From the IMG/VR virus record IMGVR_UViG_3300031539_000004, positions 32,001 to 96,000 of that record: a stretch of DNA of 64,000 nucleotides, one strand, 5' to 3'. Under the pieces are notes generated by a model that was not told where the DNA came from, did no database searches, and saw only the letters and a list, made by a program, of their open reading frames with translations. The DNA is from a virus. The position numbers were made by a program, and so were the translations under genes. Positions 1-64,000 of the stretch are shown piece by piece. The stretch's first letter is position 1, and every line of letters starts with the position of its first letter.

Positions 1-813
1 CAGATCCCGAACGGAGGGGTGCCCGCGAGCTACGGCGGCGAGCGCACGTTCTGCGTGGCGACGATCACCTTCCCCGAGGGGTCGACGCTCGCTCCGGTGA
101 CCGCGTACAAGCCGGTCCCACCCGAGGGCGAGGCCGACGACTGGAACACGCTCTGCACGAAGACGCAGGGCCGGGCGCTCAAGAAGGCCGGGTACCCCGA
201 CAACCTCAAGGATTTGAAGGCGCTGGTGCTGTGGCGTCAGCGCAACGCCGAGGTCCACGCGATCGGCACCGCGGCGTCCGATGGGCGCGCGACGCTGGCG
301 ATCGGGTCGGGTGAGGCGGTCACGCAGGCGCTCGAGGCGGCGGGAACTTCGTCGCCGGATGGGCGCTCCGGTGATGACGATGACGGGTCGGGCGACGCCC
401 CGCATCCCGAGACCGTCGCGCAGATCCGTGAGGCGTTCGGCGAGGTCGACGCCGAGGTGCAGGCGAAGGCGAAGGCGTGGGCCGATGAGGCCGGGTTCGA
501 TCTGCTCGCCCCGCCGACCGAGGAGACGGCGTCGAAGGTGCTCACGAAGCTGCGGGCGACGCTGGCGAAGAGCGCCGATGATGAGGTGGTCGACGCCGAG
601 CTGGTCCCCGAGGGGGTCGACCCGGCGACGGGTGAGCTGCTCGAGGGCGACGCTGCGATGGTCGCGGAACTGGTCGCGGGCCTCAACGCCGACGAGATGA
701 AGCTCTACGAGGGCTACCTCGCGACGATCGGTGCGCCGGCGACGCTCGGCGAGATGACCGAGGAGCACATCGGGCTGGTCATGGAGTGGCTCGAGGCCGG
801 TGAGAACGTATGA
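1..813 (+). CDS. Single-strand annealing protein (Sak/Rad52/ERF-like), 5' truncated by window edge
   Basis: Frame open from position 1; TKTQGRALKKAGY resembles the SAIGRAL-type motif; acidic C-terminus; next to HIRAN and SSB. Confidence 0.5.
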   Translation, partial: QIPNGGVPASYGGERTFCVATITFPEGSTLAPVTAYKPVPPEGEADDWNTLCTKTQGRALKKAGYPDNLKDLKALVLWRQRNAEVHAIGTAASDGRATLAIGSGEAVTQALEAAGTSSPDGRSGDDDDGSGDAPHPETVAQIREAFGEVDAEVQAKAKAWADEAGFDLLAPPTEETASKVLTKLRATLAKSADDEVVDAELVPEGVDPATGELLEGDAAMVAELVAGLNADEMKLYEGYLATIGAPATLGEMTEEHIGLVMEWLEAGENV

Positions 814-1202
814 GGACGCTCCAGTTCAAGGTCGTCGGGCTGACGTTCGTTCCGGGCTACCCGGACAACCTGTACCGGTTGCAGGAGGTCGCCGCGGAGC
901 GTTACCTCACGGGGCCGTCGGCGAGCTTCGGCGATCACGACGCGCCCGAGCCGCTGCCGGTGGTGCTGATCCGCGACCCGGACAACAAGTACGACGCCAA
1001 CGCGATCGAGGTCCACGTTCCGGCGCTCGGCCGGCACGGGATGATCGGCCACGTCCCTGCGAAGGATCCGGCGATCGCGTCGAAGCTCGCGCCGCTCCTC
1101 GACAAGGGCGAGGTGTGGAAGGCGGGGATGACGGCCGTGCTCGTCCACCCCGACAACCCGGACAACCCGGGCATCGAGATCCGCTGCGAGCGGCAGAGCT
1201 GA
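810..1202 (+). CDS. HIRAN domain protein
   Basis: FKVVGLTF...LIRDPDNKYDANAIEV...IGHVP matches the HIRAN pattern; ATGA overlap with upstream stop. Confidence 0.85.
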   Translation: MRTLQFKVVGLTFVPGYPDNLYRLQEVAAERYLTGPSASFGDHDAPEPLPVVLIRDPDNKYDANAIEVHVPALGRHGMIGHVPAKDPAIASKLAPLLDKGEVWKAGMTAVLVHPDNPDNPGIEIRCERQS

Positions 1203-1283
1203 CCCAAGGACTGCACCGGTTGAACGAGGCCCTGGCCGGTGGAGGTAGAACACCGGGCCTCACCAATCCAGAAGGAGCCAGCG

Positions 1284-1775
1284 ATGGCAAACGACAACAC
1301 CGTCACGGTGATCGGGAACGCGACTCGTGACCCCGAACTCCGGTTCACCAACAGCGGCCAGGCGGTCGCCAACTTCGGCATCGCCTACAACAAGCGGAAG
1401 AAGAACTCGAGCACCGGCGAGTGGGAGGACCAGGACCCGGCGTTCTTCAACGTGACCGTGTGGGGCCAGATGGCCGAGAACGTCGCCGAGTCGATCTCGA
1501 AGGGGACGCGCTGCGTCGTCTTCGGCCGGCTCGATCAGCGGTCGTGGGAGACCAAGGAGGGCGACAAGCGTTCTCAGGTCGAGATCATCGCCGACGAGGT
1601 GTGCGCTTCGATGCGCTGGGCGACCGTGGACGTGACCCGCAACGAGAAGCGCGACGGCGGCGGCGACGGGAACCGTGGCGGTGGTGGGAACCGTGGCGGC
1701 TCGAGCGGCGGCAACCAGGGCAACCAGGGCGGCGGCAACGGCGGCGGGTTCAACCCCGACGAGGAGCCCTTCTAG
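1284..1775 (+). CDS. ssb: Single-stranded DNA-binding protein
   Basis: MANDNTVTVIGNATRDPELRFTNSGQAVANF; Gly-rich linker; acidic DEEPF tail; GAAGGAG RBS. Confidence 0.97.
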   Translation: MANDNTVTVIGNATRDPELRFTNSGQAVANFGIAYNKRKKNSSTGEWEDQDPAFFNVTVWGQMAENVAESISKGTRCVVFGRLDQRSWETKEGDKRSQVEIIADEVCASMRWATVDVTRNEKRDGGGDGNRGGGGNRGGSSGGNQGNQGGGNGGGFNPDEEPF

Positions 1776-1841
1776 CCGAGCGGGCTGGGGGCCGCCGGCC
1801 AAAGTGTCGGCGCGCCCCTGGGCCTCGGCCTGCTTCGACCG

Positions 1842-2300
1842 ATGACTGATCCCACGACTTCGCGGACGCTCCAGTTCGGGCTGACCTGCCACGCCTGCGG
1901 CGAACCCCTTGTGTTCCTCGGGGCCGGCCACGGGACCGGGGACGGGACGATGAGGCGCGCCCGGGTGTGGTGCGTCGATTGCGACAACGGGTTCGTGCTC
2001 ACCCTCACGATGCGGGCGATGTCGCCGACCGAGCGGGCCGTCCAGAAGGGCGAAGAGGTCCCCGAGCTCGCCCCGAGGTTGCGGCCACACGAGGGCGACG
2101 GCGAGCTGGGGCGCGAGCCGGTGGACCGGACGGGGCCGAGGGCGGGGGCCAGGGCGTTGCGCTCGAGCGCCCCGGTGGACCTTCCCGCCGGGGATCACGG
2201 GACCCGGTACGCGTACGAGCGGCACGGGTGCCGGTGCGACCCTTGCACCGATGAGCAGACGGCGTCGAAGCGCCGCTACCTCGAGCGGAAGTCGGCGTGA
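1842..2300 (+). CDS. Cys-rich hypothetical protein (putative Zn-binding)
   Basis: CxxC pairs and HGTRYAYERHGCRCDPC motif. Confidence 0.6.
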   Translation: MTDPTTSRTLQFGLTCHACGEPLVFLGAGHGTGDGTMRRARVWCVDCDNGFVLTLTMRAMSPTERAVQKGEEVPELAPRLRPHEGDGELGREPVDRTGPRAGARALRSSAPVDLPAGDHGTRYAYERHGCRCDPCTDEQTASKRRYLERKSA

Positions 2301-2438
2301 TTCGGGGCGGCGACGCCGAAGTTCTTTCCGGGTTTCTCCCGCGACCCCGAGTTTCCCGCGTCACACAGCGGGTTTCTCGGATGCCAGCGAGGCTAGGTTT
2401 CCTTGACTCCCTGTAGCCTTATCGGTTACAGTGATTAC

Positions 2439-2714
2439 ATGAAGAACCACACGAACACCGCAGCCCGCAACGAGATCACCTTCGAAGGTGACACCTACGA
2501 GACGGCAACGCTCGCCACCGAGCTCGCCGCCCTCATCGAGAGCGCCGATCGGGACTACCGAGACCTCGCCGTCGAGCTGGTCGAAGCCCTCGGCGTCACC
2601 GTCGAGACGGCCATCACCGGCCGGAACGTCACCGTCACGCTTGACGCAGACGTGGACGTCGCTGGAGTGATCGACCTGCTCAACGCCGCCGACGTTGACT
2701 ACAGCGACCGCTGA
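2439..2714 (+). CDS. Hypothetical protein, leaderless
   Basis: ATG 6 nt after TACAGT -10 of TTGACT-N18-TACAGT promoter. Confidence 0.7.
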   Translation: MKNHTNTAARNEITFEGDTYETATLATELAALIESADRDYRDLAVELVEALGVTVETAITGRNVTVTLDADVDVAGVIDLLNAADVDYSDR

Positions 2715-2744
2715 ACCTCACCACCGAGAACTAGGAGCCACACC

Positions 2745-2951
2745 ATGAGCACCGCACCCTTCATCACCCGCAGCCTCGAGGTCGCAGCAGTGGCCGACGA
2801 GGAAATCCTCGCCTTCACCCGGCCCGGCTGGAGCGAGTACGTCGCCCGCTTCGAAGCGGCCAAGCTCGCCGCTCACAAGGGGATTCCGGTGCGGCACCGC
2901 CACAACGGCGAGGACACCCTCGTCTACATCGACCACCTCGAAGAAGGCTGA
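2745..2951 (+). CDS. Hypothetical protein
   Basis: AGGAG RBS; GC-skewed codon usage. Confidence 0.65.
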   Translation: MSTAPFITRSLEVAAVADEEILAFTRPGWSEYVARFEAAKLAAHKGIPVRHRHNGEDTLVYIDHLEEG

Positions 2952-2982
2952 GGCGTAGCTCCAGCGGCTACGCTCGGGGCCG

Positions 2983-3465
2983 ATGAGCCTCGAACGCAAG
3001 ACCCCGATGCGGCGAGACGGCGAGGGGGCGCGGAAGTTCGCGAACCAACGGTCGTCGCTGAGTAATGGCGGATCGAACCTGAAGCGGACCCGGATGAAGC
3101 CGAGGTCGGCGAAGCGGTCGAAGGTCATGGCCGACGACCGGGTGCCGTACATCCAGTCCTTGATCGAGGCGGGCGTCGGGTGCGAGATCGGCCCGATGCT
3201 CACCGAGGCAGCCTCTCTGTTGGCCGCTGAGGGCATCGAGGTGCGATGCGGGGGCCACATCGAAGGGCTGCATGAACGGCGCAAGCGGAGCGCTGGGGGC
3301 TCGCTGACGGCCCGCGAGAACCTGATCCCGGCGTGCAACTGGTGCAACGGGCTGGTCGAGGACGAACCTCGGGTGGTGCGGGAGCTGTTCGGCGTCGCGC
3401 TGGTCCTTCGACCAGGGGACGCCGACTACGACCGGATGGGCGCTCGGGCCGATCGGGGGCTGTGA
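2983..3465 (+). CDS. HNH-like nuclease / phage protein
   Basis: HERRKRSAGG...NLIPACNWCN; basic N-terminus. Confidence 0.6.
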   Translation: MSLERKTPMRRDGEGARKFANQRSSLSNGGSNLKRTRMKPRSAKRSKVMADDRVPYIQSLIEAGVGCEIGPMLTEAASLLAAEGIEVRCGGHIEGLHERRKRSAGGSLTARENLIPACNWCNGLVEDEPRVVRELFGVALVLRPGDADYDRMGARADRGL

Positions 3466-4010
3466 TGCCGTCCGGCCGGCCGAAGACACCGAAGGCGCTG
3501 GTCGATTCGATCCTCGCTGATCTCGAGGAGCCGATCTCGGCGGCGATCGCTGATCTTCATCCCGATGCCGGCGACCCGGTGGCGCTCGCGAAGACGGTCC
3601 TGGCGACCGAGGTGTTGCAGATGATGGTCTGGCAGGTGGTCGAGGGGGCCAGCTCGGCCGACTGTGGGCAGCGGCTCGCCGACGCGGTGACCGAGCTCGG
3701 GCTGATGGCCGAACGGCTCGAGGCGGCGCAGCGGACGATCCGTCGGGTGGAGAAAGGCCTTCCGGGGAAGAAGGAAGCGGCGGCGGCGATGGAACCGCAA
3801 GCGCAGCTCGAGGCGATCGGCGGGCTGATCGCGGCGAGGGTGCCGCACGAGTTCCGTGGCCGTGAGCATGAGCCGATCGGCGCGGTCGCGCTCGACGTGC
3901 TCGACAAGCGGTTGCCGGGGCGTGACCCTCGGGGGTTGCTCGCTTCGGAGGGGTGGCCTGGCCGGCGCAAGGCAGCGAAGACCGAGTCGATCGAGATGCC
4001 GGGGCGCTGA
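3465..4010 (+). CDS. Hypothetical protein
   Basis: TGATG coupling to upstream ORF. Confidence 0.55.
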   Translation: MPSGRPKTPKALVDSILADLEEPISAAIADLHPDAGDPVALAKTVLATEVLQMMVWQVVEGASSADCGQRLADAVTELGLMAERLEAAQRTIRRVEKGLPGKKEAAAAMEPQAQLEAIGGLIAARVPHEFRGREHEPIGAVALDVLDKRLPGRDPRGLLASEGWPGRRKAAKTESIEMPGR

Positions 4011-4011
4011 G

Positions 4012-4560
4012 ATGGCTGGCTGCGCTGTCGAGGGGTGCGTCGGTCGCCACTACGCCAAGGGGTACTGCTCGGCCCACTACCGCCGGCTGAAGCGCCACGG
4101 CGATGTGCTCGCTGGGCGGGCGATCGGGCAACGCAAGACGACCCCGCCGCTCGAGCGGTTCGAGTCGCACATCGACCGGGGCGGCCCTGGCGGGTGTTGG
4201 CTGTGGACCGCGTTCTGCAACGACGACGGGTACGGCAGGTTCTGGCCGAAGCCTCGGTGGATGGTCCCCGCCCACGCCTTCGCCTACGCGGTGTGGCGCG
4301 GCCCGATGCCGGCGGGGACCGAGCTCGACCACACCTGTCGGACCCGCAACTGCGTGAACCCGGACCACCTCGAGGCGGTCACGCACCACGAGAACCTGTT
4401 GCGCTCGCCGAACACCTTGGCGTCGATCAACGCCGCGAAGACCGAGTGCGCTCAGGGCCACCCTTATGACGACGAGAACACGATGCATGCTCACGGTAGG
4501 CGCTACTGCTTGGCGTGCATCGGCGAGAGGAGCAGACGTGGCGAAGCGGTTGACCAATGA
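4012..4560 (+). CDS. HNH endonuclease (HNH_3-like)
   Basis: CAVEGC..YCSAHY Zn motif; GCWLWTA; ELDHTCRTRNCVNPDHLEAVTHHEN. Confidence 0.92.
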   Translation: MAGCAVEGCVGRHYAKGYCSAHYRRLKRHGDVLAGRAIGQRKTTPPLERFESHIDRGGPGGCWLWTAFCNDDGYGRFWPKPRWMVPAHAFAYAVWRGPMPAGTELDHTCRTRNCVNPDHLEAVTHHENLLRSPNTLASINAAKTECAQGHPYDDENTMHAHGRRYCLACIGERSRRGEAVDQ

Positions 4561-4951
4561 GGAGCGGCAGCTCCGGTCGATCTCCGAGAAGGCGTTGCAG
4601 AGCTGGATCATCGATCTCGGCAAGATCGGCGGCTGGCGGATCTGTCACTTCCACGACTCGCGCCGGCAGGTCGCGCCCGGCGTGTTCGTCGGCGACAAGG
4701 AGGCGAAGGGGTTCCCTGACACGGTTCTGATCCGGCCGCCCGAGATCATCTTTTGGGAGCTGAAGCGTGAGGGGCCTCCTTCGGCTGCGAAGCCGACGCC
4801 CGAGCAGGAGCGATGGCTGGCCGAGCTCAGCGCGTGTGGTCTCGAGGCGCGGGTGGTGCGACCGTCGGACTTCGAGGGGTACGTCAAGGAGCGGCTCCTT
4901 CGCCCCCGCGAGGGCGGGCTGACCACGGTCCCGAGGGATCCCCCGCTGTAG
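4538..4951 (+). CDS. VRR-NUC domain nuclease
   Basis: SEKALQ...GFPDTVL...FWELK...PEQERWL pattern. Confidence 0.85.
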   Translation: MAKRLTNEERQLRSISEKALQSWIIDLGKIGGWRICHFHDSRRQVAPGVFVGDKEAKGFPDTVLIRPPEIIFWELKREGPPSAAKPTPEQERWLAELSACGLEARVVRPSDFEGYVKERLLRPREGGLTTVPRDPPL

Positions 4952-4987
4952 TTGCATCGGCTACACCGGATCGGGTAGGGTGGTCCC

Positions 4988-5320
4988 ATGATGAACCACA
5001 CGAACCCCGAACCCCCCCGGTGGCGGCCTCGCCTCGGCGGCCTCCCCTGGGCCGGCGAAGTCAGCGACGACCAGCTCGGCGAATGGGGCTGGCCGGTCCT
5101 CAGGACCGAGAAAATGATGGGGACCACGATAACTGTCCGCGAAGGCATGCACCGCCACCTCGCGGTCCATGAAGCGTGGGGCGCTCACCTCCTCAACGTC
5201 GGCGGCACGAACTCAGCGTGGCTCGACTGGCGGGAACAGAACCCGCAGGGGCCTCGGGGCAGCTTCGATCACGAAGTCCACGCGTGGCTCACCCGCCAAC
5301 GGCAACCCGCCGCGGCGTGA
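4988..5320 (+). CDS. Hypothetical protein, leaderless
   Basis: ATG 6 nt after TAGGGT -10; operator palindrome 4948-4964. Confidence 0.6.
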   Translation: MMNHTNPEPPRWRPRLGGLPWAGEVSDDQLGEWGWPVLRTEKMMGTTITVREGMHRHLAVHEAWGAHLLNVGGTNSAWLDWREQNPQGPRGSFDHEVHAWLTRQRQPAAA

Positions 5321-5643
5321 AGGCCGACCGTCTCGCCGGACTGCTCGTGAAGCAGCTCGAGGGCGACCGGCCGATCGACGGGCCGACCCGCGCCGCGGTC
5401 CTCGCCGCGGACCGCGGCCGGTGCGTCGCGTGCGGGTCCCGAGCGGACCTGACGATCGACCACATCTGGCCCCGCGCTCGAGGAGGCATCACCACCCGGC
5501 GCAACCTTCTGGCGCTCTGCCGCGCCTGCAACTCGAGCAAGGGGGACCGGTCGCCGTGGGAGTGGCGGGGCCGTCCCGGCGTCGGTCATCGGCGGCTGCG
5601 ACTCGCGGCGAGAAGCATGCTTCGGCTCGCAGGTCTGTTGTAG
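5317..5643 (+). CDS. HNH endonuclease
   Basis: CVACGSRADLTIDHIWPRARGG...NLLALCRACNSSKG. Confidence 0.92.
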   Translation: MKADRLAGLLVKQLEGDRPIDGPTRAAVLAADRGRCVACGSRADLTIDHIWPRARGGITTRRNLLALCRACNSSKGDRSPWEWRGRPGVGHRRLRLAARSMLRLAGLL

Positions 5644-5803
5644 GGTCGGCGGTCTCGGGTCCGACGCTCATGGGGCCGAGCGAATCTGAAAACGAATGGA
5701 CCCCCGCGATGCGTAGCGGCACCCGGGGGTCGTGAGGAACACCCAACTAGGAGGTGCGCCTGATGGCGAATACTACCGGACCGGATCGCCATGAGGGAAC
5801 CCG

Positions 5804-6694
5804 ATGAGCATCCAAGCGCTCGCTTGGCTCATCGAGGAAGTCCCGAATCTGTACCACGACGATGAGGCGCTGAGCGCGACGCAGCGGCTGGTGCTCCTGA
5901 GCATCGCCAACCACGCCGATCGGTTCGGGGGGAACGCCTGGCCGACGATGAGCACCATCTGCCACGAAGCCGGCGTGTCGAAGCGCCGAGCTCAGGATGC
6001 GATTCGGGCGCTCGAGGAGCGGGGCATCATCTCCCGTGAGGTCAACGAGGGCGGCTCGCGTGACTGCCCGGCGGATCGTCGGCCGAACCGCTACACGATC
6101 CTGCCGCTGGCGCTCGCCGACACGAACGGCGTCGATGAGGACGGGGTGGCCGCAACGATCACCCCGACGAACGGGGTGGACGCTCCGTCACCCCCGCTGA
6201 CGAACGGGGTGGACGTTCCGTCTACCCCGCGGGGTGGACGCTCCGTCACGAACGGGGTGGACGCAGCGTCCACCCAAACCGTCCTTGACCCGTCCAATGG
6301 AACCAAGAGAGACGTCGACTCGCCCGACGGCGAGCCGGGCGCGCCACGAACTCAAGCCGAGCAGGTCGCCGCGATCTTCGAAGCGTGGCGCGAGGCAACG
6401 AACCACCCGAGGGCCGTACTCGCCGGGAAGCGCAAGGCGGTCATCCTCGCCCGGCTCAAGGACGGGTACACCGAGGCCGAGCTGATCGCCGCGGTCCAGG
6501 GCATCGCGCTGAGCGACTTCCACATGGGCCAGAACGACCGGGCGAAGAAGTACGACGACATCACGCTCGCTCTCCGCGACGAGGCCCACGTCGAGGACTT
6601 CGCGAACCTCGCGATCAAGCGGCGCAAGACCGGGGGGAAGAGCTGGATGGACAGATCGACCGGTGAGCGGATGCCTGCGGGGTCGACGCCATGA
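5804..6694 (+). CDS. HTH replication initiator (lambda O-like architecture)
   Basis: LVLLSIANHADRFGGNAWPTMSTICHEAGVSKRRAQDAIRALEERGII N-terminal wHTH; internal TNGVD repeats; directly upstream of helicase. Confidence 0.85.
   Translation: MSIQALAWLIEEVPNLYHDDEALSATQRLVLLSIANHADRFGGNAWPTMSTICHEAGVSKRRAQDAIRALEERGIISREVNEGGSRDCPADRRPNRYTILPLALADTNGVDEDGVAATITPTNGVDAPSPPLTNGVDVPSTPRGGRSVTNGVDAASTQTVLDPSNGTKRDVDSPDGEPGAPRTQAEQVAAIFEAWREATNHPRAVLAGKRKAVILARLKDGYTEAELIAAVQGIALSDFHMGQNDRAKKYDDITLALRDEAHVEDFANLAIKRRKTGGKSWMDRSTGERMPAGSTP
6142..6274. repeat. Iteron-like palindromic repeats within initiator gene (putative ori)
   Basis: CGGGGTGGACG-NNN-CGTC at about 6172, 6205, 6230, 6253 plus degenerate copy at 6142. 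Confidence 0.75.
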
Positions 6695-7971
6695 GCAACC
6701 CGCGGACACCGCCAGAGAACCTCGTCGCCGAGCGTGCGCTCCTCGGGGCGTTCCTGCTGTCGACCGAGGCGGTCACCGAGGCCCGCAGGGTCGTGATGCC
6801 GGCCGACTTCTACTCGCCGAACCACGGTCAGATCTGCCACCTCGTCTACGAGATGCACGGGCGCGGTGACCCGATCGATCCGCTCACCGTCGCCGACGAG
6901 CTGCTGAAGTGCGAGTGGCTCGACCGCATCGGCGGCCCCGCCGAGCTCGTCACCCTCCTCGCGAACTGCCCGTCGACCAGTGGCGCTCCGAAGTACGCAC
7001 GGATGATCGCCGAGGCGTCGCAGCTCCGGGCGATCATGCATGCCTGCGCCGACGTGATCGAGATGGGCTACGGCAAAGAGAACCCCGGCGACGTGATCGA
7101 CTTCCTGCAGGCCCGCCTGGCCGCCGTCGATCTGTCGCTCGGCGCGGTCCCCGACAAGCTCTACCGGCTGGACGACTTCCTCGAGGCGTTCGATGAAGAG
7201 GGCCGGCCGCCGTGGGTCATCCCCGGGATCATCCGCGCCGGCTGGCGGGTCCTGCTCGTCGCCGCCGAGGGCGTCGGGAAGAGCGTCCTGTTCCGCCAGA
7301 TCGCGATCGCTGCCGCGCAGGGCATCCACCCGCTCACCTTCGACCCGATGCCGGGCGAGCCGCCAGTCACCCTCATCGTGGACCTCGAGAACCCCGAGGA
7401 CGCCATCGTGGACGTCTGCGAACCGATCCGCGACGAAGCGCTCGGCCGGGCACGCGAGAACTACAACCCGGACCGGGCGTGGCTGTGGCATCAGCCGCAG
7501 GGCATCGACCTTCGCTCGAGGGCCGGGAAGTCGAAGCTCGAGGCGGTCATCGCTCACGTCCGACCCGAGGTGGTCTGCCTCGGCCCGCTCTACAAGGCGT
7601 ACCGGACAGCGCCCCACGAGTCCGATGAGCAGGCCGCTGGCGACGTCCAGTCGGTCCTCGATGACCTGCGGATCCGCTACAAGTTCGGGGTGCTCATCGA
7701 GCACCACGCGCCGAAGGGACCGAAGGGGTCGCGCGAGCTCACCCCGTATGGGACGTCGTTGTGGTTGCGCTGGTCCGAGATCGGGATGACGATGACGCCG
7801 GCGGGCGAAGACCCCGAGGACATGACGCTCATGCGGCTCGGCCGGTTCCGTGGCGATCGGGTGGAGCACACTTGGCCGAACCGGATCCTCCGGTCGAAGC
7901 CGTGGCCGTTCGAGGGACAGTGGGACGTGGGCACCACGCAACAGCCGCCCGAAGAGATGGAGCAGTTCTGA
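6691..7971 (+). CDS. DnaB-like replicative helicase (DnaB N-domain + RecA-fold AAA_25)
   Basis: PPENLVAERALLGAFLL N-domain; Walker A AAEGVGKS; IEHH; YGTSLW. Confidence 0.9.
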   Translation: MSNPRTPPENLVAERALLGAFLLSTEAVTEARRVVMPADFYSPNHGQICHLVYEMHGRGDPIDPLTVADELLKCEWLDRIGGPAELVTLLANCPSTSGAPKYARMIAEASQLRAIMHACADVIEMGYGKENPGDVIDFLQARLAAVDLSLGAVPDKLYRLDDFLEAFDEEGRPPWVIPGIIRAGWRVLLVAAEGVGKSVLFRQIAIAAAQGIHPLTFDPMPGEPPVTLIVDLENPEDAIVDVCEPIRDEALGRARENYNPDRAWLWHQPQGIDLRSRAGKSKLEAVIAHVRPEVVCLGPLYKAYRTAPHESDEQAAGDVQSVLDDLRIRYKFGVLIEHHAPKGPKGSRELTPYGTSLWLRWSEIGMTMTPAGEDPEDMTLMRLGRFRGDRVEHTWPNRILRSKPWPFEGQWDVGTTQQPPEEMEQF

Positions 7972-8198
7972 TGGGATGGGATGACCCCGACGCCGATCCG
8001 ATGGCCGACCTGATGAAGGTCGCGGCGTCGTGGCGTGACCAGTACGAGCATCCGCCGCCGGCCCCGCCGCTGTTCTTGACGGTCGCCGAGTACGAGGCGG
8101 CGCTCGAGCTGGCCCCGCACGGTGACCCGGATGCGATCGAGGCCCAAGCCCGAGCTCTCGGGTTCGGTGGCGTAGAGGTGATGCGAAGTGGACGGTGA
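7971..8198 (+). CDS. Hypothetical protein
   Basis: TGATG coupling. Confidence 0.5.
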   Translation: MGWDDPDADPMADLMKVAASWRDQYEHPPPAPPLFLTVAEYEAALELAPHGDPDAIEAQARALGFGGVEVMRSGR

Positions 8199-8725
8199 CC
8201 TTGCAGTCCGGTGGGGCGAGCTCGCCGACCTTGGCGATAGTGAGCTGCGCGCCCGGCTGATCCAGCGGGGCGTCGACATCGATCGTGCGGCCCGTCTCGT
8301 GAACGATCGGGACCGTAGCGCCGATGCCCGCGCCGGGATCGCCGAGGCGCTGTCGTGAGCAATCAGCGGGCAATGCGGCGGAAGCTGGCGGGGGTGTCGG
8401 GCACGTCGGCACGGAAGAAGGACCCGATGAAGAACATGCGGCGCTCGGCCAAGAAGGCGGCGGCGTCGCTCGATGGCGTGGCGGCGACGTTGGCCGAGCG
8501 GTTCGGCCCGAAGACCGACAACGAGGAGGAGGCTCCCGATGACGAAGGACCCGAAGACGGCTGAGGCGTTGCAGGTCGTGGCCCGAGTGACGACGATCGT
8601 GGTGATGGTGCTGATCTGCGCGGTGCTACTCGCCCCGGTGGTTTGGCTGGCCCGCCAGTCGTGGGAGTGGGCGCTCAGCTAAACCGAGTGGATGCGGTGT
8701 AGCTGGTCCGGCTACAGTGGTCTCC

Positions 8726-8965
8726 ATGAGCAACCACGACCGACACGACCTGCAGCTCGGGGTACCGGCGTCCTCGCCGATCCGCCTCAGCCGGATCGAC
8801 AACATCGACTCCGACCGGATCGTCCGTCGGCTCGACTGGCTGCTCGACAACCGGGCGCAGCTCGCCTACGACTGCGACAGCCGGAACCAGCTCGGCCACC
8901 TCGCCCGCCAGATCATCGGGCTGCAGCGGGCGCTGCGGGACCGGGGCATCGACCCTCGGGTCTGA
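8726..8965 (+). CDS. Hypothetical protein, leaderless
   Basis: ATG 7 nt after TACAGT; operator 8699-8715. Confidence 0.65.
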   Translation: MSNHDRHDLQLGVPASSPIRLSRIDNIDSDRIVRRLDWLLDNRAQLAYDCDSRNQLGHLARQIIGLQRALRDRGIDPRV

Positions 8966-8966
8966 A

Positions 8967-9443
8967 TCAGACCTCGACCCACGGGGCCGACGCCTTCGCC
9001 AGCGACCAGCGCGGCCCGCGCTTCGCGTCGGGATGCTCGAAGTCCCCGGCCAGGGCGACCAGCTCGAGGCCGTACTTCGACCACCGAGGCCGGCGTCGGC
9101 TGATGGCGAACACCTCCGTGACCGCTCGGGCATCGAGCTCGGCGGTGAGCGCCGGCCAGAAGTTGACCGCCAATCCGCCGCGGTGATCGGGGTCGATGTA
9201 GAACCAGCGGACGTACCAGCCGGGGTGGCTCACCTCGGGCGACGGGTCGGGGAACTCCTCGGCGCGGAGGAACCCGTACAGGGTGCCGGGCTGCCCTTCG
9301 GTGTGGAGACCGAGCCAGATCTGTGCGGGGTCGGCGATGAACCCGGCGATCGTGTCGGCGGTCAGGTTCGGCAGCGCAGCTCCCCGGAGGCGGATGATCT
9401 CGCCGGCGTGGGCGGCCTCGAGCGGGGTCGCGGTGTAGCTCAT
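8967..9443 (-). CDS. GNAT-like acetyltransferase
   Basis: WYVRWFYIDPDHRGGLA resembles GNAT motif A; only - strand ORF locally. Confidence 0.55.
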   Translation of the reverse strand: MSYTATPLEAAHAGEIIRLRGAALPNLTADTIAGFIADPAQIWLGLHTEGQPGTLYGFLRAEEFPDPSPEVSHPGWYVRWFYIDPDHRGGLAVNFWPALTAELDARAVTEVFAISRRRPRWSKYGLELVALAGDFEHPDAKRGPRWSLAKASAPWVEV

Positions 9444-9463
9444 CGGGCCATCCTACGACGCTG

Positions 9464-9493
9464 AAAGGACCGCCCCGAGGAGCGGCCCTTTCG
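9464..9493. terminator. Hairpin, possible bidirectional intrinsic terminator
   Basis: GAAAGG-ACCGC...GCGG-CCCTTTC inverted repeat. Confidence 0.5.
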
Positions 9494-9530
9494 TTGCAGT
9501 CCTGTTACATCGCCGACTACTCTCGGGCTT

Positions 9531-9771
9531 GGCCCACCTATCACGGTGGGCCGTTCGCATATCCGACCAAGGAGCGAATCCGTGAGTGATGAACCGTCGC
9601 ACCAAGACCGCGGGCGTGAGCGTATCGCGAAGCCAGGGGCCGGTGTAGTTGGCCTTCTCGGCGGCGATCGCAAGCTCCGCGGTCGGCTGACGGCGAGCGG
9701 CTACCGTTGAGGTCAAGCGGCCCACCTTCACGGTGGGTCGTTTGCGTACCCGACCAAGGAGCAATCTGATG
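9531..9771 (+). repeat. Two ~52-bp direct repeats flanking a structured leader
   Basis: GGCCCACCT(A)TCACGGTGGG..CCGACCAAGGAGC at 9531-9583 and 9719-9771. Confidence 0.85.
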
Positions 9772-10446
9772 ACCCCCGACCCTTCCGACAACCCGCGCGC
9801 GGCGTGGCAGAAGATCGCCGCTGGCGTTCTCGCCGTCACCCTGCTCGCCTTCGTTCTCATCCTCACCGCTCGAGCGGCCGGCGAAGACGTGATGACCACA
9901 GCGGCCGCCGAGTCGCCACCCGCCACCCAGGCGGCCACGACAACCACCGAGGCCCCTGCGACGACGACCACGATCGACCAGGCCGTCGTCACCGAGTTCC
10001 TCGACACATGGCAGGACACCGAGAACGCCGCGGCGGCCGAAGCCTTCGCAGCGGAGCAGGCCCGCCTCGAGGCCGAAGCGGCTGAGCAGGCCCGGATCGC
10101 CGAGGAGGCCCGCCAAGCCGAGCAGGCCCGCCAGGCCGCGGCCGCCCAAGCGGCGACCACCACAGCCCCGCCAGCACCACCGCCACCACCCGCGACCAAC
10201 TACGGGTCCGGTGCCTGCGGCGGCGACCTGCCACCGTGCTATGTGATGATGCGCGAGTCCGGCGGGAACATCACCGCTCAGAACCCGGTGTCGACGGCGA
10301 GCGGGAAGTGGCAGTTCCTCGACTCGACGTGGGCCGGCTACGGCGGATACGCCAAGGCCCGCTACGCGCCCGAGTCGGTGCAGGACGACCGGGCACGCCA
10401 GTTGTGGGCCGGCGGCGCGGGCTGCTCGCACTGGTCCGCATGCTGA
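9769..10446 (+). CDS. Secreted/membrane-anchored transglycosylase (lysozyme-like, Rpf/SceD-type)
   Basis: N-terminal hydrophobic helix, Thr/Ala/Pro linker, C-terminal MRESGGN...STASGKWQFLDSTW...QDDRA. Confidence 0.9.
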   Translation: MTPDPSDNPRAAWQKIAAGVLAVTLLAFVLILTARAAGEDVMTTAAAESPPATQAATTTTEAPATTTTIDQAVVTEFLDTWQDTENAAAAEAFAAEQARLEAEAAEQARIAEEARQAEQARQAAAAQAATTTAPPAPPPPPATNYGSGACGGDLPPCYVMMRESGGNITAQNPVSTASGKWQFLDSTWAGYGGYAKARYAPESVQDDRARQLWAGGAGCSHWSAC

Positions 10447-10734
10447 CCCTCGAGGAGCGCCCGAGCTCGAGCCAAGCGAACCACCGCCCGACCGGTGACC
10501 CATGCCGATGCGGAGCGCCGTGGCGCTCACCGATCCACCTGTGCCTGCTGTGCGGCCAGACCGGTTGCGACCACGAGGAGTACGCCGAGCTCGGCCGTTG
10601 ACTCACCGCCAGACCGACGGCTACGTTCCGCACCAGCGGTTCCAACCGTTCATCATCGGGAGCGCCCTCGACCCACCGTCGGGGGCGTTCGCCGTTGGGG
10701 GATCAAATCCCTTCCCTGCTCGAGGGGGCGCTTG

Positions 10735-10803
10735 GCCCTCGCCGACTGGATCGGTCCCGGTTTCCTAAACCTGGGGTTGCAGGTTCGACTCCTGCCGGGG
10801 GCG
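10735..10803 (+). tRNA. tRNA-Arg(CCT), atypical short D-arm, no encoded CCA
   Basis: Acceptor GCCCTCG/CGGGGGC; anticodon loop TT-CCT-AA; T-arm GCAGG-TTCGACT-CCTGC; 69 nt. Confidence 0.7.
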
Positions 10804-10830
10804 CTTGACACGATCCGTACCCTGCCAAGG

Positions 10831-11688
10831 ATGGCGCTGATCGATGTGTTCCCGGCCCCCGAGTGGGAGATCGTCACCTCGGGCTACGGCTACCGCTGGG
10901 GGCGAATGCACCAAGGGGTCGACTACGGGTCGCCCGACCCTGGCCGGTTGCCGATGCTCCGAGCACCGGTCTTCGCACCGTTCGGCGGCGTGGTCACGAC
11001 CGGTTCTGAGTCGGGTGCCGGCAACTGGTTGTGGGTCGCGTCGGGCGGGAAGCTGTTCAAGTCCTTCCACCTCGACAGTTTCGCGGTGCGGAACGGCCAG
11101 CGGGTAGAAGCCGGCCAGCTCATCGCCTACTCCGACAACACCGGAGCGTCGACCGGCTCGCACAACCATTGGGAGCTGTGGATCGACGGTCAGCCGATCG
11201 ACCCGCAACCCGCGATCGAGGCGGCCCGCGGTAACGTGCCACCGCCGCCAGAACCACCGGAGGATGAACCCATGAGTGCTCAAGACGTCGCCGAGCTCAC
11301 GGCCCTGATCAACGCCAACGACGCGAGGCTCCGCAACGACCTCGGCGTGTGGGAGCACGACACCCGGACCGTGGTGATCAACGGCGTCGAGCACAAGCTG
11401 AACGCGCCGATCGCCGCGGCCGGCTGGGCGTCGCGCCCGTACCTCGTCGGCATCGAGGGCGAGCCGGCCGTCTACGACCTGCGGCGCGTCGAGGACGACC
11501 CGTACTGGCAGCTCGTCCACATCTCCGCTCCGGGCACCGACGGCTCCGACACCGACGCGAATCAGGCGTGGCTGGGCGTGGTGATCCAGACCTCCGCGAA
11601 CCCGGACGTCCAGTGGTACAACCCTGAGCGCCAGGCCGATGCGGTGGCGTCGCTGCGTTCGCTGCCGGGGTACGTCGCCTCGAGCTGA
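10831..11688 (+). CDS. M23 family peptidase (putative endolysin)
   Basis: HQGVD, HLD and STGSHNHWE zinc motifs. Confidence 0.92.
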   Translation: MALIDVFPAPEWEIVTSGYGYRWGRMHQGVDYGSPDPGRLPMLRAPVFAPFGGVVTTGSESGAGNWLWVASGGKLFKSFHLDSFAVRNGQRVEAGQLIAYSDNTGASTGSHNHWELWIDGQPIDPQPAIEAARGNVPPPPEPPEDEPMSAQDVAELTALINANDARLRNDLGVWEHDTRTVVINGVEHKLNAPIAAAGWASRPYLVGIEGEPAVYDLRRVEDDPYWQLVHISAPGTDGSDTDANQAWLGVVIQTSANPDVQWYNPERQADAVASLRSLPGYVASS

Positions 11689-11739
11689 GGGGGCGGCCTG
11701 CAAAGCCGTACATCGCGGGTTCGAGTCCCGCCTGGCGCT
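11662..11739 (+). pseudogene. tRNA-Cys(GCA)-like remnant; 3' half intact, 5' half degenerate and overlapping the M23 gene end
   Basis: GCGGC-CTGCAAA-GCCGT anticodon arm, GCGGG-TTCGAGT-CCCGC T-arm, U73 discriminator; poor acceptor/D-arm. Confidence 0.6.
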
Positions 11740-11740
11740 C

Positions 11741-13045
11741 TCAGAAGTCGGTGTCGATCGCCGACGGGAACAGCTCGCCGGTCTCGGCGTTCACTACCTC
11801 GAGGCCCGAGTGGTCGATGTATCGCTGGCACATCATGTCGACCCACTTCGGTTCCAGCTCCATGAGCGCGGCCCGCCGGCCCGTCTTGTGCGCGGCGATG
11901 AGCAGCGACCCGGACCCGCCGAACGGGTCGTAGGCGAGCTCGCCCGAGTGGAGGTGGTTCTCGAGCGGTTGGACGTAGATGGAGACCGGCTTCTGCGTCG
12001 GGTGGGCGGTCTTGTCGTCGGTCTTCGATGACATGATGTGCTTCGGCGAGGGGGCCTCCCACACCGTCGACCGGTTGCGATCGACGTGGAACGGGACGGT
12101 GCGGCCCTTCTTGCGGGCGAACCAGGCGGGCTCGTGCTGCCAGTGGTAGTAGCTGCGGCCGAGCGAGAACCGTTGCTTGACCCACACGATCTGCTGGAGG
12201 ATCTCGTACCCGGCGTCCTCGAGGCCTTCCCACACGACGTGCGCGTGGCTGGCGGCGTGCCAGACGAGGGCGATGGTGGCGTCGCTGAGCCGGTACGCCT
12301 CACGCCAGTCGTCCTCGTCGTCGTTCGCGACGTGATCGGTGGACCCGGGGGCGAGCTGGGGGAGCGCGGCGTCGCGCCAGGTGTGGTCCAGTTCGATGCC
12401 GTAAGGCGGGTCGGTGAGCATGGCGACCGGGCGCTCGCCGTCGAGGAGGCGGGCCACGTCGGCGGCGTCGGTGCTCGAGCCGCAGAGGAGCCGGTGTTCA
12501 CCGCCGAGGATCCACAGGTCGCCGAGCTTGGTCGTCGGGATGGTGGGCGCGGCGGGGACCGCGTCCTCGTCGCCCTGGCCGGCCCGGAACCCGTTCACCT
12601 TGTAGAGCAGGTCGGCGAGGTCTTCGTCGGCGAACCCGGTGCCGATGAGCGAGTCGGCGTCGGCGATGTCTTTCAGGATGCGGGCGAGGACCGGGTCGTC
12701 GTAGGTCGCGAGGTCGGAGGTCCGGTTGTCGGCGACGAGGATCTTGGCGGCTCGCACGTCGTCTACGTCGAGCCAGATGACCGGGACCTCCTTGAGGCCG
12801 ACCCGGCGGGCGGCGAGGTACCGGTGGTTCCCGGCGAGGATGCGGCCCTTGGCGCGGTCGCCTCGGGGCGTCTGGCAGACGAGCGGGGCGGTGAACCCGT
12901 TCTCGCGGATCGACTCGGCGATGACTTCGACGTTCCCTTCGCGCGGGTTGTCGGGGTGCTGCTCGAGGGCGTCGAGGTTCACGAAGGCCAGCTCGTACCC
13001 TTCGGCCAGGGAGTCGGCGAGCTCGGTGGGGATCGTGTCGGTCAT
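11741..13045 (-). CDS. ParB-like N-domain + N6/N4 DNA methyltransferase
   Basis: HPDNPREG, ILAGNHRY, LVADNR; TDPPYG; HPTQKP; YDPFGGSGS. Confidence 0.95.
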   Translation of the reverse strand: MTDTIPTELADSLAEGYELAFVNLDALEQHPDNPREGNVEVIAESIRENGFTAPLVCQTPRGDRAKGRILAGNHRYLAARRVGLKEVPVIWLDVDDVRAAKILVADNRTSDLATYDDPVLARILKDIADADSLIGTGFADEDLADLLYKVNGFRAGQGDEDAVPAAPTIPTTKLGDLWILGGEHRLLCGSSTDAADVARLLDGERPVAMLTDPPYGIELDHTWRDAALPQLAPGSTDHVANDDEDDWREAYRLSDATIALVWHAASHAHVVWEGLEDAGYEILQQIVWVKQRFSLGRSYYHWQHEPAWFARKKGRTVPFHVDRNRSTVWEAPSPKHIMSSKTDDKTAHPTQKPVSIYVQPLENHLHSGELAYDPFGGSGSLLIAAHKTGRRAALMELEPKWVDMMCQRYIDHSGLEVVNAETGELFPSAIDTDF

Positions 13046-13131
13046 GGCCGTCGAGGGTACACGGGGCGGTTGGTTGCGTAGCCGATCGGGTGACGGTACG
13101 GTCCGACGGCGGCGCGACAGGAGGAGACCGA

Positions 13132-13380
13132 ATGGCTCGAAGTGAAGCGGCACCGAGGCCCGACCCGCCGGCCCAAGAGGTCGGCTTGTATCGGGCGTTC
13201 GATCGCTGGGGGAACGTGATATGGGAGTGCCCGGGGTTCGTGGCGGGGCGGTCGAAGGTCCCGGCGGGGTTCAGCGTGGTGATGGCGGCGATGACGATCA
13301 CCGGTCCCCGAGGGAAGGTGCTCCGCAAGTGGGACCCGTGGGGGGCGCTCGAGCTGGCCCGCAAGCTGGCCGCCGAGTAG
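13132..13380 (+). CDS. Hypothetical protein
   Basis: GGAGGAG RBS; TTGCGT-N17-TACGGT promoter. Confidence 0.6.
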   Translation: MARSEAAPRPDPPAQEVGLYRAFDRWGNVIWECPGFVAGRSKVPAGFSVVMAAMTITGPRGKVLRKWDPWGALELARKLAAE

Positions 13381-13486
13381 GGGTTCTTCGGGGCGGTTCT
13401 GGAAGAAGGCGCTGACCAGCGTCTTCGCGCGGCTCGCCGCCCCGGTTGTAGTTGATCCGGCTACACCGGTCGGGTACGGTGTGTCC

Positions 13487-14476
13487 ATGACGAACACCGC
13501 AACCACGACCTACTGGCTGGTCTGGAGCACCGCCACCGAGGGGGAGCAGAGCATCGGCTTCCGCAACCCCGAGGCCCGGCAGCGCTTCATCGACGCCAGC
13601 ACCAACAGCCCCCACCCGGTACGAGGCTTCCGGGTGATCGCCCAAGGAGAGACCACACGATGACCGAGATGATCGCACTCCCGACCGGCGAGCGCATGCG
13701 CCCGACCGAGGCGCTCGACGCCACCTACATGAGCGACGACCTGACGCTCCACATCCTCGACATGGGCGACGGCAAGCTCCGGGCCTTCACGACTTGGGGA
13801 TCGCTCATGGCGGTCGGCGACTCGGCCTACTTCACGCACGACCAGACGCGCCGAGACCTCGGCCACGGCACCTGCGTGACGACCCGCCACCCCGGCGGGG
13901 CCACCGAGGGCGAGCCGCTGCCCGCCAAGAAGATCCCGCATTGGGTGGCGAAGTGATGATGATCCTCGCCGAGTACGCCACCCCGCACTTCACCTTCCGC
14001 ACCGTGAACCGGATCGCCGGGGACGCGGTGGTCACCATCGAGCGGGCGTGGGCCAAGCACGCCGCCGAGACCGGAGCGGACCCCGACTACTTCGACGCCG
14101 ACGACGTGACGATCCACAACCTCGAGGAGGGGGTCGTCGCCCGCGATGGCGTCGGCCAAGACCCGGGCTTTTACGTCGACCCCGACTTCGCCCGATGACC
14201 ACCACCACCACCACACAAGGAGACGCCGACATGGCGAATGCAACCCTGACAGGACCGAAGGCCGACGAGGCCACCTACCACCGCGAGCGGATGGCCCGAC
14301 TGGTCGGCGCGACGATCACCGTCGCTGACGTGGCGCTGGACGACAGCGACCCGAGCTGGCCCGAGCTGTGGCCGATCCTCAAGGTCACGCTGACCGACGG
14401 CACCGAGGTGCAGCTCGAGATCAGCCGCGACCCCGAGGGCAACGGCCCCGGCCACATCTTCATCGGGGGGGAGTGA
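13487..14476 (+). CDS. Cassette of four small hypothetical ORFs (13487-13663, 13660-13956, 13956-14198, 14231-14476)
   Basis: Leaderless first gene after TTGATC-N17-TACGGT; coupled starts; C/A-rich codons. Confidence 0.65.
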
Positions 14477-14564
14477 CCTGACCCGACACGGTTGCAAGGC
14501 GTAGCCGATGCGGCTACGGTCCCTGCTTCCTGTACCATTCCTGCGACACAAGGAGAGCTACACC

Positions 14565-14879
14565 ATGACACCCACAGCCACCGACACCGACGAGATCGTC
14601 GTCGGCGACGTGCTCGGGCTGGTGGAGATCGCCGCACTCCTCGAGGTCCAGAAGCGCACGCCACGCATGTGGCAATTCCGCGGGCTGCTCCCGGCCGCCG
14701 ACTTCGAGTCGGTGAACCATCAGCCCGCATGGAAGCGCCGCACCGTCCTGAAGTGGGCGGCGACGACCGACCGGCTCCCCGAGTCGGGCGCACTGGACGC
14801 CGAGGCGAAGCGGTATCTCCCGAAGCCGAAGAAGGCCAAGGCCCCCGCCAAGAAGGCAGCGGCCAAGGACAAGAAGTGA
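14565..14879 (+). CDS. HTH DNA-binding protein (MerR/excisionase-like wHTH) with Lys/Ala tail; candidate regulator
   Basis: LGLVEIAALLEVQKRTPRMWQFRGLLPAAD...PAWKRRTV; own promoter overlapped by operator 14501-14517. Confidence 0.8.
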   Translation: MTPTATDTDEIVVGDVLGLVEIAALLEVQKRTPRMWQFRGLLPAADFESVNHQPAWKRRTVLKWAATTDRLPESGALDAEAKRYLPKPKKAKAPAKKAAAKDKK

Positions 14880-15093
14880 GCGGCCCGATCGTCGGGCTGA
14901 GCGCCGAACGAACCGACGAGGTACTCGCGGAGGCCCGCGCCGCTGTTGCGGAAGGGGCGTCCACGATCGCCGAGGTGACCGCCGCGCTCGGCCAGGATGA
15001 GGGCGTCGTCACCGCCGCGCTGCTCCGGTTGCGCGACGCCGGCGACGTCGTTCTCGATCGACAGACCCGCACGTTCCGAGTGGAGGACTGACC

Positions 15094-15474
15094 ATGACCA
15101 TGCCGATCGACTGGCTCGAGTTCGTTGTGCTGGCGCTCGCCGCCTACCGCATCACCCGGTTCCTGCTCTTCGACTCGCTCCTCGGGATGGGGCTGGTCGG
15201 CAAGGAGTTCGCCTCACCGCTCGCCGCGAAGGTTGACCGGTTCGGCTACGACGAGGAGGGCAACGACCGGTCGTGGATCCGCGGCAAGCTCTCTGACCTG
15301 CTCACCTGCCCGTGGTGCCTCGGGTTCTGGATCTCGGCCGCGGCGTACTTCTCGTGGCTCGGCGCGACCGAGGGGTGGGACTTCATTGTCGACACCCCGC
15401 TGCCCGTTCACGGGCTGGTCGTCTTCGCGATCGCCGCGGTCCAGGGGTACCTGAACAGCAGGCCGGGCGCGTGA
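15094..15474 (+). CDS. DUF1360-like membrane protein
   Basis: LAAYRITRFL...LLTCPWCLGFW; hydrophobic helices. Confidence 0.8.
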   Translation: MTMPIDWLEFVVLALAAYRITRFLLFDSLLGMGLVGKEFASPLAAKVDRFGYDEEGNDRSWIRGKLSDLLTCPWCLGFWISAAAYFSWLGATEGWDFIVDTPLPVHGLVVFAIAAVQGYLNSRPGA

Positions 15475-15783
15475 CGGCCGCGCTTCGCTGCGACGGCCCG
15501 GACTGCCCGGAGCTGGTGGTCGACCCCGAGCGGGCGGTCCGCTGGTGGCGACTCGAGCGGAACGGCGCGAACATCGATGTGCCCGAAATCCCCGGCGAGA
15601 TCCCGCAGATGCGGCTGATGACCGGCGGTCTCGAGGTTCATCTGCACGGCGACGAGGACGAGGAGGTGGCCGCCCCCGAGCTCGGCGAGGAAGATCTCGA
15701 CCCGGCGGTGCTCCACTTCCACGCGGCCCGATGCCTCGCGGGGTGGGCCGACATGGCCGCGGCGCTCGGCGAGGAGTGACCCG

Positions 15784-16167
15784 GTGCCCGATTGGGAGGA
15801 CTGCGTCGCCGCCGTCGCCTTCGTTTCGGGGTTCGGCCAGGCCGAGCTGACCGGCACCGCTGGCCCGCAGAAGCGGCCGCTGACGCAGTGGCGTGGCGTG
15901 ATGGCGTACATCGCCGTCGATGAGGCGGGCGTCGGGCTGGCCGAGCTCGCCGCCCGATGTGGCCGCTCGAGGTCGTGGGCGACGCAGACCGTTCACCGGA
16001 TCGAACGCCAGCTCGATCGAACGTCGGCCCACTACGACCCGGGTCTGGTCGTCGCGATCGGTCGGGCACGCCAAGCGATCGGTCTCGGTGTGCAGGCGAA
16101 GATGGGCGACCAGCTACCCGAGAACGTGGTGAGCTTGGCGGCGCACCGCCGAGCGAGGAGCGCCTGA
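15784..16167 (+). CDS. HTH protein resembling DnaA domain IV
   Basis: QWRGVMAYIAVDEAGVGLAELAARCGRSRSWATQTVHRIE parallels the DnaA C-terminal pattern. Confidence 0.45.
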   Translation: MPDWEDCVAAVAFVSGFGQAELTGTAGPQKRPLTQWRGVMAYIAVDEAGVGLAELAARCGRSRSWATQTVHRIERQLDRTSAHYDPGLVVAIGRARQAIGLGVQAKMGDQLPENVVSLAAHRRARSA

Positions 16168-19009
16168 TGGGCGACGTGACCCCCCACCGCGACCCGCGGA
16201 CCCCGCAGGAGATCTACGACCGGACCGCGGCGGCCGACGTGTTCCCCCGCGACCCCCGCCGGCGAGGCGAGGTCACCGTCACGCTCGACGCCGGGAACAT
16301 GGCGGTCATCATGGAAGCCTTGGCCCACTACCACGACAACGGCCCGAGGCAGCGTTCGTGCCGGGAGACGCAGCTCGCCATGCTCCGGTTCGAGATCGGC
16401 CGTGAGGGGGCCGCTGAGGGCGTCTCAGGGGAACGTGGTCTGCCCGCCGCCTCCGACATTGAGGACCAGCTACCGGTGAGGAGAACCGAATGAGCGACAG
16501 CCCGAGGTGCGTCCCGACCCCCCGACCTTCCGACCCGGTCCCCTGGCCGGCGCTCGCCCTGTTCCTGACCGCTTGCGTGGTGGTCGGCGCGGCCGTCGGG
16601 TGGACGATCGCCGGGCGGATCGCTGACCGGCTGGGGGCATGATGAACCGGTACCGGATCGTCTACCGGCAGGCGTGGCGCACCGACAACGGCCAGGAGAT
16701 CACCCCCGACCCGACCATCCTCCACGCCGACGGGTTCGAAGAGGGGCCATACGGGGTGAGCTTCTACCGCAACAACCCCGACCGGCGACCCGACGAACCG
16801 GACCGGGTCTACTGGATCCCGCTTGACGTGATCCGCCTCGTCAAGCTGGAGCCCGACGATGAGTGAGCTGGTCGACGCCGCGTACCTGCTCATCGCCGAC
16901 GCTCGGGCGATGATGGCCCACTTCGCCACCGAGGACCCCGAGCGGGTCCTGCGCCCCGGGTGGCAGCGGATGGGCGAGCACGCCGACGCCCTCGAGGCCG
17001 CCCTCGACGCCAGCGACCTGCCGCTCACCGACCCGGGAGCCAACACGCCGGGACCGGTGCGAGGTGGAGCGCTCGCCACCGAACGGGCCGCGGCCCTGGC
17101 CGTGATGCCGAACACCGGCACCGTGCGCCTTGAGGTGCTCGAACGGATCGCCGCCGCCGGCGATGACGGCAGAACCCACCCCGAGCTCGAGGAGGTTCTG
17201 AAGGGCCGCGCCGCGCCGAGCTCGGTGCGGACCCGCTGCTCCGAGCTGGTGACCGGCGGCTGGGTTCGGGAGACCGCCGAGACCAGGCCGACCGCGGCGG
17301 GGCTGGACGCTACGGTCTGGAAGCTCACCGAGAAGGGCCGCGCCGAGCTTGGGCTGGAACCCTCGCCGCCGGCTTCGTTGTTCAACTGAGGAGGAATCCG
17401 AATGGATCAGCACGAATCAGACCGGGCCGCGACCTTCAGGGTCTTGGGCGAGATCGCCGGCGAGCGGGACCGCCAGATCGATCGGCATGGCCACAACCCT
17501 GACAAGGACGACCGGCAGCCGATGTCATGGTGGGGCTGGCTTCTGGCGCGGCGGGCGACGGATCTGTCGTGCCCGGTGACCGCGGTGGTCGCCGATGACC
17601 CGCGCCGGCAGCTCCTCGAGATCGCCTCTATCGCCGTCGCCGCGCTCGAGTCGCTCGATCGTCGGGTCGCGAAGGTCGATCCGCTGGGGGCGACGTTGCT
17701 CGGCTGCTCTTGCGGGTTCCCGGCTCAGCTCCCCGACGATCACCGGGCCGGGTGCATCTACTCGGGCTACCCGCCCGAGGTCGAGGTCAACGGCCACACC
17801 TACCTGAACCCGCACTACTTGACCGTGACCGAGGACTCCGAGCTGGTGGTCGATGATCTCGCCGAGGGGATGCCTCCGGTGATCGTCGCGTCGTACACGC
17901 CGGCCGACGAGGTGGACCGCGGCGAGGATCAGCCTCCGAGCCTCTTCGAAGCTCACCACTACCGGACCCACGACCGGCCGTGGCCTCCGTACCCGCACAA
18001 CGATCCCGACGCCGGGAAGGAGCCGGGCGACCCGCCGCGGAAGACCTTGCCTGAGATGGGGGGACCGAAGACGTGACCGCACCGATGGATGACCCGGGCC
18101 TCCTCACCGAAGCCGAGCACAAGCTGATGGACCTGCTCGGCGAGGTCGCCGACCGGTTCCGCATGGCGATCCTCGACTCGTCCACCGAGGACGGGAACGC
18201 CCGAGATCACCGCCCGGAGATCGCTGACTTCGATTGGAACGAGGTCGCCGCGATCATCCACCAACTGCAGGCGAAGGTGATGAGCCAGGCCGCGGCGCGC
18301 ACCTACCCTGACCGGTACCGGCGACTCGGCGGCCCACCCCCGAGGATCGCCGAGCACCACTACCGCCCGACCAAGGAGACCGCCGATGGCTGACACCTCC
18401 CGCTACTCGCGACCAGGAGCCGACGACGTTCCCGAGGTGACCGTGATCCCCGGCCCGAGCTCGGCGAGCTGCGCGTGCGGCCACCACCTGAATCAGCACA
18501 ACGGGATGACCACTCACCCCGACGACGGCGGCGTGATCGCCAGCGGCTACTGCGTCGCCTGCGACTGCAGCGACTTCGACGCGACCCGCCGAGGCGAGCT
18601 GATCACCCCGAGCTACACCGAGGGCGAATGGGTCGACGTGTTCGAACGGTTCCTCGCCGACCGCCACTGCATCCTCTACGGCCAAGCGCGCCCGTGCTCC
18701 TCCGACGCCGAGCGCCGAGCCGTCGCCGAATGGTTCGCCGCCGAGGTCATCGCCGCCGCCGGCGAGGTCATCGAGGGCTGATCCGTGACCGGGACGCTGA
18801 TCGAGGATGATGAACCCGAGCGACCCGAGGGGCTGCTCGAGGTGGGCCTCTGGTGCAACGTCTGCCTGCTCCCGTCGGCCGCGGTCGCCCCGGTGACGCT
18901 CACCGCTGGTCCTGGCGGCCGGGTGATCGGCCAGATGGTCGTGACGATCTGCCTCGATTGCGGGGCCGTTCTGGACGGCGACGGCAACCCGAAACCAGCG
19001 ACGATCTGA
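16167..19009 (+). CDS. Run of coupled hypothetical ORFs (16167-16493, 16639-16866, 16859-17389 wHTH-like, 17402-18076, 18073-18393, 18386-18781, 18785-19009)
   Basis: Overlapping start/stop codons, consistent codon bias. Confidence 0.6.
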
Positions 19010-19093
19010 ACAACCCCGTGACCAGCGTCTTTGCACCCCCGATCCGGCCCGCAAGACTGGACGGGTGTAGTCGGACCCGCTACAGTGGTCCAC

Positions 19094-21639
19094 ATGATGA
19101 ACCACGCAAACACCGGCCAGGACCACTGCGAAAGCTGCGGCACCACCGAGGCCGAGGACATCGCCAACCTCAGCGACACCGAGGGCTACACCCGCTGCTG
19201 CAACGAGCTGGTCTGCACCGGTCACGGCCTCAGCACCTTCGGCACCGACGAGGTGAACGCCCGGGCATGCTGCTGGGCCAAGGCCGAAGAGCAGGGCATC
19301 ACCGAGGGCTGGCGGCACTGAGCAGCCGGACCCACCGACCACCGACCGACCCACCACCAAGAGGAGCCGACATGGCCCGCAACCTGAGAGTGCCAACCAA
19401 CCCCCGCCGAGAGCTGGACCGAGCACGCGCCAACCGCGACGCGCTCACCGCAGTCTTCGAAAAGATCGAGGACGCCCTCGAGCGCTTCGAACTGGTCGGC
19501 GACGCCGACGCCTCACCCGCCGAGCGGATCGCCGCCGACGTGGCCCGCGGCATCGTGGACGACGTCGCGACCCGGCTGGTCGAAGCGGAGACCGACGTGG
19601 CGCACGCCGAGCAGGCGATGGTCGGCAACGGCATGGCGGTCCCGGCAGCATGAGCGCCACCCGCTACCGCGCCACCATCGAGTTCACGGCGGGCGACGAG
19701 GCCACCTACGACCAGCTCATCGAGCTGCTCGCGCAGGCCGAGGTCCAGATCGCCGAGCCGTTCATCCCCGGCGATGACGGCAACGACACCTGCGAGTTCG
19801 ACACGACGGTCATCGAGACCACCCTCACGGAGGTCTGACCGATGGGACTCCGCTACCCGCCCGCGCCGCCGGTCACCGACAAGCCCGGCGACTACGACCC
19901 GACGACGCCCGACTCGCCGTCGATGAGGCACCTCCGTTCGCATGGCGGGTTCCTCACGATGGCGTCGTGCCCGTACTGCGCCGAGGTGGCCGCCGATGCC
20001 GAGCTTCGATGAGCACGACCCGGTCGAGATCGTGACCGAGGTCCGCTTCGCTGACGGTCGCCGGGTTCGGGTGACGATGACGCGCCCCGAGCGGGAGCGT
20101 CGCTTCGGCGACCCGCGGCTCACGTTCGCCATCGAGGCGGTCAACGAGGACCGCACCGACTTCGTGGGCGGTCACCCGCTCACCACGAACGACTTCGAAG
20201 GGATCCGCATGAACGCTTCGACCACGGGCGAGGCCACGATCGAGAGGCTGGGCGACGATGGCTGACTGGCCGACGTTCCAAGAGGCTGCCGAGGCCGAAC
20301 GCCAGCGCCACCAAGCAGCGCAGCGAATGGCTCACGCCGCCTACGTCGGGCTGCGCCAGGTCCGGCCGGCGCTCGAGGCGTTCGCCGACGCGGTGAAGGG
20401 TGTTGGCGTTGCGTTCGCCGAGTTCGCCGAGAAGATGAAGGCGGTCAGCGACGCTGGTGACGAGGCCCCCGAATGAGTTGCATGCCTGTAGCGGGATCGG
20501 CTACGGTTCAGTCCATGATGAACACCGAGAACCCAACGATCACAACCCACCTCCAGCTTCGCCTCACGGTCTCCGACGGGCGCACCGCCTACCGGCCGGT
20601 CCGTAAGGGCGGCGAGGCCGAGGCCATCGCCAGCGCCCGCGAGGCGGTCGGCACGACCACGACGGTCGATGACGGCAGCTCCTCGCAGGCCATCGCTCGC
20701 AACCCGGTCACCGTCACGGCGGTCACCGTCGAGCGGGTCGAGTGGACGTGGGCCGAGGTTGACGGCCAGCGCACCTGCACCGACGAGCGGACCGTCACGG
20801 TCGCAGAGGTTGCGTGATGAGCGCCACCGAACAGCCCCTCGCCATCGAGGTCACGGACCTCGAGCTGATCGAATGGGGCCTCGGCTCCTGCCTCAGCGCA
20901 GCCGACCGTGGGATGGAGTGGCTGCGGCCGCTCCTGAGCTGCGGCCACTACGGCGCTCCGGTCTTCGACGGGTCGAGCCAGTGGGACTTCCCCGACGACG
21001 AGCACGCCTGCCCGACCTGCGGCGAGACCCGCCAGTGGCACCTCCGGGTGCAGGCTGCGCTCGCCAACGCCTAACCCGACCACCAACCAAGGAGAAGCCG
21101 ACATGGCCTACAACGAACTGATCCGAGGACTCGAGCTGGAGCCTGGCCTCACGGTCAACGCCTACGACGAGACCCGGTACGCCCGAGACGAGGGCTGGCG
21201 GGAGCGCACCAAGAAGTCCCGGCTGTACGTCGGGGTGCGTGGCGAATCGCTCGCCGCCAACTTCGTCAACCGTCACCACCGCCCCAACATCGAGTGGGCG
21301 AAGATGGTCCGGGCGCGGGTCCTCCCGGTGCTCGGGCTGCCCGCAAAGGGGATGCGCTGGAACGTCCACGCCGGTTGCGGGTCGTGCCCATGCTCGCCCG
21401 GGTTCATCCTCCCCGGCTGGTTCGCTCCGGTCGATCGTGACGACCTGAGCAAGGGGTTCGCCGACTCGGGGTACGCCACCGACCGGGCCGCGCACTTCCA
21501 TGTGGACGCCGACTTCGACATCCTCGAGGAGCCGTTCGTGAAGCTCGGGGCGTTGGACGCACGGTGGCGTGCCGAGAAGGTCGCCGAGCTGCTTGGCGAG
21601 TGCCGGGTGATCCCCGCTGAGCTAGTGGTCGCGGGTTGA
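19094..21639 (+). CDS. Two promoter-led cassettes of small hypothetical ORFs (starts 19094, 19372, 19650, 20258, 20515, 20817, 21103)
   Basis: Leaderless starts after operators at 19067 and 20488; shared RBS motif. Confidence 0.6.
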
Positions 21640-21914
21640 GCTACAGGTCGGCGGCTACCGTCGCGGCGTGTCTTACTACAGTCGGGGGCAGCCGGTTCGG
21701 GCTACACCGCTCGTGCCGGTGTCCTCGTCGGCCCCGAAGCGGGCCAGCGGGCGACGCGATTGTGCGACCGAGGAGTGCGGCACCGTGCTGAGCCGATACA
21801 ACCCGGGCGAGATGTGCGCCGGTTGCGAGAGCGAGGCGAAGCGGCGTCCGCTCGGTTCTGAGGCTGAGCAACGCAGGGCCAGGGGCGACGAGCGAGTGAA
21901 GGGTACGGTCTCCG

Positions 21915-22751
21915 ATGATGATTGACGCTGCGGATCTTCTGATCGCTGGGGCTGGGGCTGCCTCCACCGTCGGCGCGTACTGGTGGGGCCGAGCTCGGGG
22001 GAGGGCGCTCGAGCGGGGCGTCAAGGAGTCGAGCGGGCATCACCCGACGCACGGCGCTGAGGTGGGCGAGGAGGTCGCTGACGGCGACGAGGTGGAGCTG
22101 GAGCCGCTCACCGAGGACGAGGCCGCTGAGGCCCGCCAGGCGATCGCTGACGGCGAGGTGGGCCTGACTCTGGACGACGTGGCCGAGCAGGTCGACGCGT
22201 CGGAGGCGAGGCCGGCCGAGGAGGCGAGGCCCGACGCGGAGCTCCCCCCGATCGGCGCGGCGTCGCCCGCGGCGGAGGTGGTCACCGAGTCGTTGGGTGA
22301 GGTGGTCGCAGAGGCCGAGCGCGACGAGGTGGCCGACGAACCCGAGATGGAGGACGTGACGCCGATCGTGGTCACCGGGCCGCTCGAGCTGCTCGAGGCC
22401 GTCGAGGTGGTCGAGTTACCCGACGAACCCGAGGTGACGACCGAGGAGGTCGTGGTCGAGGTCGATGCGGCCGAGACGGTCGCCGAGCTGACCAGGGCTG
22501 CCCGGCTCGCCGCGGCGTTGGGCGCGGACGTGATGCTCCCCGCCGAGGAGGTCGAGGTCACGCCGACCGGGACCCCGAAGCGGATCCTGCCGGTGAAGCG
22601 GGCGACCAAGCCCGAGGCCGAGGCCGTGGTCGAGGCGATACCGGACCCGGAACCCGAGGCCCCGCCCGCGCCCCGTGAGGCCCCGCATGTCGAGGTCGGA
22701 TCGCTCGACCCTTCGACTGCACCGCCGTTCAAGAAGTGGAACAAACCGTAG
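21915..22751 (+). CDS. Acidic low-complexity protein with N-terminal membrane anchor
   Basis: LLIAGAGAASTVGAYWWG then Glu/Ala/Val-rich body. Confidence 0.55.
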   Translation: MMIDAADLLIAGAGAASTVGAYWWGRARGRALERGVKESSGHHPTHGAEVGEEVADGDEVELEPLTEDEAAEARQAIADGEVGLTLDDVAEQVDASEARPAEEARPDAELPPIGAASPAAEVVTESLGEVVAEAERDEVADEPEMEDVTPIVVTGPLELLEAVEVVELPDEPEVTTEEVVVEVDAAETVAELTRAARLAAALGADVMLPAEEVEVTPTGTPKRILPVKRATKPEAEAVVEAIPDPEPEAPPAPREAPHVEVGSLDPSTAPPFKKWNKP

Positions 22752-22780
22752 CGTCGTCGGATCGGCTACAGTCCCCGGCG

Positions 22781-24358
22781 ATGCATTGGGAACTGCTCCA
22801 CGGCGACTGCCTCGCCGAGATGGCGAAGCTCAAGGACGGGTCCGTCGACGCGGTGGTCACCGACCCGCCGTATGGGCTGAGCTCGCCCCCTGACATCGCT
22901 GAGGTGCTGCGGCACTGGCTGGCCGGCGAGACCTACGAGCATCGCGGGAAGGGGTTCATGGGCCGCGAGTGGGACTCGTTCGTGCCGGGGCCGGCGGTGT
23001 GGGCCGAGGCGATGAGGGTCCTGAAGCCGGGCGGTCACGCCGTCGTGTTCGCGGGGACCCGGACGATGGACCTGATGTCGATGGCGCTCCGACTCGCCGG
23101 CTTCGAGATCCGTGACACCCTCATGTGGCTGTACGGGCAGGGGTTCCCGAAGTCCCACAACGTCGGCAAGGCGGTCGACAAGATCCTCGGGGCCGAGCGC
23201 GACGAGGAGCTGGTCCCGACGAGGGCCGGGAACGCTGAGCGGCGAGGCGAGGGCGACCAGGGCGCGACGTATGGCGATTCGCACGGCGGGTTCACGTCGA
23301 TCTCCGAGCCGGTCACCGAGGAGGCCGCGGCGTGGGAGGGGTGGGGCACCGCGCTGAAGCCGGCGTGGGAGCCGATCATCCTGTGCCGGAAGCCGATGGG
23401 GCAGACGACCGCGGCGTCCGTGCTCGAGCATGGGACGGGGGCGATCAACATCGACGGCTGCCGGTTGGGCGGTGAGGTCCCGCAGGTGACGCAGGGCAAG
23501 GGCGCGCTCTTCGACGGGTTGAAGGAGACGGCGTCGACCGCGCCGCAGCAGTCGCACCCGCATGACGCCGGCCGGTGGCCGACGAACGGTGCGCTGTCGC
23601 ACTCCGAGGGCTGCGAGCTGGTCGGCACGAAGGAGGTCGAAGGAGCGCCGGGTACTCGGTGTTCGTTCTGGCCCGACGAGTGCGAGGGCCACGGGCACGA
23701 GCGGGCGCAGTCGGGCGTGACGAAGCACGGGTCGCCGCCGCCGGGATGGGTGCCGCCGGGGATGAAGAAGGTCTCGACGGGCACGCACTACCCGGCCACG
23801 CGCGGCGAGGGCGGGATCGGCAACCCCGGCCATGCCGGCCAAGAGGGCCTCGAGGATCAGCAGCCGAAGACGGAGATCGTGGAGGACTGGTCGTGCGTCG
23901 AGGGTTGCCCGATCGCGATGCTCGACGCGCAGACCGGTGTCTCGGGGCCCGGCTACTTCCCTCCGGTGCGCCAGGCCGGCACCAAGAATGTGTACGGGAC
24001 GTGGGCGTCGGTCGACGCACCCGAGAACGAGCGGTTCACGACGCCGGGTGGCGGGTCGAGGTTCTTCTACTGCGGGAAGGCGTCCCGAGTGGACCGCGAC
24101 TACGGGCTGCCGGCCGGCGAGGAGAACAAGCACCCGACGGTGAAGCCTCTCGATCTGATGAGGTGGCTCGTCCGGTTGGTCACCCCGCCCGAGGGGACGG
24201 TCCTCGATCCGTTCACCGGCTCGGGGTCGACGGGCGCGGCGTCGCTGCTCGAGGGGTTCGACTTCGTTGGCTGCGAGCAGGACCCCGAGTTCGCCGAGCT
24301 CGCCCGCCAGCGGATCGGCAAGGCCGCCGAGTCTGGACATCAGGCCAGCCTGTTCTGA
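22781..24358 (+). CDS. N6/N4 DNA methyltransferase with long variable region
   Basis: GDCL, VTDPPYGL, WLYGQGFPKS, HPTVKP, LDPFTGSGSTG. Confidence 0.95.
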   Translation: MHWELLHGDCLAEMAKLKDGSVDAVVTDPPYGLSSPPDIAEVLRHWLAGETYEHRGKGFMGREWDSFVPGPAVWAEAMRVLKPGGHAVVFAGTRTMDLMSMALRLAGFEIRDTLMWLYGQGFPKSHNVGKAVDKILGAERDEELVPTRAGNAERRGEGDQGATYGDSHGGFTSISEPVTEEAAAWEGWGTALKPAWEPIILCRKPMGQTTAASVLEHGTGAINIDGCRLGGEVPQVTQGKGALFDGLKETASTAPQQSHPHDAGRWPTNGALSHSEGCELVGTKEVEGAPGTRCSFWPDECEGHGHERAQSGVTKHGSPPPGWVPPGMKKVSTGTHYPATRGEGGIGNPGHAGQEGLEDQQPKTEIVEDWSCVEGCPIAMLDAQTGVSGPGYFPPVRQAGTKNVYGTWASVDAPENERFTTPGGGSRFFYCGKASRVDRDYGLPAGEENKHPTVKPLDLMRWLVRLVTPPEGTVLDPFTGSGSTGAASLLEGFDFVGCEQDPEFAELARQRIGKAAESGHQASLF

Positions 24359-24746
24359 CAGACTGGTCGCCATGACGTTCGAGGAGTGGCTGACGACCGG
24401 GATCGCCGAGGGCTGGTGCAGCGAACCGGGGTGCGCCGCGCATGACGGGCCGCCGCTCACCGAGGCCGAGGCCGAGCTGTACAACGCTCACCCCGACGAC
24501 TGGCCCGGCGGGTTCGATCCGTTGGACCGGTGCCTGCCGGTGGTGCGGCTGTTCGGGCCGGATGGTCCCGAGGCGGTCCCGTCGATGGTTCCCGAGGGGA
24601 TGGTCGGGGTTCCGGTGGCGGCGAGGCCCGAGGGCGCGGGGGCTGGTTCCCCGTCGCTGGGGCTGGTTCCCGAGGCCGAGGGCTGACCCCGAAAGAATCT
24701 TCCCGCTGTAGTTGATCTGACTACACCGGCATGGTACGTTGTGTAC

Positions 24747-27700
24747 ATGAAGAACACCGAAGCCCCCACCACCCGCAAGGCCCAAGACGTCACCGAAGGC
24801 GACGCCCTCGCTAACGGCGGCACGGTCACCCGGAACTACCGCCGCTGCGGCCGGCAGGTCATCAGCTACACCGACCGCAACGGCAACCACGCCTCGATGG
24901 TGAAGGCCCCCGCCGCCCCGGTCGCCCTCGCCCGCTGAATCGCCCACCAACCCACCACCAAGGAGAAGCCGACATGGCCCCCAAGACCCCCCGACTCGTA
25001 GAGGTCGACCCGCCGCCCCGCGGCTCGTCGCTGCCCACCGGTCACGACCACCCGAACCTCGAGGCCGCGGTCGCTCGGTCCCGCAAGCGGACCAAGATGG
25101 CCGACCTCGGCGAGCACCCCCTCGCCGTCGACTTCGACTACCACGGCCACACCGAGGCCGAGCTGCGGATGGCCTTCGCGGCGGTGGTCAGCGATGAGAA
25201 CTGGAAGCTCGGCGTGAACGCCTGCTTCCCGGCGCTCAACTCCGACGAGCGGAAGCTGGTCGGCGACGCCCTCATCTTTTACTGCGGCAGCCCGGCCGAG
25301 GTGTACGACGTGGACGGCATGGTCTTCGTGGTCGCCGCCGGGTACTACGCCTGCATCGGGTCATGACGATGACCCGGCCGATCGTGACCAAGGCCCCGTG
25401 CGCGAAGTGCCCCTTCCGCAAGGACGTGCCGATCTACCTCCGGGCTGGTGCCCGCGAGGAGATCGCCCGGGCGTTGGCCGACGGCCGCGGGTTCCCGTGC
25501 CACGCCACGGTCAACTACGACACCGACGAGGAGGACGAGGAGGGCGCGACCATCCCCGACCAGTCGGCCGCTTCGGAGTGCGCTGGCGCGGTCGCCGCCC
25601 TCGAGCTGTCGGGCGGCTCGTCGCAGCTTGCCCGCATCGCTGAACGGCTCGGCGACCTCGACCCCGACCGGCCCGGCCACCACGACGACGTCTGGCCGCT
25701 CCATGAGTGGCCGCTGCTCGCCGCGGGCGCGACCGGCGACAACCCCGAAGAGGAGGAGTACGAGGGCGACACCTGCTCGGTCGTGAACGCTGGCTGCGAG
25801 GCCCCCGCCGGGTACCTCGGGACGGGTGGCGCGGTGGTCCACGGCGTCGAGCACACCGACAACTACTGCCCCGGGTGTGGCGACCCGGTCTGCGAGACCT
25901 GCATGGCCGATGAGGAGCTGTGCCCGACCTGCCTCGAGTACGAGGCCGACATGGAGGAGGTGAGCTGATGCCACGCCTACACAACACGCTGGTCGTGATC
26001 GCGGCGTTCGTGACGCTGGTCGCCGCGGGGGCCCCGTCCCTGCCCGGCTGGTCGAAATGGATGTGCGGCGTAGTCCTAGCGGCTACGGTGCTCCGAGCCG
26101 CGAACGTTGAGCACGACGTCAATGAAGGAGGCCCCGAGTGGGGAACTGGATGACCGTGATGATCGAGGGCGAGATCCCCGCCGATGAGGTGGCTCCGCTC
26201 ACCGCTTGGCTCCAGGGGCCGCGGTTCGATGGCGGGTCGATGGACGACCCCGAGTGGGCGCGGCTTGGCCCGCTCACGATCTCGGGTGGTCTGGCCGGTC
26301 TCGGTTCATGGCCGGCCGAGACGGTGATGAGGATCGGGAACTGCTACGAGCGTGACTACACGCCCGAGTCGGTCGCCGATCATCTCGGGCGTGCGCTCGA
26401 GGCCGCGCCCGGCATGGACCTGAAGGTTCACTGCGGCGGCGACTACGAGTCGCTCGAGGTGGTCGCTTCGGTGCTGGCGCGGGGCGGGACCGTCGGTGTC
26501 GGCGAGGCGGTGCGGACGGTGATCCCGCCGATCCCGTCGGAGCAGGTCGAAGCGAACCTGATGAGGGCGCTGACTCAGGGGGTCGACCGGTGAAGCGGTG
26601 CCTGCAGTGGTTCGGGTACGGGTGGGCGATGCCTCCCGGCTGGCGTCACCGTGCCAAGCGTCGCGAGGAGGCCCGCCGTGCCGCGTCCCGATGACCGGCA
26701 TCTGATCTCGGTGAACCGGACCCGCGAGGGTCTGTTCTCCGCTGCTTGCACCTGCGGGTGGGAGGCCGGCCCCGCGGTCGCGGTTCATCCCGAGCTCGCC
26801 GACGCGGTGAATCTGCACGGGTCGGCGAACCCGAGGGAGGCTCCGACGCTCTCCGATTGCGGCGACTGCGGCGTCGAGGCCGGTGAGCCGCACCTCGAGG
26901 GCTGCGACGTGGCCCGGTGCTTGGTGACTGGTCGCCAGCAGTTGTCGTGCGGCGGTTTCGATCATCCCGGCCAGAGCTGCGGGGTGGACGTCTGGACCGG
27001 CCAGTGGCCCGGCGAGGCTGAGGCGGTCCGGTACGGGCTGTGGCGTGATGATCTGGTGGGCTTCGAAGGGGCGCAGGTGCCGGATGTGAGTCGGCTGATG
27101 TCGGTCGGCCGGTGGGACCAGGACCGCGCTGAGTGGGTCATCGACGGCGAGGAGTCGGGCTGATGGGTTGGTGGGCGCACTTGGCCGATGACCGAGGCAA
27201 CGACGAGGGGTCGTGGAACTTCACGCACAACACGAACGGGATGATCGCCGAGGCGCTGCAGGCGGCGACGGGCGAGACGGTCGAGGAGTGCGGTGGCCCG
27301 CTCGGGCCGGTGATCGGGCCGGCGTGGTGGGAACGGCTCAACGGGATGACCGGCCCCGAGGGCGGCGAGTTCCTCGACACGATCGTGAAGGCGCTGATGG
27401 CCGACCCGGTCCGGTTCGAAGCGATGAACCCGGAGAACGGGTGGGGGTCCTACGAGTCGCTGTTGAAGGTGCTGGCCGACATGCGGGACTCGGTGCCCGA
27501 GTGGCCGTGCGTCTGGCAGGCGAGCGGATGAGCGCGCCGACCCCGGAGGTGGTGTCGGTCCCGGCGGTGAGGCTCGCCGACGGTTCGATCCATGTGGGGC
27601 TGCCCGAGAACCTGACCCGCGACCACGGTGGCGGGGTGTGGCTGCTGGACGAGGGCGGCGTCGGCTACTACGGGTCGACCAACGCTGTGCGGGTGATGGC

Positions 27701-28879
27701 CGCCGAGCTGGTCGAGGACGCTCAGGGTGAACGGGACCGGGCGGGCGAGTCGATGCAGACCGAGGCGGCCGTGGACTGGCTCGAGGAGGCGACCGAGCAG
27801 GCGGCGGGGCTGCGGCTCCTGGCCGACGAGATCGATCAATGGGAGCGCGACCGTGTTCGGCCGGCCGGGTTGTGCGGGTGTCCGCTGTGCCCGGATTCGT
27901 CTCACGGCGGCGAGCTCGGGGAGGTGGAGTGATGGGGCGAGCTGAGCGACGGAACCAGGCGAGGCGGCATCGGCCCCCGAGGCGGGTGCAACGCGACCGG
28001 GCGCTGCGGCGACGGATGACCGAGGCCGAGCTGGTCTCGGTGTTCCCGGCCGGCGCTCACAACAACAGGCGCGACATTGAGCGGGCGATGCAGGCGTCCC
28101 ACGACGCGCTGATCGCCGAGCTCGGGGCGCGGCGGCGCTCGGGGGTGACGTGGATGGTCTACGAGCGGGCGCAGTGGGCCGCGCCGATGCGTGACCTGTT
28201 CGCCGACCCCGACTTCGATGGGCTGCGGACGTTCCTCGAGGGTGACGACGTGGTGCTGGTGGTCGCGTTCGCCGAGGCCGACCCCGAAGCCGATGACCAC
28301 CAACCCAAGGAGCAGACCGATGAGTGAGACCGCAGCGCAGATCAACGACCAGATGGACGAGCACGGCATCGAGTGGGGCGTCCGCTACCGCGACCCCGCA
28401 TCCGGGTTCGAAGGCGAGCCGACGGGCCTCTACTTCTTCAAGCACGGCTGCCTGCGGGTGGCGTTGCGAGGGGTGAACCGGACGACCGGGGAGCCGGCCG
28501 AGTTCACGTTCGACGCGCCCGAGCTGGTCGCGGTGGAGACGGCTGAGCCGGTGCCGGCTGGCTCGAGGAACGGCGGCCCGCACGATCTGGCTCCGGTCGG
28601 TCGGCCATCGATGCCGCGGCTGGCTGGCCCGCAGCGCGGCTGATGGCGGTCGCCCCGGCGTTCTTCGAAGCTGAACGTAAGGCGCTCGGCCTCGAGCGGT
28701 GGCCCGACGCCGGGGAGCGGATCACGTTCCTACGGCGTCGGAGCACCGAGTGGGAGACCGGCGAGGTGGTGCGGGTGTGGGTCGGCATCGAGGTGATGAT
28801 CGATCTGGCCGAGGGCGCTGCGTTGTGCCCGGCGCTCGGCGACGAGTTCGTGGCCCGACCTTCGACGCGCATCGAGTGA
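24747..28879 (+). CDS. Promoter-led run of hypothetical ORFs (24747-24938, 24974-25366, 25363-25968 Cys-rich, 26138-26593, 26651-27163, 27163-27531, 27528-27932, 27932-28327, 28320-28643, 28643-28879)
   Basis: TTGATC-N17-TACGTT leaderless start; coupled junctions. Confidence 0.6.
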
Positions 28880-28968
28880 GGTGCGCTGTGCTCGCCGGTA
28901 GTAGTTGCTTCGGCTACAGACGGCGGGTAGGGTCCGCGAACCGACCGATGGAGTGAAGGAGGAGCCGA

Positions 28969-31101
28969 ATGGCGCAGGACTTTGTGCGAGTGAGCAAGGG
29001 CCAGATCCGCCAGTACGCGTGCCCCGAGTGCGGTGCGAGGCCCGGCGGCTACTGCGAGGGCCGCGAGGAGACCGGCACGAACCATCGGGAGCGGATGATC
29101 GTCGCGCAGAACGCCGAGTACGAGCGGGTCAACGGTCACCCGTTCGAACGGCCCGAGGAGCCGACGCCGGCCGCCGAGCCGCATCCTTTCGAGATGCCGG
29201 GGCGCGAGTTCACCGACGCCGAGATGCCGGCGATGGCCCCGGAGGTGCGCCCGGCCCCGAGCTCGGCCCCGAGTCGGGCGATCACCGGGGGGTTCGCTCC
29301 GACCGACGAGCAGCTCGAGGCGGTGGACCTGGCGGTGACCGGCGACAACCTCGCCGTCGAGGCGCTGGCGGGGACGGGCAAGACGACCACGTTGAACCTG
29401 ATCGCCGAGGCGAAGCCCGAGGACGGGATCTACGTCGCGTTCAACAAGGCGATCGTGACCGAGGCGAAGCAGAAGTTCCCGAGCCGGGTGACGTGCGCGA
29501 CCTCGCACTCCCTGGCGTTCCGGGCGGTCGGCCACCGGTACAAGCACCGGTTGAACGGGCCGCGGATGAAGTCGTGGCAGATCGCGAAGCGGCTCGGGAT
29601 CGGTTCGCAGCCGGTCGAGACTTCGTTGGGACGCCAGATGTTCCCGGCCGACAAGATCGCCGGGATGGTGATGAAGGGCGTCCGGGTGTTCTGCCAGTCA
29701 GCGGACCGTGAGATCGGGACCCGCCACATCCCGCTGCCGACGACGATGCGCGACGACCCGGAGATGACGATTGCGTTCGGGATGATCCGCGACAGCCTCG
29801 GCGATGAGATCCGGGCGGCGTGGGCCGACGTGCGGAAGGTCGACGGGCAGCTCCCGTTCGATCACAACGCCTACCTGAAGCTGTGGTACCTCGAGGACCC
29901 GTTCATCGCGACGGACTACATCCTGTTCGATGAGGCGCAGGACGCGAACGGGGTGACGCTCGCGATCGTGGAGGCGCAGAACGATCACGCTCAGCTCGTC
30001 TTCGTCGGCGACCGCCATCAGGCGATCTACGGGTGGAACGGCGCGGTGAACGCGATGGAGCGGGTCGAGGTGGCGCATCGGGCGTGGCTGACGACGTCCT
30101 TCCGGTTCGGCCCCGAGATCGCTGAGGCGGCGAACGAGGTGCTCGACCTCCTCGGAGCGGAGCACCATGTGATCGGCGCGGGCCGGCCAGGGACCCGAGG
30201 CGAGTGCGACGACCCGTCGATCCTGTTGTCGAGGACGAACGCTGGCGCGGTGATGGGCGCGCTCGAGGAGATCGAGAATGGCGGCCGGCCGCATGTGATC
30301 GGCGGCGCGGACGACGTGGTCGGCTTCGCTCGGGCGGCGTCGAAGCTGCAGCGGGGCGAGATGGTCTCCCATCCCGACCTGATCTGCTTCACGTCATGGG
30401 GCGAGGTGAGGGCCTACGTCAAGAACGACGAGCTGGGATCGGACCTCGCTCTGCTGGTCGGCATCATCGACCAGTTCGGCGCGGACGAGATCGTGGACCT
30501 CCTTGAGCACCAGCCGCGCGAGCGGGACGCCACGCTGATCCTGTCGACGGCTCACAAGGCGAAGGGCCGGGAGTGGGAGTCGGTGAGGCTCACCCCGGAT
30601 CTGGCGAAGTCGGGGACCGAGGAGCAGCGGTTGCGCTATGTGGCGACGACTCGGGCGAAGGCTCACCTCGATGACGCGAAGCTGCTGGCGAAGCTGGCCG
30701 AGGATGATGAGCTCGCCGATGAGCTGAACCTCGATGAGCAGATGGTGATGGCGTCGCTCGACCAGGCCGCTGCCGATGAGGCGGCCGCTGAGGGGCCTGT
30801 CGTGGCCGCCGAGGCACCGGAGGCCCCACCGGCCCCCGCCGTTGTGGATGAGGCGGTGAGGGCCTACGAGCGTGCGTTCGGGCGGGAGGCGCTCGAGCGG
30901 CAGGAGGTGGCGGCCAGAGCCGCGGGTCGGCTTCTGGCGGCGGCGGGCGAGGTGGTGAAGCACCAGACGGCGATGATGGGCTGGCCGAGGGATCCGAACA
31001 GCCCGATGTACGAGCTGGCCGAGGCTGGCCGCGAGGCCGACCTGGCGATGTGTGCGGCCGGCTGGATCGAACCCGACGACGAAGAAGTGGAGCTCTTCTG
31101 A
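28969..31101 (+). CDS. UvrD/Rep-family SF1 helicase with N-terminal Zn ribbon
   Basis: ALAGTGKTT, AFNK, LFDEAQD, VGDRHQAIYGWNGA, SFRFG, STAHKAKGREW, YVATTRAK. Confidence 0.95.
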   Translation: MAQDFVRVSKGQIRQYACPECGARPGGYCEGREETGTNHRERMIVAQNAEYERVNGHPFERPEEPTPAAEPHPFEMPGREFTDAEMPAMAPEVRPAPSSAPSRAITGGFAPTDEQLEAVDLAVTGDNLAVEALAGTGKTTTLNLIAEAKPEDGIYVAFNKAIVTEAKQKFPSRVTCATSHSLAFRAVGHRYKHRLNGPRMKSWQIAKRLGIGSQPVETSLGRQMFPADKIAGMVMKGVRVFCQSADREIGTRHIPLPTTMRDDPEMTIAFGMIRDSLGDEIRAAWADVRKVDGQLPFDHNAYLKLWYLEDPFIATDYILFDEAQDANGVTLAIVEAQNDHAQLVFVGDRHQAIYGWNGAVNAMERVEVAHRAWLTTSFRFGPEIAEAANEVLDLLGAEHHVIGAGRPGTRGECDDPSILLSRTNAGAVMGALEEIENGGRPHVIGGADDVVGFARAASKLQRGEMVSHPDLICFTSWGEVRAYVKNDELGSDLALLVGIIDQFGADEIVDLLEHQPRERDATLILSTAHKAKGREWESVRLTPDLAKSGTEEQRLRYVATTRAKAHLDDAKLLAKLAEDDELADELNLDEQMVMASLDQAAADEAAAEGPVVAAEAPEAPPAPAVVDEAVRAYERAFGREALERQEVAARAAGRLLAAAGEVVKHQTAMMGWPRDPNSPMYELAEAGREADLAMCAAGWIEPDDEEVELF

Positions 31102-31237
31102 TGAACGTGACAGTGACGACGTGGACCTGCGATCGGTGCGGCGCGACGGTCGAGACCGACCAGGGCGAGCAGCCGAAGGACTGGTCGGCGGTGAAGTTGA
31201 CGGGTCATCGTTCGGCGTCGTTGTGGGGGAGGCCGTG

Positions 31238-31642
31238 ATGCTCACGTCGGTCGTGTGTGAGGAGATCATCGCCGAGGCTCGGGACCGGCTGAGGCCGACG
31301 ACGACCACGGCCACGTCCTGCCACGCGCTGAAGGTGCGGCGCGGCACGATCGCCGCGAGGGCGCTCGCCGAGCTCGGCTGGCCGTTCCTCGACGCGCAGG
31401 TCGTCCGGTACGGGCCGGGCGGCGGGTACGACTGGCACGTCGATGGGCCAGGGCGGGCGACGACGCTGCTCGTGCAGCTCTCCGAGCCGGGCGACTACGA
31501 GGGCGGGCTGGTCGAGGTGCGAGGCTGGCCCGAGGCCCCGACCGGGCGGGGGTCGGCTGCGGAGTGGCCGGCGCAGTTCCCGCACAGGACGACCGAGGTG
31601 ACCGCAGGCGAGCGGTGGGCGCTCGTCTCCTGGCGGCCATGA
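31238..31642 (+). CDS. 2OG-Fe(II) oxygenase (PKHD/P4H-like)
   Basis: YDWHVD, DYEGG, HRTTEVTAGERWALVSW. Confidence 0.88.
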   Translation: MLTSVVCEEIIAEARDRLRPTTTTATSCHALKVRRGTIAARALAELGWPFLDAQVVRYGPGGGYDWHVDGPGRATTLLVQLSEPGDYEGGLVEVRGWPEAPTGRGSAAEWPAQFPHRTTEVTAGERWALVSWRP

Positions 31643-32130
31643 CCGGCCCGTTCCGGGTGGTCGACGGGGTGGGCCACGTCGGCGACCGGGCGTTCCCGGT
31701 GTGGGAGGTGGACGACCGGACCTCGCAGCCGTGGTCGCCGACGCTCGGGTTCTGGATCCGGTGGGTCAACGGGTGGGCGGCGCTCGTCCGGTGGCCGACC
31801 GTCCCGACGGGCGACGACCGGTTGGATCCGCCCGGTGAGCGGTGCGTCCTCGAGCGGGGCGCGGTCGGTCTGGTGAAGCAACGACGATCCGTCTACGACG
31901 GCGAAGGCCCCGACGCTGCTCGGGTGTTCACGGAGCGGTGGTCGCGGCCCCCCGAGATCGGGCTGACCGCCGTCGAGGCGCTGGCGGTCCTCGCCGAGAC
32001 GGAGGGGTTGGAGCAGCCGCCGTGGATGGAGGGCCGTCCGTTCACGGGTTGAAAGCGCTGGTCACGGCGTTGTTTCCCACAGACCCCCGGTGTAGTTGAT
32101 CCAGCTACACGGTGGAGGTACGTTGTGCCC

Positions 32131-32499
32131 ATGAACGAAGCGACGAACGCAGCGAACGCCCGAGCGGCAGCCACCATCACGGAGGCGCTCACCGACGGCA
32201 TCCTCACCGCCAAGGTCAGCGGCCTCTTCGGCCTCCCGGCGCTCACCCTCGAGCGGGCCGACGGTCAGCCGCTCGGCCGCCACGGAGACCACGACGTCAC
32301 GGGCCTCACGATCGACCTCCACAGCGTCAGCCTCATCGGTCGGGTCACGACCCGCAACAAGGACCTCCGCAAGGCGATCCGGCTCGGCGTCGCGAAGATC
32401 GCAGCGGGTGGCGGCAAGGTCGCCCCCGTCGAGACGATCACCGCCGACGAGATCGCCCGCATCGACGAGGCTCGCTTCACATCGATCTTCGCCCGGTGA
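32131..32499 (+). CDS. Hypothetical protein, leaderless
   Basis: TTGATC-N17-TACGTT-N6-ATG. Confidence 0.7.
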   Translation: MNEATNAANARAAATITEALTDGILTAKVSGLFGLPALTLERADGQPLGRHGDHDVTGLTIDLHSVSLIGRVTTRNKDLRKAIRLGVAKIAAGGGKVAPVETITADEIARIDEARFTSIFAR

Positions 32500-32526
32500 T
32501 CGGGGGCCACACCTCGGGGGCTGGCT

Positions 32527-32604
32527 TGGTGGCAGGGGCAGGATTCGAACCTGCGACCTCATGGTTATGAGCCATGTGAGCTGACCGGACTGCTCTACCC
32601 TGCG
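32527..32604 (-). tRNA. tRNA-Met(CAT), initiator-like, CCA encoded
   Basis: CGCAGGG TA GAGC..GCTC A CATGG CTCATAA CCATG AGGTC GCAGG TTCGAAT CCTGC CCCTGCC A CCA; C1 mismatch, A11-U24. Confidence 0.95.
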
Positions 32605-32778
32605 AGCGGCCACCGTAGCGGACCGGCCGCGCCGAGTGAAGCGATTGTGGGGCCGACGACCCGAGAGTCCTCTAACAGGCGTCGGCAGCACCAAAACTTG
32701 AACCCGGCACGGGGGACGACCACCCCGACGACCAGGGTTTCGCGAGTCGCGGCACGCGAAACTGTACGCTCGGGTTCC

Positions 32779-34101
32779 ATGACCGACACGACCGTCCCCG
32801 CCGACCTCCTCGAGCAGGAGTACGCGACCGTCCCCGTCGACTCGCTCGACCCGCACCCCGACAACCCGAGGCGAGGCGATGTCGACGCGATCGCAGCGTC
32901 GATCGACGCCAACGGGTTCTTCGGAGCGGTCCTCGCCCAACGCGCCACAGCGGATCACGGCCCACGGATCCTCGCCGGCGAACACCGGTGGCTCGCCGCG
33001 CAACGCCACGGCCACCTCGAGATCCCCGTCCTCTGGATCACCTGCGACGACGACCGGGCACGCCGCATCCTGCTGGTAGACAACCGCGCCGACGACCTCG
33101 CCACCTACGACGACCGGTACCTCGCCGACCTCCTCGGCGAAATCAAAACCAGCGAAGCCGGCCTCACCGGCACCGGGTTCGACGGCACCGACCTCCGAGA
33201 ACTCCTCGACCGGCTCGACCCCCAAGACCAAACCCTCGACCCGCCCGACGACGACGACCCGCTCACCAACATCGACCCCGACGCCGAACCCGTCGCCAAG
33301 GTAGGCGACCTCTGGCAGATCGGCCCCCACCGGCTACTCGTCGGCGACTGCTACGACCCCGCCAACCTCGACCGCCTCCTCGACAACACCGAACACGGCA
33401 CCGTCGACGCCGTCGTCACCGACCCCCCCTACGCCATCTACGGCTCAAGCACCGGCATCTCGAGCGACGTAGCCGACGACAAAATGGTTCGCCCGTTCTT
33501 CGAACAACTCGGCCGCCTCATCCGCGCCCGCCTCAAGCCATTCGGCCACGCCTACGTCTTCTGCGACTGGCGCTCATGGGCAACCGTCTGGCACGGAATG
33601 AAAACCGCACGCCTCGCCCCCAAGAACTGCATCGTGTGGGACAAAGGCCGCTTCGGCCTCGGCGGCATGTACGCCAACACCCACGAATTCGTCGGCTTCT
33701 TCGCCAACCTCCCCAACCAACGCACCATGACCTCCAGCGACCAGCGAGGCCAACGCGCCGTCAACAGCGAACCCAACATCTTCCACACCAACCGCCCCAC
33801 CGGAGACGACCGCCAACACAACGCAGCCAAACCCCTCGACCTCCTCCAATGGCTCATCGTCAACAGCACCGACGAAGGCGAAACCATCCTCGACCCCTTC
33901 ACCGGCAGCGGCTCCGTCATCATCGCCGCCCACCACACAGGCCGCATCGCCTACGCCACCGAACTCGAACCCCGCTTCGCCGACATCACCATCCGAAGGG
34001 CAGAACACCTCACCGGCCACACAGCCACCGTCACCCACGCCCCCGAGACAGACGACCCGACCACCAACGACACGACCAGCGACGACCACGACCAGCCATG
34101 A
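32779..34101 (+). CDS. ParB-like N-domain + N6/N4 DNA methyltransferase
   Basis: HPDNPRRGD, ILAGEHRW, LLVDNR; VTDPPY; LDPFTGSGS. Confidence 0.95.
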   Translation: MTDTTVPADLLEQEYATVPVDSLDPHPDNPRRGDVDAIAASIDANGFFGAVLAQRATADHGPRILAGEHRWLAAQRHGHLEIPVLWITCDDDRARRILLVDNRADDLATYDDRYLADLLGEIKTSEAGLTGTGFDGTDLRELLDRLDPQDQTLDPPDDDDPLTNIDPDAEPVAKVGDLWQIGPHRLLVGDCYDPANLDRLLDNTEHGTVDAVVTDPPYAIYGSSTGISSDVADDKMVRPFFEQLGRLIRARLKPFGHAYVFCDWRSWATVWHGMKTARLAPKNCIVWDKGRFGLGGMYANTHEFVGFFANLPNQRTMTSSDQRGQRAVNSEPNIFHTNRPTGDDRQHNAAKPLDLLQWLIVNSTDEGETILDPFTGSGSVIIAAHHTGRIAYATELEPRFADITIRRAEHLTGHTATVTHAPETDDPTTNDTTSDDHDQP

Positions 34102-34664
34102 CCACACCCAAACCCCAAGCCCCACACGACCCCAAAACCCAACGCGCCCAAAACACCGATGGAGGAACGGATTCGGTGATCGAAAGTTCGTCTCGTGATG
34201 GTGGGAGGCCTGCGAAGTGGGCGGATCCTCGGGTGCGGGAGGCGTTGGTGGATGGGGTGAGGATGGGCGCTCCGGTGAAGTATGCGTGTCGGGCGGCGGG
34301 GATTGATGAGGGGACGTTTTATCGGTGGCGGCGGCAGTCGGCTGAGCCGGAGGCCCCGGAGGAGTTGCGGGCGTTGTTTGAGGAGTTGGAGGGGGCTCAT
34401 GCTCGGGCGGTGTTGCGGAACGTCGGGTTGATTCAGGCGGCGGCGCAGGAGTCGAAGCATTGGAAGGCGGCGGCGTGGTGGTTGGAGCGGATGCATCCGG
34501 AGGATTTCGCTCGGCAGGATCCGGGGCAGCTTGGGCAGGGGGGGACGCAGGTGGTGATCGCTTCGGAGGATGACATCAGGCGGTTGCAGGCGACGTTGGA
34601 GCGGCGTGCTGAGGCGTCGGGGGAGTTGGCGGTGGTGGACGCCGAGGTGGTGGGCGATGAGTGA
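34098..34664 (+). CDS. terS: Terminase small subunit (alternative GTG start 34176)
   Basis: GRPAKW..GAPVKYACRAAGIDEGTFYRW HTH; WKAAAWWLER; directly upstream of and overlapping terL. Confidence 0.8.
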   Translation: MTTPKPQAPHDPKTQRAQNTDGGTDSVIESSSRDGGRPAKWADPRVREALVDGVRMGAPVKYACRAAGIDEGTFYRWRRQSAEPEAPEELRALFEELEGAHARAVLRNVGLIQAAAQESKHWKAAAWWLERMHPEDFARQDPGQLGQGGTQVVIASEDDIRRLQATLERRAEASGELAVVDAEVVGDE

Positions 34665-36285
34665 CCAGCCGGCGTTGATCCCTAGCGGTCTCCTCGAGCT
34701 GATGACCGATGAGGAGCGGGCGCTCTACTCGCAGTACCTCGACTATCAGGTGGTGCAGGAGGCGACCGATCCGTTGCCGTGGTTGGACGCGTTGTTCCCG
34801 TCGTATGTGCCGTTCGATTTCGCTGAGCATCACAAGGTGTTCTGGTCGTGGTTGTGGGAGATCGAGCGGCAGGAGAAGCCGGATCCGTTTGTGGCGATCT
34901 GGCCGCGTGGTGGAGCGAAGTCGACGGCGGCTGAGCTCGGGATCGTCGCGCTGGCGGCTCGGGGCCGGCGGAAGTACGGGCTCTACATCTGCGAGACGCA
35001 GGACCAGGCGGATGACCATGTGGGGAACGTGGCGTCGCTGCTCGAGACGGACGCGATCTCGGCGGCGTACCCCGAGCTCGGGGAGCGGATGCTCGGCAAG
35101 TTCGGGCATGCGAAGGGCTGGAAGGTGAACCGGTTGCGGACGGCGTCGGGGTTCACGCTCGACGCGATCGGTCTCGACAAGGCGGCCCGGGGGATCAAGC
35201 TCGATGAGCAGCGGCCTGACTTCATCGTGCTCGATGACATCGATGGGGAGACCGACTCGGGGCACACGACGGAGAAGAAGAAGACGATCATCACCCGGAA
35301 GCTGTTGCCGGCGGGGTCGCATGATTGCGCGGTGCTGGCGATCCAGAACAAGGTGTCGGACGAGTCGATCTTCGCTCAGCTCGCTGATGGGCGCGCCGAC
35401 TTCCTGACCTCGCGGATCTTGTCGGGGCCGATCCCGGCGATCGAGGGTCTCGAGTATGAGCAGCAGCCGACCGAGGACGGGCGGCGGCGGTGGGTCATCA
35501 CCGGGGGGACGGCGTCGTGGGAGGGCCAGTCGGTCGAGATCTGCGAGTCGCAGATGAACGACTGGGGGTTGTCGGCGTTTCTGTCGGAGGCGCAGCACGA
35601 CACCGAGCCGCCAGGCGGCGGGATGTTCGACCATCTGGATTGGCCGGCGATCCGGGTGACGGAGGCTGAGCTGCCCGAGTTCCGGCGGGTGGTCTGTTGG
35701 GTCGACCCGGCGGTCACGTCGACCGACAACAGCGACTGCCAGGCGATCATCGTGGACGGTCTCGGCGTCGATGGGAAGATCTACCGGCTGTGGGCGTGGG
35801 AGGGCCGGACCACTCCGCTCGACACGTTGCAGCGCGCGATCCGGGCGGCGGTGCGGCTCGGGTCGGAGAAGGTTGGCGTGGAGACCGACCAGGGCGGCGA
35901 CACTTGGGAGTCGGTGTACCGGGAGGCGTTGCGGTCGTTGCTCGAGGACGAGAACGCCCCGCTCGAGCTCGGCGACGAGCAGGTGATTCCCCGGTTCGAT
36001 CAGGCGAAGGCCGGGCAGATGCAGGCGTCGAAGACCGCTCGGGCGGCCCGGATGCTGGTCGACTACGAGACCGACGTGTTCCGCCACCTCGAGGGCGTCC
36101 ATCGGGTGATCGAGCGGTCGTTGTCGCGGTTCCCGAAGACGAAGCCGTTCGACCTCACCGACGCGTGTTTCTGGTCATGGGACGATCTGGATCCGAAGCC
36201 GAGGCGGATGCGGCGTCGTGCTCGGGCGAAGTCGGCGGCGCGCCGGTCGCTTGGCGATGTGTCGCCGGCGTTGCTCGGCGGGTGA
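34657..36285 (+). CDS. terL: Terminase large subunit
   Basis: Walker A WPRGGAKST, Walker B FIVLDD, nuclease WVDPA and DLTDA. Confidence 0.9.
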   Translation: MSDQPALIPSGLLELMTDEERALYSQYLDYQVVQEATDPLPWLDALFPSYVPFDFAEHHKVFWSWLWEIERQEKPDPFVAIWPRGGAKSTAAELGIVALAARGRRKYGLYICETQDQADDHVGNVASLLETDAISAAYPELGERMLGKFGHAKGWKVNRLRTASGFTLDAIGLDKAARGIKLDEQRPDFIVLDDIDGETDSGHTTEKKKTIITRKLLPAGSHDCAVLAIQNKVSDESIFAQLADGRADFLTSRILSGPIPAIEGLEYEQQPTEDGRRRWVITGGTASWEGQSVEICESQMNDWGLSAFLSEAQHDTEPPGGGMFDHLDWPAIRVTEAELPEFRRVVCWVDPAVTSTDNSDCQAIIVDGLGVDGKIYRLWAWEGRTTPLDTLQRAIRAAVRLGSEKVGVETDQGGDTWESVYREALRSLLEDENAPLELGDEQVIPRFDQAKAGQMQASKTARAARMLVDYETDVFRHLEGVHRVIERSLSRFPKTKPFDLTDACFWSWDDLDPKPRRMRRRARAKSAARRSLGDVSPALLGG

Positions 36286-36288
36286 CGT

Positions 36289-36474
36289 TCAGCCGCGGCG
36301 GATCTGGCGGCGGGCCTTGCGGGCGAGGCGGCGGCCTCGGCGGGTCTTGGGGGTGGGGGTGGCGACGGCGAGGGCGTAGCCGATGGCCGCGCCTTTGGCG
36401 TTGAGGTTCGGGATGCGTCCGGCGGCGGTCCACCTCGGGAGGCTCGGGGCTGCGATTGCGGTGCTCCACTTCAT
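36289..36474 (-). CDS. Small basic hypothetical protein, leaderless
   Basis: TACAGT-N7-ATG with operator 36485-36501. Confidence 0.55.
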   Translation of the reverse strand: MKWSTAIAAPSLPRWTAAGRIPNLNAKGAAIGYALAVATPTPKTRRGRRLARKARRQIRRG

Positions 36475-36499
36475 GTCCCGAACTGTAGCATAGAAGGCT

Positions 36500-39400
36500 A
36501 CGGCGATGTGTCGGGTTTCGGGGTGGTGGCCCGGCTGGTGGCTCGGCGGCGTCGGGCGAGCTCGAGGCGGTCGGGAGGTTCCCGTCAGGTTCGTTGAGGT
36601 TCCGTCAGGTTCTCGGGAGGTTCGTCAGGTGCTCGAGCTCGGCCGGCTGGCGGCAACCGCGGGGCGTGACGGCTCGGGCGGCTCGGCGACGGACTGCTAG
36701 CCGGGATCGCAGCAGTTTCGCAGCAGATCGCAGCAGTTCCGGTGCGCCGGCAGCAGTTCTGCTGCGTTTGCTGCCCGGCCGGTGCGTGACCGGACCGCTC
36801 TGAGCGGTTGCCGGCCAGGGCGGCGAGCTTCGCCGAGGTGGTCTCGTGATGGTCTCCGGGGGTTCGTCGGGGGTTCGTCGCCGAGCTCGGGGATAACGGG
36901 GGCATAACGGGGGATGATCGAGTGATGCGCCTGGCGTCCGCTGGTCGCCCCGGGGCCGGTTGGGCGGTGATCGGGCGGGAGGCGGCCCTCGAGGGCGTAG
37001 ACGGGCGCTGAGGGGCCGATCGTCGGCTCCTGGCGGCGGCCAGCGGCGAGCATCGTGCCAAGCATCGTCGGCATCGTCCGAGCATCGTCCGAGCATCGTC
37101 GGGGATTCTGAGCGATCTGGCCTGGCCGGCGCGCCTCCTGGCGACTCCCTGGCGACTCTCGGGGGGTCGGGACGGGCCGAGGAGCGTGGAACGACCCGAC
37201 ATCAGTCTCGGGAGCCCTGGCGACCAGGGCGAAACGGGCGGGTCTGCGGCGGCCTCGAGCCTCCTGGCCGGCTGTCCTGGCATGCTCTCGTATGCGCTGG
37301 TCACGGTCCGTTTCTGAGCTCGGGAGTCCTGGGATACTGCGGGCTCCCTGGCGACTCCTGGCGCGACTCCCTGGCGGGAGCACGGGATGATGTGGGGAGC
37401 GGCGAGATCATCGGGGGCCTTGGCGTGGGCCTCGGGTGAAGGCGGGGTCCTGGCCGGCCGGCGCTCGAGCTCGAGCCGGCAGCCAGGGGGGAGTACAGAG
37501 AGCCCTTACAGGCCCGTGACCTGCGGACATGCCGGCACTGAAGATTGTCCGAAGTCGGGCAGTCGGACCTCGGTGGCGGCGAGCTCGCGGTCGTCGGGCG
37601 AGCAGCGTGGAAGGCAGTGGAACGCAGCACGACGCAGTAGAACGCAGTGGAACGCAGTGGAACGCAGCGAAGTTGGTGCCCTGGCAGCGGTTCTGCTGTC
37701 GAGCAGGCGGCCTGGCGGCCACGATCGCCGCCATGAGCGGGGCGGGGGCCTCGGGCGTGATCGGGCGGCGGCCCGCCTCGAGGGGCACACGGCGGCGTTG
37801 TGCGTCGGATCCGGGCCGATCCGTGGCGGCCTGGCGGCGTGGAGCGCGCCCGGTCGCCTGGCGGGGAGTGGTTCTTCTGGTTCCCGGGGCGAGGAACGTG
37901 ACGAACCCGACGAACCCGGCGGGGCGTGGGCGTGAGCTGGTGGGCCTCGGGGCGAGCTCGGGCGGCCGTCGTGTTCCTCGTGTTCCTGGCCGGCGAACAC
38001 TCAACGACACAACGCCGTGACCAGCGCATATGCCGGCCTGGCGGTGGCGATATGCCGGCCCTGGCGGCCGGGAGTGTTCCCGGGAGTTCGTCGGGTTCTT
38101 GGGAGAAGGACCCGAGGATCGTGACGGCTGGCGCTCGGTGAGGTGGGCCGCCTGGCGGATCCGGGTTTGCCCTGGCCGGCTACTCGAGCCGATTCTGTCC
38201 GGCCTGGTGTCCTCGCGTAACCGCTGGTCAGGGGACAGAAATGGGACTCCTTGGCCGGCGTGTTGTCCGCAGTGGTGGTTGCCGGCAGGTGGCCTGGCTG
38301 GCGTCGATCGAAGGAGCTGGCCTGGCTGGCGGCGTGAGGTGGCCGAGGGCGTCGGGGCGGCGCTCGGGCGTGATGACGCTCGGGGTGGCGCACGGCGGCA
38401 CACGGGCCGTGATCCGGGGGCCGTGGCGTGAGCTGGCCGGGCTCGGATCTGCGCTTGAGCCGGCCAGGGCGGCCAGGCAGAACGGGATGACGTGAGGTAC
38501 CTGCGGCCAGGTCTCGAGCCAGGAGGCGCGCCAGGCAGTCGCGCCGAGCTCGGCCGGCCAGGGCGTAACCGCTGGTCAGCGTCCGTTTCCGACAGGGAGA
38601 ATCGGGAGGCTCGCGCCAGGTCGTTTCCCAGGGGGCCGGCCAGGGCGAGGAGCGTGGGATGGAGTGGAACGCAGTGGGGAGCAGCGTGGCGGCAGTTGCG
38701 GGCGGGCTCGGCCGACTGTCGGCGCGACTGCCTGGTCAGGGTGCATAACCGCTGGTCACGGTGCAGAAACGAGGGTGTCGGCGACTGCGGTTTCGAGAGG
38801 CTGAAACGGCAGTCGCCAGGAGGGCGCGCTCGGCGTCGATCGTGGGGCCTGGCGGCTGGGTTCCCGGCTACCAGCTCGAGGGGGCGGCGGCGGGCCGTGC
38901 CAGCTCGGGGCGGGTGATCGGGCGTGGCGTGGCGCTCGGGCGCGTACGGGGGCCGTGAGGGGCTGATCCGTGGCGATCGTGGGCGCGGGTGGCGGCCTCG
39001 GGGGTGGTCGTCGCCGATCCGGGGGTGTTCTCCGGGTGTTCTCCCGGGTGTTCTCCCTGGTCGGGCGAGCTCGGAGCCATCGCCGAGCCGCCACTGAGCC
39101 AGCCACTGAGCCAGCCGCTGACCTGCGGTTATGCGTTTGCCTGGCCGGCGACCTGGCCGGCGATGGTCGTCAGATGGTTCGTTGATGGTTCCGTCGGGGG
39201 TTCGTTGCGGACGCTGGGGGCCGTTTCGGCCAGCGTCGGCCAGCGTCGGCTCGAGCTCGGCGCGACTGTCGAACCCTGTGCATAAGGGCTGGTCACGGTG
39301 CGTTTCTGGCCGGCTGGTCGGGGGTGTCGCGACTGCCGCGACTGTCGGGGTGCCAGCACCCTCCGGAATTGATGGTCGGGGAATTGATGGATGCTCGAGG

Positions 39401-40050
39401 ATCCATCGATTCCGCCCTGGTGAGCCGTCACGGTCAGCGGTTGCTGGGGGCTGCTGGCCGGCGGAACTGCAACGGACAGCGGTTGCGGCTGACAGGGCGA
39501 GCTCGGCCGCGTTGCTAGCGTGCTATCAATTCCCGGCCTGGTCGGCGGCCAGCAGGTTCCGGGGCGGCACCACTCATCGACGGTCCTGCGCTCGGGCGTG
39601 GTGGGCGTACAAGCGTACCGGTCGCCATTCGGGGCTGGTCGGGCGTGGCGTGGGCCTCGAGGGCGTCAGCGGCGATCTCGGGCCGCCTGGCGGGGCGTTG
39701 AGTGGCGGGTCGAGGCGGCGTTGAGTGACTGAGCGGCCTGAACGGCGGTGCGGGCGTTGAGGTCGTTGAGTGACTGAACGGGCCTCGTGCTCGGGCGTGA
39801 GGCGGGCGGGGGCGGCTTGCGAGGTCTTGAGCCGGCGCTCGTCCCGCTCACCGGGGCAGGGTTTCCCTCGGTCGGCCGCCGCCGCCCGAGGTGAAGCTAC
39901 CCGACGGGGCGAGCTTGGGCGATCGGGTTGCCGGGGAAGGGTGCCGGGGTGTGACAGGCTGACAGGCTGCCTGTCCATAACCGCTGGTCACGGGCTTGCG
40001 GTGGGGGTGCTCGAGGGTGTCGCGACTGTCGGATCTGACAGGCTGCGGGG
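36500..40050. repeat. Gene-free tract of multiple short 10-12 bp tandem-repeat clusters and dispersed TAACCGCTGGTCA motifs
   Basis: No ORF with credible codon usage or RBS; repeats listed in findings. Confidence 0.8.
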
Positions 40051-40052
40051 GG

Positions 40053-40319
40053 TCATTCGGCCTGGTCGTCGGGGTCGCCAGGGCAGTCGGCCAGGCATTC
40101 GTCTTCGGGGCCGACGTGGCAGTGGGGGCAGGTGGCGTCGAGCCAGCCGGCGATCTCGATGGCGGCGAGGTCGCCGAGCGCTTTGGAGGCGGTGTCGCCG
40201 AGGTTGATCTGGATCGGCGCGTCGGGGGGGAGGCCGTTGACCTTGCGGTAGTGGGCGGCCATTGCCTCGAGGTCGGCTACGGCGTCGGGGGGTTGCGAGG
40301 GGTGGCGGGGGTCAGCCAT
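40053..40319 (-). CDS. Hypothetical protein
   Basis: CPHC motif; coupled to upstream ORF. Confidence 0.55.
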   Translation of the reverse strand: MADPRHPSQPPDAVADLEAMAAHYRKVNGLPPDAPIQINLGDTASKALGDLAAIEIAGWLDATCPHCHVGPEDECLADCPGDPDDQAE

Positions 40320-40956
40320 GCCATTCCTCGGCGTGGCCGGTTTCGAGGAGGGAGCCGGTGAGGGACGCGTAGTCGGGGCCGGTGATGTCGCCGAGCCAGC
40401 GGCCGAAGCTGTCGGCTTTGGTGGTGGTGATGAGGAACGGGTCGGTGTTGTGGTCGGCTCGGGCTGCGACCCATTGGCGGGTGTGTTCGGTGGCGGCGCG
40501 GCCGGCGTCGCGGGTTTCGCCGCGGGGTTCGGGGCAGTTGATCCCGAGGAGGCGGATCCGTTGGAGGGTGGTGAGGTGGAACCCGAGGTCGATGCGGGCG
40601 TCCACGGTGTCGCCGTCTACGACTCGGGTGATCTGGCAGCGGTAGGTGTACGGCGGTTCGGGGGTCGGCATGGCCCCAGTTTCGCGCGCCGGCCAGGCGG
40701 GCCCGGCGATTCGGACGGGGATGGTGGTGGTGCTCGAGCGGAGCGCGGCGAGGATGCGGTGGTGGCCGTCCCATACTCGGCCGTCGTCGCCGAGGGTTAC
40801 GGGGTCGCAGAGGTCGGGGTTGAAGGTGGCGGTGAGCTCGGCGAGTTCGTTGCGGCTGTCGAGGTCTCGGGCTTCGTCGTTCCAGTCCCAGGGTGGGGGG
40901 TGGGAGCCGGGTCGCCAGCGGGTGATGATTTCGGCGGGGGTGAGGTGGTCAGTCAT
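40312..40956 (-). CDS. ParB/Srx-like domain in-frame with thermonuclease (SNase-like) domain
   Basis: GDDGRVWDGHHRILAA; RVVDGDTVD...IRLLGINCPE...DSFGRWLG. Confidence 0.8.
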   Translation of the reverse strand: MTDHLTPAEIITRWRPGSHPPPWDWNDEARDLDSRNELAELTATFNPDLCDPVTLGDDGRVWDGHHRILAALRSSTTTIPVRIAGPAWPARETGAMPTPEPPYTYRCQITRVVDGDTVDARIDLGFHLTTLQRIRLLGINCPEPRGETRDAGRAATEHTRQWVAARADHNTDPFLITTTKADSFGRWLGDITGPDYASLTGSLLETGHAEEWHG

Positions 40957-41372
40957 CGGCGTTGGGGATGATGCGGGCTTCGATGTCGGCGGTCCACATG
41001 CAGATGTCGCCGCCGGCGGTGCGGACGAGCGGGCTGGCGGTGATGTGGTCGATGAGGTAGCCGTGGCCGTCGGCGAGCGCCGTGAGGGCGCGGTGGGCGC
41101 GTTCCTCGAGGGCGTCCCAGGTTGGGGCGCTGATGGTGAGGTGGGCGGTGCGGGTGGCGTGGTCGTAGGCGGCGAGTTCGCCGTCGCAGTGGGGGCAGCG
41201 GACGGTGCGGATCGGGGGTTTCACGGGTAGCTCCATTCGGTGAGGGGCGCGTCGGCGTGGAGGTTGTAGAGGGTGCCGGGGGTGGTGCTGATGGTGGCGA
41301 GGACGGTGAGGCAGCGGGCCTGGTCTTCGGTGGGGGTTTGGCCGGCGTTGCGGGTGTACCAGTCGGCGATGG

Positions 41373-41711
41373 TCATGGGTTCGCCAGCTCGAGGAGGACG
41401 TCGGCGTGGCACGGGTCGTCGGGCTGGCAGTAGCAGGCGAGGTCGAGGCCGGTGAGCTCGGGGAGGTGTTCGGTGAGGATGATGGCGCGCGGGTCGGTCG
41501 GGTTGGTGAGCCAGGCGCGGTAGAGGGCGACGGCGAGGTCGGGGGTGGTGACGGTCGAGTACTCGTGGTCGACGGCGAGGATGATGATCGGGTCGCCGAC
41601 TCGGAACGGGTTCCCGAAGGGTCCGGGTCGGGTGACGGATCGTGCGCCTTTCGGCATGCGCCAGCCGGCGGTGCGTTTGCGTTGGATGCGGATGGGCGGG
41701 GTGTCAGCCAT
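41373..41711 (-). CDS. DUF4326-like protein
   Basis: RIQRKRTAGWRMP...VTRPGPFGNPF...LACYCQPDDPCHADVLLELAN. Confidence 0.85.
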   Translation of the reverse strand: MADTPPIRIQRKRTAGWRMPKGARSVTRPGPFGNPFRVGDPIIILAVDHEYSTVTTPDLAVALYRAWLTNPTDPRAIILTEHLPELTGLDLACYCQPDDPCHADVLLELANP

Positions 41712-43127
41712 CGGCGTCTCTCGGGTTGATCGGCTCGGCCCACATCGCCCACGTTTCGGGTTGGAGGGCGTCGAGGGAGCTGCGGACTCCGTCGGGGAGG
41801 TCTTCGGCGCGGCGGGTGTCTTCGATGGCGCGCTCGGCGGCGATCGCTGCTCGGGTGGCGCTGGCGGGGTTGTCGGCGGTGAACGTGGCGACGTATCGCC
41901 ATCGGCGTTCGCCTTCGAATTCGGCCATTCGGCTTCTCCTTGGTCGGGGGTTCGACTGTAGCTCTCCGTGTGACGGGGAGCGAGGAGTCAGGCGGGGAGC
42001 TGGTCGGTGAGGCCGAGCTGGTAGTCGTTGGCGACTCGGGCGGTCCGCTCGAGTTCGGCGTCGGCTTGCTTGCGGTTCTCGGTGGAGACGTTGCTGTAGG
42101 CGGTCCAGTCGGTCTGGCCGTGGCTGCGGTAGGTGATGCCCCATCGGCGGTCGGGGCGTGCTCGGGGCGCGGTGAGGAGCGCGAAGGGTTCCTCGTCGGG
42201 TTGGCGGCGGATCTCGGTGCGTCCGTCGCCGAGGTCGGTGTGGTGGAGGCTCATCGGGTCGTCTCCTTGCGGGTCATGTAGGCGGCGTGGTCGCGGCCGT
42301 GCTTCTCGGTCATCGACCGGATGCTGTATCCGCCGGTCGGGCCGCAGCTCGAGCAGGTGGCGTTGTAGCCGTCGATGTCGCCTGCGCCGGGTGTGGCGGG
42401 CTTCTCGGTGATGGTGATGTGGTGGGCCATGTCGGCGTCTCCTTGGTTGGTCGCTTCGGCTGCTTCGCAGCGCGAGGCGTGGGCGTGGTAGTAGCGGGTT
42501 TCGCTGGTGCCGTCGGCGAGGTCCCATACTTCGACGGCTTGGGCGTGGGTGTCATCGACCAGTGTTCCGCAGCGGTGGCAGTTGGTGACCACGGTGCGGG
42601 CTGCCATCGGGATCCGGTAGCGGCGGGTGTCGGTGGTGGTGGTGCTCATCGGGTGGCCTTCCGGGCGAGCTTGCGGGTGGGGTAGGTGACGGTGACGCCG
42701 GGGGCGACGAGCTTGTGGAGGTGGGCGTTGTCGCCGTCGATGGTGTCTACGATCCAGGTGAGTTGGTCGCGGTCGGCGATGTGTGTGACTCGATCGCCGG
42801 GGGTGGGGGTGTCGGTGGGGGCCATGTCGGCTTCGGGTCGGTTGGTGGTGGTGGTGGTGCTCATCGGGCCTGTCCTCGGGCTGCTTGGCGGGCCATGCTC
42901 GCGTCTTGGGCGGCGTCGTCGGCTGCGTCGGCTGCGCTCTGGTCGGCGCTGCGAGCGGCCCGGCGGGCTGCGGCTGCGGCCATGCTGGCGTCGAAGCTGG
43001 TGCGAGGGGCTGCGGCCTGGCGGCTGCGGCGGTCTCGGCGGGCTGCGTCGTTGGCGTTTTTCATCTGGCGGGCGGCGCGTGCTCGGCGCTGGCGGGCGTT
43101 TTGTTGGGCTGCGGTGGGGTTCCTCAT
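41704..43127 (-). CDS. Promoter-led cassette of small hypothetical ORFs, first one (42861-43127) Ala/Arg-rich and leaderless
   Basis: TTGACT-N17-TATCTT-N6-ATG; shared RBS motif. Confidence 0.6.
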
Positions 43128-43188
43128 GTCCACAAGATACCGTGCATCTGTAGTCGAGTCAACTACAGCGAGGGGGCAAAGACGCTGG

Positions 43189-44037
43189 TCACAGGGTTGT
43201 CGGAGAAGAACCCTGTTCTGCCTCGGCCGCCAGGGCGGCGATCCCGTGATCGCCGAGCGACTTCCCGGGCCGCTTCGCCCGAGCTCGGATCGCCACCATC
43301 CCCTCGGGGCAGTCGCCACACGCGGGGCACCAAGAGCACAGCGGACCCGGCGACGGGTCGAACCGGTCCTCGGCGAGATCCTGCTCGATCGACGTCCAGA
43401 TGTTCCCGAGCCAGTCGACAGCCTCGGTGATCGCCGAGCGGGTGATCGGCACGACGTCGATGTGACCGATCGGGATCCACACGATGCGACCCTCGGCGAC
43501 GGGCCGCTTGTCGTGGGCCTCGACCGCGGCGGCGTACAGGGTGACTTGGCGCAGCTTCGGCTCGAGCCAGTCGGCGCGGTCGGGACGCTTCCCGGTCTTC
43601 CAGTCGGTGACGATCGCCGCGCCCGACGCGGTCGTCTCGGTCAGGTCGATGATCCCGACGAACGGGATGCCGGCGAGCTCGGTCTCGACGCGCCGTTCGG
43701 CGACGACGGTTCCGGGCTGGCGGCTGGTGGGGAGCTTCAGCGCGAGCGACACGAACGCCATCGCCTTCGCTCGGAGCGCGGCGTCGACTTCGGGCCAGTA
43801 GAGGTCGGCGATCGACGCGGCGGTGCGGAGGTTGCGACGCTCGGGCGGCTCGGCGGCGAGGTGCTCGAGGACGGTGTGCGTGAGCGTCCCGGCGATCGCT
43901 TCGGGACCGGATGGGTCTTCGAGTCGGAGGACGTACTTGGCGTGCCATTGGCGGGGGCATTTGTCGTAGGTGTCGGCTGCGCTGACGGAGATCGTCGCGG
44001 GGCGGGGCATCTCGGGCGCTTCGTCGGTGGTCACCAC
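43189..44037 (-). CDS. PD-(D/E)XK nuclease, RecB/Cas4-like
   Basis: CPRQW, GTLTH, GIIDL, TDWKTGK, QVTLYA, LCSWCPACGDC 4-Cys cluster. Confidence 0.92.
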   Translation of the reverse strand: MVTTDEAPEMPRPATISVSAADTYDKCPRQWHAKYVLRLEDPSGPEAIAGTLTHTVLEHLAAEPPERRNLRTAASIADLYWPEVDAALRAKAMAFVSLALKLPTSRQPGTVVAERRVETELAGIPFVGIIDLTETTASGAAIVTDWKTGKRPDRADWLEPKLRQVTLYAAAVEAHDKRPVAEGRIVWIPIGHIDVVPITRSAITEAVDWLGNIWTSIEQDLAEDRFDPSPGPLCSWCPACGDCPEGMVAIRARAKRPGKSLGDHGIAALAAEAEQGSSPTTL

Positions 44038-47000
44038 TCGGGGATCTCCTCGATCTCGTTCGGGCGGGGCCGCCATGAGAGGAGGCCGGTGTCACGGTCT
44101 ACCTCTTCGTCGTCGGGGAAGCGTCGGTAGTCGTGCCAGAACTGCTGCAGGTCGGCGAGCTTCGGGGGTCGGGTGCCGTCGAGGATGGGCCAGCCCTCGG
44201 CGAGCGCTTCGAAGTGGGCGGCCGCGGCGGCGCAGCATCGGGGGCAGAGGCCGGGCTCGTCGGGCTTCCAGTAGGGGGAGATGAGGCGGGGCACGCCGAT
44301 CTCGTTGCAGCGCCGGCACTCGAGCGGTTCGTCTTGGTCGTCGGCGGTGACGAGGTTCCCGACTGTGACGGCGGCGGGTTCGGTCACGGCTTCGGGTCGG
44401 GGAGGCAGGTGCGTGACCCGAAGCAGAGGGTGCAGGGCTGCGGTTCGATCCACGGGCGTTTCGGGTCGACGGTCTGGCCTTGCCCTCCGCAGCGGGGGCA
44501 CGCTTGGTGCTTGAGGTGGTCATCGAGGAGGGGGCGGGCCTTCTCGGCGGCGGCGACCATGACGCGGGTCCGGTCGGCGGCGCTGGTGGCGTGTTCGATC
44601 TCGACGGGTTCGGCGTGCCACCGGCAGGAGCAGGAGGCGACGATGGTGGTGCCGTCCTCGGAGACGTTGTATTGGCCGGCGTGGCGTGCGCCGGGCGCGA
44701 CGAGGCTGTACGGGTTGTTGGTCTGGAATGCGACCTGTTCGGGTTTGTCGTCAGCCATCGGTGTCTCCTGGTCGGGGGCCGCCTTCGAGGCCGAGTAGTT
44801 CGGCGAGCTCGGCGGCTTCGGGTCGGGTGATCGAGATGGAGTCTGGCGTGTTGAGCCATCCCCATGCGGGTGCGCCGGCGTGGCAGCCAGGGAGGCCGGT
44901 CATGTCGTCGGCGCTGACGCTCTCGCAGAGCTGGCCGAGCCACCAATGGAGGCGGCGGGCGCGGTCGCGTAGCTCGAGCGGGTCGGTTTCTACGAGCTGG
45001 TCGTAGATGTCGGGGTAGCCGTCCATCGGCTCGTCGCTCATCGGGCGATCCAGTCGCCGTTGACCAGCTCGCAGCCGGCCTGCTCGAGCCTCGCCCGGAG
45101 CCGTTCTTGGAGCGCTCGGATCCGGGTGGCGTTGCGGGTGGCGTAGTCGAAGGCATCAGGGTCGGACGCTTCGACCGCTCGGGTGGCGTTGATTTCGAAG
45201 GCGTGGGCGGTGAGCTCGGCGAGCACTTCGCATTCGGCGGCGTCGTGGATGGTGAGGGTGACGGTCTTCACGGGCTGGCCTCGAGGTCGGGTGGCTTGAG
45301 GTAGGTGATCCCGCCGCGGGGCGCTGAGATGACGGGGAACAGATCCTCGACGGTGGGGATCAGGTCGTAGTTGACCATGTCGCGGTACCGTTCGGCGGCG
45401 AGCGCGTCGGCCAGGGCGGCGGCCGGCGAGCCGGTCCAGAACGCCTTCTGTCGCCACCTCGGCGGGTCGGGGTCGTCGCGTCGGCGGTTGCGGTCGGGGC
45501 CGAGGTCGTAGAAGGGGGCGATCGGCGCGCAGTAGCCGCCCGAGGCGGTCAGGTGGTCGGTCATCGCTGTCCTCCGTGGGCTTCTCGGATGTGGGCGTTC
45601 AGCTCTTCGCCGTACTTGGCATGGCCGCCGTGGAGCCACTCCGATTCGGGGTGCCACGGGCGCTCGAGGTCCGGTTCGGTCTGAGCGCAGGTGTCGAGCG
45701 TGACGCAGCCCTCTCGGTGGCTGGTCGGGTCGCCGGGTTCGCCGTTGCAGTGCGGGCAGCGCAGGTCTTCGTCGGGGTCAGGCAGGTCGGCGGCCGTCGC
45801 GGGTACCGCCGCGGGCAGGATCTCGGCCCACACGGCTTGCTCGGCTGGCGGCCAGTCGATCGCCGACATGGTGACCGGTCGCTCTTGGCCGGTCGCCCAT
45901 GACGCTTCGTGGATCCGCTGCAGCATCGTGACCAGCGGGGCGCGCGACTGGCGGGCGTTCGCTTCATCGAGCTTGCAGATCCCGTCGGCGGGTTCGCCGC
46001 AGACGGTGCAGGGGTCGGGCAGCCCGTCCTTGCATGGGCAGGTGAGGGCGTCATCCATCGTGGGCCTCCTCGGGCCAGGGGCGGGGGGTGACGGCGCGGC
46101 CGATGGCGGCGCGGCGGGCGTCGGCTTCGCGTAGCTGGCGGGTGTCGGTGTGGTCGTCCTGGTCGTGTTGCCAGATCCGGTAGGCGGTGATCGCGGAGAA
46201 CGCGATGGCGCTGAGGATGACGGCGATCGTCTCGAGGTCGCTCATCAGTGGCCCCTCGGGGCGTTGAACCGGGAACCGGGGTTCTCGGTTCGCTGTTCTC
46301 GGTTCGGGGCCTCGGCCCCCTCGAGGCGCAGGAGCCGGATCGCTTTGGCGGCCGAGCAGTCGCAGTCCCACGGGTGGTCGCAGGCGTCGGGGTTGTCGGC
46401 CAGTACGTCGGTGAGGAGGTCGCGGAGCCGGTCGATCTCGTTGAGCGCGGCGTCGATGATGGGCCACGGGCAGTCGTCTTCGTCGGGTTCGGAGAGCCAT
46501 TTGCGGAAGTCGACCGGGGTCTTGTCGGGGTCGAGGTACTGGTCAGCCATCGTCGGCCTCCAGCTCGAGTCGGCCGACCCGGCAGAGGTCGCACTCGTCG
46601 TTCACGACAGGGCCGTGCGTGAGCGGCCAGTCGCGGTCGGTGTGGCCGTCGCCGGGGAAGTCTTGGGTCTCGTCCCATGCGAGCGCCCCGCAGGTCAGGC
46701 AGCGGTGCTCGCCGGCGTCGATCCGTTGGTCTCGGGTCCCGAGCTCGGGGCGTACCGCAGCTCCGGTGATCGCGGCGGCCGCGAGGTGCGCGGTCCCTGA
46801 GATGATGGTCCCGTCGGCGGTGACCTTCACGGTCTGCCGTTCGGCGAGCTGTGCGATGTCAGCCATGTTGGCGTCTCCTCAGCGGGCGGTGGATTGTGAC
46901 TGTAGCTCTTCCGCGTACGCGGCCACGGCTTCTTGCGGCCAGCCGGCGACGCCGAGGCGGTGGGCGCGCTGCCGTGCGGCGATCGGGAGCGCGATGGCGG

Positions 47001-48407
47001 GGGCTTCCGCCGAGAACCGGTCGGCGGGGACCGGCTCGGGGTCGGGGCCTCGAGCGGTGGGCGGTCGCGCCTGGCCGGGTTCGATCGACCCGCACCATGA
47101 GCAGTGGGCGACCCACGGCCCCCCAGCGACCCGGAGGCGGCTTGTCCGCTTGCACGGTACAGGTCGGCCTTCGACGGACGACCGGCGCTTACACGGCGGC
47201 TGAGCGGGTCTGGTGACCCTCCCGGCGGCTTGGCGGGCGCGGGGGTTGCCTCCCGTGCGGCGCTTCTTGCTCATCGGAGCACCGAGGATCGGATCCCGAG
47301 GTCGGCGGCGTGGTCCTCGTGCCAGTCGCAGAGGAGCTGCCCGGTCGGGTAGAGGCGACGATCGACGGTGCGGGCGACTCGGTGGCGGGCGGGCTTCGCG
47401 CAGTTGCCGTGCTCGCAGGTGGGGGTGGCGCAGGGGTCGCAGATCCCGGTGGGGGTTCCGCCTCGGGCGAGGGCGGATCCGGTGACGGTGACGCGGCGCG
47501 CCCGGTGGCACTTCTCGCAGTAGCCGGGGATCTTCATCGTCAGCTCCTCAGCTCAAGGATCCGAAGGATCGTCTCGTTGGTGGTCGGGTCGGCGAGGTCG
47601 CCGTCGATCTCGGCGAGGTCGAGACCGGCGAGCATCTGACTGGTCCCGTACTCGGGGCTTTCGGGGCCTTCGGTGACCCACCGGCCGTCGGCGAGCTTGG
47701 TGTAGTCGTACTCGGAGGTGTCGACCACGACGGTCCCTTCGGGGAGCGCGGCCAGTTCGGCGGCGTGGAGGCTGAAGGTGTCGGCCATCACGCGGCCGCC
47801 ATCTCGAGGAGCGCCCAGCCTCGGGCGAGGAGGCGGGCCTGCTCGGTGTACCGGTTGCGGTAGAGGGCGAGCTGGCTGCGGTGGAGCAGCTTGGCGGCGG
47901 TCACCGCGTCGGTCTCGGTGGCGGCGACGCCTTCGAGTTCCCATTCGCCGTTGGCGAGTCGGTGCCAGACCTCGCGGCCTCGGGCGTCTGTGGTTTCGGT
48001 CGTGGTTGCCATGTCGGCGTCTCCTTGGGTTGGTGGTGGTCGGGTTGGTGGGGGCTTCAGTCGCCGGTGTAGCGGCCTTGGCCGTATCCCATCGAGGCGC
48101 ATTGTTCGGCGTTGCTCATGCTCGCCCACCGGGCTGCCTCGGCTGCGTTGCGGCGATCGCAGTCTGCTTCGTACTGGCGGGCTGCGGCGTTGGCCTCGGC
48201 CTCGGTGGCGTAGGTGCGGTCGATGTCGGTCTGCGACCGGTTGCTTCCGTCGGTGGCCCTGACGGTGACCCATGCCTGCCGGCCGCCCCACTCGCTGTCG
48301 GTGTAGTCGACCTCGATGCGGGCGGGGTGAACCGTGGCGGGGTTGTTGAGGGCGACGATGTAGCGGGTCTCGCCCTGGCGGCTGGTGGCGTCTGCGGTGT
48401 TGTTCAT
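44031..48407 (-). CDS. Run of small hypothetical ORFs, many with CxxC motifs; first gene 48057-48407 leaderless
   Basis: TTGATC-N16-TATACT-N7-ATG; coupled junctions. Confidence 0.55.
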
Positions 48408-48566
48408 GTGTACGAGTATACAGGGTTCTGTAGTCGGATCAACTACAGCGCCCCGGATCGGGTACGCAAAGACGCTGGTCACGGGGTTGTTCAGAAGAAC
48501 CTCAGAATCGCCGCGAGGAACCGGGCCTCGGAACCCATACAACGAGGGGGAAGGGGGGCGGGGGCC

Positions 48567-51500
48567 TCAGCCCTCAGCGCACTCCATTTGGCCGTGCAAC
48601 CGGTACGCGGTCACCCCGGGGTACACCTTCGACCCTGGCTTCAGCGCGACGAACTCGCCGTTCCACCACACGACCCGACCGTCGCCCGCCGTCGAGATCG
48701 GGACCCACAGGTACCGGCCCGAGCGTTGGAACCGGACGCTCGCCCACGCCGCGGACTCGCCGCAGTGGTGGCAGACAACCGGGTCCGCTGCGGCCAGCGG
48801 GTCGACGGTCTCTGCGATCGTCGCGGCGTTCGCTGGAGCGCTCATCGGCTCAACCCTACGACCTGGCGGGTCCTCGCGTCGCTCCACGTCAGTTACCCGT
48901 CCACATCGAAGGTCCCGCCCGGCTCTCGCTTGGGTCCATCGTGGCAGCGCCGGCGAGCTCGCCGGGGTCAACGATGGACGCCAGACCGGAAGGCGAAGAT
49001 CTCGGCCTGCAGAACGACCGCGGCTTCCTCGGCCTGGCGCTCGGCGTCGACCTCGGTGTCGCAGTACCCCGTCGTGGTGAACGCTGCCGACGACCAGTGC
49101 ATCGGTGACACCCGCCAGTAGTACCGGCCGCCCTCCGTCGGGTTGATCGTCACGTCCAGCTCGTCGGTGCAGCGGACCGCCAGCTCGAGGAGGAGAACCC
49201 GGCCCCGAGCTCGGCGCAGCTCGCGGCCGAGGTACACGCAGCCGACCGTGAGGACGACCGCGACGACCCAGCCGGCCGTCGACCAGTTCACCCGAGCGGA
49301 CCTCGAGGGGGCGCGCCCGGCGGCATCTGCTGGCTGATCTGCAGCCCGCCGGTGCCGGCCTCGATGAACTTCTGGCCGATGGCCGTGGCGTTCGCCTTCG
49401 GGACCACGAACGCGAACGTGCCGACCGGGGTGGCGATCTGGACGAGCACGATCCCCTCGCCGTTCATGTCGCCCGGGTTGATCGCCCAATTCATCGGGAC
49501 CGGACCGATCGGGATCGCGGGTGGTTGCCCGGCCGCTCCGCTCTGGCCGGCTGGCTGCTGTTGGTCACTCATCGGGTTCTCCTGCGGGTAGCGCGGCCAG
49601 GGGCCGCTGATCGGGCGAGGGGGTCGGCGGTGGCGGCGGGGGGAGCGTCGCCGACGGTCGGGCCTCGAGGTGAGCGAGGACCGCCTTGGTGGCGAGGACC
49701 CCGCCGACTACGAGCGCGGCGGTCATGGCGAGGATCAGCGCTCCAGCGGCGAGGAACGCGAACGCGACCATCGCGACGGTCCACTTCGCTGCCTTCACCG
49801 CTGGTCCTCAGGGATGTCTCTGAAGCAGGAGTTGCAGTCGCCGGTTGGTGGCGGCTCGGTCGACCCGGCGAGCCAGCAGGAAGCCCCACATCGGGCGGTG
49901 GAGTTCCCGCCGGGGTGTGCCCAGTTCTGGCCCTCGACGCCGGCGCGGCGTTTGCGGGTGAGGTGCCGGAAGCCGGTCTGGCCTCGCAGCTCGGCGCGGT
50001 CAGCGACGTACACAAGGTCGTCGTCGGGGTCGGGGGTGTGGGTCGGCATCGGGGGTTCCTATTCGATGGTGGGCGGCATGGTGAGGGCGATGACCATCAG
50101 GTCGTCACCGGATCGGCGGCGCTTCCACGCCTCGAGCTGGACCCCGGTGTTCTCGGGGTCGAGCGCTGCGGGTCGGGCGGTGCTGTGGCACCAGCCGAGC
50201 TTGGTCGCGTCGCCGAGCCCCAGGGGGGTCCAGTCTCGCGCCAGCAGCCATGTGAGCATGTCGAGCGCCTGGTCGGTGTCGATCTCGTACGCGGTGGCGA
50301 GCTCTTCGGCGGTGGCGTGGAGCCACTCGATGCCTTCGAGGTACTCGGGGACCGGGGCCATCAGGATCGCACCCATCCCTCACGGAAGTTGGCCCGCGAG
50401 TAGAGCGACGGCTCGATCGAGTCGAGCTCGGACCGGACGAACATCGACCACGCCACAGCGAACGCCACCGGCATCTCCGCGTGGAGCCGCTCGGCCTCCT
50501 CGAGCAGGTCGGGGCGGATCGCGTCGAGCGACTGGCACCCGTCGTTGTCGACGGTCGCGCCGAACCCGTGGACGATCTCCACGATGTCGATGAGGTGGCT
50601 GCTGTTGCCGTATGGGCGCTTCCCGTCGAACTCGGGCGCGCCGACCTCGCACTCGGAGAGCCGTTCGGTCGGCCAGAGCCGGGCGAGCAGCTTCAGGTGG
50701 GCGTCGGTGAGGTGAAACTCGTCATCCATTGACCGACTCCTTCAGGCTGGCCCGCAGGTCGTTGACCCACCGGGTGCGGTCGCTGGCCCGGCGCTGTTCC
50801 TTGACCCACTCGTCGCGGGCACGCTCGAGCTGGTCGGTGATGGTGGTGCGGCGCATCGCCCGGTACTCCTCGGGCGACATCGCCCGCTTCGGGTCGCCGT
50901 CGGCGGGGTAGAGCGTCGAGCAGTCGAACCGGATCGACTCGGTGAGCTGGTCGACCATGAACGTCTTCAGCTCCCGGTGCCCGAGGGTGGGAGGTGTCCA
51001 CGCTTCGACCTTGGCGAGCATCGCCTCGTAGCGGGCCTCCTCTTCGGCCTCGCGCTCCCGGCGCTCACGCCGGCGGTCCACCTCGGCGGTGAACGCATCC
51101 ATCGCGGCGTCGGCGGCCTGGTCGTGCGACCAGCCCTCAACCTCGGCCAGCTCGGTCTCCAGCTCGGCGATCCGGTCCCGGTAGTGGCTCGACGGCTGGA
51201 ACTCGTCGGGGATCGGGGTGCCCGTCGGGGCGTCGCGCATCGTGACCAGCGCGCCGAACGCTCGGGCGCACTCGATGGCGAAGACGGCGAGCTCGGTGAC
51301 CTCGCCCTTCTGGACGGACTCGGTGTATCCGGTAGGCATCAGCCTTCTCCTTGGTTGGGGTTCGTGTCGTGGTCGCCGCGCATCCCGCGCAACGTGACGA
51401 GGACTTGGCCGGCGGTCGCCTCGTCCAGCCCCACGTCCTCGGTGAGCAGCTTGACGAGCATGGCGTCGGTGACCGCCCCCTCGGCGACCTCCATGAACGC

Positions 51501-53043
51501 CTGCGCCTGCTGGCGGCAGGTGGCGGGGTCGAGCTGGCCGTACATGACGGTCCCGTCCTCGGCGATCGCCCGAACGGAGCAGAACCCCTCGAGCTGTTCG
51601 TTGACCCCGGATTCGAGTTCGATGACGGTCAGGATCTTCAGGTCGGGCGTTCCCACTCGGGACCTCCTTGGTGGTCGGGTTCGGACCGTAGCATGTGAGG
51701 CTACGGCAGATCAGTGGCCGATGTGGAAGAGGCCGAACCGGTCGCGGTCCCACTTCCCGGCGGCGAGCTGTTCGGCGTACACCTTCAGCGCGGCGATCAC
51801 GGGGGCGATGCGCCGGTACCCGTCGTCGCTGGCCTCGAGGGCGAGGATGGTCGTGTCGAAGTCCATCGTCGTCGGCGGCTCGGCGTAGGCGTCCTTGCTC
51901 TGCTGCTGGTCGCCGAAGTAGCGCTGCTCGGCCTCGGGGGCGTCGATCTCGATCGGCCCCCACGCGAGCTGCGGGTACCAGTAGTACCGGTCGGCGTCGA
52001 GGCGGCTCTTGCGGGCCTTGACCAGCTCGGCGAAGTCGCCGTCGTAGCCCATCTTCGACAGGTCGAACGTGGCGACCGGGCGGATCATGGTGCGGCCATC
52101 GCCGAAGCCGTCCATCGTCTCGGCGACGATGAGGGTCGATTCGTATCCCATTGCGGGGTCTCCTTGGTTGGTGGTCGTGGTCAGCCGAACTCGGCGCGAG
52201 CGTCGGCGATGAGGCAGGCCATCTCCTCGTCAGCGGCGTCGATCGCCGTGCCGAAGTTGGCGGGGTCTGCGACGAGGCCGACGCTGAAGTCGACGGCCTC
52301 GGGGTCGGTCGGGTCCGGCGCGACGATCCGGTAGAGGCTGTGGTAGCCGAGATCGTCGGGGCCGGTGAGGCCGTAGCGGCCGTCGTCGCTGGTGCGGATG
52401 TAGGCGGGCGTATCGCTCATGGCCACGTCACCGTGCCCGGGGTCATCTCGGCGCAGAAGGCACCGGCGTACTCGATCCACGCTTCCAGCGGCGAGGCGTG
52501 ACCCTCGACGTCCTCGGGGTTGTCCTCGGCCCATGCCGTGAGGCATTCGCCGAAGCCGCCGCCGTCGATGTCTCGGGCGATGGCTGCGATGCACTCGGCG
52601 CGGTTCGCACCGATGACCCGCAGCTCGTAGCCGCGGATCGTGACCTCCATGAAGGTCACGGTCTTGCTCTTCGTCTTGGTGGTTGCCATGTCGGCGTCTC
52701 CTTGGGTTGGTCGGCGGTCTCAGGCGAGGCCAGCGAAGGGGTCGGGGGTGGTGGTCTCACGGTCGAGGCGAGCCTCGAGGCGACCCTCGAGGGCTGCGAG
52801 CGTCGCTGCGCTCGGGGGGTTCACGCTCTCGACTGAGGCGAGGCTGCGGAGCAGGTCGCCGCCGTTGGCGTTGGCGAGCCTGACCACTGCGAGCAGGTCG
52901 GCGGTGGTGGTGCCGGGGAGGTGGCGCTCGAGGGCGGCGAGGAGGTTCTCGACCTTGCGGGCCCTGGCCCGAGCTTCGAAGCGGTTGGTGGTTGCGGTGG
53001 TGGTCATCGTGGCTCCTTTGGCCTCGGTGGCTGCGTTCATCAT
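48567..53043 (-). CDS. Run of small hypothetical ORFs (incl. 50361-50729, 50722-51339, 51339-51656, 51711-52151, 52720-53043)
   Basis: Operators at 51688 and 53067; RBS motif; coupled junctions. Confidence 0.55.
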
Positions 53044-53151
53044 GTGCTCCAGTATGGTCCCTCGGTGTAGCCGAAGCAACTACACCGGCCAGAACGGGGG
53101 CCGCAAAGAGGCTGGTCACGGCGTTGTTGGAAAGAACCCTGGAACCGGCGC

Positions 53152-54018
53152 TCAGCCGGGCCGCTCGGCGTCGCCCAATTCGGGGAGGATCCCGGACCCG
53201 CCGCAGGTCGGGCAGCTCACCCCGACGAGCGACACCTCGGCGATCACCCGGTCGCGCAGCTCCTCGACGGCGCGCCACGCCGCGTCCGCGTGCGCGCCCT
53301 TCACCTCGTCGGGGACCCAGCCGAGCGGGATCCGAACCGACCGGGTCGTGACCGCGGGCTTGTAGTTCTTCGACCCTCGCCGCCCTCGGGCTGGCGTGTG
53401 CTCGGTCGGGGCGAGCTTCAGGTCGACGGTGGCGTACCGCTCACCGGTCGCGCCTCGGGCGAGGAAGCAGTGCCGGACCTGCGGGAGCACCTCGAGCTGG
53501 CCTTGCAGCCACGCTCGCACCTCGACGTACTGGCCGGGGAACCCTCGGCGTAGCTGCGGGTGGTCCTTCGCTGCCCACGGCAGGTTCGCCCGCCAGGGCA
53601 TCGGCCGGTCCTCGAGCGACAGCTCGGCGAGGTTGATCGGGGTGAGCGCCACCACGTCGGGCGGTCGTTCCTCGGTGTCGAACTCCTCCTCGTAGAACGC
53701 CCACTCCCGAGCGTCCTCGTCGGGACCGGCTCGGCGAGCTCGGGCCTCGTCGGCGGTCATCGCCGCGGGCCACCCCGGGAAGTTGTAGCCGTCGCGCAGC
53801 CGGTAGCCGGTCACGATCCGCAGCGGTGGTAGCGGCAGCTCCACCTCGGTCAGCCCTTCGGGGCCGGCGTACCAGTGACGCTCCTGCAGCGGCGTGAGGT
53901 CGCGCCCGCCTGGCGCTCGGGGCGTGGTGGTGCGACCCGGGTCGATGAGGTACATCGTGCAGGGGTCGTCGCCCTCGGTGAGATGGACCGCGTACGCGGT
54001 CGGGGGGTTCGGTGCCAT
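53152..54018 (-). CDS. Hypothetical protein
   Basis: CCAAGGAGGAGCCGACATG start; C-terminal CPTCGGSG. Confidence 0.7.
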   Translation of the reverse strand: MAPNPPTAYAVHLTEGDDPCTMYLIDPGRTTTPRAPGGRDLTPLQERHWYAGPEGLTEVELPLPPLRIVTGYRLRDGYNFPGWPAAMTADEARARRAGPDEDAREWAFYEEEFDTEERPPDVVALTPINLAELSLEDRPMPWRANLPWAAKDHPQLRRGFPGQYVEVRAWLQGQLEVLPQVRHCFLARGATGERYATVDLKLAPTEHTPARGRRGSKNYKPAVTTRSVRIPLGWVPDEVKGAHADAAWRAVEELRDRVIAEVSLVGVSCPTCGGSGILPELGDAERPG

Positions 54019-54042
54019 GTCGGCTCCTCCTTGGGTTGGTGC

Positions 54043-55029
54043 TCAGCCGACGAGGCCGAGCTTCTTGCGGCAGTCCGGGCCGAGGCCCAGCTCCCTCGAC
54101 TTCTCATCGGTGAGCGTCCGGTTGCAGTGGCCGCAGCGGCCGATCTCCCGACCGTAGAGCGCCATCGCCTCGTCCGCGCCAGCCTCGGCGATGCGCTCGA
54201 GGATCCCGGGGATGTGGCTCCACTCGACCCGAGCCTCGGGCTTCCCGCCGACGATCATCTTCACGAACACCCGCCCGGCCCACCGGCCCTCCTCGGGGCG
54301 GTCGACCCGGTAGAAGACGAGGTCGTTGTGGCCCGAGCTCGGCAGGGCGTAGTGGCCCTCCGGTACCGCCTCAGCGGTCGGCAGGTCCCCTCCACGGGGC
54401 GCAGCGCCCTCGGGGGCCGTGGGGGCCTCTGAGGCCCGCTCCACCCGGTACAGGTCGGTGCCAGCGAACCCGACGACCACCGCCTCGGCGGTCGAGCCGT
54501 CCTTCTTGGCGATCGTGATCGTGTCGCCCCGCTCAGCCTTCGGGCCGGTGACGACCCACTCGTCGCCGTTCTTCGTCCACCGGTACCCCTCGGGGGCGCT
54601 CCGGTCAGGCAGGTAGGTGTGGGCCTTCACCTTCTCGCCGAGCTTCACCTCCGACGTCTTGCCGCTCTTCGCGGTCACGCTCACGGTGTCGCCCGTGCTG
54701 CGGCCCTTGGCGACCACCGCGAAGTCGTCGCCGACCTTCGTCCAGCGGGGGGCCTCGAGGCCGAGCTGGCCTTGGCCGGTGCCGTCGCCCTGCTCGGGCG
54801 GGTCGATCGAGTCGCCGCCGACCCGGTCGTAGATCCGGTCGCGGCGCGTCACGTCGATGCAGGAGCAGAGCCAGCCGCCAGCGTCGGCCCACACCCGGTC
54901 CCACCGGTTCCCGTCGGTCGGGATGTTCTTGCAACCGGGGAGGTGCGTGGTGAGTCCCCACGCCTCGCCGTCGGTCTCGATGATCGGCGCGTCGGCCGTC
55001 AGGTCGTCTGCGTGGGCGATGCTCGCCAT
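54043..55029 (-). CDS. DUF6011-like Zn-finger protein with internal duplicated beta-domain
   Basis: C-terminal YGREIGRCGHCNRTLTDEKSRELGLGPDC; two WTKxGD...GDT...K.G repeats. Confidence 0.75.
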   Translation of the reverse strand: MASIAHADDLTADAPIIETDGEAWGLTTHLPGCKNIPTDGNRWDRVWADAGGWLCSCIDVTRRDRIYDRVGGDSIDPPEQGDGTGQGQLGLEAPRWTKVGDDFAVVAKGRSTGDTVSVTAKSGKTSEVKLGEKVKAHTYLPDRSAPEGYRWTKNGDEWVVTGPKAERGDTITIAKKDGSTAEAVVVGFAGTDLYRVERASEAPTAPEGAAPRGGDLPTAEAVPEGHYALPSSGHNDLVFYRVDRPEEGRWAGRVFVKMIVGGKPEARVEWSHIPGILERIAEAGADEAMALYGREIGRCGHCNRTLTDEKSRELGLGPDCRKKLGLVG

Positions 55030-55735
55030 CTCAGCTCACCCGCCCTTCCAGCTCGCGTTCGGCGCGGCCCTCGGCTTCCATCTCGGCGAGGAAGGCCGGC
55101 GAGTACCCGGCGGTCCGACGCTGGTGAGCGTCGAAGCCTCGGGCGTGCTCATCGCAACAGGCGAAGGTCGTGCCGTCGTCGCGGGTGCGGTCGGTGGTGG
55201 CGTCGTCTTCGCAGCGCCAGCCTTGGCAGGGGGTTCCGTGATTCATCATGCGGACACCGTACCTTCCGTCCGTAGCCGAAGCAACTACAGCGGGGGCGGT
55301 CATCGGCCGTCCTCGAATCGGGCGCAGCAGTCGTCGCTGCAGGTCCACGCCACGATCTCGGTGCCGAACGGCCCGTCGTAGTGGGCGGCGGTGGCGTCGC
55401 ATAGCGTGGCGTCGATGTCGGCGTCGCATCCGGCGCAGCGGTCGCGGTGACGCGACCAGCGGCCCTTGGCGCTCTTGGTGGCGGCCATCACTCGGCCCCG
55501 CCGTCGATCGACTCGGCGAGCGTGGCGACGAACCATCCGGCGTCGTGGTCGGAGGCGACGCCCTCGGCGAAGGTCTTGCCGTCGAGGGTGATGCGCCAGA
55601 CCTCGTGGCCTTCGGCGTCGCGGTACAGGTCGGCGTCGATCCGCCCGTCGGAGGCGTCGATCACGTCGTGCATGCTCGGGGTTGCGGTGAGGTTCATCAT
55701 GGGACGACCCTACCTCCGATGTGTAGCCGAAGCAA

Positions 55736-57382
55736 CTACAGATCGAACAGGCTGGATTGCTCGCCCGGACCGCCGTCGGTGGCGGGGTCCAGCTTGAGCC
55801 GAGGGGTGATCGGCTCGGCGAAGGTCTGCAACCCGAGGAGCGGCTCGAGGACCGCCCGAGCCAACCCCGGCGGGACCGCGTTCCCGATCTGTTCGAACTG
55901 CCTCGACCACGTCCCCTGCACCGGGTAGTCGCGCCGGAAGCTCTGAAGGGCCAGCGCCTGCCACGGCTGGATCCGCATCGCGCCCTCCGACCGGCCAGGG
56001 AAGTCCGGACGTCGCCCGTCGTTCGCGTGGTGGCCGCCGGGCCGGAACACCCTCGGGTCGCACGCCAACGTCGTCGCCGGCCGCTCCTCGGCCCACTCGC
56101 CGCCCTCCGGGGTGTCGGTCGCCTCGGTCGCGTCGATCGTCTCGAGCCGCTCCCGGTCGGCGCGCGGGTCGACGTTCTTCGGGTGCTCCTCGCCGGCCGG
56201 CTGGAACACCATGTCGTCGGCGGCGTGACCGAAAGCGATCGTCGGCGCGGGCTGGTCGCCGGTCCGCACCGCGGCGTTCGCTTGGCGGTCGGAGCGAAGC
56301 TGCCACTGCGACCCGGAGAGCGCGGTGAACGTCGGAGCGGGCTGCTCGGTCGGGTCGATCGTCTGAGCGTCCTCCCGGGTCCCGCCCGGCTTCCAGTCGC
56401 GCCCGGTGTTCAGCATCGCCCCCTCGCCCGGGTCGTCCTCGGCGAGCTCGCCGTCGTCGGGCGGGTACACCTGCCACGACCGGGCCTTCTCGGTGAGAGC
56501 GAACGCCGGCTCATCGATCCCGCGCAGGTCGCGCTCGCGGTACTCGCCGCCGTCGTCGCGGTCGTTCAGCCTCGGGAACCCGACCCTCGAGCCGGGCTCC
56601 GGTTCCCAATCGCCGGCCTCCTGCGCGTCGGCGTACACCTGCCGCGACCCGGAGCCGCCGTCGAGCGGATCCGCCGGGCCGTTGTGGTGGCGCGACATCA
56701 CCGAAGTCGACGGCCTGGTCGTGAGGCCCCAGCCGAGCGCTTCGGCCATCGTCACCCACCGAGCTCGGGACCCGGCCCCCTTCTTCGAATGGGTCGGCTC
56801 CGGGGCCAGCCAGTCCTTCGGGCCGCGCTTCGCCATGAGGATCGCCCGCTCACGGGTCTGCGGGACCCCGTAGTCGGCGGCGTTGAGCACCCCGGTCCAC
56901 ACCGAGTACCCCCAGCCGGCGAGCACGTTCGCCATCGCCTTCCACAGCGGGAGGACCCTCGGGACCTGCTCGCAGGCGATCCACTCGGGCTGCATCAGCC
57001 AGGCCCACCGGAGCGGTTCGAGGACCAGCTTCGACCGGTCGTCGGTCCAGTCGCCCTCGGGATCGACCCACCCGTCGGTGCACGCGGCGATCGCCCGGCG
57101 CAGGTCGCCGATGTCATCGAGGCCCTTCTTGTGGCCGGCCATCGAGAACCCTTGGCATGGCGGCGACCCGATGAGCCCCTCGATCGGGCCGAGGGCGTCG
57201 GCCAGGGCACGGATCTGGTCGTCGGTCACCGCGGCGATGTCGGTGTGCCACGTCCGGTGCCCGGCGGCGTACCGGGTGGCGGCGGCGTTGTCGTCCCACT
57301 CGAGGCCGAGGACGTCGGTGCGGCCCAGCTCGAGGAGGCCCTCATCCCATCCCCCCGGTCCTGCGAACAGGTCGATGATCAC
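55736..57382 (-). CDS. C5 cytosine DNA methyltransferase
   Basis: DLFAGPGG, GSPPCQGFS, CEQV, YGVPQTRER, QIGNAVPP. Confidence 0.95.
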   Translation of the reverse strand: MIIDLFAGPGGWDEGLLELGRTDVLGLEWDDNAAATRYAAGHRTWHTDIAAVTDDQIRALADALGPIEGLIGSPPCQGFSMAGHKKGLDDIGDLRRAIAACTDGWVDPEGDWTDDRSKLVLEPLRWAWLMQPEWIACEQVPRVLPLWKAMANVLAGWGYSVWTGVLNAADYGVPQTRERAILMAKRGPKDWLAPEPTHSKKGAGSRARWVTMAEALGWGLTTRPSTSVMSRHHNGPADPLDGGSGSRQVYADAQEAGDWEPEPGSRVGFPRLNDRDDGGEYRERDLRGIDEPAFALTEKARSWQVYPPDDGELAEDDPGEGAMLNTGRDWKPGGTREDAQTIDPTEQPAPTFTALSGSQWQLRSDRQANAAVRTGDQPAPTIAFGHAADDMVFQPAGEEHPKNVDPRADRERLETIDATEATDTPEGGEWAEERPATTLACDPRVFRPGGHHANDGRRPDFPGRSEGAMRIQPWQALALQSFRRDYPVQGTWSRQFEQIGNAVPPGLARAVLEPLLGLQTFAEPITPRLKLDPATDGGPGEQSSLFDL

Positions 57383-58309
57383 GGGGCCAGGATAGGGAGC
57401 TCATCCCATGTGCGCCCGTCCAGCTCGCGGCCGGCTTCCTTCTTCCCGACCCGGATCACGCCGAGAGGGGAGTACTCGTCGGCCTCGTCGCCGTCGATCG
57501 GTCTCCACTCGCCCCACTGCTTGAACAGGAACGGCACCGACCACTGGACGCAGGCGTCACGGATCCGGCGCGGCCAGTCGGGGTTCATCGGCCGCGCTGA
57601 GGTGCCCGACTCGCCGCCAGCGATGACCCACCCGATCCGGTTGCGCGACCACTCGTACTCCGACTCGGCGCGGGCCTCGTCGGAGATCCGGCGCAGCCAG
57701 GGGCCGAGGTCGACCGCCTCGAGGAGCGGCTCGCAGGACAAGAACCTCACCGGGGCGGGCACCTCGAGCAGCGCCGGGATCCGGGTGTCGGCGCACTCCT
57801 GGTTCTCGACGGTCGTCCCAACCCACGCGTTCGACGGCCACCCGAGCTCGGGCCGATGGTCGTCGCAGGTCATCCCGAGCGGAAGCGAGAACGACGCCCG
57901 GCAGGTCGGGCAGGCGTAGTTGATCCACCGGTCGGGGACCATCCCCAGCACGTTCTCGGGGCGCTTGGTGAGCAGCAGCCAGTCGAGGTTCGGGGTCTCG
58001 GCGATCAGCTCCCACAGCCGTTCCCGATGCTCGGCGAGCTCGGGCCGGTCTTCGAACACGTCGGCCATCGACGCGCAGAACACCCGCTGGCGCACCCCGG
58101 CCTTCGCCGCGGCCCGATCCCACCGCCGAGGGTCGTTCCAGTGCTTGTCGCCGAAGAACTTCCGGTCGGCGTTCTTCCCCCACTCGGTCCCGAACCGGTG
58201 CGCGAGCGTTTCGGCGTAGCAGTGCTGGCACGCCGGCGAGACCCGAGTGCAGCCCCACCACGGGTTGAAATGTGTGGTCAGCCCACTCAATTGCTGTGTT
58301 CTCTCCCAC
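57379..58309 (-). CDS. DUF5131 (gp37-like, radical-SAM-related) protein with +1 frame break after codon 14
   Basis: VGENTAIEWADHTF in one frame joins NPWWGCTRVSPACQHCYA...FCASMADVFE...LLLTKR...FLSCEPLL...GGESG in the next. Confidence 0.9.
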
Positions 58310-58853
58310 GGTTTCCCTCACCTCCATCTGCGGGGCTAGGCGCGAACCTTCCCCGCTCGTCGCGGCGTCGCTCGCGCGGCTGCCGTGCCCGTTCTCGGGC
58401 GTGATGACACTTCGTGCAGACAGCCTCTACGGCTTCGTGGTGCTCTGGCGCGTAGCCGAGGAAGTGGTCGTATTCGTGGCGTCGGTCGGACCCTCGGTGG
58501 TCGCAGTCGCAGCACGCCACCTCGTCAGGATTGGGCAGGACCCCGACGTTGACGAGGTGGTTGACGCGGCCTCGTGCCTGCAGCCGGTCGTCATCTCGGG
58601 CGGTGACATAGCGGCGGCCAGGAGCGGGCGGGTCGCGCCGTTCGTACCGGTCCTTGGCGCGCTGGCGTCGGCACGGCCGGCACAATGCCGCGAGGCCGTC
58701 GGATCGGTTGCGGTCGCTGCCGAAGGCCGAGCGTGGTTGCCAGCCGCATCCCCCGCACCACTTCTCGCCGAGCTCGAGGTGGGATGCGTACTCCTCGTGG
58801 GAACATCCGATCCGGGCGGCGGCGGTCTTCGTTGCGCCATCAGGTGATCCCAT
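58287..58853 (-). CDS. HNH endonuclease
   Basis: KWCGGC..LCRPC Zn motif; CCDC..HEYDHFLGY..VCTKCH. Confidence 0.8.
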   Translation of the reverse strand: MGSPDGATKTAAARIGCSHEEYASHLELGEKWCGGCGWQPRSAFGSDRNRSDGLAALCRPCRRQRAKDRYERRDPPAPGRRYVTARDDDRLQARGRVNHLVNVGVLPNPDEVACCDCDHRGSDRRHEYDHFLGYAPEHHEAVEAVCTKCHHARERARQPRERRRDERGRFAPSPADGGEGNRGREHSN

Positions 58854-59063
58854 GCGGGGACCGTACCTCTGTTTGTCCACTCGATCGTTCCTTGAGGCAG
58901 TCGGGGCAGAGGTCGTCCAGCCCTGGCTTCGGTCGTCGCCATCCGGCCTCGAGGGCGAGGTCGCGGGCGGGGATGCAGCCAAGCGGCGATGACCGGCCGA
59001 AGCGTCGCCCGCACCCGTCGCACTGCGTTTCCCAGCGGCGCATGCCGCTCACCGCCCGACAGC

Positions 59064-59291
59064 TCACGGCATCTGCGTGGTCGGGTCCGTCGCCTTCAGC
59101 CGGGTCCGTTCCTGCTCGGCGGCTCGGCCGGCGTACTCGGCGACGTGGGCGAGGGCGGTGTCGTCGTCGTCGGCGTGGAGCATGAACTCCTGCCGCATGA
59201 TGCGGCGACCGGCGACGGGGCGACCGTCGGGTGAGCGGGCCACGGTGGTGACGTTGACCTCGATGCGGTACCGGGTGGATTCATCAGCCAT
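59064..59291 (-). CDS. Hypothetical protein, leaderless
   Basis: TACGGT-N7-ATG; operator 59302-59318. Confidence 0.6.
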   Translation of the reverse strand: MADESTRYRIEVNVTTVARSPDGRPVAGRRIMRQEFMLHADDDDTALAHVAEYAGRAAEQERTRLKATDPTTQMP

Positions 59292-59338
59292 GCCGGGGAC
59301 CGTAGCCTGCGAGGCTACGCGCATCCAGCATCGGGCCA

Positions 59339-59378
59339 GAACGACGAAAGGCCCCCGAGGCCCGAAGGCCCCGAGGGC
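59339..59378 (-). terminator. Intrinsic terminator
   Basis: GCCCTCGGGGCC-TTCG-GGCCTCGGGGGC 12-bp stem with UUCG loop followed by CTTTCGTCGTT. Confidence 0.8.
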
Positions 59379-61206
59379 GGTCCGTGATGGCGAGGCGGTC
59401 ACGCCGACCGAGATGCGACGCCGGGGGCAACCCAGCTTTGCGAACCCGATCCGGTTGTTCCTCACGTCCGGTGCTCCGCTCGACGCCAGTTGATCAGGCT
59501 GGCGGCGTCGGGCCGCGTGAGTCCCCTGGTGGTTTGTCCGGCACCTCGGCCGGCGTCACCGCCTCGCAGGTTGTGCTCACTCCCCGGCCCCGTCGGCCGC
59601 GGTTCGTAGTCGGTCCCAGCCTTGCGGCGTGCCGACCCGGCCCTTGGTCCTGTCGGGCGTGGTAGTGAGCTGAGTGCCACCGGGGGGAGTTGAACCCCTG
59701 CCCGCCCCTCTCGGGGCGTCCCGGCCTCGGGGGCCGATCCGCTTCCGGCTGCCGTGCCGTGGCGTGAGTGAGTGGTTGCAGCCCATCATCCGCCGGGGCC
59801 GAGCGGTCGCGCTTGGCGACTTCATTCCCGGGTTCGGGCTTCGCTGCTCCGCCACTCGGCGGCGTGGTTCTCGTATCACCTTCTCTCGCTCGTTGGTCGG
59901 TTTCGATTCTGGCGGCGCTGCTCGGCTCGAGGCCTGCTGCTGCTCGTTGCGAAGTCTGCTCCGGGGTTTATCTGAGGAGTCGGAGCGGCCCCCTCCCGGT
60001 CGCGATGCCGGGCCCGTTTGTTGTCGTTTGCCAGAAGGGGGCGGGTCTCCCCCCGACCGCTTCGCCGTATCCGGCTCGTCGGTGCTAGTCCGTGGCGGCG
60101 CTGCCTTGCCCCCGAGGGGGCCGGCGCTGCTCGCCTTGCGATTGCCCAGGGTTCCTCGTGGCAGCGAGGCCGACCGAGGAGCTCCTCGATCGGGCCAGCG
60201 GTTATCTCAGTTTCCCCGGTCGCTTGGTCTGCGATCCGGCACCCTCTCGGGTGGCTGGTCCCTACCTCATGGCCGCCCGTTGTGGGCGGCGCGTCATTGA
60301 GTGGTTCAAGTGATCCGACCCCGTGGCCGCTGCTTCCAGCCGAGGCTGGGTATGCGGTTCGATCGTCGGGCTTGGCCGAGCTGGCTGCCACCAGCTCGAC
60401 GCCTCCGTTTTACCCGCCGGTTACCCGGTTAGTGGGAGCCCCCGGTACTACTGACCGTTCCCGTGGGCTAGAGGTCCATCGCCGTCTGTTGCGCCTCGGC
60501 GAGTCGTTCGACTGGCCGAGGTTGTTGCGAGCTTGCCGGGGTTCGGTGGCTTGCGCCACCCGGTCCCGGCGACCGGTTCGGAGCGTCGTCGGCGTTGGCC
60601 TCTGCTCCTGTTCGGCAGCCTCGTTGTGAGTGTTCGCCCGAGGGGGTTTCCCTCAACCGGCGCAACGCTCCGGGGCTGCCTATGTCGGTTCCAGCTCACC
60701 GCGCTCCTCCCGCTATCCCGGCGCTGACGCTTCAAAGCTTTCATGCTTTCCGGGCTCGGGCGCTTCGGTGAGCTGTCCCGTAATCCTTCACCCCGAGGCT
60801 GCGTTGAGCCGTTCGGATCCCGCTCCGATTCGCCGAGGCTTACGCCTCGAGGTGGCTGATCGACGCTCAAGCGGGCCTCCCGCCGGTTGGCGGTGCTCGT
60901 TCTCGTTGGTTGCTCGGGTGCGCTGTGGGGGTGACTTGGCCTGCTGGCCTGACGCCACCCGCTCCGCTTTGCCTCACTCGCCCTGCCGGGCTCGTCCGTT
61001 AGTCGCTCCGGCGGGAGGCCCGCTTGAGCGTCGATCGTTGCTTTGTTCGCCGTGTCCGGCTGCGGTTGCTCCGCTGCCCGAGGCTTGCCCTCGTAGTCTC
61101 ACCAGTTGGTCCGGTGCCGACCTTGCGCCGCTCGAGCCCTTATGGCTTCGGCCTCTCGGCCTGGCGACTCGCCCCGGGTCTTGTGGGGGCTTCCCGTCTT
61201 GCTTAC
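59340..61206 (-). ncRNA. Candidate large structured non-coding RNA (or RNA precursor), ~1.87 kb
   Basis: Promoter and terminator bracket a region lacking credible ORFs, dense in helices and strand-specific GNRA tetraloops. Confidence 0.7.
59675..59763 (-). ncRNA. Class II tRNA-like module (89 nt) inside the large RNA
   Basis: Acceptor GCCAC/GTGGC, D-loop AGCCGGAA, anticodon arm TCGGC-CCCCGAG-GCCGG, 6-bp variable arm with GAGA loop, T-loop TTCAACT, A73. Confidence 0.6.
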
Positions 61207-61212
61207 GAGGAC

Positions 61213-61306
61213 AACGTAACTTCCCCGCTGTAGCCGAGTCAACTACAAAGAGGGGTTCCGAGGGAACAACGCCCTGACCAGCATCTATGTAGCCGAAGAA
61301 GCTACA
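61213..61306 (-). promoter_or_regulatory. Sigma70-type promoter of the large RNA with two operators
   Basis: TTGACT(61242-61237)-N18-TACGTT(61218-61213); GTAG-N9-CTAC at 61230 and 61289; TGACCAGC motif at 61275. Confidence 0.8.
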
Positions 61307-61329
61307 GCTCGGCGTGGGATCGCCGAGGA

Positions 61330-62112
61330 TCAGGCGTCGCTGGCGTCCTCGGGATCGCCCTCGGGCCGGCCCGGCCACAGGTCGGCGTAGGGGTGAGCGT
61401 CGCCCACGATCAACGCCTCGCCCTCGCACACGCCCGTCAGCGTGAGATCGACGTGCTCCCACGTCCACCACCCGCCGCACCGGTCGCAGCCCGCACCAGC
61501 GCCGTCAGGGGCCTCTCGCAGGTCATGGCGCAAGGCGTCCAGCAGCGCCACGAACTCGGCGTGGCTGTCGACCCGCAGCCCCGGGTGGTCGCCGTTGTAC
61601 GGCTGAGTGAACAGGACCGGCACCGTCTCGCCCATCGCCTCGAGCGCCTCGTAGTTGTCGACCGAGTCCTCGAGGAACACGTCGGTCTCGACCGCACCCT
61701 TGTCGTGGCTCACCGTCACCGAGTCGAACGGGACCCCGAGCTCGCCGAGCCAAGCGAACGTCGACCGCCTGGCCGTCGCCTCCACCGTCGGGACGTTGCG
61801 CGACGTGACGAGGTGCAGCTCGTCGCCCGCCGAGGTGATCGCCAGCATCGCTTCCACCGCGCCCTCGATCGCCGGCGACGGCCCGAAGATCACGCCCGCC
61901 TCGATCCCGGCGACGAACTCGGCCATCCACTCCTCGGTCGTGAGGCCCCAGTCCTCCCGGTGGAACGACCAGACCGTCGGCTCGCCGAGCTCGGCCCGGT
62001 CATGGCCTCGGGAGACAAGCCAGTCGCGGAACCGGTCCACGAACGGGTAGAGCACCCCGTCTACGTCCATCCCCACCCTGAGCTTGTGACGCAGCTCATC
62101 CCCACCCGCCAT
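61330..62112 (-). CDS. HAD-family 5'(3')-deoxyribonucleotidase (NT5C-like)
   Basis: GMDVDGVL, LVTSR, DVFLEDSVDN, FTQPYN. Confidence 0.9.
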   Translation of the reverse strand: MAGGDELRHKLRVGMDVDGVLYPFVDRFRDWLVSRGHDRAELGEPTVWSFHREDWGLTTEEWMAEFVAGIEAGVIFGPSPAIEGAVEAMLAITSAGDELHLVTSRNVPTVEATARRSTFAWLGELGVPFDSVTVSHDKGAVETDVFLEDSVDNYEALEAMGETVPVLFTQPYNGDHPGLRVDSHAEFVALLDALRHDLREAPDGAGAGCDRCGGWWTWEHVDLTLTGVCEGEALIVGDAHPYADLWPGRPEGDPEDASDA

Positions 62113-62189
62113 GCCAACCGAGCGTAGGCGCGCAACGACCCCGGGGTTCCGCGAAGGAACCACCGGGGCCGCCGCAACTGACCGCCAGG

Positions 62190-63041
62190 TCAGAGCTTGA
62201 TACCGGGCTGCGGCGTGCCGTGGAAGGCCGTCATCTCGGTGGCTTCCTCGATCGCCGTCACGATGTCACCGAACGCTGACCGGAGCACCTCGCGGGGCCG
62301 GACCATCGCGTACCCGATCTGCAGCCGGCCCTCTCGGATCCGGTAGCGGAGCTGGCAGGTGACCCGGTACCGGTCGCTGCCCTCGTAGGGCGCGACCCCG
62401 ATCACGAACTCCTTCGGGATCGTGATGTCGCCCTTCTGGCCGGCCTTCGCCACGGTGGTCTCGTCGTACATGAGCTTCCGCTCGCCCGACTGGAGGACGA
62501 TCGCCTCCTTGAACGCGACCGCCGTGTTGGCTTCGAAGGTGCGTGCCAGCTCCACCATCGTCGCCGCCTCGGGTTCCACGATCTCGAGCTGGCCGAGCTC
62601 GAGGTGCTCGGCGAACTCCTGCTGGCCCATGAGACCCCCGTCCTTGGCGGTCCAGCGGTCCCACTCGGGAGTGTGGCGCAGAGCGAGCGTCGCCGTGTGG
62701 TCATGCCACCCGGCGGTCTCCCCCTCGGGGACGTGCCCGTTGAGGACACCGATGACCTTCGACGCCTCGATGTTGGCGAAGAGCGCCGACCCGGGGCCGG
62801 CGTGCTCGTTGACGTACCTGCTCAGCGAGTCGTGGGTGTAGAAGATCGCCGGGCCGGTCTTGCGTGGCGGGGCGGCGGCCAGGCCGAGGGTGTTGACCAG
62901 CTCGGTGCGGCCGTTCGCGACGACCATGAACACCTCGCCCGGTTCGACCTTGCGGGGGGCGACGGCCTTCTGTGCCTGCTCGATGATGGCCGCGGCGTCG
63001 CCTGCGGTGGCCTCGAGGATGTTCGTCGTCGGATCGCTCAC
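62190..63041 (-). CDS. DUF2303 (YfdQ-like) protein
   Basis: FYTHDSLSRYVNEH...GWHDHTATL..TPEWDRW...MGQQEFAEHLE. Confidence 0.85.
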   Translation of the reverse strand: MSDPTTNILEATAGDAAAIIEQAQKAVAPRKVEPGEVFMVVANGRTELVNTLGLAAAPPRKTGPAIFYTHDSLSRYVNEHAGPGSALFANIEASKVIGVLNGHVPEGETAGWHDHTATLALRHTPEWDRWTAKDGGLMGQQEFAEHLELGQLEIVEPEAATMVELARTFEANTAVAFKEAIVLQSGERKLMYDETTVAKAGQKGDITIPKEFVIGVAPYEGSDRYRVTCQLRYRIREGRLQIGYAMVRPREVLRSAFGDIVTAIEEATEMTAFHGTPQPGIKL

Positions 63042-63412
63042 GATCCCACCTCCCTGATCTCCCCGGTCTCGGGGTCGACTTCCTTGTCTGGCGGCGGCGT
63101 GCTCACGTCACGGAGCGGCAGCCGGGGTTGCATCGGGTTGTCGCGGGAGAGGTTGCAGTCCTCGTCCACGAAGTAGAGCGACGGGTCGCGGTCGGCCTCG
63201 GGGAGCGTGACGGCGATCTTGTCCTTCACGATCACCATCTGCCCTTCGGGCTTCACCGAGATCGTGAGCGTCATCTTCCCGCTCTTGCCGGTGTCGGTCA
63301 CCGCCTCGAGCAACGCGTTGAGCGCGTCGCCGAGCTCGAGGTGCGTCAGCCCGTTGCGCTGATCGGCCAGGAAGTCGGCGAATGGCCGAACCTGGCGGTC
63401 GGATTCTGGCAT
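63038..63412 (-). CDS. YfdP-like partner of DUF2303
   Basis: LLEAVTDTGKSGKMTLTISVKP...YFVDEDCNLSRDNPMQPRL. Confidence 0.75.
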   Translation of the reverse strand: MPESDRQVRPFADFLADQRNGLTHLELGDALNALLEAVTDTGKSGKMTLTISVKPEGQMVIVKDKIAVTLPEADRDPSLYFVDEDCNLSRDNPMQPRLPLRDVSTPPPDKEVDPETGEIREVGS

Positions 63413-63446
63413 GGTGGGTCCTCCTCTTTCTGTGGTTGTGGTGAGG

Positions 63447-63998
63447 TCAGGCCGGGTGGTGGACGAACTGGTCGATCATCGCCGCGTAGGCGCGCCACTC
63501 GGCGAGGTGCATGCGGGCGTCGTCCAGGCCCCGGTGGTTCTTGAGGTCGCCGTCGCCCGACTCGGGGACGAGGTCGCCTCGCCCGGCGAGCCACAGGCCG
63601 CGGCGGATGACGCCCACGTCGAGGTGCGGGTACTGGAGCCACGCCTCGAGGGTGGGCATCTGACGGTGAACGAACCGGCGATCGAAGTGCGAGACGCCCG
63701 AGCCGGCCAGCAGCACCCGGTGAGGCTTCGCCCCGTTCGGCACGAGGACCGATTCGATGAGCATCGCCTCTACCTCGACCAGCGAGAGCGGCGACCGCTC
63801 GACCGCCTCGAGCAGACCGTTCCCGGTGTGCATTTCGAGCACGAAGTCGTTCATCAGGTGAGCGACCGTCGCCGGGTAGTGGACGACCCCGCTGAACTCG
63901 GAGAGCGTTTCGAACGGCGGGTCGACCCCGGTGAGGATCGATCCGACTTCAAGGATCTTGTCCTCGGCCTCGTCGGTGCCGGTGGTCTCCAGGTCAAA
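63447..63998 (-). CDS. orn: Oligoribonuclease (DEDDh), 5' truncated by window edge
   Basis: FDLETTG, MHTGNGLL, LAGSGVSHFDRRF, HRGLDD. Confidence 0.88.
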   Translation of the reverse strand, partial: FDLETTGTDEAEDKILEVGSILTGVDPPFETLSEFSGVVHYPATVAHLMNDFVLEMHTGNGLLEAVERSPLSLVEVEAMLIESVLVPNGAKPHRVLLAGSGVSHFDRRFVHRQMPTLEAWLQYPHLDVGVIRRGLWLAGRGDLVPESGDGDLKNHRGLDDARMHLAEWRAYAAMIDQFVHHPA

Positions 63999-64000
63999 CC

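Follow-up and report, generated by a model that had tools for sequence, protein, structure and literature searches.

RNA1, a stretch of about 1.87 kb on the - strand of a high-GC phage genome (61206-59340 of the window), is non-coding, and we lean toward the view that it is a dedicated transcription unit built of RNA modules, which would be processed apart and act in trans. Where the transcript begins and ends, how it is processed, that it acts in trans, and what it does are inferences; processing and trans action are deduced from the established specificities of RNase III and RNase P/Z. Alignments with other phages show compensatory changes in two conserved modules, the 5′ domain and M3. The locus adds these two uncatalogued modules, and RNA1, next to which lies a paralogue (RNA2), suggests that a dedicated 1.9-kb transcript can be assembled from such modules, a tRNA look-alike, and a perfect stem of the processing type.

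Genomic context and non-coding character

The window, the whole stretch of 64,000 nt analyzed here, corresponds to C2:30112-94111 of a 3.87-Mb, 168-contig assembly. The element around it is a high-GC phage with terminase, replication, and lysis genes; it encodes a large terminase, a replication initiator, DnaB-type and other helicases, and an endolysin-like protein, in addition to several DNA methylases and DUF2303 and DUF5131 proteins. RNA1 lies between the following genes.

61330-62163: NT5C-like gene, upstream of RNA1
59291-55736: four genes 3′ of RNA1

Neither the NT5C-like protein nor the product of the neighboring 75-aa ORF found relatives in IMG/VR, and a tblastn comparison of the locus proteins with all RNA-bearing loci found no common neighbors except in a relative, the IMG/VR contig L027. 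The source habitats are acid-sulfate soil and marine sediment. The sequencing runs that contain the RNA1 stretch are DNA metagenomes, and in four such runs from several studies the RNA1 sequence is identical, so that they offer no within-lineage variation for testing the rest of the fold.

The initial annotation had described the stretch as lacking a phage-like reading frame, and this was borne out. Position-specific GC is flat from about 61330 to 59330 (max-min 0.02-0.17) as against 0.4-0.6 in the flanking genes, third-codon-position GC reaches 0.9-0.98 in the neighboring genes, and no codon periodicity was detected in 61206-59340. None of the six ORFs of at least 100 aa inside the stretch, counting both strands, matched Pfam, and the indels that separate RNA1 from its homologues are not multiples of three. 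The same annotation had called the rest of the genome wall-to-wall ORFs, which is contradicted by a second non-coding block, 3.8 kb long and filled with repeats, at 36.3-40.05 kb, and by a second long RNA past the window end.

The structure signals in RNA1 are strand-specific. The - strand is rich in A (22%) and poor in T (8.8%), and it has seven GNRA loops closed by stems of 4 bp or more, compared with 1.23 ± 1.13 expected from 500 dinucleotide shuffles, none of which reached seven; the + strand has none, in agreement with the earlier claim that the tetraloops are GNRA on the - strand. The six hairpins named in that claim were all located (61161-61150, 60849-60834, 60560-60545, 60253-60240, 59718-59703, and 59628-59619), as were its two long-range helices (60775-60766 with 60701-60692, and 60680-60674 with 60620-60614). 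A further long-range pair of 27 nt joins 59390-59416 to 59541-59567. Folding in 300-nt windows was better than that of shuffled controls from 61050 to 60150 (z = -3 to -6.8), while z was near 0 across the 3′ 0.8 kb, and the expectation of better-than-random folding thus held for the first of these parts and failed for the second.

RNA1 might not be an RNA gene at all, being rather a DNA-level element, such as an origin or a protein-binding array, or a decayed spacer whose hairpins follow from its GC-rich composition. The genome does carry another large non-coding block made of DNA repeats, a perfect 29-bp inverted repeat within RNA1 could equally be a DNA feature, and the folding z-scores of the structured part are alike on both strands. 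However, the GNRA asymmetry is specific to one strand, no tandem iterons were found in the RNA1 stretch, compensatory pair changes occur in M3 and the 5′ domain in a comparison spanning phages of 54-70% GC, a promoter from which the ATG has been lost is precisely placed, and the sequence is shared without change by metagenomes of several studies. Because of the strand-specific GNRA signal and the compensatory changes, a DNA-level role is disfavored, and we give it a very small chance.

Promoter, start, and terminator

The following elements bracket RNA1.

61242-61237, - strand: -35 element TTGACT, with an 18-nt spacer to TACGTT
61218-61213, - strand: -10 element TACGTT, with the predicted +1 G at 61206, from the comparison of 11 promoter copies
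61229-61248, - strand: palindromic operator-like promoter core including the -35 element, aligned with the other copies
61284-61308, - strand: hairpin just 3′ of the stop of the NT5C-like gene, a repeat that matches the promoter pattern with two mismatches
59339-59378, - strand: terminal hairpin with a 12-bp GC stem and a UUCG loop, the presumed intrinsic terminator

The promoter described in the initial annotation was found exactly as given there, and the alignment of the 10 copies in the window (0 expected) confirmed that it is of the operator-bearing type that serves the gene cassettes. All copies are co-oriented with genes, the motif around the -35 element is a palindrome, and on the 126-kb contig C2 copies are spread over the interval of about 27-117 kb. 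The pattern was absent from 400 other genomes of the same order, and L027 has the same promoter architecture. By sequence alignment, the RNA1 promoter is homologous to the other copies of the phage promoter. The hairpin at 61284-61308 resembles a degenerate promoter palindrome, and it may be a terminator or an operator half-site.

In eight of the nine other window copies, a TAnnnT -10 element is followed, after 6-7 nt, by an ATG at +1, indicating that these promoters produce leaderless mRNAs. The triplet at +1 is GTA in RNA1 and GTC in RNA2, with no ATG in either; a transcript starting with GTA would be unusable as a leaderless mRNA. The lack of an ATG at the predicted start is direct sequence support for an RNA1 transcript that is made but untranslated, and the locus appears to illustrate how a leaderless-mRNA promoter can be turned into an RNA-gene promoter by the mere loss of the +1 ATG. 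No internal promoter copies were found within the RNA1 unit.

As for the proposed UUCG-capped terminator, the hairpin is present at 59378-59339, but its U-tract is weak (about 5 U in the 11 nt of the tail) and a simple terminator scan did not list it. The terminal hairpin of RNA2 is similar, also with UUCG, and has a better U-run.

The 5′ domain and the paralogue RNA2

The second long RNA, RNA2, is another non-periodic, A-rich stretch, which lies just beyond the window and was seen in C2:88000-106000. It occupies the + strand of L010 from 8733 to about 10150 (window-equivalent 66621-68038), is 1.4 kb long, and has the same promoter as RNA1 and a look-alike UUCG terminator. RNA1 and RNA2 are alignable in their first ~170-200 nt only (76% by blastn over 110 nt), which defines the following feature.

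61037-61206, - strand: 5′ domain, about 170 nt, from the pattern scan and alignments

A two-block pattern built from the part common to RNA1 and RNA2 was scanned in the metagenome collection and gave two chance matches and three genuine loci, L037 and the mutually identical L033 and L036; it had no match in the viral_contigs and genome_contigs collections. These loci belong to phages of 60-65% GC, and their promoter differs from that of RNA1. In RNA1, RNA2, L033/L036, and L037 the order of the conserved blocks does not change and small hairpins separate them, and the four-way alignment has 68 invariant columns, a figure drawn from three independent lineages only. RNA1 keeps the blocks, has extra small hairpins, and differs in stem sequence in two hairpins; compensatory pair changes in the 5′ domain were observed across the phages.

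The RNAs headed by the 5′-domain homologues differ in content and in length: about 0.55 kb in L037, 1.4 kb in RNA2, and 1.65 kb in L033. In L037, the domain heads a compact RNA of ~545 nt with a classic terminator at its end. In RNA2, L033, and L037, the domain is directly followed by a core of 256-400 nt with an invariant 18-mer.

In four RNAs with two promoter types, the 5′ domain begins no more than about 11 nt from the predicted +1. This position would suit a giant cis-acting 5′ leader, in which the 5′ domain is a put- or boxA-like element that shields RNA polymerase from premature termination and the terminator of RNA1 controls the four genes that follow (59291-55736). Rho naturally targets long untranslated RNAs, and the interval from 61248 to 55741 is free of standard promoter copies. 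However, the sequence TAnnnT-N7-ATG occurs 40-50 nt past the hairpins of both RNA1 and RNA2, and because this is the leaderless promoter layout of the phage, the genes downstream are probably transcribed from a start of their own. The 75-codon ORF lacks the Shine-Dalgarno sequence on which a read-through transcript would depend, and the genes beside M3 and the related core, both of which are conserved as RNAs, are unrelated. A cis-regulatory leader role for RNA1 is accordingly the less likely one, and we regard it as quite improbable.

Module M3

Closer to the 3′ end of RNA1 lies the second conserved module.

60048-60337, - strand: M3, conserved multi-helix RNA domain of about 290 nt, common to the IMG/VR contigs L060 and L071

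M3 was found by searching all fetched loci with a single-sequence RNA1 profile, in which L060 matched RNA1 positions 870-1159, and L071 was found by a pattern made from the RNA1/L060 alignment. The nhmmer E-values are 4.4e-7 for L060 and 1.4e-8 for L071, and both matches sit in non-periodic, A-rich stretches of roughly 2 kb. In the three-way alignment, several single-stranded blocks are kept, and the stem sequences differ in four or more hairpins; of the 66 pairs in the consensus fold, 12 show compensatory changes and few are broken. RNA1, L060, and L071 share the single-stranded blocks and a common multi-helix fold, the support for M3 coming from two independent lineages only. The alignment has gap lengths (7, 8, 10, and 2 columns) that are incompatible with a common reading frame. 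The covariance model R2 scored 145 bits on the M3 of RNA1, a value that is not independent because RNA1 was included in the model. A match of R2 in L055 (19.8 bits) was rejected as strongly periodic coding DNA.

The 29-bp stem, the central region, and the tRNA-like element

The remaining features of RNA1 are the following.

60858-61036, - strand: perfect 29-bp stem (61036-61008 with 60886-60858, a 100% complementary inverted repeat) enclosing 121 nt
60338-60857, - strand: central helix-rich region, seen as single-sequence evidence only (z = -3 to -4.6)
59674-59763, - strand: tRNA-like element of 90 nt, a cloverleaf in which the extra arm is long and one hairpin is T-loop-like, called "tRNA-Arg CCG" by ARAGORN

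The 29-bp stem is retained in both MFE and centroid folds (z = -6.8), and its position in the homologues is taken by a hairpin of variable length, 7-18 bp. Perfect duplexes of 29 bp are typical substrates of RNase III, and the stem is by this analogy a candidate RNase III-type processing site. The central region contains the GNRA hairpins 60849-60834, 60560-60545, and 60427-60416 and both of the long-range pairs located above (60775-60766/60701-60692 and 60680-60674/60620-60614). No homologue of 60338-60857 was found, nor did the profile search of all fetched loci return one for the last ~0.8 kb of RNA1; the one element that supports this last part is the tRNA-like element, and both this part and the center (0.5 kb) are defined from a single sequence.

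Judging from its sequence, the element at 59674-59763 is tRNA-like and not a tRNA. A genuine tRNA was rejected since there is an acceptor-stem mismatch, C stands at positions 8 and 33, and the Rfam tRNA model did not match the element at E ≤ 10. Within the tRNA clan, the mascRNA model alone gave a match, a sub-threshold one at 59676-59734 (21 bits as against 42.5 needed), and the fold energy of the element was no better than that of shuffles (z = -0.55). T-loop-type motifs number two in the window, compared with 0.13 expected, and T-arm-like motifs were found 3′ of the core on the RNA strand in six other loci (RNA2, L033, L047, L057, L058, and L062).

The initial annotation had offered two alternatives, a much larger ornate RNA and a polycistronic precursor of several RNAs. 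A single giant ornate RNA would use its full 1.87 kb as one architecture and act intact, as a larger analogue of GOLLD and ROOL. Such an RNA would fit the single promoter and single terminal hairpin that bracket RNA1 with no internal promoter copy, the long-range helices (the 29-bp stem, 59390-59416/59541-59567, and others), and the distribution of GNRA loops along most of its length. However, conservation is module by module, with reshuffling from phage to phage, the 5′-domain homologues head RNAs of three different lengths and contents, the 3′ third of RNA1 has no structural excess, and a perfect 29-bp duplex is what RNase III typically cuts. We therefore consider one intact giant RNA unlikely. 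The modular precursor, the other of the two alternatives, is favored because conservation of the 5′ domain is separate from that of M3, the phages and the combinations being different, because the 29-bp duplex and the tRNA-like element stand at module borders, and because the 3′ third lacks both excess structure and a homologue. Unrelated phages carry the modules in varying combinations, and the proteins encoded nearby differ.

Comparison with known RNAs

The Rfam comparison proposed at the outset (GOLLD, ROOL, OLE, tmRNA, RNase P, and introns) gave no match in RNA1. With Rfam 15 gathering thresholds, cmscan of the whole window reported a single tRNA elsewhere and nothing in RNA1; GOLLD (RF01998), ROOL (RF03087), and OLE (RF01071) did not match 59000-61500 at E up to 10, and the models of tmRNA, RNase P RNA, group I and II introns, and known ribozymes were not matched by RNA1. 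A Twister-sister line of 15.4 bits (gathering score 34; E 9.8) was discarded as noise. ARAGORN detected no tmRNA in the window, and Rfam 15 matched no family in RNA2 and the core-bearing loci save a tmRNA downstream in L047. Cultured phages gave no blastn match to RNA1, a search with the flanking 12 kb gave trivial matches only, and a comparison with 60 related genomes gave only chance matches of 26-60 nt. We found no published description of these RNAs, parts of which may be among the roughly 8,500 candidate viral RNAs catalogued in PMC10690425.

Large structured phage RNAs near tRNA-like sequence are a known kind, and the RNA1 and RNA2 families are outside Rfam 15. The large ornate RNAs GOLLD and ROOL, which occur in phages and prophages, are among the least understood RNAs in biology. 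Like them, RNA1 is borne by a phage, has hundreds of nucleotides of dense conserved structure, and is associated with a tRNA-like sequence; unlike them, it is a unit two to three times longer and a chain of modules that are found separately elsewhere, and it matched neither of them in sequence or structure at any threshold tried. With MALAT1/mascRNA and the stable RNAs of the phage T4 tRNA region, RNA1 shares a tRNA-like fold inside a long non-coding transcript and a possible cut by RNase P/Z, but the element of RNA1 is far below the model threshold and lies about 330 nt before the 3′ end. The precursors of rRNA operons have long processing stems that are cut by RNase III. RNA1 resembles them in being long, structured, and untranslated and in having a domain bracketed by a perfect long-range duplex, but it has no rRNA similarity, its duplex encloses only 121 nt, and its cleavage is putative.

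Proposed maturation of RNA1

In the modular reading, which we favor, the operator-bearing standard phage promoter would fire at about 61206 and yield a primary transcript of ~1.87 kb that ends at the GC-rich hairpin. This transcript would be a chain of independently folding modules in the order 5′ domain, 29-bp-stem domain, central helices, M3, and tRNA-like element. Host RNases may then cut it, those of the RNase III type at the 29-bp duplex and those of the RNase P/Z type at the tRNA-like element, releasing smaller stable structured RNAs that would act in trans in early infection. The released RNAs would probably serve as RNA or protein-binding scaffolds alongside the paralogous RNA2, the core of which looks built to self-pair.

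The core family in RNA2 and mycobacteriophages

RNA1 shares its promoter with RNA2 and its 5′ domain with the core-bearing RNAs of RNA2, L033, and L037, but it differs from these and from the core RNAs of cluster C mycobacteriophages in having no copy of the core. A profile HMM of the core (nhmmer) did not match RNA1 at E ≤ 10, and the covariance model R1 found nothing in the window, its best score in 59000-61500 with filters off being 7.3 bits, which is noise. With these null results, RNA1 is ruled out as a member of the core family; the one core copy in its genome is in RNA2.

R1 represents the core center (137 positions and 27 pairs, with an 18-nt single-stranded block and a multi-helix junction). 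RNAalifold of 17 core members gave 33 pairs, 26 of which show compensatory changes. A loop 8-mer of the core is self-complementary in nearly all members and covaries, with five palindromes, that of RNA2 being distinct. GOLLD and ROOL have been reported to form RNA-only homo-oligomers (PMC12286853), to which the covarying self-complementary loop in the RNA2 core may be compared. No self-pairing loop was found in RNA1 itself, and unconstrained duplex prediction for RNA1/RNA2 and for the L060 pair returned whole-length duplexes only, no better than reversed controls.

In L060, a core RNA lies on the strand opposite to M3, about 6.9 kb away, mirroring the layout of RNA1 and RNA2; the M3-bearing and core-bearing RNAs are divergent and about 5.4-6.9 kb apart in both the RNA1 phage and L060, an unrelated contig. 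As L071 is without most of the core, little weight is given to this pairing. It is a long shot that RNA1 and RNA2 are the two halves of a conserved phage RNA system, in which a long M3 RNA and a divergent self-pairing core RNA, with a common 5′ domain that helps RNA polymerase resist termination on untranslated RNA and with maturation guided by the tRNA-like element and RNase III, would form a large RNA-only or RNA-protein particle needed early in infection.

The core 18-mer alone matched 27 IMG/VR contigs; four further matches in genome_contigs (bacterial genomes) were chance occurrences, all within coding sequence. Blastn with the core matched 206 mycobacteriophage records; the matches, in Myrna, Phabba, Dandelion, and others, fall in gaps of the annotation, for example at the following positions.

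Myrna 3226-3591: core RNA copy
Dandelion, about 23225: core RNA copy

R1 scored 123.7 bits on RNA2, 100.8 on Myrna, and 84.4 on Dandelion, the latter two being outside the training set. The core family is present in more than 200 cluster C mycobacteriophages, and RNA2 thus ties the locus to an unannotated family in cultured phages, which offers a tractable Mycobacterium smegmatis phage system.

A paralogous RNA unit carrying the mycobacteriophage core RNA

RNA2, the paralogue of RNA1 that lies just beyond the end of the window in the flanking sequence (L010), was delimited as follows:

L010 8733-10150 (window-equivalent 66621-68038), + strand: RNA2, 1.42-kb paralogous non-coding unit

It begins with the 5' domain common to both units, which is followed by the core RNA, by a tRNA-like T-arm/acceptor element, and by ~0.9 kb of further non-coding RNA. 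The RNA2 core, in which the self-complementary 8-nt loop is present, scored 123.7 bits with R1 (the covariance model of the core centre) and genuinely belongs to the RNA family of cluster C mycobacteriophages. Among cultured mycobacteriophages of cluster C, over 200 carry the core RNA, which occupies gaps without an annotated feature and matched no family in Rfam 15. Two loci serve as examples:

L069 3001-3366 (Myrna 3226-3591): core RNA, Myrna
L070 about 3001-3250 (Dandelion about 23225-23470): core RNA, Dandelion

The IMG/VR phage contig L047, which also has the core RNA, carries a tmRNA gene ~0.8 kb downstream of it and on the same strand:

L047 10221-10616, - strand: tmRNA gene (Rfam, 57.7 bits; tag peptide predicted by ARAGORN)

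Promoters and presumed terminator

A repeated phage promoter has copies at the following window positions:

4946, 13446, 28899, 32090, 43168, 48448, 53085, 55290, 55741: repeated promoter

Its TAnnnT -10 box is followed 6-7 nt downstream by ATG, a spacing by which most operons of this phage appear to be expressed as leaderless mRNAs. An "inverted" upstream element is shared by the RNA1 and RNA2 promoters, and is not specific to RNA genes because it is also present upstream of the protein-gene promoter at 32090.

Between the region of the presumed RNA1 terminator hairpin (59350-59380) and a portion of the tRNA-like element (59705-59735), complementarity is 84% across 31 nt. This could reflect an alternative pairing; the complementarity may be meaningless, because the same near-palindromic GC-rich word makes up both hairpin and element.

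Neighboring regions

A block without codon periodicity lies immediately 3' of the large terminase gene:

36290-40050: 3.8-kb non-coding repeat block

It is dense in short tandem direct repeats (unit about 10-12 nt), includes ~7 copies of a motif also found 25-35 nt upstream of phage promoters, and gave no match in an Rfam search. It may be an origin, a packaging site, or a protein-binding array.

Among the genes downstream of RNA1, an ORF overlaps the start of the next gene:

58287-58982, - strand: HNH/endonuclease VII-like ORF
57379-58290, - strand: DUF5131 gene
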